From the UHGV virus genome UHGV-0097493: a DNA stretch of 22,798 nucleotides; one strand, 5' to 3'. Under the pieces are notes generated by a model. That model searched no databases and was not told where the DNA came from. It saw nothing but the letters and a program-made list of their open reading frames with translations. How positions within the stretch are numbered: position 1 is the first letter of the stretch; each line of letters begins with the position of its first letter. The DNA is from a virus. Positions 1 through 22,798 of this stretch are shown one piece after another. The translations under genes were made by a program, and so were the position numbers.

Positions 1-598
1 TGGCAGCCTGAGTTCACAGATAAAACACTCTCCAGGAAACCCGGGGCGGTTCAATTAACACCCTGTTTGGCCCGTTTGTTCTGGATCTGTTCACTGACGG
101 TGATAACGCCAAATGTGCTGCGTATTACACGGCGGAAGACAACGCGCTGGCGCATGACTGGTCAGAACGCCTTGCGGAGCTTAAAGGTGCTGCCTTTGGT
201 AATCCCCCATACAGCCGCGCCAGTCAGCATGAGGGGCAATACATCACCGGCATGCGTTACATCATGAAGCATGCCAGTGCCATGCGTGATAAAGGCGGGC
301 GCTATGTTTTCCTGATCAAAGCTGCCACCAGCAAGTGTGGTGGCCGGAAGATGCAGATCATATTGCTTTTATTCGCGGGCGTATTGGTTTTGAACTGCCT
401 GCCTGGTTTATCCCGAAGGATGAGAAGCAGGTGCCGACAGGCGCTTTCTTCGCTGGTGCTATTGCTGTTTTCGACAAGACCTGGAAGGGACCGGCAATCA
501 GCTACATCGGGCGCGATGAACTTGAGGCATGTGGTGAGGCCTTTCTGGCGCAGGTTCGCCAGCAGGCAGAAAAACTGGTCAGGGAGATGGCGGCATGA
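1..598 (+). pseudogene. Phage-type DNA N6-adenine methyltransferase (Dam family), 5' end outside window, apparently frame-disrupted
   Basis: Frame 0 (open from 24) reads ...FGPFVLDLFTDGDNAKCAAYYTAEDNALAHDWSERLAELKGAAFGNPPYS..., with the NPPY catalytic motif at 201-212. Protein-like reading then continues only in frame 2 (335..598: WWPEDADHIAFIRGRIGFELPAWFIPKDEKQ...). Frame 0 past ~335 turns Arg-rich and runs through the next gene. Frame 0 also has stops at 9-11 and 21-23, so the N-terminal part must lie in yet another frame. The stop overlaps the next start (ATGA at 595-598). Confidence 0.45.
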
Positions 599-921
599 CG
601 ACGTTAACTCAATGCCAGCAGCAGGTGCTGGATATGCTGATTTCTTATCAGAAAGAACGTGGCTTCCCGCCAACCAATCAGGAGGTGGCAACCATGCTGG
701 GATACCGTTCAGTGAATGCAGCGGTGGAGCATCTTCGCGCACTGGAGAAAAAAGGCGTCATCACGATAAAGCGTGGCGTGGCCCGGGGCATCACGCTTCA
801 TACCGCGGTGAAGGACGACGACAGCGAGGCGGTCGGGATTATCCGCTCACTGCTTGCCGGTGAGGAAAACGCAAGGCTGCGTGCAGCCCACTGGTTACAT
901 GAGAGGGGCCTGAAAGTATGA
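595..921 (+). CDS. LexA N-terminal DNA-binding-domain-like protein (winged HTH only, no S24 peptidase domain), 108 aa
   Basis: MTTLTQCQQQVLDMLISYQKERGFPPTNQEVATMLGYRSVNAAVEHLRALEKKGVITIKRGVARGITL matches the LexA N-terminal domain pattern (recalled LexA: ...[52 protein letters not shown]...). The ORF ends after ~40 more residues. ATGA overlaps at both ends (595-598 and 918-921) suggest translational coupling. Confidence 0.7.
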   Translation: MTTLTQCQQQVLDMLISYQKERGFPPTNQEVATMLGYRSVNAAVEHLRALEKKGVITIKRGVARGITLHTAVKDDDSEAVGIIRSLLAGEENARLRAAHWLHERGLKV

Positions 922-1307
922 AGCTGATCCTGCCTTTTCCGCCCAGCGTGAACACGTACTGGCGACACCCCAACAAAGGGGCGTTTGCTGGTAAGAGCCT
1001 GATAAGCGCGGCGGGGCGAAAATTCCAGAGCGCGGCGTGCGCAGCAATAGTTGAGCAGTTACGTCGTCTGCCGAAACCAACGTCGGCACCTGCTTCAGTG
1101 GAGATCGTGTTGTTTCCTCCGGATAACAGGATCCGCGATCTGGACAACTATAACAAGGCGCTGTTTGACGCCCTGACCCACGCGGGGGTGTGGGAAGACG
1201 ACAGTCAGGTGAAAAGAATGCTGGTGGAGTGGGGACCGGTTATCCCGGAAGGGAAGGTCGAGATCACTATCAGTAAGTACGAGAAAACGGCGGGTGCAGC
1301 TGCCTGA
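918..1307 (+). CDS. rusA: Holliday junction resolvase RusA, 129 aa
   Basis: RusA-family pattern: LPFPPSVNTYWRH near the N-terminus and RIRDLDNYNKALFDALTHAGVWEDDSQV, which carries the conserved acidic catalytic residues. Size is typical (~120-130 aa). Confidence 0.88.
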   Translation: MKLILPFPPSVNTYWRHPNKGAFAGKSLISAAGRKFQSAACAAIVEQLRRLPKPTSAPASVEIVLFPPDNRIRDLDNYNKALFDALTHAGVWEDDSQVKRMLVEWGPVIPEGKVEITISKYEKTAGAAA

Positions 1308-1326
1308 TTAAGAGGAGAAACGAAGT

Positions 1327-2136
1327 ATGAATAATCTGATGGTCATTGATGGTATTGAAGTTCGTCGTGATGCTTATGGGCGTTACAGCCTGAACGATCT
1401 GCATCGCGCAGCAGTAGCATCTGGTGCAAATGCCAGAACCAAGGAGCCAGGAAAGTTTCTTTCCAGCCAACAAACTGTTGAGCTTGTTCATGAATTAACC
1501 AACACCCAGAATTTGGGTGTTGACCCGGTGAGCGTGATTCATGGGGGAAATGAACGGGGAACGTATGTCTGTAAGGAACTGGTGTATGCCTATGCAATGT
1601 GGATCAGCCCGTCATTCCATCTGAAGGTGATCCGTACTTTCGATATGGTAACCAGCGCGCCGGAAAAGTTATCCGGACAGGCTGCTGACAAGATGCAGGC
1701 TGGCGTGATTCTGCTGGACTTTATGCGCCGGGAGTTAAATCTGTCTAACTCATCTGTGCTTGGGGCCTGTCAGAAACTCCAGGAGGCTGTTGGCTTACCG
1801 AATCTGGCACCGCGCTATGCCATTGATGCACCTGCTGACGCGCCTGATGGCTCAAGCCGCCCCACGCTGTCGCTGAGTGCACTGCTGAAGCAGTATGGTA
1901 TCCGCCTGACGGCTAATCAGGCATATCACCAGATGGCGAAGCTGGGGATCGTTGAACAACGCGAACGATACAGCCGTACCGCGATTAACAACATCAAAAA
2001 ATTCTGGTCGCTGACAGCGAAAGGCTGCATGTTCGGCAAGAACATCACCAGTCCCGCAAATCCGCGCGAGACGCAGCCGCATTTCTTCGAATCCCGATTC
2101 CCTGAGCTGTTAAAGCTGCTCGATACCGTTCATTGA
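1327..2136 (+). CDS. KilA-N domain protein with antirepressor-like C-terminal region, 269 aa
   Basis: N-terminal ~105 aa (MNNLMVIDGIEVRRDAYGRYSLNDLHRAA...GGNERGTYVCKELVYAYAMWISPSFHLKVIRTFD) fits the KilA-N fold pattern. RBS GAGGAGAAACGAAGT precedes the ATG. Confidence 0.7.
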   Translation: MNNLMVIDGIEVRRDAYGRYSLNDLHRAAVASGANARTKEPGKFLSSQQTVELVHELTNTQNLGVDPVSVIHGGNERGTYVCKELVYAYAMWISPSFHLKVIRTFDMVTSAPEKLSGQAADKMQAGVILLDFMRRELNLSNSSVLGACQKLQEAVGLPNLAPRYAIDAPADAPDGSSRPTLSLSALLKQYGIRLTANQAYHQMAKLGIVEQRERYSRTAINNIKKFWSLTAKGCMFGKNITSPANPRETQPHFFESRFPELLKLLDTVH

Positions 2137-2137
2137 G

Positions 2138-3133
2138 GTGACCGTGAGAGCACTACTGACCCCTGAAATTGCCCCGCGTATGGGGATCGTATTGTTCAGG
2201 CCAGGTTCAGAGCTGATGCCCCTGTTTATGCAGGGGCGTGTCCTGCTGGAGCCTGAGCCGGAACGTTATTCATCTTTTGCCAGTGGTGCCGTTCCGGCTG
2301 CATCACAACCGCTGGCGGATGATCCTGCCGTTCGGGCCGTGTTCCGCAATGAGGCAGTGATCCGTCGTGCTGGTGGCGTGGAATGTCTTGAAAGCTGGTT
2401 ACTTCGTGAAAAAGGCTGCCAGTGGCCTCATTCCGACTGGCACAGCGAGAACATGACCACAATGCGACACGCGCCGGGCGCAATCCGTCTGTGCTGGCAC
2501 TGCGATAACCAACTGCGCGATCAGTTCACGGAACGGCTGGAATCAATGGCAACGGATAACTGTGCCCGCTGGGTGTTGTCTGTTGTGCGTCGGGATCTCG
2601 GTTTTGATGACAGTCACGTTGTGACAATGCCGGAACTGTGCTGGTGGCTGATTCGTAATGATCTGGCGGATGCCTTACCGGAAAGTGCAGCCCGTAAGGC
2701 ACTGAGATTACCGAAGCCTGTTGTGCCGTCTGTCACCCGGGAAAGTGACCTGGTGCCTTCGGTTCCTGCCACCAGCATCATCCAGGATAAAGCGAAAAAG
2801 GTGCTGGCGCTGAAAGTGGATCCGGAGTCGCCGGACTCTTTTATGTTACGCCCAAAACGTCGCCGCTGGGTTAATGAAAAGTACACGCGATGGGTTAAGA
2901 CGCAGCCGTGCGCATGTTGTGGAAAACCTGCTGATGATCCCCACCACCTGATAGGCCACGGTCAGGGTGGAATGGGGACAAAAGCGCATGACCTCTTTGT
3001 GTTGCCTTTGTGCAGAAAGCATCACGACGAGCTGCATGCGGATAATGTGGCATTCGAAGAGAAGTATGGCTCCCAGCTGGAGCTGATATTTCGTTTTATC
3101 GATCGTGCGCTGACGATTGGTGTGCTGGCCTGA
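2138..3133 (+). CDS. Prophage protein, DUF968/YdfU-like, with C-terminal Cys/His (HNH-like) motif, 331 aa
   Basis: C-terminus ...[49 protein letters not shown]... is a CxCC...HH...PLC..HH...H metal-binding-type motif. The start is uncertain: GTG at 2138, GTG at 2144 or ATG at 2180. Confidence 0.6.
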
Positions 3134-3150
3134 TTTTGTGGAGAAAGTTG

Positions 3151-3534
3151 ATGCGTGATATTCAGATGGTTCTTGAGCGTTGGGGAGCGTGGGCGGCTAA
3201 TAATCATGAAGATGTGACCTGGTCGTCCATTGCCGCCGGTTTTAAGGGATTAATTCCTTCAAAAGTAAAATCTCGCCCGCAATGTTGTGACGATGACGCG
3301 ATGATCATTTGCGGGTGCATGGCCCGTCTGAAAAAGAACAACAGCGATTTGCACGATTTATTAGTAGATTATTATGTAGTCGGTATGACATTCATGTCAC
3401 TGGCAGGTAAGCATTGCTGCTCTGATGGTTATATCGGGAAAAGGTTACAAAAAGCTGAGGGCATAATTGAAGGGATGTTAATGGCATTAGATATCTGGTT
3501 AGAGATGGATATCGTTGTTAATAACTCTAATTAA
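3151..3534 (+). CDS. Q: Late-gene antiterminator Q (phage 21/DLP12 quuD-like), 127 aa
   Basis: [31 protein letters not shown]...[16 protein letters not shown]...[12 protein letters not shown] is recognised from memory as the lambdoid Q family found in DLP12/phage-21-type prophages. ATG 3151 is preferred over the tool's TTG 3136 because GGAG at 3140-3143 sits 7 nt upstream. Confidence 0.8.
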
Positions 3535-3550
3535 TATGCCAATTGTTTAC

Positions 3551-3585
3551 TAAAAATTATTAAAAATGGGGCGTTGAGACGCCCC
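3551..3585 (-). terminator. Intrinsic terminator candidate for leftward (nmpC) transcription
   Basis: Perfect stem GGGGCGT/ACGCCCC (3568-3574 and 3579-3585), loop TGAG. On the minus strand the hairpin is followed by a U-rich tract (ATTTTTAATAATTTTT); on the plus strand it is followed by an A-rich tract. Confidence 0.45.
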
Positions 3586-3624
3586 CAAAAATAAAGGGTA
3601 ATATATAACAGAAGGTTTATATAG

Positions 3625-3698
3625 TTAGAAGCAAGGTTGTGCTTCTAAAGGAAGTGGCTTGAGGGAGCCACTTATATGTTGGGGAGGCAACGCCTCCC
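3625..3698. other. Cluster of three consecutive perfect stem-loops in the Q-nmpC convergent intergenic region
   Basis: 3625-3648: TTAGAAGCA/TGCTTCTAA, 9-bp stem, loop AGGTTG. 3652-3673: AAGTGGCT/AGCCACTT, 8-bp stem, loop TGAGGG. 3682-3698: GGGAGGC/GCCTCCC, 7-bp stem, loop AAC. No tRNA T-loop motif is present. Confidence 0.4.
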
Positions 3699-3723
3699 GC
3701 AACATATCTTTTTCGTAATCAGA

Positions 3724-4806
3724 TTAGAACTGGTAAACCAGACCTACAGCAACGATGTCATCAGTATCAATACCAGCTGTTTTGGTAAACTTACTATCGT
3801 CAATTAAGTTGATTTTGTAATCAACAAAAGTGGACATGTTTTTATTAAAGTAGTAAGTAGCACCGACATCGACATACTTGACTAAGTCTCGGTCACCATG
3901 AACACCAAGGTCTTTACCTTTTGACTGAAGGTAAGCAACAGATGGGCGCAGACCGAAGTCAAACTGATATTGTGCTACTGCTTCAAAGTTTTGTGCTTTG
4001 TTTGCAATATGGTTATTACCAAAAACGGTCATATTCTGAGTTTCAGAATATGTGGTAGCCAGATAGATATTGTTCGCATCATATTTCAGGCCTGCAGCCC
4101 ATACTTCCGCATTTTTGCCGGAGGCATTGAATTTGCTCTTACCATAGGCGACCTGACCGTCAGTGCGATCTGATTTAGCATAGGTTGCACCCACGCCGAA
4201 TCCTTCATACTCATAAGTAGTGGAGAAACCGAAACCATCACCATTGGCTTCAGTTACGTCAGTGCGGTCATTTTTACCCTGATACTGAGCAGCAAAGTTC
4301 AGGCCATCGACCAGACCAAAGAAGTCGTTGTTACGATAAGTTGCAACACCAGTAGTGCGACCAGTCATGAACACATCTGTTTGGGTCCAGGTATCACCAC
4401 CGAATTCTGGCAGGACGTCAGTCCACGCACCGATGTCGTATGCTACACCGTAGTTACGGCCGTAATCGATTGAGCCGTAATCACCAAATTTCAGGCCTGC
4501 AAATGCAAGACGGGTTTTGTCTTTGGAAGAACCTTGAGATTCAGCGCGGTTGCCTTTGAATTCATATTCCCACTGACCGAAACCAGTCAGTTGATCGTTG
4601 ATTTGGGTTTCACCTTTGAAGCCAAGACGGGCATAAGTAGTATCACCATCATCTGCATCATTAGAGGAGAAGTAGTGCTTAGCATTAACTTTCCCGTACA
4701 GATCCAGCTTGTTACTGTCTTTATTATAAATTTCAGCTGCCTGAGCAGACATCGCCATCAGTACTGATGCAGCTACAGCAGAAATTGCCACTGTTAATTT
4801 TTTCAT
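3724..4806 (-). CDS. nmpC: Outer membrane general porin NmpC/Lc (OmpC/OmpF/PhoE family), intact, 360 aa
   Basis: Signal peptide [23 protein letters not shown] followed by [17 protein letters not shown]... The porin hallmark PEFGGDT and a C-terminal ...VGLVYQF (terminal Phe) are present. The sequence matches NmpC/Lc porin as recalled. RBS AAAGGG is upstream. Confidence 0.9.
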
Positions 4807-5009
4807 CGTGAGCCCTTTTTTTTGAACTATTATTAAAAAATGATGTCACTGCGCGATAAATATTCATCTAATCAATGTGATTATTTCAAGATGTAAGTTT
4901 TGGTTTCTCGTTTGATTTGTGAAGTAGATCTCTATTTTTATCTGAACTTTTTTCTATCGAATCCTATTCATAGCTCTTGGCTGAATAAAAATAAATCTAT
5001 TAGCCAATT

Positions 5010-5052
5010 TATACTAACGGTTGTTATTTATAAGTGCTCTATAATTTGAAGG
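5010..5052 (+). promoter_or_regulatory. Candidate late promoter (PR'-like): consensus -10 TATAAT at 5040-5045, weak -35
   Basis: A perfect TATAAT hexamer lies in an AT-rich region about 190 nt upstream of the terminator at 5235-5268, giving the same geometry as lambda PR'-6S RNA-tR'. No good TTGACA-like -35 is seen, which is acceptable for an activator/Q-engaged promoter but lowers confidence. Confidence 0.25.
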
Positions 5053-5234
5053 TTCAATTTAAATCGGCTAAAAATAACACTGGAAATTATTTGTTGGTTA
5101 TTTGTTGAGATTTGCTTATGTATTTGTAGTGGTGTTTTCAATACTCGGTAGCATTCTCGCAAATATCATTTAGTGGTTTACGTACGTAAAAAATTGGTTA
5201 TGCTGTTAAGAGTGGTTACTTCGTCACACAGCTT

Positions 5235-5268
5235 AAACCCGCCGTCGAGCGGGTTTTTCCATTTTTTG
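5235..5268 (+). terminator. Intrinsic terminator upstream of the lysis genes (tR'-like)
   Basis: AAACCCGC-CGTCGA-GCGGGTTT hairpin (5235-5256) followed by TTCCATTTTTTG. It lies ~110 nt upstream of the holin start. Confidence 0.55.
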
Positions 5269-5379
5269 AGTCTCGATATTAGCTGATAACCCAATACCTG
5301 AGTTATTCACTGACTTCGAGTCTGTTACGTTTCGTAGTATTCCCTCAATTTACACCCGCTTTGTCTGCGAGGTGGGGTT

Positions 5380-5595
5380 ATGAAATCCATGGATAAGTTA
5401 ACAACGGGTGTCGCCTATGGCACCTCAGCAGGTAGTGCCGGGTACTGGTTTTTACAGCTGCTAGATAAAGTCACGCCCTCACAGTGGGCGGCAATTGGAG
5501 TGCTGGGTAGCCTGGTATTTGGCCTGCTGACGTACCTGACAAACCTTTATTTCAAGATTAAAGAAGATAAGCGTAAGGCTGCGAGAGGTGAATAA
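5380..5595 (+). CDS. S: Class II holin / pinholin (S21-type) with dual translational starts (71 and 68 aa)
   Basis: [71 protein letters not shown] has two TM segments and a charged C-tail. The M1-K-S-M4 dual-start motif uses ATGs at 5380 and 5389. RBS GAGGTGGGG is upstream. It resembles phage 21 S21 / DLP12 EssD as recalled. Confidence 0.85.
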
Positions 5596-6092
5596 TGTCG
5601 CCATCATTACGCAAGGCTGTAGCAGCTGCTATTGGTGGTGGGGCTGTTGCCATAGCGTCTGTGCTCATCACTGGTCCGAGTGGTGACGATGGTCTGGAAG
5701 GTGTCAGCTACATACCATATAAAGATATTGTTGGTGTATGGACTGTATGTCACGGGCATACAGGAAAAGACATCATGCTCGGTAAAACGTATACCAAAGC
5801 AGAATGCAAAGCACTCTTGAATAAAGACCTTGCCACTGTCGCCAGACAAATTAACCCGTACATCGAAGTCGATATACCGGAAACAACGCGCGGCGCTCTT
5901 TACTCATTCGTTTACAACGTGGGTGCTGGCAATTTCAGAACATCGACGCTTCTTCGCAAAATAAACCAGGGCGATATCAAAGGCGCATGTGATCAGCTAC
6001 GGCGCTGGACATACGCTGGCGGTAATCAATGGAAAGGACTGATGACTCGCCGTGAGATTGAGCGTGAAGTCTGTTTGTGGGGGAAACAATGA
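5595..6092 (+). CDS. R: SAR endolysin (phage 21 R21-type lysozyme), 165 aa
   Basis: An N-terminal Gly/Ala-rich signal-anchor-release segment ([20 protein letters not shown]) is followed by a lysozyme domain (...[19 protein letters not shown]...). The start overlaps the holin stop (TAATG at 5593-5597). Confidence 0.88.
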
Positions 6093-6547
6093 GCAGAGTA
6101 ACCGCGATTATCTCCGCTCTGGTTATCTGCATCATCGTCTGCCTGTCATGGGCTGTTAATCATTACCGTGATAACGCCATTACCTACAAAGCCCAGCGCG
6201 ACAAAAATGTCAGAGAACTGGAGAAGGCGAACGCCACCATCGCTGACATGCGGAAGCGTCAACGTGATGTAGCAGAACTCGATGCAAGATACACAAAGGA
6301 GCTTGCTGATGCTAACGCGACTATCGAAAGTCTCCGTGCTGATGTTTCTGCTGGGCGTAAGCGCCTGCAAGTCGCCGCCACCTGTGCAAAGTCAACGACC
6401 GGAGCCAGCAGCATGGGCGATGGAGAAAGCCCAAGACTTACAGCAGATGCTGAACTCAATTATTACCGTCTCCGAAGTGGAATCGACAAGATAACCGCGC
6501 AGGTTAACTACCTGCAGGAATACATCAGGACGCAATGCCTGAAATAA
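6089..6547 (+). CDS. Rz: Rz i-spanin (inner-membrane spanin subunit), 152 aa
   Basis: N-terminal TM segment ([20 protein letters not shown]) followed by a coiled-coil-rich periplasmic domain. ATG 6089 overlaps the endolysin stop (ATGA). RBS GGGGGA is upstream. The tool's GTG 6077 is less likely. Confidence 0.8.
6309..6494 (+). CDS. Rz1: Rz1 o-spanin lipoprotein, embedded in the +1 frame inside Rz, 61 aa
   Basis: [20 protein letters not shown] has a lipobox (VSAC) with Cys at residue 20, followed by a proline-rich [13 protein letters not shown] mature segment. The ORF lies entirely within Rz in another frame, the classic Rz/Rz1 arrangement. Confidence 0.7.
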
Positions 6548-6578
6548 TTTTTTTGCAAATCACAAAGTCCATTTAATG

Positions 6579-6602
6579 AGCCTCGCGATGCGGGGCTTTT
6601 TT
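6579..6602 (+). terminator. Intrinsic terminator after Rz/Rz1
   Basis: GCC(T)CGC-GAT-GCGGGGC hairpin (6580-6596, one G-U pair) followed by TTTTTT (6597-6602), 32 nt after the Rz stop. Confidence 0.55.
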
Positions 6603-6746
6603 ATATCTGAATTTCACAGCGCATCTCACGCGCATATTAACGAGAGCCTTTCAGTAAGCGAGCCTGAGAAATGCCGTTATAGGTGGCGACCTCTCTCGGG
6701 CGGCTTTTCTGTGAGACAGGCTCACTTTCTAAAAGGTAAAGACGCT

Positions 6747-7244
6747 ATGAAAGCAATCACGCTTTTTAATACACCGATCCGTGTTGATGAATCAGGAATG
6801 ATCTGCCTCACTGATATGTGGAAAGCCAGTGGTAAAAGTGAATCTGAATCTCCGTACCACTACCTGCGAAACAAGCAGACCAAAGAGTTCTTAGCCGAGC
6901 TGGAGAAAAACCACGAATCTGTGGTTTTTACTGAGCGCGGTGTACACGGTGGAACATATGGCGGGAAGTTTGTTGCTTATGATTATGCAGCATGGCTAAA
7001 CCCCGGATTTAAATATGCAGCCTATAAAGTCCTGGATGACTACTTCACCGGAGAACTTCAGCATCGCAACAGCTTAAGTGCGCAGCTCAACATGAAATGT
7101 CATGAGTTTGACCAGAAGAAAGACATGGCGAGCTTCTGCGGACAAGGGCTGGCAGCATGGCGCTATACGAAGCCAGTGTTGGTCGCTGAGATTAACTCCC
7201 TGGCTAACCAGCTGCAGATTACGATCCCCGGGCTTCCGGGATGA
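6747..7244 (+). CDS. KilA-N domain protein (second copy in window), 165 aa
   Basis: MKAITLFNTPIRVDESGMICLTDMWKASGKSESESPYHYLRNKQTKEFLAELEKN...GGTYGGKFVAYDYAAWLNPGFKYAAYKVLDDYF fits the KilA-N pattern. The 57-codon in-frame extension upstream to 6576 spans the terminator and is not protein-like, so ATG 6747 is used. Confidence 0.65.
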   Translation: MKAITLFNTPIRVDESGMICLTDMWKASGKSESESPYHYLRNKQTKEFLAELEKNHESVVFTERGVHGGTYGGKFVAYDYAAWLNPGFKYAAYKVLDDYFTGELQHRNSLSAQLNMKCHEFDQKKDMASFCGQGLAAWRYTKPVLVAEINSLANQLQITIPGLPG

Positions 7245-7498
7245 GTGATCGTGTTATTGAATGCGCCTCCAGAGCGGGGCGCGACTTCTCAGAGTTCATG
7301 AAAGGCGAGAAGGGCATGATGGAAGCATTGGCCTCGGTGGATGAGTTTGGCGAGCAGCTGCGCCTCAACGGCTGTGTCAATCATCACTTTGTTAGCTACA
7401 TGATGCGGAACTCGATCATGCAGGCATTCATGGACATGGCAAAAGCCGAGAGGAAAGAAGAGCGCCGGCGTAAGCGAGCGGAAGCAAAAGCGAAGTAG
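7241..7498 (+). CDS. Hypothetical small protein, 85 aa, with basic Lys/Arg/Glu-rich C-terminus
   Basis: The ORF start overlaps the KilA-N stop (ATGA at 7241-7244). The C-terminal AKAERKEERRRKRAEAKAK is a charged helix-like tail. No family is recognised. Confidence 0.45.
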   Translation: MSDRVIECASRAGRDFSEFMKGEKGMMEALASVDEFGEQLRLNGCVNHHFVSYMMRNSIMQAFMDMAKAERKEERRRKRAEAKAK

Positions 7499-7590
7499 CC
7501 ATTACAAAGCCTATCTACGGGTGGGCTTGATAATGAAACCGTGATTTACATCCCCACAATCCGGGTATGTAAAAGATAGTTCAGGCGAGA

Positions 7591-7610
7591 ACAGATTTAA
7601 CTAAATCTGT
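7591..7610. other. Perfect 20-bp palindrome ACAGATTTA-AC-TAAATCTGT in noncoding region upstream of packaging genes
   Basis: Seen directly: the 9-bp arms are exact reverse complements separated by 2 bp. It lies in a 352-bp ORF-free region. Confidence 0.3.
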
Positions 7611-7850
7611 GCACCACCAGTTGCGGCAGTACCACGAAGCAACCCAAGCCAGTAAGTGGGGAAATAACACTGGCAGCCACTGAAAGATGAACCTCCTGCC
7701 TTATGGCAAAAAAGATTCTTTGTGGTGGCGGACTGATGGAAAGACATCGGTTATTGCAGAGACCATTCAATGAGTGGTCTCGACAATGGCTTATACCCTA
7801 CACGGGATAACTTAACTGATATCCCTTTTAACGGATAAACGGAGCCAACA

Positions 7851-8093
7851 ATGGCAGAGATTATTCCCATGACTGAAGAACAGAAATTCCAGTTAGAGAT
7901 TTACAAGCTGGTCATGAACCAGAACGCAGCCGCAGAGGAAGCATTTCAGTTCATTGGCACTGACGAGCTGAAGCTTGAGCTATTCAAAATTCACTTCCAG
8001 TCAGGCGGCGCTAATTCAGATATCACGACCCGCACTATCGAAGCGGTGCGTAAATCGAAGGAAGCGTTAGACCTGTTCACTACCGGAGCATAA
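7851..8093 (+). CDS. Hypothetical small acidic protein, 80 aa
   Basis: The ORF has an upstream GGAG-like RBS (ACGGAGCCAACAATG) and sits immediately upstream of the small terminase with a 2-nt gap. No family is recognised. Confidence 0.5.
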   Translation: MAEIIPMTEEQKFQLEIYKLVMNQNAAAEEAFQFIGTDELKLELFKIHFQSGGANSDITTRTIEAVRKSKEALDLFTTGA

Positions 8094-8095
8094 AC

Positions 8096-8536
8096 ATGGC
8101 GCGCCCAACAAAGTATCAAGAGGCGTATGCCGAACAGGCACGCAAACTGTGCTTGCTGGGCTGTACAGACGCCGAACTCGCGGACTTCTTTGAAGTTAGC
8201 GAGGCAACAATCAACAATTGGAAATTGGAATATCCGGAGTTTTTAGAGTCCATAAAAAAGGGTAAGGCAGTCGCTGATGCAGAAGTTAGTGATCGTCTTT
8301 ATCAACGCGCTATGGGCTTCGTGGCTCCAGACATCGATATTCGTGTTATTGAAAACAGAATTGTCGAAACTCCTCTTGAGAAGTATTACCCGCCTGATAC
8401 AACAGCTGCCATCTTCTGGCTTAAGAACCGACAGAAGGATAAATGGCGCGACAAGGTTGATCACGAGCTAACAGGCAAAGACGGCGGCGCAATCCAGATT
8501 GAAACATCACCGATGAGCACTCTGTTCGGAAAATGA
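8096..8536 (+). CDS. Terminase small subunit (Sf6 gp1-like), 146 aa
   Basis: It sits immediately upstream of, and overlapping (ATGA at 8533-8536), the large terminase. The N-terminal HTH-like segment (TDAELADFFEVSEATINNWKLEYPEF) is typical of TerS DNA-binding domains. Confidence 0.7.
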   Translation: MARPTKYQEAYAEQARKLCLLGCTDAELADFFEVSEATINNWKLEYPEFLESIKKGKAVADAEVSDRLYQRAMGFVAPDIDIRVIENRIVETPLEKYYPPDTTAAIFWLKNRQKDKWRDKVDHELTGKDGGAIQIETSPMSTLFGK

Positions 8537-9948
8537 CCTCGATTAATCCTATCTTTGAACCGTTCATTGAGGCGCATCGCTACAAAGTCGCCAAAGGCGG
8601 TCGAGGTAGCGGTAAATCATGGGCAATTGCGAGGCTGCTTGTTGAAGCGGCGCGTCGTCAGCCAGTGCGTATTCTCTGCGCTCGTGAACTGCAAAACAGT
8701 ATCAGCGATTCGGTAATCCGGCTGCTTGAAGACACCATCGAGCGTGAAGGATATTCGGCTGAGTTTGAAATTCAGCGTTCCATGATTCGTCATCTCGGAA
8801 CGAATGCTGAGTTCATGTTCTACGGCATCAAAAACAACCCGACGAAGATTAAATCGCTCGAAGGCATTGATATCTGCTGGGTGGAAGAAGCGGAAGCGGT
8901 AACGAAGGAATCATGGGATATCCTGATACCAACCATCCGCAAGCCGTTTTCCGAAATATGGGTGAGTTTCAACCCTAAGAACATCCTCGACGATACCTAT
9001 CAGCGATTCGTTGTAAATCCTCCCGATGATATTTGCCTGCTGACGGTGAACTACACCGACAACCCGCACTTTCCTGAAGTTCTCCGTCTGGAGATGGAAG
9101 AGTGTAAACGCAGAAATCCGACACTGTATCGTCACATCTGGCTTGGTGAGCCAGTGAGCGCAAGTGATATGGCAATTATCAAACGTGAATGGCTTGAAGC
9201 CGCAACCGATGCGCACAAGAAACTCGGATGGAAGGCGAAAGGCGCTGTTGTCTCTGCGCATGACCCGTCAGATACAGGACCGGATGCTAAAGGTTATGCA
9301 TCGCGCCACGGTTCGGTAGTTAAGCGCATTGCCGAAGGTCTGCTGATGGACATCAATGAAGGTGCTGACTGGGCTACTTCGCTGGCGATTGAAGACGGCG
9401 CTGACCATTACCTGTGGGATGGTGATGGTGTTGGTGCCGGGCTACGCAGACAGACAACGGAAGCGTTCTCCGGCAAGAAAATCACCGCCACGATGTTCAA
9501 GGGCAGCGAATCGCCATTCGATGAAGATGCACCGTATCAAGCCGGAGCATGGGCTGATGAAGTCGTACAGGGTGACAACGTTCGCACTATTGGCGATGTG
9601 TTCCGCAATAAGCGAGCGCAATTCTATTACGCGCTGGCTGACAGGCTGTATCTGACATATCGGGCGGTTGTTCACGGTGAGTATGCAGACCCCGACGACA
9701 TGCTGAGTTTCGACAAAGAAGCGATAGGCGAGAAGATGCTGGAGAAGCTATTTGCAGAACTGACGCAGATTCAGCGCAAATTCAATAACAACGGGAAGCT
9801 GGAGCTTATGACTAAGGTCGAAATGAAGCAGAAGCTCGGTATTCCATCTCCTAACCTGGCTGATGCGCTGATGATGTGTATGCATTGCCCGGAGTCGGCT
9901 GCGCAACCCGACTATTCCAGTTACTCAATTCCTTGTGGTGTAGGTTGA
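8533..9948 (+). CDS. Terminase large subunit (PBSX/Sf6 gp2-type), 471 aa
   Basis: Walker A motif KGGRGSGKS near the N-terminus and a Walker B-like ICWVEEAEA. The size and the position between TerS and portal fit. Confidence 0.9.
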   Translation: MTSINPIFEPFIEAHRYKVAKGGRGSGKSWAIARLLVEAARRQPVRILCARELQNSISDSVIRLLEDTIEREGYSAEFEIQRSMIRHLGTNAEFMFYGIKNNPTKIKSLEGIDICWVEEAEAVTKESWDILIPTIRKPFSEIWVSFNPKNILDDTYQRFVVNPPDDICLLTVNYTDNPHFPEVLRLEMEECKRRNPTLYRHIWLGEPVSASDMAIIKREWLEAATDAHKKLGWKAKGAVVSAHDPSDTGPDAKGYASRHGSVVKRIAEGLLMDINEGADWATSLAIEDGADHYLWDGDGVGAGLRRQTTEAFSGKKITATMFKGSESPFDEDAPYQAGAWADEVVQGDNVRTIGDVFRNKRAQFYYALADRLYLTYRAVVHGEYADPDDMLSFDKEAIGEKMLEKLFAELTQIQRKFNNNGKLELMTKVEMKQKLGIPSPNLADALMMCMHCPESAAQPDYSSYSIPCGVG

Positions 9949-9949
9949 T

Positions 9950-12148
9950 ATGGCTGAAAAAAAGATGACTGACTGGCATCGCAGGGTGCTGTGCAACTTT
10001 GATAATGCCTGGTCAGCAACGCAGGATATGCGTGAGCAGATTATTGAGGCTCAACGTTTCGTCCGGGTATCCGGCGCACAGTGGGAAGGCAGCACAAACG
10101 CTGGTTACTCATTTGATGAAGGCAGGTTTGAGCATTACCCGCGCTTTGAACTGAATAAGATTTCCCGTGAATGTGATCGCATCATTGGCGAGTATCGACA
10201 GAATCGCATCAGCGTTAAATTCAGGCCGAAGGACGATAAGGCATCGGAAGCGTTAGCCGAAAAGATGAACGGAAAATTCCGCGCTGACTATCAGGAAACA
10301 TCCGGTGGCGAAGCGTGTGATAACGCATTTGATGATGCTGTAACGGGCGGATTCGGTTGTTTCCGCATGTGTGCCGATTACGAAGATGAAATGGATCCGA
10401 GTAACGAGCAACGCCGTATAAGCCTTCTCCCGGTTTACGACCCAGCGACATGCGTCTTCTTCGATCAGGACAGCAAGCAATATGACCGCTCTGATGCTAT
10501 GTGGGCTATGGAAATGTTCTCCATGACGCCTAAAGCGTTCGAGGCTGAATACCCTGATTCCATCGCGGCAAGCCTTTCTCGTGATGACACTGGTACTCAG
10601 TATGACTGGTCAACGCCTGACGCCATCTATGTTGGACGCTACTACGAAGTCCGCATAGAGAAGGTGAAGCTCACAGCATGGCGTAACCCTGTCAGCGGAG
10701 AAACGGCAATCTATGATGAAGAGCAAATCAAAGATATTGTCGACGAGCTGACCGATGGTGCATTCGAACTGATTGGCGAGCGAACGGTGAAGAAACGCCG
10801 AGTTTATTGCGGTCTTCTGTCTGGCGCTGAATGGCTGGAAGAACCGAAGCGTATTCCGGGCGAACATATTCCTCTCATCCCGGTATATGGGCGTCGTTCA
10901 TTTGTTGATAATCAGGAGCGAATCGAAGGCCACGCAGCAAAAGCGATGGATGCACAGCGTCTTGAGAACCTGATGGTTTCCATGATTGCAGATAACGCCA
11001 CTCAGGCTGGCGGTGATGGCATTCCTGTAGTTGATGTTGACATGATTCCTGGTCCTCTTGCCACTCATTGGGCGGAGCGCAACAAAAAGCGCCCGGCGTT
11101 CCTGCCGATGGTCAGTCTGAAAAACAAAAACGGAGATATTACTGCGCAGGCTCAGGTCAGCAGTTATACACCTCCGACACAAATGCCTCCTGCTCTTGCC
11201 GGGCTATTGCAGTACACCGGAACGGCTATTCAGCAAATTACAGGTGCGTCGCAGCTTGAGAACATGCCGAGCAACGTCGCCACCGATACCGTTGATAGCA
11301 TCTTTAACCGGATGGACACGCAGTCCTATATCTACATGGACAACATGGCTAAATCCATGCGTCGCGCTGGCGTTGTGTGGCTTTCTATGGCGCGTGAGGT
11401 CTATGGCAGTGATACGCCGATGCGTATCGTTAATGAGGACGGCAGCGATGACGTGGCGCTGATGACTGGTGAAGTGGTTGACCGTCAGACAGGGCAGGTT
11501 ATCGCGCTTAATGACCTTTCGCAGGGCAACTATGAAGTGACTGTCGATGTCGGTCAGTCGTTCGCTACTCGCCGTGATGCAACGGTTAAGTCGTTACTTT
11601 CCATGCTGGCACTTATCCCACCAGGAACGCAGAAGCACGACCTTGTATCGTCGATGATTCTCGACAATATGGACGGCGAAGGGATGGACGACCTTAAAGA
11701 ATACAACCGCAATCAGTTGCTTCTGTCTGGCGTTATCAAGCCGAGAACGCCTGAAGAACAGCAGATGGTTGAACAGGCGAAACAACAACAGGCCAGTCAG
11801 CCAGATCCGGCTATGGTTGCAGCGCAAGGTCAGCTTCTTGCAGGTCAGGCTGAATTGCAGAAAGCGCAGAACGAACAGGCAGCCATTCAGGTTAAAGCAT
11901 TCCAGGCACAGACTGATGCTCAGGTTGCAGCGGCAAACGTTGTGAAAATCCTCGCATCTGCCGATAGCCAGCAGAAATCTGATATCCGCGAGGCTCTGAA
12001 ACTGCTCGGACAGTTCCAGCAACAGCAAGGAGACAATGCCCGTGCTGATGCAGAGCTTGTCCTGAAAAGTCAGGCACAGGGTCATGCGCAGCGAATGGAC
12101 ATCAGCAGCATCCTGCAAAAATCAACCCAGCAACAATCACAGCAGTAA
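9950..12148 (+). CDS. Portal protein (P22 gp1-type), 732 aa
   Basis: Recognisable similarity to P22 portal from memory (e.g. ...KKRRVY..., [11 protein letters not shown]). The long C-terminal Gln/Ala-rich helical tail ([46 protein letters not shown]...) is characteristic of P22-like portal barrels. Confidence 0.9.
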   Translation: [732 protein letters not shown]

Positions 12149-12238
12149 TTAACCAATAACGTGCAATGGCTGTCTTTATGAGGCCTGGCACCCTATTGCC
12201 TTCCGATGGGCTGAACATCGAGTAAACAGGGGTAACAA

Positions 12239-13135
12239 ATGGACCAGATGGCAGAAAACACACCAGAAGTTGAAATAGAAACCGATACATCAGAGCAGAT
12301 TCCTGATGATGTCGAACTGGCTGAAGAAGTCGAAACAGAAGATGGCAGTGAGTCCTCCGGCAATGATGCAGAGGAAGCTACTGAAACTGATGACGACGAA
12401 TCAGAACAGGAATTCTACTTTGGTGACGAAAAGCTGGATTCGCCAACCAGCGAAGATGGCGCTGAGCATGGACTGGTAAAACACCTGCGCAAGACGATTA
12501 AAGAGAAAGACCGCGAGCTGAAAGAGCTGATGCGTCAGTCCCAGAAACCCGTCGAGCAGCAGCCGGTAATCACTCAACCACCGCGAATGCCAAAACTGGA
12601 TGATGAGGACATCGGTTTCGATGAAGAAATCTACCAGCAACGCATGGCTAAGTGGGCGGAGGACAACGGCAAATACCAGGAGCAAGTACGAGAGCGGAAA
12701 CGAGAGGAAGAGGCGCGTACCGCAACGCTTCAGCAGAAAGCAGCCAATTACATGCATAGAGTAAAAGCACTGAAAGTGGCTGGTTACCAGGATGCAGAGC
12801 AGGCTGTACGCGAAGATGTTCCTGTTCACATTCAGGACATGATCCTTCTTGAGTCAGAGAAGCCGGAAATCGTTGTTCTGGCACTCGGTCGCAACGCTGA
12901 ACTGCGCAAGCAACTGGCAGAAGCTACCAACCCCGTAGCAATTGGTCGTCTGCTGGAACGTATCGAATCGAAGGCCAGAATCATGCCAAAAGCAAAAACC
13001 ACGGCAGCCACAACCCCGACAGTTAAGGGGAGCAACGGCGCAGTAATCAATAACCTCGACAAACTTCTCGAAAAAGCGCGCGACACCGGTGATTACACCG
13101 AATACCGGGCGGCGAAGAACAAAGCTAAAAAATAA
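12239..13135 (+). CDS. Scaffolding protein (P22 gp8-like), 298 aa
   Basis: Highly acidic N-terminus and charged helical composition. The position between portal and coat and the size (P22 gp8 ~303 aa) fit. Confidence 0.7.
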   Translation: MDQMAENTPEVEIETDTSEQIPDDVELAEEVETEDGSESSGNDAEEATETDDDESEQEFYFGDEKLDSPTSEDGAEHGLVKHLRKTIKEKDRELKELMRQSQKPVEQQPVITQPPRMPKLDDEDIGFDEEIYQQRMAKWAEDNGKYQEQVRERKREEEARTATLQQKAANYMHRVKALKVAGYQDAEQAVREDVPVHIQDMILLESEKPEIVVLALGRNAELRKQLAEATNPVAIGRLLERIESKARIMPKAKTTAATTPTVKGSNGAVINNLDKLLEKARDTGDYTEYRAAKNKAKK

Positions 13136-13155
13136 TCCATCGGAGCTAAATACCT

Positions 13156-14415
13156 ATGTCTAACCAGTTAACAAAAGACCTCGAAATCCTCTTTGAGAGC
13201 GTCATTGATAGTTTTGAGGCGTCCAATGTCGTTTCCCGCGAGTGCAGCAAGTTCCGACCGGGCGACATTGAAATGCAGCGCGCTGGCGACGTTGTTTATC
13301 GCCCTCAGGGCTACCACCTGAAAACCGTGAGCGGACTTGATCTGACTTCGGCCACTGCAAACTCACTCGTTCAGCGTCAGGTGCCTGCTCGCTTCCGCGA
13401 GCCAGAGAACGTCATCTACGAACTGGACGCAAAAGAAATGCGCGATCCGTGGCACAAAGAGCAGGCTGGCAAGGCGGCGGGTCGCCAGTTGGCGGCGTGG
13501 GTTGATAACATGATCGTCGATGAGGTGGTCGCTCGCTCCACCAACGTGGTCACCATTAAATCGGCGTCCACCGGTAGCACTCTCGGCGAAGAACTCTGGA
13601 ACGCATCGGCTGACGTTGATGCAATGATGCTGTCCATTGGTGTGCCTCAGGGTGGTCAGCGCAAGGCGTTCTACAACCCGTTCAACTACAAAGACCTGGC
13701 TAAGGAGCTTGGCTCTCGCGCATATGCGGTCGGTGCAACTCTGACAGCCTATGAGAAAGCTCAGATTCCACCTGTGGCATCCTTCGACAGTTTCCGCGTT
13801 GATTATGCTGGCGCAATGAAGGCTGGTTCAGCTACCGCTGTAACTCTCGGCGGCGCAGTAAAACACAAAGTTACCGCGATGGATTCCAACGGCGCGCCTA
13901 CCGATAACCGCCAGGGTGACATCACCGTATCCACTGCTGGCGTACTGGCTGTCGGCGATGCATTCACTATCGCAGGCGTTAACAGTGTCCACATGATCAA
14001 GAAGGTGGATACAGGTAAGCCGCAGGTATTCCGCGTCCTGGCAGTAAATGGCACTACCGTTACCATCAGCCCGAAAATTCTGCCACCAGACAACGCGGAT
14101 AAGGCGTCTATTCCTTACCAGAACGTTACCGCCAATCCGGTGGCAAACGCGGCGATCACCATCCTCAACAAGAAGGCTGCGGCTTCCAACATCTTCTTCG
14201 CTGAGGGTTCTGTTGAGCTGATGTATGGCAAGTTGGCATTCCCTACCGGCCAGGGTCCGCAGGTTATGACCGCAACGACCGAGCAGGGTGCGACCATCAT
14301 CATGGCTTACCAATTCGACGCTAAATCTGGCAAAACGTGGACTCGCTTCACCACGCTGGCTGGCGCAAGCGTACTGGTCCCGGAATTCACCGGCCTGGTA
14401 CTGGCTAACCAGTAA
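13156..14415 (+). CDS. Major coat protein (P22/Sf6 gp5-like), 419 aa
   Basis: The position after scaffold and the size fit. It is followed by a strong intrinsic terminator, as is typical for a highly expressed coat gene. RBS GGAG is upstream. Confidence 0.75.
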   Translation: MSNQLTKDLEILFESVIDSFEASNVVSRECSKFRPGDIEMQRAGDVVYRPQGYHLKTVSGLDLTSATANSLVQRQVPARFREPENVIYELDAKEMRDPWHKEQAGKAAGRQLAAWVDNMIVDEVVARSTNVVTIKSASTGSTLGEELWNASADVDAMMLSIGVPQGGQRKAFYNPFNYKDLAKELGSRAYAVGATLTAYEKAQIPPVASFDSFRVDYAGAMKAGSATAVTLGGAVKHKVTAMDSNGAPTDNRQGDITVSTAGVLAVGDAFTIAGVNSVHMIKKVDTGKPQVFRVLAVNGTTVTISPKILPPDNADKASIPYQNVTANPVANAAITILNKKAAASNIFFAEGSVELMYGKLAFPTGQGPQVMTATTEQGATIIMAYQFDAKSGKTWTRFTTLAGASVLVPEFTGLVLANQ

Positions 14416-14420
14416 TCCAA

Positions 14421-14444
14421 GGGGCTTCGGCCCCTCTTTTTTTT
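14421..14444 (+). terminator. Intrinsic terminator after coat gene
   Basis: GGGGC-TTCG-GCCCC hairpin with a UUCG tetraloop, followed by TCTTTTTTTT, immediately after the coat stop. Confidence 0.75.
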
Positions 14445-14454
14445 GGAGATCGAA

Positions 14455-14643
14455 ATGTCTCAAATCATGCTTTATAAGCCGGGAACGATGATCACCTGCG
14501 GCCCCCACTCGCTGGATTACATCATCGTTGATGACGAAGAAGTTAAATCTCACCTGAAAAAAGGCTGGGTAAAAACTCCTGAAGAAACCGCAACGAAGCA
14601 AAAAGTGGCTAAGGCGGAAGAAGATGGCGAAAACGAAGGGTGA
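14455..14643 (+). CDS. Small hypothetical protein, 62 aa, between coat and gp4
   Basis: ATG at 14455 is preceded by GGAG (14445-14448). The ORF overlaps the gp4-like start by 20 nt. A small ORF occupies the same position in P22. Confidence 0.4.
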   Translation: MSQIMLYKPGTMITCGPHSLDYIIVDDEEVKSHLKKGWVKTPEETATKQKVAKAEEDGENEG

Positions 14644-15085
14644 TCTCGTTCTAAAGGCTTTACGAAAAGCCGGGCTGTATTCCAATGCCACGTTGACAGA
14701 TGCTGACCCTCAGGCAATTGAAGATGCCATTAATGACCTCGAAGACATGATGGCAGCATGGCAGGCTAAAGGTATCGAGCTTGGATATCAGTTTGCTGAT
14801 ACAGAAAACGGCATCATGCCGTTACCTGACGATGATTCAGGTATCCCTGCATGGGCAAATGATGGCGTCGCTTTGAAACTCGCTGTGCAAGTGTGCATGG
14901 ATAACGTCATTCAGCCGTCAGACGCTCTCCTTACCGCTGCTGACAGTGCATATCAAACAATCTGTATCGCTTTAACCAAAATACCACCACTTGAGCGACG
15001 AAATGACATGCCTCGCGGGGCGGGGTTAAAAAGCGCGTTTACGTGGAATCGGTTTTACATCGAGAAAGATGATCCGAGTACGTGA
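14624..15085 (+). CDS. Head completion / tail accessory protein (P22 gp4-like), 153 aa
   Basis: N-terminus KTKGDLVLKALRKAGLYSNATLTDADPQAIEDAINDLEDMMAAWQ matches the P22 gp4 pattern as recalled. Confidence 0.75.
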   Translation: MAKTKGDLVLKALRKAGLYSNATLTDADPQAIEDAINDLEDMMAAWQAKGIELGYQFADTENGIMPLPDDDSGIPAWANDGVALKLAVQVCMDNVIQPSDALLTAADSAYQTICIALTKIPPLERRNDMPRGAGLKSAFTWNRFYIEKDDPST

Positions 15086-15094
15086 GGTGAATAA

Positions 15095-16513
15095 ATGCCG
15101 ATTCAGCAACTTCCGCTTATGAAAGGTGTCGGCAAAGACTTTAGAAACGCCGACTATATCGACTATCTGCCAATGAATATGTTGGCTACACCCAAAGAAA
15201 TCCTGAACAGCAGCGGATATCTTCGCTCATTCCCTGGCATTGCCAAACGCTCTGATGTGAACGGTGTATCTCGCGGCGTCGAGTACAACATGGCGCAGAA
15301 TGCTGTTTATCGCGTGTGTGGTGGCAAGCTCTACAAAGGCGAAAGCGAAGTAGGTGACGTCGCCGGAAGTGGTCGCGTATCAATGGCGCATGGTCGAACA
15401 TCACAGGCGGTAGGCGTTAATGGTCAACTGGTCGAATACCGCTATGATGGCACGGTTAAAACCGTCTCAAACTGGCCTACAGACAGCGGATTCACGCAGT
15501 ATGAGTTAGGCTCAGTCCGCGACATTACGCGCTTGCGTGGGCGTTATGCGTGGTCAAAAGACGGCACTGATTCATGGTTTATCACTGACCTTGAAGACGA
15601 ATCGCATCCTGACCGTTACAGCGCACAATATCGCGCAGAATCTCAGCCGGACGGCATCATCGGCATCGGAACATGGCGAGACTTCATCGTCTGCTTTGGC
15701 TCATCGACGATTGAATATTTCTCCCTGACTGGTGCAACCACAGTTGGTGCTGCTTTGTATGTCGCACAGCCATCGCTGATGGTGCAAAAAGGAATCGCCG
15801 GAACCTACTGCAAAACGCCGTTTGCTGATTCGTATGCGTTCATCAGCAATCCGGCAACAGGTGCGCCGTCTGTGTACATCATCGGCTCCGGTCAGGTGTC
15901 ACCAATCGCCAGCGCGAGCATTGAGAAAATCCTCCGCTCCTACACTGCTGATGAACTGGCTGATGGCGTGATGGAGTCTCTGCGCTTTGATGCTCATGAG
16001 TTGCTGATTATCCACCTTCCGCGCCATGTTCTCGTGTACGACGCATCTTCAAGCGCCAATGGTCCGCAATGGTGTGTGCTGAAAACAGGCTTGTATGACG
16101 ATGTGTACCGCGCTATCGACTTCATTTACGAAGGCAATCAGATAACGTGCGGAGATAAGCTGGAATCGGTTATCGGCAAATTGCAGTTCGATATCAGCAG
16201 CCAGTATGGGCTACAGCAAGAACACCTGTTGTTTACACCAATCTTCAAAGCTGAGAACGCCAGATGTTTTGATCTGGAAGTTGAATCATCGACTGGTGTC
16301 GCTCAGTACGCTGACCGCCTGTTCCTCTCTGCAACCACTGACGGCATCAATTACGGACGTGAGCAGATGATTGAGCAGAATGAACCGTTCGTTTACGACA
16401 AACGCGTTTTGTGGAAGCGAGTAGGGCGCATCAGGAAAAATGTCGGCTTCAAATTGCGCGTTATCACGAAGTCACCTGTCACTCTGTCTGGCGCTCAGAT
16501 AAGGATCGAGTAA
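15095..16513 (+). CDS. Tail accessory protein (P22 gp10-like), 472 aa
   Basis: Strong similarity to P22 gp10 from memory ([45 protein letters not shown]...). The length is identical to P22 gp10. Confidence 0.85.
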
Positions 16514-17214
16514 TGGCTGATTCGAATCTCAACACCCCTGTTATTGTGCAGGCGACGCGGCTCGATACATCAATCCTTCCACGCAATATATTCAGCCAGT
16601 CTTACCTGCTGTATGTCATTAATCAGGGGGCTGATGTCGGCGCAATTGCCGGGAAGGCAAATCAGGCTGGTCAGGGCGCTTACGATGCTCAGGTGAAAAA
16701 CGATGAACAGGATGTCGAACTGGCTGACCACGATGCAAGAATCACCGCAAACACAAAAGCGATAAATCTCCTTGAGGTCAGGTTAACAACCGCCGAAGGG
16801 AAGATAGTCGTACTGCGTAGCGATGTTGATTACTTGCTGGATGAGGTTATCGATATTCAGGCGCATCTGGTCACTGTTGACCAAAGACTGGATGGCGTAG
16901 AAAGCGATGTATCTGACATTAAGAGTGATTACGTATCGAAAACCGTAACCAAATTGCAGTCTCTTGCGTCACCGCTGGATGTAAAAACATCATATTCAGT
17001 TGATGGAATTCAGGTTGTTGGAGCAAGAAATACCGGATGGACTGCAGCCACAGGTACACCTCTTCTTGGCTCATTCAACGCTAACCAGTCATACACGGTC
17101 GGCACTACGTACACACAATCCGAAGTCGCAGCTATCGCTACAGGTTTGGAGCAGGCGCGGCAGCGTATTCTGGCGCTTGAAACAGCACTTAGATTACATG
17201 GGTTGATTGACTGA
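16513..17214 (+). CDS. Tail needle protein (P22 gp26-like), 233 aa
   Basis: [36 protein letters not shown]...[39 protein letters not shown]... matches P22 gp26 as recalled, including the heptad coiled-coil region. The start overlaps the gp10 stop (TAATG). The tool's upstream extension to 16411 is rejected. Confidence 0.85.
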
Positions 17215-17669
17215 TGATTACATTCAAACCAACGCGAAACATCGACCTGATAGAAGCTGTCGGAAATCACCCTGACATTATTGCCGGAAGCAACAACGGT
17301 GATGGATACGACTATAAACATGATTGCCGTTACTTTGAGGTGAACGTGCACGGGCAGTTCGGCGGCATTGTTTACTATCAGGAGATTCAGCCGCTTACAT
17401 TCGATTGCCACGCCATGTACCTGCCAGAGGTTCGCGGATTCAGCAAGGAAATCGGGCTGGCGTTCTGGCGATACATTCTGACTAACACCACCGTTCAGTG
17501 CGTCACATCGTTCGCTGCACGCAAATTCCGCCACGGGCAGATGTACTGCGCAATGATTGGCCTTAAGCGTGTAGGAACCATCAAGAAATACTTCAAAGGC
17601 GTGGATGACGTGACGTTTTACAGCGCCACACGCGAAGAACTAATCGACTTCCTGAATCACGGGAGATAG
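17214..17669 (+). CDS. Head/DNA-stabilisation protein (P22 gp14-like), 151 aa
   Basis: The position between the gp26 and gp7 homologues and the size fit. The start overlaps the gp26 stop (TGATG). Confidence 0.55.
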   Translation: MITFKPTRNIDLIEAVGNHPDIIAGSNNGDGYDYKHDCRYFEVNVHGQFGGIVYYQEIQPLTFDCHAMYLPEVRGFSKEIGLAFWRYILTNTTVQCVTSFAARKFRHGQMYCAMIGLKRVGTIKKYFKGVDDVTFYSATREELIDFLNHGR

Positions 17670-17671
17670 CC

Positions 17672-18361
17672 ATGTTATATGCATTTAAGCTGGGCAGAAA
17701 ACTGCGCGGCGAGGAACCTTATTGCCCTGAAAAAGGCGGGAAAGGTGGCTCTGATAAAAGTGCAAAGTATGCCGCAGAAGCTCAGAAGTATGCCGCAGAC
17801 CTGCAAAATCAGCAGTTCAATACCATCATGAACAACCTGAAGCCGTTTACTCCTCTGGCTGGGAAGTATGTCGGCAGCCTTGAGAACTTATCGTCTCTGG
17901 AAGGGCAAGGTCAGGCACTTAACCAGTATTACAACTCTCAGCAGTACAAAGATCTTGCTGGTCAGGCTCGCTATCAGAGTCTGGCTGCAGCGGAAGCAAC
18001 AGGTGGATTGGGTTCCACCGCAACCAGTAATCAGTTAGCAACAATCGCACCAACGCTTGGTCAGCAATGGCTATCTGGACAAATGAACAATTACAACAAC
18101 CTGGCAAATATCGGTCTTGGCGCTCTTCAGGGACAGGCAAACGCCGGGCAAACATATGCCAACAACATGAGTCAGATTTCACAGCAAAGCGCGGCTCTTG
18201 CAGCGGCAAACGCCAACCGACCGTCAGCATTGCGGCAGGGTGTTAGTGGTGCTGCATCCGGTGCGCTTTTGGGTGGTGGCATAGCCAGTGCTCTCGAGCT
18301 ATCAACTCCGTGGGGTGCTGGTATCGGTGCTGGTCTTGGTCTGCTTGGCTCGTTGTTTTAA
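17672..18361 (+). CDS. Ejection (internal) protein (P22 gp7-like), 229 aa
   Basis: Gln/Ala/Gly-rich low-complexity protein with a Gly-rich hydrophobic C-terminus. The length is identical to P22 gp7 and the position fits. Confidence 0.75.
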   Translation: MLYAFKLGRKLRGEEPYCPEKGGKGGSDKSAKYAAEAQKYAADLQNQQFNTIMNNLKPFTPLAGKYVGSLENLSSLEGQGQALNQYYNSQQYKDLAGQARYQSLAAAEATGGLGSTATSNQLATIAPTLGQQWLSGQMNNYNNLANIGLGALQGQANAGQTYANNMSQISQQSAALAAANANRPSALRQGVSGAASGALLGGGIASALELSTPWGAGIGAGLGLLGSLF

Positions 18362-18371
18362 GGGGTAATCA

Positions 18372-19751
18372 ATGGCTACGTGGCAACAGGGTATTAATTC
18401 TGGTGGTTTTCTGGCTGGAATTGGTGCGCAAAACGAGAATGCGCCAAAGGCAAGCGACATTAATGCAACGCTTGGTCTGATTCGCGAAAACAATGAACTG
18501 GCTCGATCAGGTGCAAATAACGTTGGTCTGACCGCGTTACGTGGTCTGGCTGGAGTTGCTGATATTTATAAGCAGCAGCAACAGCAGGAACGTAAAGCGG
18601 CATTCCAGAAAGGTTATGCGGATGCTTATGCGTCCGGCGACAGGGAGCAGATGCGTAATCTTATTACAGCATTCCCCGAAGAGTTTGAGGAAGTTCGTAA
18701 AGGCATGGGGTATGTCGATGACGCCCAGCGGAATGATTTTGGCAATCTGGCGCTTAAGGCTCAGGTCGCTTCGTCGCTTGGTCCGGGTGCATTTGGCAGG
18801 TTCATGATGGATAACGAAAAGGAGATGCGTCGTTTAGGTATCCCTCCAGAAACTATTGCGGAAATGCAGGTTAATGACCCGCAGGGCTTCCAGCACTTCA
18901 CAGGTAATCTGGCACTATTTTCTCTCGGTCATGAGAAGTACTTCGATATCAAAGATCGAATGGAGGGGCGTCGACTTGAAGGAGAAAGAAATCAGTTAAC
19001 TGCTCGTGGTCAGGATATCACGATGCGCGGTCAGGATTTATCTGCTGCTACTGCACGGAGAGGTCAGGATTTAGCGATGCAGAGAGCATCAATGAAAGGG
19101 GCTGTTGGTAATAATGAGCGCACAGTTCAACTAGCAGACGGAAGAACTGTAACCGTAGGCGGGAAGCTTCATGGTGCAGGTGCTAACGCGTTCTACGAAG
19201 GAATAGACAATGAGGGGAACATGGTTCGCGTTCCTGCTGGCTCTATTGCTGCTCCGGCCACGTCGGCAGCAAGCGCGCAGAATTACGCAATGAAGAAAGA
19301 TCTTGATGCAATTTCTGGCGCATCAATTGACGATCTTGGCTTCATGACTGGCATTACAGGCTCTTCAGGTTCTCCTGCTCTTGGTGCAGATATTCGTAGC
19401 CGTGCCTCTGGTGGTGATCAGAGGAAACTATACAACGCTGCACAGCGAATCCAAGGAAAGATGCAGAATCAGGGCATTGCAGCAGCCAGAGACATGGGGG
19501 CATCTGGTATCAACACCGTTGCAGAAGCAAAGATGTATTTTCAAGGTATGCCACAGGTTGATTTCTCAAGCCCTGAAGCACTACAACAATCAATGCGCGA
19601 CATTCAGCAATATACCGACAATTACAACCAGCAATATAACGTTAATGTCGGTAATGGCGGGAAGAAATCATCAAGGCAACAGCCAGCTACTCAGCAATCA
19701 GCAGGAGGTAGCTACACGTCAAAATCAGGCATTCAATTTACGGTGGAATGA
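18372..19751 (+). CDS. Ejection protein (P22 gp20-like), 459 aa
   Basis: The position and the size (P22 gp20 ~471 aa) fit. Contains short RGQD tandem repeats. Confidence 0.65.
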
Positions 19752-21577
19752 TGAAAGTAACTGCAAACGGTAAGACATTTACCTTTCCTGATGGTACGAG
19801 CACCGAAGATATTGGCACCGCCATTGATGAGTATTTTGCTGGTCAGGCTGTTCAGCAACAAACAGTTAATCAGGCCAATAATGCACCAACACAGGAAGAA
19901 CCATCATTGATGCAACAAGCTGGCGATTGGCTCACTGGTGGTCAAAGTGCAGGGCAAATTGCAGAACAGGCTGGTCGTGGTCTGGTAAACATACCATTTG
20001 ACGTATTGCAGGGTGGCGCAAGTCTGATTAATGCAATCAGCCAGGGGCTTGGTGGTCACAAGGTTTTGGACGATGTCTATCGTCCAGTAGATCGACCAAC
20101 AGACCCTTATGCGCAAGCTGGAGAAACAATTGGCGGGTATTTAGTTCCAGGAGTTGGAACTGCAGGAAGCATGGCTATTGGATCACTGGCAGAAGCCGCA
20201 AACCAGAAAGGCGATTTCGCGCAAAATGCAGCCATAAACGCCGGAGTTAACCTTGCTGCTCAGGGTGTTCTTTCCGCAGCAGCAAAGGGAATAGGGCGTG
20301 GAATAACGGCTATAAAAGGCGATATCGCGCCAGAAGTAGCGAAAAAAATTGCCACCTCAGAATCGATGGGCGTGACACCAATGACATCTGATGTTATCCC
20401 GCCGAAAAATGCTTTCACTCGCGGCCTAACTCAGGATGCCGAGGGGGCTTTGCTCGGGACAGGCTCAAAGCGAGCTGAGCAGTATGCAAAAAGAAGTCAG
20501 CTAGTTAAAAAACAGCTTGAGAAATATGGTGAATATAGCCCATCAGTTGTTGTTGACGATCTGTATGGTTCTCTGAAGTCAAGGAAGGATTCGGCCGGAA
20601 GCGTTATTGAAGACATTACAGCCAAAATGGGAGACACACCAGTTGACACATCAAAATCTATTAAGGTTATCGACAACGTACTTACCAGAGCTAATAGGCT
20701 TGGGAAAGTGGCAAATAAGGATTTGATTCGCGGGTTATCCGATTTGCGAGAAGAACTTGCTAAACCAGATATAGATTTTGGTCTATTGAGAGAGTTGCGG
20801 TCAGCCTTGAGGGAAAGTATTCAGGGAGATGCCATGGTTTTTCCTAATAGCGCGAAAGCCGCAACTGATACCGTGGAGAGGGCAATGGGGGCAGATTTGA
20901 GGAATAACGCAGCGCGGTATTTGGGGGCTGGAGAGGCCGCCAGATACGTCAAGGCAAACTCTGACTACTCTAACGTCTTCAATAAGGTTCTTAATAAAAG
21001 GATTGCGAATAATCTCAACAAAGCTAAAAAAGAGTTTACTCCAGAGCTAATAAACAGTGTTGTATTCAGCAGAAAACCATCAGATATTAAGAGGATATGG
21101 CCAGCTCTTAGTGAAGATGGAAAGAACGCTATGCGTGCTGCTTATATCAGCAAGATTGCAGAAAAAGCAGGAGACTCGCCAACAAAATTTCTTACCGAGT
21201 TAAATAAGTTGAAGTCGCAATCTGACGGTCAGATCTATAACACGATATTCAGTGGGAGACACATGAAAGAGCTTGATGCTCTTCATGAAGTTCTACAGCA
21301 AACAGCAAGGTCGGACGCCGCAAATGTAGTAACACAGACAGGACAATCGCAAGCCAACAGGATAAGGACGATTGGCGCAACTGCGACTCTTGGCGTATCA
21401 ATGGGGCTTGAGGCTGGTTTCGGTGCAATGATGCGCTTGTATGAGTCAAAAGCAGCAAGGAATGCTCTCTTACGTTTGGCAAACACCAAAGCAGGAACGC
21501 CAGCCTATGAAAGAGCATTAAGTAACGCTGCAAATGCCATCAGACCGCTGCTTGCCACTGAGGCAACACAGCAGTGA
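19748..21577 (+). CDS. Ejection protein (P22 gp16-like), 609 aa
   Basis: The position after the gp20 homologue fits and the length is identical to P22 gp16 (609 aa). The start overlaps the upstream stop (ATGA). Confidence 0.65.
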
Positions 21578-21594
21578 CTAAATGCCATGGATGG

Positions 21595-21783
21595 TTATTT
21601 CCTTAGCACATGAAACAATGTTTGCTTTAATTCCACCCATACAATTATGACCACTATAGACAGACAAAAGAAACTGAATGCATTGGCATCACGATCGAAA
21701 CCTTCTCCGGCACTAAATCCGTAAAAGGTCATAAAAAATATAAAAATTGCGCACTTTGCAACGTTTACAAATTTTTTCTTCAC
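21595..21783 (-). CDS. Small two-TM membrane protein, 62 aa, distal gene of leftward operon
   Basis: GTG start preceded by a strong SD (AAGGAGG, 5-nt spacing). Two hydrophobic segments (AKCAIFIFFMTFYGF and FSFFCLSIVVIIVWV). Convergent with the gp16-like gene. Confidence 0.55.
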   Translation of the reverse strand: MKKKFVNVAKCAIFIFFMTFYGFSAGEGFDRDANAFSFFCLSIVVIIVWVELKQTLFHVLRK

Positions 21784-21843
21784 ACCAACCTCCTTAGTTT
21801 TGAGCAGGATACCAGATGATAATGTGTCGCTTCCTAAAGGATA

Positions 21844-22485
21844 TCAAAGCAACGGGATTTCAAGGTAAACTGCGGTTGCCAAAATACTAACATCTTCATT
21901 TCTAACAAGAATATTAGGATACATTGGGTTTAGGGATACTAGGTTTGTCTCTATTTCACCAATGTAAACCTGTTTGAAGCTCAATATTTGCTCTTTATCC
22001 AATGATGCTATTACATAATCTTTGCTTTTAGCTTTTACTAGAGGGCTGAACGTGACAACCGATCCTCTGGGAAAGCTAATACCTGAACTTGTAGTCATAG
22101 CTTCACCTTCAATAGTCAATGCAAATGCAGAGTCACCAACATTGTATATTGCCGGATGAAATCTAGACGATGAATGTTCACCTGTGTTTAGGTAATGCAT
22201 AACTTCATCTAGTTTGAGGATTGGTATTTGCTTTACCAGAACGTCAGGCATGACGTTTTTTGTTCCCGGACCCTGACCTTCACCTAGAGCTAACCACTCA
22301 GCTGTAGTACCTAATGCGTTGGCTAATGCCTGCAATACCCGAAGCCGTGGTTTAGCCTCACCACCCTCGTATGCAGCTATTTGACGTTGAACAACACCAG
22401 CTAATTTTGACAACTGCGCCTGCGTCATACCCCTGGACTGTCTTGCCAGAGATACTCTTGATGGGAATTGATCGTCAAAATTCAT
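21844..22485 (-). CDS. CI/LexA-like repressor: N-terminal HTH_XRE plus C-terminal S24-peptidase-fold domain with Ala in place of the nucleophilic Ser, 213 aa
   Basis: The HTH is LARQSRGMTQAQLSKLAGVVQRQIAAYEGGEAKP. The C-terminal domain aligns by eye to lambda CI (recalled [28 protein letters not shown]...FTFKKL...LNPQYPMIP) as VGDSAFALTIEGEAMTTSSGISFPRG...LSFKQ...LNPMYPNIL. Confidence 0.8.
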   Translation of the reverse strand: MNFDDQFPSRVSLARQSRGMTQAQLSKLAGVVQRQIAAYEGGEAKPRLRVLQALANALGTTAEWLALGEGQGPGTKNVMPDVLVKQIPILKLDEVMHYLNTGEHSSSRFHPAIYNVGDSAFALTIEGEAMTTSSGISFPRGSVVTFSPLVKAKSKDYVIASLDKEQILSFKQVYIGEIETNLVSLNPMYPNILVRNEDVSILATAVYLEIPLL

Positions 22486-22506
22486 TAGTTCACCATAAAA
22501 AATTCA

Positions 22507-22536
22507 TTGACTCATGCTGAGTGTGAGTGAATAATC
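22507..22536 (+). promoter_or_regulatory. Candidate sigma70 promoter for the rightward Arc-like gene, within the divergent control region
   Basis: TTGACT (22507-22512), 18-bp spacer, TG-n-ATAATC (22528-22536). Inverted and direct GAGTG-type repeats overlap it (ACTCA-TGC-TGAGT; GAGTGTGAGTG), suggesting operators. Confidence 0.4.
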
Positions 22537-22584
22537 AAACTACAAAAAGTGAGATTATGAGTTTTTTAAAAACAGGAGTGCATA

Positions 22585-22773
22585 ATGACTGAAAAGATAT
22601 CTTCCATCAAGCCGCGTCAGGTTCGTTTTACAGAAAAGGTTGATTCACATATCCGCGAATCAGCAAAAAGATGCCATAGGTCAATTCAGGCAGAGATAGC
22701 TTATCGAATGGAGTTATTGATGAAACTTGAGGCAAAGGGCGATGTGAACCGCCCCGGGAATCCTGGAGACTAA
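22585..22773 (+). CDS. Arc/Mnt-like ribbon-helix-helix (CopG-family) regulator, 62 aa
   Basis: RQVRFTEKVDSHIRESAKRCHRSIQAEIAYRMELLMKLE fits the RHH pattern (beta strand then two helices; compare recalled Arc ...FNLRWPREVLDLVRKVAEENGRSVNSEIYQRVMESFKKE). RBS AGGAG lies 7 nt upstream. An RBS-like AGAAAGAGG at 22785-22793 suggests another gene starts just beyond the window. Confidence 0.6.
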   Translation: MTEKISSIKPRQVRFTEKVDSHIRESAKRCHRSIQAEIAYRMELLMKLEAKGDVNRPGNPGD

Positions 22774-22798
22774 ACTTCCTGAGAAAGAGGTAAACAGG

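Follow-up and report, generated by a model that had tools for sequence, protein, structure and literature searches.

A LexA-type DNA-binding domain without a peptidase domain, encoded next to rusA in lambdoid phages: genomic context and possible functions

The locus and its gene order

The sequence analysed, referred to as a whole as the window (22,798 nt; virus genome UHGV-0097493), begins with the end of an IS element, followed by the remnant of a methyltransferase gene, a gene encoding a LexA-like protein and rusA (Table 1).

Table 1. Features at the start of the window. Positions are those of the window; +, strand given.
Feature	Positions	Strand	Remarks
End of an IS3-family element (IS1203/IS629), 52 bp	1..52	.	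Truncates the methyltransferase gene
Phage Dam-type N6-adenine methyltransferase gene, remnant	53..598	+	5'-truncated; 1-nt deletion between 332 and 333
GGAG, Shine-Dalgarno-like	583..586	+	8 nt 5' of the ATG; read from the sequence
LexA-like gene	595..921	+	108 aa, ATG start, intact ORF; LexA DNA-binding domain and family-specific tail
Winged helix-turn-helix (wHTH), residues 1-69	595..801	+	AF2 models, Foldseek, phmmer
Acidic linker, residues 70-74	802..816	+	Low confidence; length varies across the family
Two-helix tail, residues 75-103	817..903	+	Helices H75-88 and H93-103 in AF2 models
rusA, Holliday-junction resolvase	918..1307	+	Pfam PF05866, E=6e-15; start overlaps the stop of the LexA-like gene (ATGA)

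The LexA-like protein is identical (100% identity) to the RefSeq entry WP_000210164.1, "LexA family transcriptional regulator", and matches PHROG 362 ('transcriptional repressor') over its full length (residues 1-108 on profile positions 1-106 of 106, E=1.4e-59). As a sequence, it is not new: it is the product of an already annotated gene and does not count as a discovery. Pham 237 of a survey of Stx phage genomes is labelled pfam01726 (PMC8136144) and is taken, from this label and not from a comparison of sequences, to be the same family. No difference separates the LexA-like protein from PHROG 362, WP_000210164.1 or pham 237, whose labels are at annotation level. For the lambdoid LexA-like family, the literature search returned annotation-level mentions only and neither a functional study nor DNA-binding data; the rusA literature examined does not mention the gene. 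Membership of a defence system was rejected, PADLOC giving only a weak match of wHTH type (CARF3--CARF, E=3.6e-4).

The gene is found at 2855 places in 2233 of the 5426 complete E. coli genomes, with an intact ORF of 95-100% identity in 2223 genomes. It is carried by many Stx, cdtI, mEp460 and SfII-type phages.

The methyltransferase remnant named in the sequence-only reading is indeed one: it was recognized by alignment to the intact gene of a related locus (L001) and by a Pfam match (PF05869) in its 3' part, and its 5' end has been lost to the IS1203/IS629 terminus, in addition to the 1-nt deletion. A single E. coli genome may contain up to 50 places that match the terminus at 100%, with the annotation IS1203 or IS3-family transposase. 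It stands between the block of the LexA-like gene and the phage early promoter. In this particular prophage, the IS element thus isolates the LexA-like gene from that promoter, which counts here against the repressor model given below.

Translational coupling had been proposed on both sides of the LexA-like gene. ATGA overlaps are present at both junctions (595-598 and 918-921). In the window, upstream coupling is doubtful because the remnant is frameshifted: the frame that stops at 596-598 opens only at 335, and the remnant's 5' part has come to lie in the frame of an ORF (252..863) that runs across the start of the LexA-like gene. Coupling to the upstream gene is plausible in intact relatives such as L001.

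The emphasis placed on the methyltransferase was misdirected. The conserved partner is rusA, which directly follows the LexA-like gene at 93 of the 94 loci compared; a methyltransferase as defining partner was rejected, Dam being upstream in only 53 of them. The other upstream neighbours are PerC (30 loci), other methyltransferases (4) and a replication gene (3), with no match to a reference protein in 4 loci. Methyltransferases of three different families recur directly upstream of the LexA-like gene. These synteny counts are not independent, because 80 of the 94 loci are near-identical; the set of related loci returned 99-100% identical copies only.

The rusA allele occurs at 2976 places in 2299 complete E. 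coli genomes, hence in a ratio of about 1:1 with the LexA-like gene (2855 in 2233). Most of the 94 loci keep the ATGA overlap between the two genes, as do several homologues with 40-45% identity. In all contexts examined, the order is: replication or methyltransferase genes, LexA-like gene, rusA, KilA/ANT, DUF968, Q. Intact relatives have the LexA-like gene in the rightward early (nin-equivalent) lambdoid operon, after the replication genes and ahead of Q. No promoter-like site was found 5' of the gene in the 3.7 kb scanned, where the total did not exceed chance.

The DNA-binding domain and the C-terminal tail

The assignment of a LexA wHTH to the 108-aa protein is borne out by Pfam, the TIGR00498 alignment, phmmer and Foldseek. 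With HMMER, residues 1-65 cover positions 1-65 of the 65 of PF01726 (E=2.9e-19, 69 bits, cut-off 23.7). An unrelated wHTH family is not favoured: the next-best profiles, HTH_Crp_2 and Rrf2, are under their cut-offs. The protein is about 50% identical to E. coli LexA over residues 1-69, and the phmmer match to LexA in the PDB has E=7e-16. Two independent AF2 models (pLDDT 80-83) give helices at residues 6-22 and 28-35, a recognition helix at 40-52 and wing strands at 56-58 and 66-68. Foldseek superposes the domain on the LexA DNA-binding domain (1lea/3jso) with an rmsd of 1.1-1.2 Å over 67-69 residues (probability 1.00, 50% identity).

The residues of the recognition helix cited in the sequence-only reading are confirmed: S39-V-N-A-A-V-E-H-L47 aligns with S39-P-N-A-A-E-E-H-L47 of E. 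coli LexA. DNA contacts of LexA are made by Ser39, Asn41, Ala42, Glu44 and Glu45 (PMC3091678). Four of the five (Ser39, Asn41, Ala42, Glu45) are kept and Glu44 is replaced by Val; position 44 is non-acidic in all 20 aligned family members (mostly hydrophobic, one Thr). Pro40 of LexA is replaced by Val in the enterobacterial clade, which includes the protein studied here. In the wing, R64-G65-I66 do not vary among the 20 aligned members. LexA and the LexA-like protein have in common the wHTH fold, Ser39, Asn41, Ala42, Glu45, His46, Leu47 and Arg64-Gly65-Ile66, whereas the LexA-like protein has Val40, Val44 and a 35-residue two-helix tail of its own. Because of the substitutions at positions 44 and 40, its specificity may differ from that of LexA.

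The protein ends before any S24 peptidase domain, as had been claimed: the stop codon follows residue 108 and rusA (PF05866) starts at this codon, which leaves no room for such a domain. The NCBIfam lexA equivalog TIGR00498 is accordingly matched over positions 1-91 of 203 only, with a score of 70.8 versus a cut-off of 110.95. The LexA repressor proper carries a C-terminal S24 peptidase/dimerization domain (Ser119/Lys156 dyad), which the LexA-like protein lacks, and an Ala84-Gly85 cleavage site, which is not conserved in the LexA-like family; LexA is encoded at the chromosomal lexA locus, whereas the LexA-like gene lies in a phage early operon. Devoid of the S24 domain, the LexA-like protein is unable to undergo self-cleavage of LexA type stimulated by RecA*, and the suggestion that it is not inactivated via RecA agrees with this domain content.

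Between the wHTH and the tail, the linker is of low confidence (pLDDT <50 at residues 71-75 in one AF2 model and 71-74 in the other), and indels are found among homologues at residues 70-74. The tail shows conserved hydrophobic positions (79, 80, 82, 83, 86, 87, 93, 97, 100 and 101); A97 and L101 are the same in all 20 sequences, the most distant of which has 39% identity. Both tail and length are kept in homologues of 39-48% identity. No significant homologue of the 40-residue tail was found by phmmer against the PDB or by hmmscan against Pfam. That the hydrophobic pattern persists at 39% identity argues for a functional tail; the dimerization domain of LexA is missing. The tail is likely a substitute dimerization element, or else a proposed oligomerization or partner-binding element; its role in dimerization is a guess, the AF2 models being monomers, and it could bind another protein instead.

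Heterodimers with host LexA had also been envisaged. They are unlikely because the domain by which LexA dimerizes, its C-terminal domain (PMC3091678), is absent; the tail has no detectable similarity to anything.

Segregating sites in the LexA-like gene are 47 synonymous versus 10 non-synonymous (dN/dS about 0.04, for the 80 loci with the most similar protein sequences, a choice that biases dN downward). This biased sample supports purifying selection on the gene.

Candidate functions

The best explanation found is an uncleavable LexA-derived protein, dimerized by its tail, that re-imposes repression at SOS-box promoters. As a whole, this model is tentative and falls somewhat short of probable. 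A LexA-derived DNA-binding protein without the S24 domain would not be switched off by RecA*-stimulated self-cleavage. The place of the gene in an early operon suggests that the protein would be made in lytic growth, after induction or infection, while host LexA is destroyed. It would pair via the two-helix tail, and the paired protein would occupy operators of LexA type (CTGT half-sites) and so bring back repression at SOS-box promoters, whether of the host or of co-resident mobile elements. LexA-box genes of the phage itself, e.g. a dinI-like gene, may also be targets.

The fold, the lack of S24, the four contacts and wing kept, the conserved tail, the place in the operon, the lack of a promoter-like site 5' of the gene and the signs of selection are in favour of this model, as are LexA boxes in a carrier phage. 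mEp460 has five exact CTGT-N8-ACAG sites versus about 0.7 expected (from length, with uniform base composition), including a tandem pair upstream of a dinI-like gene; host LexA by itself accounts just as well for the boxes of carrier phages. The substituted contact at position 44 is against the model, as is the window itself: the scan for LexA-box-like sites proposed in the sequence-only reading gave no exact CTGT-N8-ACAG, and seven sites with one mismatch versus 8.5 expected. Judged from the residues kept, binding of SOS boxes by the LexA-like protein is plausible.

The general strategy in this model, a mobile element changing the output of LexA-controlled promoters, is also that of gp7 of the Bacillus tectivirus GIL01 and of other mobile-element proteins that act on the host SOS switch. 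By complexing with LexA, gp7 makes repression possible at weak LexA boxes; all LexA-regulated promoters are probably affected (PMC6182141). The difference is that gp7 binds the LexA protein, whereas the LexA-like protein has the appearance of a DNA-binding replacement of LexA. In a later paper, the dominance of GIL01 over a co-resident phage is tied to a small phage protein (PMC9700832).

Another GIL01 protein is the precedent for a serious, if rather doubtful, competitor: a phage-specific regulator in which the LexA fold has a diverged operator and represses or activates a phage promoter (for example, timing late or accessory genes), not the host SOS regulon. GIL01 gp6, the one characterized truncated homologue of LexA from a phage, activates the late promoter P3; it shares 44% identity with host LexA's DNA-binding domain, yet binds a non-LexA palindrome, GaCACAnnTGTGaC, via Lys38 (PMC6182141). 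Since gp6 recognizes another operator and acts as a transcriptional activator, domain identity does not predict the target, and this precedent also weighs against the repressor model. Both gp6 and the LexA-like protein are phage-encoded LexA homologues cut to the DNA-binding domain, are encoded among early genes and weakly match each other's PHROG via the wHTH. They differ in that gp6 has 66 aa and no tail, versus 108 aa with a tail. The best PHROG of gp6 is 3502 (E=1.8e-21), with 362 at 2.8e-5 over the wHTH only; that of the LexA-like protein is 362, with 3502 at 4.5e-15, which places it outside the gp6 family and weakens the precedent. Pairwise BLASTP gave no alignment between the two proteins. 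A diverged operator would fit the family-wide substitution at contact position 44, the difference at position 40 and the lack of an exact SOS box in the window; the tail, as another dimer scaffold, would probably alter half-site spacing. It is opposed by the match of the four other base-contact residues and of the wing to enterobacterial LexA, and by the place of the gene in a tight operon, without a promoter of its own to autoregulate.

The link with rusA could instead mean that the protein is an accessory or regulatory partner of RusA. In this co-translated cassette, the wHTH protein would target, temper or time RusA on phage DNA, perhaps by means of the helical tail. This is distinctly unlikely. 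It would account for a constant downstream gene next to a variable upstream one, for the widely kept ATGA overlap and for the near 1:1 co-occurrence of the two genes in complete E. coli genomes; the linkage cannot be put down to overlap only, since the equally overlapping upstream junction is often broken. Lambdoid nin-region synteny is, however, largely inherited, and near-identical copies make up 80 of the 94 loci; the pair is set apart or lacks the overlap in L007, L010 and L011. RusA is known as a homodimeric resolvase that works on its own. rusA occurs in the DLP12 prophage of E. coli K-12 and in phage 82, neither of which is known to carry the LexA-like gene.

It is very improbable that the protein is a decoy for the cleavage machinery. 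Its L-L-A88-G89-E-E would mimic the cleavage loop V-A-A84-G85-E-P of LexA and compete for RecA* or for the active site of LexA/CI, or be cut in trans. The HMMER alignment does extend to LexA residues 70-86, with A88-G89 opposite A84-G85, and the TIGR00498 alignment reaches position 91; the posterior support of the HMMER alignment is low in this stretch. The A-G pair is not conserved (AN in Citrobacter-like copies, VG in a Salmonella copy) and the segment is unrelated in distant members (MVERES, IAEEPG, MADTPD and others). AF2 predicts a helix end and turn at A88-G89, in contrast with the strand-loop-strand of the cleavage region of LexA. Mimicry of the cleavage site (LLAGEE versus VAAGEP) was ruled out on the unconserved pair and the predicted helix and turn.

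Finally, a decaying, functionless fragment of a captured lexA gene, which a truncated homologue might suggest when its prophage is degraded, as here, by an IS insertion and next to a frameshifted gene, is the least credible reading and is refuted for the family as a whole by the ORFs intact in 2223 genomes, the length and tail conserved down to 39% identity, the strong synonymous excess and the full-length membership of a populated phage family (PHROG 362).

Possible consequences for phages and their hosts

The repressor model may be extended to both genes: the LexA-like gene and rusA would form a dedicated two-gene cassette, present in roughly 40% of E. coli genomes and in many Stx phages among them; there, a RecA-proof LexA mimic, dimerized by a hitherto undescribed helical tail, would shut SOS-box promoters after lytic commitment. 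This extension is unlikely. The targets could be host SOS functions, rival LexA-controlled prophages or colicins, and the mimic might join RusA in acting on phage DNA under replication. If true, the cassette would be a phage-encoded 'SOS off-switch' shaping prophage induction hierarchies and Stx output.

If the LexA-like protein has come to serve a phage operator, as gp6 has, phages would have made the LexA head into a regulator of their own a second, independent time. Either way, it is a cheap and well-defined target for a first functional study. If it binds SOS boxes and is immune to cleavage, an induced phage could re-close the SOS regulon, by means of a gene found in about two-fifths of sequenced E. 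coli; mutagenesis and the induction of co-resident prophages and colicins might then be affected, as might toxin yield after antibiotics that trigger the SOS response.

LexA-type domain and C-terminal tail of the protein

The LexA-like ORF is preceded by GGAG, 8 nt 5′ of its ATG. PF01726 (LexA_DNA_bind) covers residues 1-65 of the product, i.e. the entire profile (E=2.9e-19; 69 bits for a cut-off of 23.7), and the remaining winged helix-turn-helix (wHTH) families of Pfam stay under their cut-offs. Among solved structures, full-length E. coli LexA and its DNA-binding domain match best (E ~1e-15); residues 2-69 are ~50% identical to E. coli LexA. A three-helix wHTH is predicted in two AlphaFold2 models (pLDDT 80 and 83) and superimposes on 1lea and 3jso at 1.1-1.2 Å (Foldseek). 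These matches bear out the LexA-type wHTH proposed by the sequence-only reading. The recognition helix that it pointed to is found in the alignment, which pairs S39-V-N-A-A-V-E-H-L47 with S39-P-N-A-A-E-E-H-L47 of LexA. The S24 peptidase domain is absent, as it had stated: the chain ends at residue 108, and the ATGA at 918-921 holds both its stop and the start of rusA (PF05866). Given the ORF, the profile and structure matches, the models and the missing domain, that observation is right in all sequence-level details.

The DNA-contact residues of LexA are Ser39, Asn41, Ala42, Glu44 and Glu45 (PMC3091678); four of the five are kept. Among 20 family members, Ser39 is invariant, Asn41 is found in 19, and position 44 is never acidic (0/20) and mostly hydrophobic. 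Pro40 is replaced by Val in the enterobacterial clade; it is Pro in 7 of 10 more distant members. Many metagenomic proteins of 140-230 aa (P0128, P0129, P0137, P0138, P0139, P0142, P0146 and others) carry two LexA_DNA_bind stretches per chain and might, from this arrangement, be pseudo-dimers of the LexA head in a single chain.

Residues 75-103, which follow a low-confidence acidic linker, are predicted by AlphaFold2 to form two helices and a connecting turn. Full-length relatives of unchanged length, at 39-48% identity, were recovered by exhaustive HMMER search; they share hydrophobic tail positions (79, 80, 82, 83, 86, 87, 93, 97, 100, 101), A97 and L101 being invariant. No homologue of the tail was detected in Pfam or PDB. 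LexA dimerises through its C-terminal domain (PMC3091678), precisely the part missing here, so the heterodimers with host LexA suggested earlier are without structural basis. The simplest reading of the tail, drawn from models that are monomers, is that it would be a replacement oligomerisation element. HMMER pairs L-L-A88-G89-E-E with V-A-A84-G85-E-P of LexA. A88-G89 was rejected as a cleavage motif: it is A-N or V-G elsewhere in Enterobacteriaceae, is lost in distant members and lies at a helix end.

Gene neighbourhood and local state of the locus

Features and their coordinates. Positions are those of the window unless another sequence is named. mEp460: complete carrier phage; L010, L011: prophages with a distant LexA-like homologue.
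Feature	Position	Strand	Remarks
End of IS3-family element IS1203/IS629	1-52		Last 52 bp; replaces the 5′ end of the Dam-type gene
LexA-like ORF	595..921	+	Intact; 108 aa; ATG start
First KilA-N gene	1327-2136
Q antiterminator gene	3136-3534
Porin gene	3724-4806	-	Complete, Gram-negative; Porin_1, E=1.8e-151
KilA-N protein fused to ORF11CD3 domain	6576-7244	+	Just after the lysis genes
CI-like gene	21844-22485	-	HTH_3 and Peptidase_S24 (LexA/CI-type self-cleavage domain)
Tandem LexA boxes	mEp460: 23257-23272, 23285-23300		Upstream of a dinI-like gene
Cas1-like gene and AcrVA2-like gene	L010: 9794-11390		After Q
RNAse_A_bac / CdiI_2 toxin-immunity-like pair	L011: 3863-5232		Inserted upstream

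The gene downstream of the LexA-like gene is rusA in 93 of 94 loci; in the exception, one gene is inserted ahead of rusA. The upstream gene is Dam (53 loci), a PerC-family gene (30), an unrelated C5/N6 methyltransferase (4) or a replication gene (3), and matches no reference protein in 4. Although 80 of the 94 loci are near-identical, non-independent copies, there is a real contrast between the upstream junction, which is often broken, and the downstream one, which almost never is. The emphasis first placed on the methyltransferase is thus not supported; rusA is the constant neighbour. The order LexA-like gene, rusA, KilA-N or ANT, DUF968, Q is maintained in homologues of ~40% identity. In complete E. 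coli genomes, the rusA allele (2976 places, 2299 genomes) and the LexA-like gene (2855 places, 2233 genomes) occur nearly one-to-one. Methyltransferases of three unrelated families recur directly upstream in different phages (L007, L008/L009, L013, L010): PF05869 Dam, PF00145+PF02086 fusions of 609-846 aa, and a 673-aa protein with a weak PF00145 match. This position may be a preferred site for methyltransferase cargo.

Judged against the intact gene of E. coli F5505-C1, the Dam-type gene (PF05869) is 5′-truncated and has a separate 1-nt deletion between 332 and 333, in agreement with its earlier description as a remnant. As a result, the frame stopping at 596-598 opens only at 335, and the 5′ part has come into frame with ORF 252..863, which runs across the LexA-like start. 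In intact relatives, the ATGA that holds the LexA-like start also closes a 654-nt methyltransferase gene. Coupled translation with the upstream gene, as proposed, is therefore a fair reading of the gene order in intact relatives and appears doubtful in the window copy, where the frame is shifted. No promoter-like site was found upstream of the LexA-like gene, and the total in the 3.7 kb scanned does not exceed chance. The IS end separates the LexA-like block from the phage early promoter. Insertions of IS upstream of rusA reportedly activate rusA in E. coli K-12; by analogy, the lexA-like-rusA pair might owe its expression here to the IS.

The window otherwise consists of a mosaic lambdoid/P22-like prophage (KilA-N, DUF968/HNH, Q, porin gene, lysozyme, Rz, P22-like packaging/head/ejection module). 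The porin gene, placed between Q and the lysis genes, looks like a prophage-borne accessory (cargo) gene. Cargo of an unusual sort is also present beside the LexA-like module in L010 and L011 (see the table). The P22-like virion/ejection module has the CI-like gene at its far end, distant from the early region; one prophage fragment thus has both a cleavable repressor and a protease-less LexA-like protein.

Distribution, annotation and selection

Of 5426 complete E. coli genomes, 2233 contain the nucleotide sequence of the gene, almost always on the chromosome. The gene is annotated there as 'LexA family transcriptional regulator' (protein 100% identical to WP_000210164.1). The surrounding 3.2 kb is matched in 285 phage records, including Stx1/Stx2-converting phages, cdtI, mEp460 and SfII, under labels that vary ('LexA-like protein', 'LexA DNA binding domain protein', 'SOS-response repressor and protease LexA'). 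The last label and 'RecA-mediated autopeptidases', used in several phage genomes (e.g. KF030445.1, LR595868.1, AB285204.1), cannot be right for a 108-aa protein devoid of S24 domain. The adjacent Dam methyltransferase was re-labelled 'phosphoadenosine phosphosulfate reductase' by RefSeq. A survey of Stx phage genomes placed a pfam01726 'LexA family' pham among lysis-lysogeny genes by annotation alone (PMC8136144). A search of the literature on this family and of the more general LexA literature found no experimental work on the family; the gene, already annotated and very widespread, is thus a known sequence that is functionally unstudied.

The 44 haplotypes have 47 synonymous and 10 non-synonymous segregating sites (dN/dS ~0.04, from a sample picked by protein similarity, which biases dN downward). 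Family conservation at 40% identity independently points to the same selective constraint.

LexA boxes, candidate modes of action and related families

The scan for LexA-box-like sites proposed by the sequence-only reading was negative: the window has no exact CTGT-N8-ACAG, and 7 one-mismatch sites for 8.5 expected. mEp460 (44.5 kb) has five exact boxes for ~0.7 expected (our own arithmetic from length and uniform base composition). Besides the tandem pair, they lie at 31972, 33200 and 41023: within a CI-like repressor gene, within an antirepressor-like one and where a late-region DNA methyltransferase gene begins. Two or three of these box sequences (CTGTAAGTAACCACAG; CTGTTTTTA[TC]ATACAG) recur in 33 related loci, 3.0-3.6 kb upstream of the LexA-like gene. 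Such sites would be expected from host LexA by itself and so favour none of the models.

The best-supported account, held tentatively, is a LexA-derived DNA-binding protein incapable of LexA's RecA*-stimulated self-cleavage. It would be produced from the rightward early transcript in lytic growth, and bind LexA-type half-sites as an oligomer joined through its own tail, so that SOS-box promoters are again repressed when host LexA runs low. Domain identity, loss of the protease domain, the conserved tail, the place in the operon and the constraint by selection are established parts of this account; its timing, dimerisation, operator and purpose are proposed. The main rival, rather unlikely, is a drifted specificity, by which the protein would regulate a phage operator. 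Its precedent is gp6 of the Bacillus tectivirus GIL01, the only characterised phage truncated LexA homologue, which is 44% identical to its host LexA's DNA-binding domain but recognises GaCACAnnTGTGaC and turns on the late promoter (PMC6182141). That the protein works in partnership with RusA, an idea suggested only by the tight genetic linkage, is improbable. A cleavage decoy is disfavoured by the non-conserved A-G pair at a helix end, and a dead remnant by purifying selection and the conservation of tail and family to ~40% identity.

The protein belongs to the LexA_DNA_bind domain family and to PHROG 362, 'transcriptional repressor' (full-length match, E=1.4e-59). The NCBIfam lexA equivalog is matched only over positions 1-91 of 203 (70.8 for a cut-off of 110.95). 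Judged by this sub-cut-off score and by the lack of an S24 domain and of a conserved cleavage site, it falls outside the LexA repressors as the equivalog defines them. Nor, on sequence comparison, is it a gp6-family member: gp6 is in PHROG 3502, matches PHROG 362 weakly and over the wHTH only, and gives no pairwise BLASTP alignment with the LexA-like protein. By analogy, its working mode may resemble that of LexA (SOS-box repressor) or gp6 (phage regulator); its kind is that of phage or stand-alone LexA DNA-binding-domain proteins. A non-cleavable SOS-box binder is a reasonable, if unproven, reading of such a protein. New for the family are its conserved tail of helices, the family-wide substitution at contact position 44, and the cassette formed by the lexA-like gene and rusA.

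Follow-up and report, generated by a model that had tools for sequence, protein, structure and literature searches.

The locus considered here forms the right-hand end (positions 21,595 to 22,798) of the virus genome UHGV-0097493, whose whole 22,798-nt stretch is called the window below. Its features are the following:

21595-21783, minus strand: orf62, 62 codons with a GTG start, encoding a predicted two-TM protein (two hydrophobic 19-mers), convergent with gene 16
21789-21795, minus strand: Shine-Dalgarno sequence AAGGAGG, 5 nt upstream of the orf62 GTG, read from the sequence
21844-22485, minus strand: CI-like repressor of 213 aa with an N-terminal HTH_3 domain and a C-terminal domain of S24 fold (Ala129, no Ala-Gly, Lys171 kept)
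22486-22584, no strand: divergent control region, that is, the 99-bp spacer between the CI-like and RHH genes, with a length conserved in 14 of 14 diverse loci
22507-22535, plus strand: sigma-70-type promoter TTGACT-17-AATAAT (the Pant equivalent), facing the RHH/ant operon, with 10/12 consensus matches
22510-22562, plus strand: candidate operator elements, namely ACTCAT at 22510-22515 (overlapping the -35 box), TGAGTG TGAGTG at 22518-22529, GTGAG at 22549 and an inverted ATGAGT at 22557-22562
22585-22746, plus strand: codons 1-54 of a 57-aa Arc-like RHH gene, the native end taken from the JEP4 alignment, with an AGGAG RBS at 22574-22578
22745-22798, plus strand: left terminal 54 nt of IS629 (IS3 family), identical at 54/54 nt to the phi456 (OR339795) element annotated as IS629 OrfA/OrfB

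The locus is situated directly after the gp20/gp16 ejection genes, where the upstream ORFs encode a protein matching the P22 injectosome translocase of Pfam (E 5e-73) and a member of the gp16 family, and the initial annotation was right to place it in the slot of the P22 immI region. Positions 21455-22745 are 99% identical in DNA to phage JEP4 (MT740315), and a 99% identical locus is also present in at least 19 complete E. coli genomes. In the intact architecture, which is found in JEP4, E. coli UTAK-8, E. coli HS and E272, gp16 is followed by orf62 or a SieA-like gene and the CI-like gene (leftward), then by the 57-aa RHH gene, two Ant-family genes and orf73 (rightward), and finally by an Mnt homologue (leftward) and the tailspike gene. 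The latter is beyond the window, and lies downstream in JEP4, UTAK-8, HS and one further locus (L010). The antirepressor and tailspike that had been anticipated downstream are indeed there in the intact relatives.

Judged by sequence comparison, the locus is the same element as the "HS-1-type ant moron" of Villafane et al. 2008 (PMC2629481), where this type was already drawn for the E. coli HS prophage (Fig. 3). The CI-like protein is identical (WP_001008290.1, and also JEP4_14), as is the RHH protein over codons 1-54. The two copies differ in their cargo, the window having orf62 where HS-1 has a SieA-like gene, and in their insertions, since the window has IS629 in the RHH gene whereas HS-1 has an IS3-family element, inserted independently, in the second Ant gene. 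The composition, which had been called unusual, is that of a recurrent type. Literature searches returned no functional study of the HS-1 moron type or of the JEP4 locus, and no experimental characterisation of the three window proteins was found in searchable papers.

We consider it rather likely that the locus represents the left end of a secondary-immunity cassette for antirepressor control in a P22-like prophage, of a type that is catalogued yet unstudied. The prophage itself appears, with similar confidence, to be of the CUS-3/phiv205-1-like type, with the cassette in the P22 immI slot. CUS-3, which has the closest virion genes, does not carry the same cassette, its moron comprising two mnt genes and ant without a CI-like gene. 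A role as the primary immunity region was rejected, since the E272 prophage has a separate region of this kind upstream with its own LexA-family cI, cro and cII. The apparent 'replication protein' neighbour in E272 is the result of a deletion of the late region.

It is important to point out that the rightward gene is interrupted in the window. IS629 lies inside it, 3 codons (10 nt) before the native stop, and the match to JEP4 ends exactly at the junction, which can be placed only to within 1 nt, as the T at 22745 fits both sides. Because 22745-22798 is the left inverted-repeat end of IS629, the last 8 codons and the stop of the rightward ORF (22585-22773, plus strand, 62 codons) are IS sequence, preceded by 54 native residues that are all identical to JEP4 (54/54, tblastn). 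The native protein has 57 residues and ends in ...GDVVIQ in the JEP4 alignment. The insertion replaces its C-terminal VIQ by NRPGNPGD, and V55, I56 and Q57 are each at least 90% conserved. The earlier description of a 62-aa RHH gene is probably right about the Arc-like character, to which weak profile matches point, while the length is an artefact of IS629. Similarly, the gene said to start at the window edge, a candidate antirepressor, is the transposase gene orfA of IS629, whose ATG would be formed by the next three bases past 22798. The orfA/orfB genes themselves, the right inverted repeat and the target-site duplication would all fall outside the window.

With the RHH gene running into IS629, there is no antirepressor gene within the window, and the element separates the promoter and the RHH gene from whatever antirepressor genes remain. 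Past IS629, the sequence would be expected to resume with ...TTGTCATCCAATAA / ...TGTCATCCAATAA, followed by the Ant genes. Of 5,426 E. coli genomes, 3,282 contain the same IS629 end (~55-64 nt), as do ~90 unrelated phage records, most of them from Stx phages. The junction of this end with the RHH gene was found neither in these 5,426 genomes nor in viral or metagenome contigs.

The absence of the junction from these collections, the altered C-terminus of a conserved protein and the independent insertion in HS-1 are what one would expect if the window cassette were a disabled remnant, in which IS629 has silenced the antirepressor arm as a neutral or stabilising step of prophage domestication and the repressor is left without a target. 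We judge the chances of this to be about even. However, the CI-like protein is 100% identical to that of JEP4, an isolated phage, and so are RHH codons 1-54, which means that there is no decay yet in the window cassette. Furthermore, the ends of IS3-family elements can create outward promoters, and the genes beyond IS629 need therefore not be silent.

The arrangement was examined in detail at 14 loci (two of which, L007 and L008, duplicate the arrangement of L009). The CI-like gene is divergent from a 56-57-aa gene that is followed by Ant-family genes, and the distance between the two is ~97-100 bp, as derived from extracted control segments of 103-106 nt that include both start codons. Repressor, RHH and Ant genes stay linked while the identity of the repressor ranges from 37% to 100%, and they do so in P22-like contexts, next to an integrase, and at loci without a gp16, gp20 or tailspike homologue within 4 kb. 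By this distribution, the cassette is evidently portable and occurs outside P22-like phages too. The Ant-family genes of the relatives match PHROG 245 (E 4e-50) and PHROG 1726 (E 2e-102), and the Pfam families P22_AR_N, P22_AR_C and Bro-N. Wherever a family could be assigned, the gene after RHH belongs to the Ant family, the remaining loci being judged by their N-terminal sequence. The initial annotation had named a downstream gene other than an antirepressor as a point that would count against it; this is what the window copy has, owing to IS629, but not what the family has, where Ant genes follow.

The identification of the 57-aa protein as Arc-like is probable, and comes from several consistent but weak profile matches. 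The window protein gives weak Pfam matches to Arc and ParD_like, the best single one being ParD_like (E 6e-4). Across the members of the family, the best values are E 2.6e-4 for Arc, E 2.6e-4 for ParD_like and E 4.6e-3 for RHH_5, none of which reaches the gathering score. These main matches are all to RHH-clan families, and the remainder are single-member matches at chance level. With the family profile, the top PDB matches are CopG (E 0.008), pArc (E 0.009), AmrZ (E 0.01), Arc and Mnt, all in register, and a comparison by hhalign with the Arc/Mnt proteins that these same phages encode yields a probability of 79% (P 1.5e-5). The AF2 model of the monomer, made with a shallow alignment of 24 close sequences, has one helix at residues 10-50 (pLDDT 81) and not strand-helix-helix; RHH proteins are obligate dimers.

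The operon of the intact relatives may also retain traces of the antisense control known from P22. Rfam sar (RF00262) aligns at full length with the RHH-Ant spacers of four loci at 29-41 bits, which is below the cut-off of 43, with UPF_BP1 as positive control at 95.6 bits. The JEP4 spacer gave no match to this model, and the window itself, from which this spacer is missing because it falls beyond IS629, had zero Rfam matches even at E up to 1. A terminator hairpin in the RHH-Ant spacer shows covariation in 7 of 11 pairs, and the antisense strand is the more stable one in 13 of 14 loci. A sar-like antisense element probably persists in the RHH-Ant spacer of the relatives. The Mnt homologue is ~2 kb off in the intact relatives, where it adjoins the tailspike gene and is not divergent from Pant.

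In the 99-bp control region, the good promoter that had been reported holds up. Its -35 box TTGACTCAT is kept across loci whose flanking DNA has diverged, and it is overlapped by the sole spacer motif with strong conservation. TTGAC has the same offset in 12 of 14 loci, and most loci have an RTGARY element ~40 bp further downstream. Among the candidate operator elements, ACTCAT and ATGAGT are shared across loci, while the TGAGTG tandem is clade-specific. The repeated GAGTG elements pointed out previously are also real, with 3 copies in 99 bp versus a background of 0.056 per 99 bp, and 3 copies on one strand per 99 bp are found only at positions overlapping the control region (38 of ~22,700). 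However, GAGTG was rejected as a conserved operator, because 10 of 13 orthologous control regions lack it and the other 3 have a single copy each. A scan combined with inspection by eye gave nothing convincing for a leftward promoter of the CI-like gene in the spacer, nor for a single dyad-symmetric operator common to all loci.

The leftward gene was correctly described as HTH plus S24-fold CI-like. The Pfam scores are 48.4 bits for HTH_3 (E 9e-13) and 47.9 bits for Peptidase_S24 (E 1e-12), with cut-offs of ~23, and the gene takes the place of Mnt beside an ant-type promoter. The AF2 model (pLDDT 86) has as its best Foldseek matches the lambda repressor 3bdn (E 2e-11) and 1f39, the C-terminal domain of that repressor (rmsd 1.8 A, TM 0.84). 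With lambda CI and LexA (MEROPS S24) the protein shares the two-domain architecture, the fold and the general-base lysine, Lys192 of lambda CI being aligned with Lys171 (SFKQ). Unlike them, however, it has Ala in place of the nucleophilic Ser, as Ser149 is opposite Ala129 (EGEAM), and the position of the scissile Ala-Gly bond is occupied by Glu-Val (...LDEVMH...) in a table of 34 family members. In this table, GDSM is the motif of most members, against EGEAM or GDAM in the window clade, and the canonical Ala-Gly site is kept in 1 of the 34 (P0016, ...IMAGA...). Because both the nucleophile and the Ala-Gly site are missing, the protein, although of lambda-CI fold, is predicted to have lost the chemistry of self-cleavage and to be unable to cleave itself. 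It also differs from lambda CI and LexA in being a second repressor, beside the immC repressor of the prophage.

These features bear directly on the option of an SOS-responsive switch of the LexA type, in which cleavage of the CI-like protein upon damage would turn on the antirepressor operon, similar to Tum and the Gifsy antirepressors with their control by LexA. An S24 domain that exceeds the Pfam cut-off, the lambda-CI fold and the RefSeq name in one genome ('LexA family transcriptional regulator') would fit such a role. Moreover, most of the distant relatives keep GDSM together with the lysine, and P0016 keeps Ala-Gly, so the ancestor was probably cleavable. Against this stand Ala129 at the nucleophile and Glu-Val at the scissile position, and no LexA box (CTGT-N8-ACAG) was seen in the spacer when reading the sequence by eye. 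This switch is thus very unlikely.

The mechanism that we propose instead starts from the observed gene content, loss of the catalytic residue, IS junction and conserved synteny, from which the binding sites and the direction of regulation may be as follows. In the lysogen, the CI-like protein expressed from the leftward operon would bind the 99-bp region and shut the rightward promoter, thereby doing the job that Mnt has in P22. Since the protein could not be removed by RecA-stimulated self-cleavage, this repression would be blind to the SOS response. The Arc-like RHH protein most likely would feed back on the same promoter and limit the antirepressor burst after infection, as Arc does. In the intact relatives, the operon continues with the putative sar-like antisense element, the two Ant-family genes and orf73, ahead of the leftward Mnt homologue and the tailspike gene, and the slot behind the repressor would hold cargo expressed in the lysogen, namely orf62 here and the SieA-like gene in E. 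coli HS. As a whole, this mechanism of a portable CI-like/RHH/Ant cassette, cut by IS629 in the present copy, is in our view reasonably probable.

The persisting Mnt homologue in the intact P22-like copies counts against the proposed role of the CI-like protein. Namely, the latter could mainly regulate its own leftward operon with the cargo, leaving the antirepressor promoter to the RHH protein alone or to the distant Mnt. The variable cargo behind the repressor, including the SieA-like gene in E. coli HS, is in line with this, as is the fact that no operator could be assigned to the CI-like protein. However, the pairing of the repressor with RHH-Ant at a fixed ~99 bp is kept despite differing cargo, and also at loci with no detected Mnt homologue nearby. 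In addition, the repressor alignment shows no variation in the predicted recognition-helix segment (V32, R34-E40), and the sole strongly conserved motif is at the rightward -35 box. We therefore find it quite unlikely that the repressor serves mainly its own operon.

Secondary immunity has its textbook example in the P22 immI region, which lies between genes 16 and 9 and comprises mnt / arc-sar-ant together with sieA. The cassette proposed here resembles it in occupying the same slot after gp20/gp16, and in having a leftward repressor operon with exclusion-type cargo that is divergent from a strong promoter driving a small, probably RHH-type gene first. In intact relatives, the putative antisense-RNA-type spacer, the Ant-family genes and the downstream tailspike are further points of likeness. 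On the other hand, the divergent repressor is a 213-aa protein with HTH and S24 fold, whereas that of P22 is the 83-aa RHH protein Mnt. The relatives differ from P22 also in having two Ant-family genes and orf73, with the Mnt homologue far to the right by the tailspike, and the similarity of the RHH protein to Arc is remote. Finally, sieA is absent from the window, with orf62 in its place.

In the Gifsy phages, the primary repressors are reportedly non-cleavable, with antirepressors that act on them in trans and an antirepressor gene under the control of the host LexA. The common element is a repressor that does not cleave itself alongside Ant-type proteins. However, the non-cleavable protein of the present cassette appears to control the antirepressor operon itself, and not to be the primary repressor.

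If the gatekeeper of the operon is deaf to RecA, it would need another inactivating input, which could for example be the antirepressor of another phage or a superinfecting relative. One can speculate further that the cassette is a self-contained mobile antirepressor switch, with an arc-sar-ant half homologous to P22 immI and a CI-like pseudo-protease replacing Mnt, which would serve as an SOS-independent relay for cross-talk between prophages and would also account for the control of ant in morons seemingly without arc. We regard this extended version as unlikely.

We know of no study of the other ant-moron types of P22-like prophages. The description of these morons mentions an 'apparent lack of arc genes', and leaves open how ant is controlled where arc is seemingly missing (Villafane et al. 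2008, PMC2629481). The present analysis offers testable answers to this question: arc probably has its counterpart in the overlooked 57-aa gene, the sar-like element is probably kept, and the role of Mnt apparently lies with a protease-dead CI-like protein. If this is true, regulators would be exchanged as modules while the arc-sar-ant core between them is conserved, and this in a cassette that is mobile beyond P22-like phages as well. The window as such is more ordinary: databases already contain the cassette at 99% identity, and the present copy is interrupted by IS629.

For orf62, the two hydrophobic 19-mers reach Kyte-Doolittle values of up to 1.7 and 2.2, and together with the AAGGAGG they bear out the strong RBS and the two-TM character noted before. 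The gene had also been taken as co-transcribed with the CI-like gene. The ORF is real, but it is not specifically linked to the repressor: it goes with the 3' end of gene 16, and is found behind different upstream genes in other phages. On this evidence, orf62 is best seen as an independently assorting unit attached to the gp16 end, not specific to the CI-like gene.

A superinfection-exclusion role, as suggested initially for the locus, is not supported for the small membrane protein orf62. The candidate identity with SieA was rejected, since there is no SieA-like PHROG match; in E. coli HS, the slot is filled by an unrelated SieA-like protein of 212 aa (PHROG 7745). The identity with the 'orf62' of phage L (PMC8022706) was likewise rejected, as tblastn finds the present gene in 4 phage records, with phage L, ST64T and P22 not among them. 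No match was obtained in Pfam, NCBIfam or PADLOC.

The three genes have also been considered as a defence or toxin-antitoxin module unrelated to antirepression, with the RHH protein as antitoxin, orf62 as effector and the HTH protein as regulator. Such a module could account for the best single Pfam match of the RHH protein being an antitoxin family, for the presence of a small membrane protein, and for the PADLOC matches of the HTH part to RmrA and CapH. However, PADLOC gave nothing beyond this generic HTH, with both orf62 and the RHH protein unmatched; an Ant-family gene follows RHH in each locus with a family assignment, and orf62 assorts independently of the repressor. This makes the module extremely improbable.

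The sole PHROG match of orf62 is PHROG 21338, of unknown function, over the full length (E 5e-45). Homologues of 62 aa with 77-81% identity are present in Salmonella and Serratia, and compared to the Salmonella copy there are 7 synonymous and 13 non-synonymous codon changes, which is a weak signal of purifying selection.

The locus closes a P22-like late region (RusA, Q, porin gene, lysozyme, terminase, P22 portal) whose virion genes are nearest those of phiv205-1, CUS-3 and Sf101, with 92–94% identity. Its 5′ neighbours encode a P22 injectosome translocase and a gp16-family protein. The open reading frames, ribosome-binding site, promoter and GAGTG repeats listed in the initial annotation are all present as described, and its reading of the module as immI-like, combining a CI-like repressor with an Arc-like gene, holds in kind. 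The open reading frames are the following:

21595–21783, minus strand: orf62, 62 codons, GTG start, AAGGAGG site 5 nt upstream
21844–22485, minus strand: CI-like gene, 213 aa, passes the Pfam cut-offs for HTH_3 (E 9e-13) and Peptidase_S24 (E 1e-12)
22585–22773, plus strand: putative ribbon-helix-helix (RHH) gene, 62 codons, weak Pfam matches only (ParD_like and Arc)

The right-hand end needs to be corrected. In megablast, a query of 21400–22798 aligns at 99.2% identity with phage JEP4, which carries an intact copy of the locus, and this match stops at 22745. The final 55–64 bases instead match ca 90 unrelated records, mostly Stx phages, and in phage phi456 the same end sequence lies immediately 5′ of genes annotated as IS629 OrfA and OrfB transposase. 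A three-way alignment places the switch point at ...GGCGATG-TGAACCGCCCCGGG... in the window versus ...GGCGATG-TTGTCATCCAATAA in JEP4. The native RHH gene thus encodes 57 aa ending in GDVVIQ, and the 62-aa product consists of 54 native residues followed by NRPGNPGD from the insertion sequence. The further gene suspected at the window edge is IS629 orfA, a point on which the initial annotation erred. No copy of the junction was found in 5,426 complete E. coli genomes, viral contigs or metagenome contigs, so the insertion looks private to the source strain. Prophage HS-1 of E. coli HS has an IS3-family insertion in its second antirepressor (Ant) gene (10260–11407 of the extracted locus, L006). 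The same operon has been struck by two independent IS3-family insertions, possibly a sign that the ant arm is repeatedly disabled in resident prophages.

In JEP4 and the prophages of E. coli UTAK-8, HS and E272, a common order of nine elements was found, with families assigned by PHROG:

1: gp16
2: orf62, unannotated (in HS a 212-aa gene instead)
3: CI-like gene, leftward, protein identical in all four (WP_001008290.1)
4: 57-aa gene, rightward (WP_021518013.1)
5: Ant-family gene with Bro-N/P22_AR_C
6: second antirepressor-family gene (PHROG 1726)
7: orf73
8: Mnt homologue, leftward
9: tailspike gene

Contrary to what had been proposed, the composition is not novel; this "ant moron" region was already drawn for 16 P22-like phages, among them HS-1 and its IS3 element (Villafane et al. 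2008, PMC2629481). Our literature searches found no functional work on it after 2008. The moron of CUS-3, in contrast, is of a different type. The E272 prophage has in addition its own, separate LexA-family cI, accompanied by cro and cII, which makes the CI-like protein a second repressor. This prophage is itself deleted: at 6200–7705 of L004 its replication gene is joined straight to the CI-like gene. The late region, nin through gp16, has gone entirely, whereas the ant cassette, Mnt and tailspike are kept.

We now consider the CI-like protein itself. In a HMMER alignment to lambda CI, Ser149 (EGNSM) is opposite Ala129 (EGEAM), while Lys192 is opposite Lys171. Among 34 family members (37–99% identity), the nucleophile position is Ala in the window's clade (EGEAM or GDAM), GDSM is kept in most others, and a distant clade (P0022, L024, L025) has DPAM, an independent loss. 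The canonical Ala-Gly site is retained in one member and gone in 33 of 34. The structures closest to the AlphaFold2 model (pLDDT 86) are full-length lambda repressor 3bdn (E 2e-11) and the lambda C-terminal domain 1f39, with an rmsd of 1.8 Å (TM 0.84). By these results the protein is a lambda-CI-like repressor that is unable to cleave itself as a serine protease. The S24 nucleophile Ser has been lost independently at least twice in the family, and the near-complete loss of Ala-Gly suggests a family-wide drift away from self-cleavage. In a 23-sequence alignment, V32 and R34–E40 are invariant in the predicted recognition-helix segment VVQRQIAAYE. Among isolated phages the gene is rare, occurring in 2 of 50,697 records.

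The 57-aa protein has close homologues across Enterobacterales (75–93% identity), and the partners adjoining distant CI-like genes, of 56–57 aa, are 27–39% identical. These divergent partners share the pattern Y/F-R-x-x-P-E ... R-S-x-Q ... E-x-K-G. The family profile best matches CopG (E 0.008), single-chain Arc (0.009), AmrZ (0.01), Arc (0.07–0.1) and Mnt (0.4) in the PDB, always with the register kept from strand to helix B, and a comparison with the Arc/Mnt proteins of the phages themselves reaches a probability of 79% in hhalign (P 1.5e-5). The main Pfam matches (Arc, RHH_5, ParD_like) belong to the RHH clan, every one being sub-threshold, and the remaining listed families are each hit by a single homologue, at chance level. 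The AlphaFold2 monomer model is one long helix; as it was built from 24 close sequences, and RHH proteins are obligate intertwined dimers, we treat it as uninformative, yet it lends the fold no support. We consider the assignment as an RHH protein very probable.

Fourteen loci were examined closely; L007 and L008 show the arrangement of L009 again. In the 14, the CI-like gene diverges from the 56–57-aa gene, with Ant-family genes next. The hosts are Salmonella, Leclercia, Yersinia, Klebsiella, Tatumella, Providencia, Xenorhabdus, Morganella and an Enterobacterales isolate. The cassette occupies the gp16–tailspike slot in five loci, the Salmonella Kottbus copies adjoin an integrase, and no homologue of gp16, gp20 or the tailspike lies within 4 kb of the ten genome-scan loci. 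Judged from these varied surroundings, the repressor–RHH–Ant unit is a mobile cassette.

The CI-like/RHH spacer is ca 97–100 bp (extracted segments of 103–106 nt include both start codons). The 99-bp spacer of the window contains TTGACT-17-AATAAT, with 10/12 consensus matches, and three copies of GAGTG, where the background is 0.056 per 99 bp; elsewhere in the window, no 99-bp stretch reaches three copies on a single strand. TTGAC(TCAT) stands at a constant offset in 12/14 spacers, with an RTGARY element, the inverted ACTCAT, some 40 bp downstream; at that position the window has GTGAGA, followed 8 bp later by an additional ATGAGT. Only the window's clade has the TGAGTG tandem between −35 and −10. 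Comparing the spacers, we could assign no operators and found no convincing leftward promoter.

Directly after the RHH stop codon, a GC-rich hairpin is found in all 14 loci, outside the window, where such an element would fall beyond the IS:

7302–7380 of the JEP4 locus (L001): sar-like element in the RHH–Ant spacer; also in L009, L010, L013 and L016–L025

The hairpin is more stable on the antisense strand in 13/14 loci (mean −21.3 versus −15.7 kcal mol−1, Wilcoxon p 0.0004), is followed there by a U-run, and shows compensatory changes at 7/11 pairs. Read on that strand, it is a terminator hairpin whose end coincides with the RHH stop codon. By inspection only, a second antisense hairpin upstream of the first places UUCCU opposite the Ant ribosome-binding site; it was neither aligned by MAFFT nor predicted by RNAalifold. 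In UPF_BP1, the P22-type arc-ant spacer reaches 95.6 bits with Rfam sar (RF00262). Four cassette loci match this family full-length at 41.4, 40.0, 34.2 and 29.4 bits, all below the cut-off of 43. These data support homology of the RHH–spacer–Ant half to P22 arc-sar-ant. The JEP4 RHH–Ant spacer gave no RF00262 match, and sar family membership is at best putative for the window's own lineage.

The membrane protein had been linked to the repressor operon, which the comparisons contradict. orf62, whose product has two hydrophobic stretches (Kyte-Doolittle 19-mer maxima 1.7 and 2.2), matches PHROG 21338 over its full length and occurs, unannotated, in JEP4, phiv205-1 and UPF_BP1. In every case it is the final leftward gene and abuts gp16, but what precedes it varies: the CI-like gene, a 161-aa gene, or mnt of the P22 type together with its neighbours. 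The stretch of 99% identity to phiv205-1 and UPF_BP1 comprises only the gp16 3′ end and orf62. By this pattern orf62 is an independent mosaic unit. It is possibly read through from the repressor operon; a promoter-like TTGATA-17-CATTAT (21819–21847, minus strand, 9/12 matches) overlaps the CI-like stop codon and faces orf62, which may thus have its own promoter and no need of read-through. A sharp mosaic boundary lies at ca 21455 within gene 16 (19748–21577): JEP4, phiv205-1 and UPF_BP1 match the final ca 120 nt of the gene and orf62 at 99% identity, but their gp16 proteins are otherwise only ca 55% identical to that of the window. Relative to the Salmonella copy, orf62 has 7 synonymous and 13 non-synonymous codon changes, a weak sign of purifying selection. 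The gene filling its slot in E. coli HS is SieA-like, which fits a slot for lysogen cargo and has no direct word on orf62.

The most likely mechanism, each regulatory step of which we infer, would be Mnt-like maintenance repression by the non-cleavable CI-like protein alongside Arc-like feedback by the Arc-like gene product, with the window copy uncoupled from its antirepressor genes by IS629.

Elsewhere in the prophage, two more KilA-N domain proteins are encoded (1327–2136 and 6576–7244, both plus strand), the latter also with an ORF11CD3 domain and located between the lysis and terminase genes; they may be extra Ant/Bro-type regulators outside the immI slot. The complete porin gene (3724–4806, minus strand, 360 aa, Gram-negative Porin_1, E 2e-151) lies on the opposite strand, flanked by the Q antiterminator gene and the lysis genes, and looks like a phage-borne OmpC/NmpC-type moron.

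Follow-up and report, generated by a model that had tools for sequence, protein, structure and literature searches.

A prophage HTH-S24 repressor with alanine in place of the serine nucleophile, a probable SOS-blind and Mnt-analogous regulator of a P22-like antirepressor operon

In self-cleaving proteins of the S24 type, the serine nucleophile is Ser149 in lambda CI, Ser119 in LexA and Ser60 in UmuD, and the general base is Lys192 in lambda CI and Lys156 in LexA. The LexA S119A and lambda CI S149A variants fold and bind DNA normally and are non-cleavable. S24 cleavage requires the Ser-Lys dyad acting on an Ala-Gly bond (PMC13148647, PMC3121763). The repressors of the Gifsy phages (GfoR and GtgR), coliphage 186 and N15 are not cleaved during the SOS response, and the phages that encode them carry antirepressors (PMC3121763). 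These repressors are short (~136 aa) and devoid of a C-terminal domain; they serve as primary immunity repressors and are the targets of antirepressors, which are themselves LexA-controlled. In phage P22, the ribbon-helix-helix protein Mnt (immI) is the maintenance repressor of Pant. Genes 16 and 9 of P22 flank a variable segment, the "ant moron", in which mnt is located (PMC2629481). The "ant moron" of E. coli HS (HS-1) was described in 2008 as having no arc and must control its antirepressor differently from P22 (Villafane et al. 2008, PMC2629481).

We analysed a 22,798-nt stretch of viral DNA (UHGV-0097493, hereafter the window), which corresponds to the late region of a P22-like prophage with terminase, P22 portal, P22 coat and injection protein genes. 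The late region ends with a gp16 homologue (19748-21577), and the next gene encodes the repressor studied here (Table 1); in intact relatives, this gene is located between the gp16 homologue and the tailspike gene. The slot is the one used by mnt in P22, and the presumed shared job is to keep the antirepressor off in the lysogen (PMC2629481). As with mnt, an Arc-like gene and then antirepressor genes are transcribed away from it. Unlike Mnt, the protein combines HTH_3 and S24 domains, and a separate Arc/Mnt-family gene is present in intact relatives. The two-domain architecture is that of lambda CI, P22 C2 and 434 CI (MEROPS family S24), lambda CI being the best match by both sequence and fold, but the nucleophile Ser is replaced by Ala and Ala-Gly by Val-Met. 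The gene also belongs to a late-operon "ant moron" instead of immC and faces an Arc-like/antirepressor operon instead of cro. The substitution is the same, in the same column, as in the S119A LexA structures (1jhh, 1jhc) and the Ind- type S149A mutant of lambda CI; those are laboratory mutants, whereas here the alanine occurs in nature, is fixed among the copies sequenced and comes with a lost cleavage site. In contrast to the Gifsy, 186 and N15 repressors, the S24 fold is kept, no LexA box was found, and antirepressor genes appear to be under the control of the protein, which does not itself appear to be an antirepressor target.

Table 1. Coordinates of the repressor gene, its key residues and the adjacent features (positions in the window)
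Feature	Position	Strand	Evidence
HTH_3 + Peptidase_S24 repressor gene, 213 aa (stop included in coordinates)	21844..22485	-	ORF list, Pfam
Cro/C1-type helix-turn-helix DNA-binding domain, residues 14-65	22291..22446	-	Pfam HTH_3
S24 (LexA/CI-type) C-terminal domain, residues 108-206	21868..22164	-	Pfam Peptidase_S24
Val95-Met96, aligned to Ala-Gly (Cys-Gly in UmuD) scissile bond	22198..22203	-	MAFFT columns
Ala129, codon GCT, serine-nucleophile column	22099..22101	-	phmmer, MAFFT
Lys171, codon AAA, general-base lysine column	21973..21975	-	phmmer, MAFFT
62-aa hydrophobic ORF, phrog_21338	21595..21783	-	downstream of repressor, same strand
Divergent control region, candidate operators	22486..22584	.	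promoter scan, repeats, conservation
Small Arc/ribbon-helix-helix-like gene, first of rightward operon	22585..22773	+	weak Pfam, phrog_10182
IS3-family insertion sequence, left end	22745..22798	+	copy number, junction alignment

Two other genes of the window were recorded in passing. A 360-aa Gram-negative porin is encoded on the minus strand at 3724-4806 (Pfam Porin_1, E 2e-151), opposite to and just upstream of the ORFs at 5595-7244, the place expected for lysis genes; the gene is a porin moron carried by the prophage, such as lambdoid prophages also have. Immediately ahead of the terminase genes, the plus strand (6576-7244) encodes a protein with KilA-N and ORF11CD3 domains, a domain type that antirepressor-like proteins also have.

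The repressor is identical to RefSeq WP_001008290.1. Its helix-turn-helix domain scored above the Pfam gathering cut-off (HTH_3, PF01381, E 9e-13) and matched the N-terminal domains of 434 and P22 C2 repressors in the PDB, and its C-terminal domain was assigned to Peptidase_S24 (PF00717, E 1.3e-12) with 47.9 bits against a cut-off of 23.3. No Arc/ribbon-helix-helix match (Pfam Arc, PF03869) was found in this protein. Among PDB sequences, the best phmmer match was lambda CI (E 1e-7). An AlphaFold2 model built on 23 family sequences had a mean pLDDT of 86; its C-terminal domain superposed on that of lambda CI (1f39) with an rmsd of 1.8 Å over 98 columns and a TM score of 0.84. LexA and UmuD' came next among the structure matches, which included the S119A LexA entries. 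The gene is annotated "repressor protein C2" in phage JEP4 (JEP4_14, L001:6245-6814) with a shortened start giving 570 nt. The annotated start falls inside HTH helix 1, and the full 642-nt ORF is present in JEP4.

Alignment by phmmer with the lambda CI chains of the PDB placed the query segment iEGEAMTt opposite vEGNSMTt, which contains Ser149, and sFKqv opposite tFKkl. Lys192 is the first K in the latter segment, which reads tFAkl in the K192A chain 2hnf. In MAFFT alignments, lambda CI residues A111, G112, S149 and K192 corresponded to V95, M96, A129 and K171 of the repressor. The columns were concordant between the sets aligned (lambda CI; 128 relatives; LexA, UmuD, lambda CI and JEP4 C2). 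Ala129 was found opposite the nucleophile Ser of lambda CI, LexA, UmuD and P22-type C2. The S24 column was placed by PDB, MAFFT and fold alignments, which all agree. The initial annotation had proposed that the nucleophile position is occupied by Ala while the lysine is retained, within an otherwise well conserved motif. The alignments bear out each of these points: Ala, not Ser, stands in the Ser149 column in the phmmer/PDB comparison, in every MAFFT alignment and in the fold superposition; Lys171 stands in the Lys192 column by phmmer/PDB and MAFFT; and the motif DSAF.L.-EG--M is conserved as in lambda CI, P22 C2 and 434 CI.

The cleavage site itself was also missing. No AG or CG dipeptide was found in the repressor at the scissile-bond columns or within three columns on either side, and in the model a helix formed by residues 92-101 spans Val95-Met96. 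Because both the Ser nucleophile and the Ala-Gly bond are lost, S24 enzymology predicts that the repressor cannot self-cleave when RecA filaments form, and DNA damage would probably be unable to switch it off. We infer from sequence and model that the S24 fold has been kept and catalysis lost, making this domain a putative pseudo-peptidase. The missing Ala-Gly bond, which the initial annotation had not mentioned, strengthens its prediction of non-cleavage.

The frequency of serine loss was determined in 103 usable 50%-identity clusters with an S24 motif, drawn from the best 150 matches among 1.84 billion cluster representatives and from 22 closer relatives. The nucleophile column contained Ser in 77 clusters, Ala in 19 (18%) and another residue in 7. 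Ser, Lys and Ala-Gly were found together in only 18 of the 103, and 59 of the 77 Ser-bearing relatives had no recognisable Ala-Gly. The relative P0016, for example, combines Ala-Gly, Ser and Lys, and P0003 has Ser and Lys without Ala-Gly. The general-base lysine was replaced by Arg in 11 of 19 Ala-type versus 13 of 77 Ser-type clusters (Fisher p 6e-4, uncorrected for relatedness), which is consistent with a dyad under relaxed constraint in the Ala types. Loss of Ser and loss of Ala-Gly were not significantly associated (Ala-Gly in 2/19 Ala versus 18/77 Ser clusters, p 0.35), since most Ser relatives are also without Ala-Gly. On these alignments, pseudo-peptidase S24 repressors are common and the repressor of the window is one instance, less unusual than the initial annotation implied. 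Counting against an SOS-blind reading, the family may never have depended on canonical cleavage, in which case the change from Ser to Ala may be of little functional consequence.

The repressor belongs to a close clade of six sequences (100% bootstrap; neighbour-joining, 200 bootstraps), one member of which, P0003, has Ser whereas the others are all of the Ala type; this too weighs against the SOS-blind reading. P0003 was grouped with the subclade of the window in 56% of the replicates, and an all-Ala clade without P0003 was recovered in 28%. This branching firmly supports neither a single origin of Ala nor a reversion to Ser in P0003.

On its right-hand side, the repressor gene is separated by a 99-bp spacer from the divergent small gene. 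The spacer contains a sigma-70-like rightward promoter (TTGACT at 22507-22512, 17 nt, AATAAT at 22530-22535); in the promoter scan this candidate scored no better than shuffled sequence. Its -35 hexamer is overlapped by the palindrome ACTCATGCTGAGT (22510-22522), and inverted arms of 19 nt bracket the candidate promoter (22496-22514 and 22550-22568). The blocks TTGACTCAT and GTGAGATTATGAGTT are conserved in homologous modules. The palindrome and inverted arms are candidate operators only, whose half-site could not be fixed from the sequence. No match to the LexA box consensus at three mismatches or fewer and no CTG-N10-CAG was found in 22486-22584, which argues against LexA control of the rightward operon.

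The small gene encodes 57 aa in intact relatives (L002:6086-6259 is an example) and a 62-aa product in the window. Its Pfam matches were below the cut-off (ParD_like, E 6e-4; Arc, E 0.014), and a weak match to AmrZ had an E value of 0.8. In intact relatives (JEP4, O111:H8, HS and E272), it is followed by a Bro-N/P22_AR_C antirepressor gene, a gene for a phrog_1726 antirepressor-family protein, a gene for a 73-aa protein, a convergent true Arc/Mnt-family gene and the tailspike gene. The Arc/Mnt-family gene (Pfam Arc, E 6e-15; L002:8012-8299 on the minus strand, L001:8920-9177, L015:1953-2198) is found at the far end of the antirepressor operon, not beside the antirepressor promoter.

In the window, the antirepressor operon is interrupted after the small gene by an IS3-family element. 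A 57-nt query (22742-22798) matched 12,321 places in 3,266 E. coli genomes, and 33 copies of this left end were found in E. coli 95-3192; in locus L012 it lies directly upstream of an IS3-family transposase gene, and the window ends just before the transposase start codon. The insertion replaces the last 4 codons of the small gene, stop included (...KGDVVIQ-stop in intact copies, ...KGDVNRPGNPGD-stop in the window). It leaves the repressor gene intact and parts the promoter from the downstream sequence. Other lesions, independent of this insertion, were seen in two relatives: in E. coli HS the second antirepressor gene is broken by another IS3-family element (L003:7758-9559), and in E. coli E272 a deletion has left a replication gene immediately next to the repressor gene (L004:5200-6705).

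On the other side of the repressor gene, the 62-aa hydrophobic ORF is possibly co-transcribed with it and may correspond to "orf62" of phage L. The DNA of this ORF is 99% identical in E. coli phage phiv205-1 and Salmonella phage UPF_BP1. In about half of the E. coli genomes, similarity to the window begins only at ~21780-21795, which marks a mosaic junction a short way past the end of the repressor gene.

To place the gene in a wider context, we compared ten places encoding a homologue (JEP4, O111:H8, HS, E272, P0003, P0005, P0006, P0007, P0016/P0020 and Providencia phage PSTNGR2lys). In all ten, the homologue faces a gene of 55-67 aa followed by Bro-N, P22_AR_N, P22_AR_C or pRha genes; the two small genes that were scanned were Arc-like at sub-threshold scores. 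The cassette is common to Ser types (P0003, 81% identity; P0006, P0007, P0016 and P0020, 42-49%) and Ala types (P0005, 72%), and occurs in P22-like phages, next to lambda-type tail genes and in other phage types; in a Leclercia P22-like prophage the homologue again lies between genes 16 and 9. The PSTNGR2lys homologue (41% identity, L013:2282-2998) has Ala in the nucleophile column (IRDPAME) and Arg in the lysine column (YVFRRL), and its cassette consists of the HTH-S24 gene, a 55-aa Arc-like gene and two Bro-N genes, with a tail-fibre gene adjoining. The same module thus exists without both Ser and Lys, which argues that catalysis is dispensable for it. This linkage, which holds across phage types, is the chief reason to regard the protein as a regulator of the antirepressor operon beside it. 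Among isolated phages, the family was found in only 2 of 50,697 phage records (E <= 1e-20). Our literature search found no description of this protein family or of natural Ser-to-Ala S24 repressors in ant modules, and published accounts of the Stx phage Phi24B, phage L and a Francisella S24 repressor mention no such regulator.

Collectively, the domains, the residues in the catalytic columns, the fixed Ala, the purifying selection and the conserved gene order that we observed favour, as the likeliest reading, an SOS-blind repressor, analogous to Mnt, that acts on the antirepressor operon and keeps a pseudo-peptidase S24 domain for oligomerisation. The HTH domains would bind the candidate operators of the divergent control region, and the dead S24 domain would hold a dimer or higher oligomer, as the S24 fold does in CI and LexA. 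Bound repressor would shut the rightward promoter and with it, in intact relatives, expression of the small Arc-like protein and of one or two antirepressors. RecA filaments would trigger no self-cleavage, so that the antirepressor would stay silent in the lysogen, SOS included, and induction by SOS would fall to the canonical immC repressor, which is cleavable. Predicted in this scheme are the absence of cleavage, the DNA that the protein binds and its repression of the antirepressor operon. Without a cleavable repressor or a LexA box, the antirepressor operon appears insulated from SOS. JEP4 has a separate canonical immC region (C2/cro/c1), and its genuine C2 (L011:9015-9665) carries all three self-cleavage features (SAG|C, GDSM and FKK). 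The suggestion that the protein is a Mnt-like maintenance repressor stands as a functional analogy, by conserved gene order, but not as kinship: the fold is HTH_3, not ribbon-helix-helix.

Several other explanations were weighed against this one, beginning with the caveat of the initial annotation that the alanine could be a sequencing or variant artefact. If the true codon were TCT, the protein would be an ordinary self-cleaving repressor; a single base separates GCT from TCT, and TCT is used by the 81% relative P0003 (another Ser relative, P0007, has TCA). However, the translation is identical in the independently sequenced phage JEP4, E. coli HS and an O111:H8 strain, with the same GCT codon, and the E272 copy has the same RefSeq accession (WP_001008290.1). 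The gene is carried by 28 complete E. coli genomes at 98.6-99.7% nucleotide identity, relatives with 92%, 76% and 72% identity also have Ala (GCT again in the 72% relative P0005), and the Ala-Gly site is missing too. The caveat is thereby refuted, and we give an artefact practically no credence. A decaying, functionless relic in a defective prophage could be suspected from the IS3-family insertion that breaks the operon copy in the window and from the lesions near the gene in HS and E272. Against this, the frame is intact, the four copies checked, one of them from an isolated phage (JEP4), all encode the same protein, and the model is confidently folded. The window and HS genes differ by 9 synonymous and 0 non-synonymous changes; in comparisons with P0003 (81%) and P0005 (72%), synonymous sites were saturated and dN in the C-terminal domain was 0.18-0.26, indicating that the dead domain has long been kept. 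Selection on the gene is purifying, and these synonymous and non-synonymous counts speak against pseudogene decay; we regard a relic as very unlikely. A shade less likely still is that the protein is cleaved by other means, either by itself, through another nucleophile or a non-canonical site, or in trans by a co-resident active S24 protein. Lys171 is retained, four hydroxyl residues directly follow Ala129 in EGEAMTTSSG (Thr131, Thr132, Ser133 and Ser134), and the many Ser/Lys relatives without Ala-Gly hint at non-canonical sites. It is nevertheless established that the single change from Ser to Ala abolishes cleavage in LexA and lambda CI. Neither Ala-Gly nor Cys-Gly is available at or near the aligned site, which helix 92-101 of the model spans, and the excess of Lys to Arg replacements in Ala types (11/19 versus 13/77) is what would be expected if the dyad were disused.

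The target of repression leaves more room for doubt. One alternative is a second immunity repressor with other promoters as its targets, which the "repressor protein C2" annotation in JEP4 implies; another is that the dead S24 pocket receives a different signal for inactivation, for instance an antirepressor or a ligand. Non-cleavable repressors can be the targets of antirepressors (PMC3121763), and oligomerisation alone does not explain the retained Lys and the conserved pocket motif. Intact modules also have their separate Arc/Mnt-family gene; this gene, located by the tailspike gene, could be the real maintenance repressor of the antirepressor, leaving another role to the HTH-S24 protein. 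We consider such a different role unlikely: JEP4 has its canonical immC C2/cro/c1 region elsewhere, and the tight linkage to the small gene and antirepressor genes, whatever the phage type, points to local control. A broader proposal, about as doubtful, is that the HTH-S24/Arc-like/antirepressor cassette is a portable second induction switch with SOS-sensitive and SOS-blind alleles. P0016, with Ala-Gly, Ser and Lys, would be the candidate SOS-sensitive allele; many homologues keep Ser and Lys but not Ala-Gly, and Ala is found in this clade and in others, in some cases together with Arg for Lys. If the complete forms were RecA-cleavable, DNA damage would release antirepressors able to cross-induce co-resident prophages, and Ser-to-Ala alleles would be natural "off" versions of the circuit. 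Alternatively, the dead pocket of the Ala alleles could now serve as the receiver of some other signal.

With the repressor taken as the likely SOS-blind keeper of the antirepressor operon, a protein widespread in E. coli and Salmonella prophages is predicted to be wrongly treated as a LexA-like self-cleaving regulator. RefSeq labels it "LexA family transcriptional regulator" or "helix-turn-helix domain-containing protein". As loss of catalytic residues is common among S24 repressors (~18% of related clusters), the finding refines annotation and overturns nothing. It also offers a possible answer to the question raised in 2008 of how the HS-type "ant moron" controls its antirepressor without the arc/mnt pair of P22. 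The 57-aa small gene may be the missed Arc analogue of that moron, and the repressor together with this previously unannotated Arc-like gene would be a plausible solution. Antirepressors can induce non-cognate prophages, so whether their keeper responds to SOS affects cross-talk between prophages in strains that carry several of them, including Shiga-toxin strains such as O111:H8.
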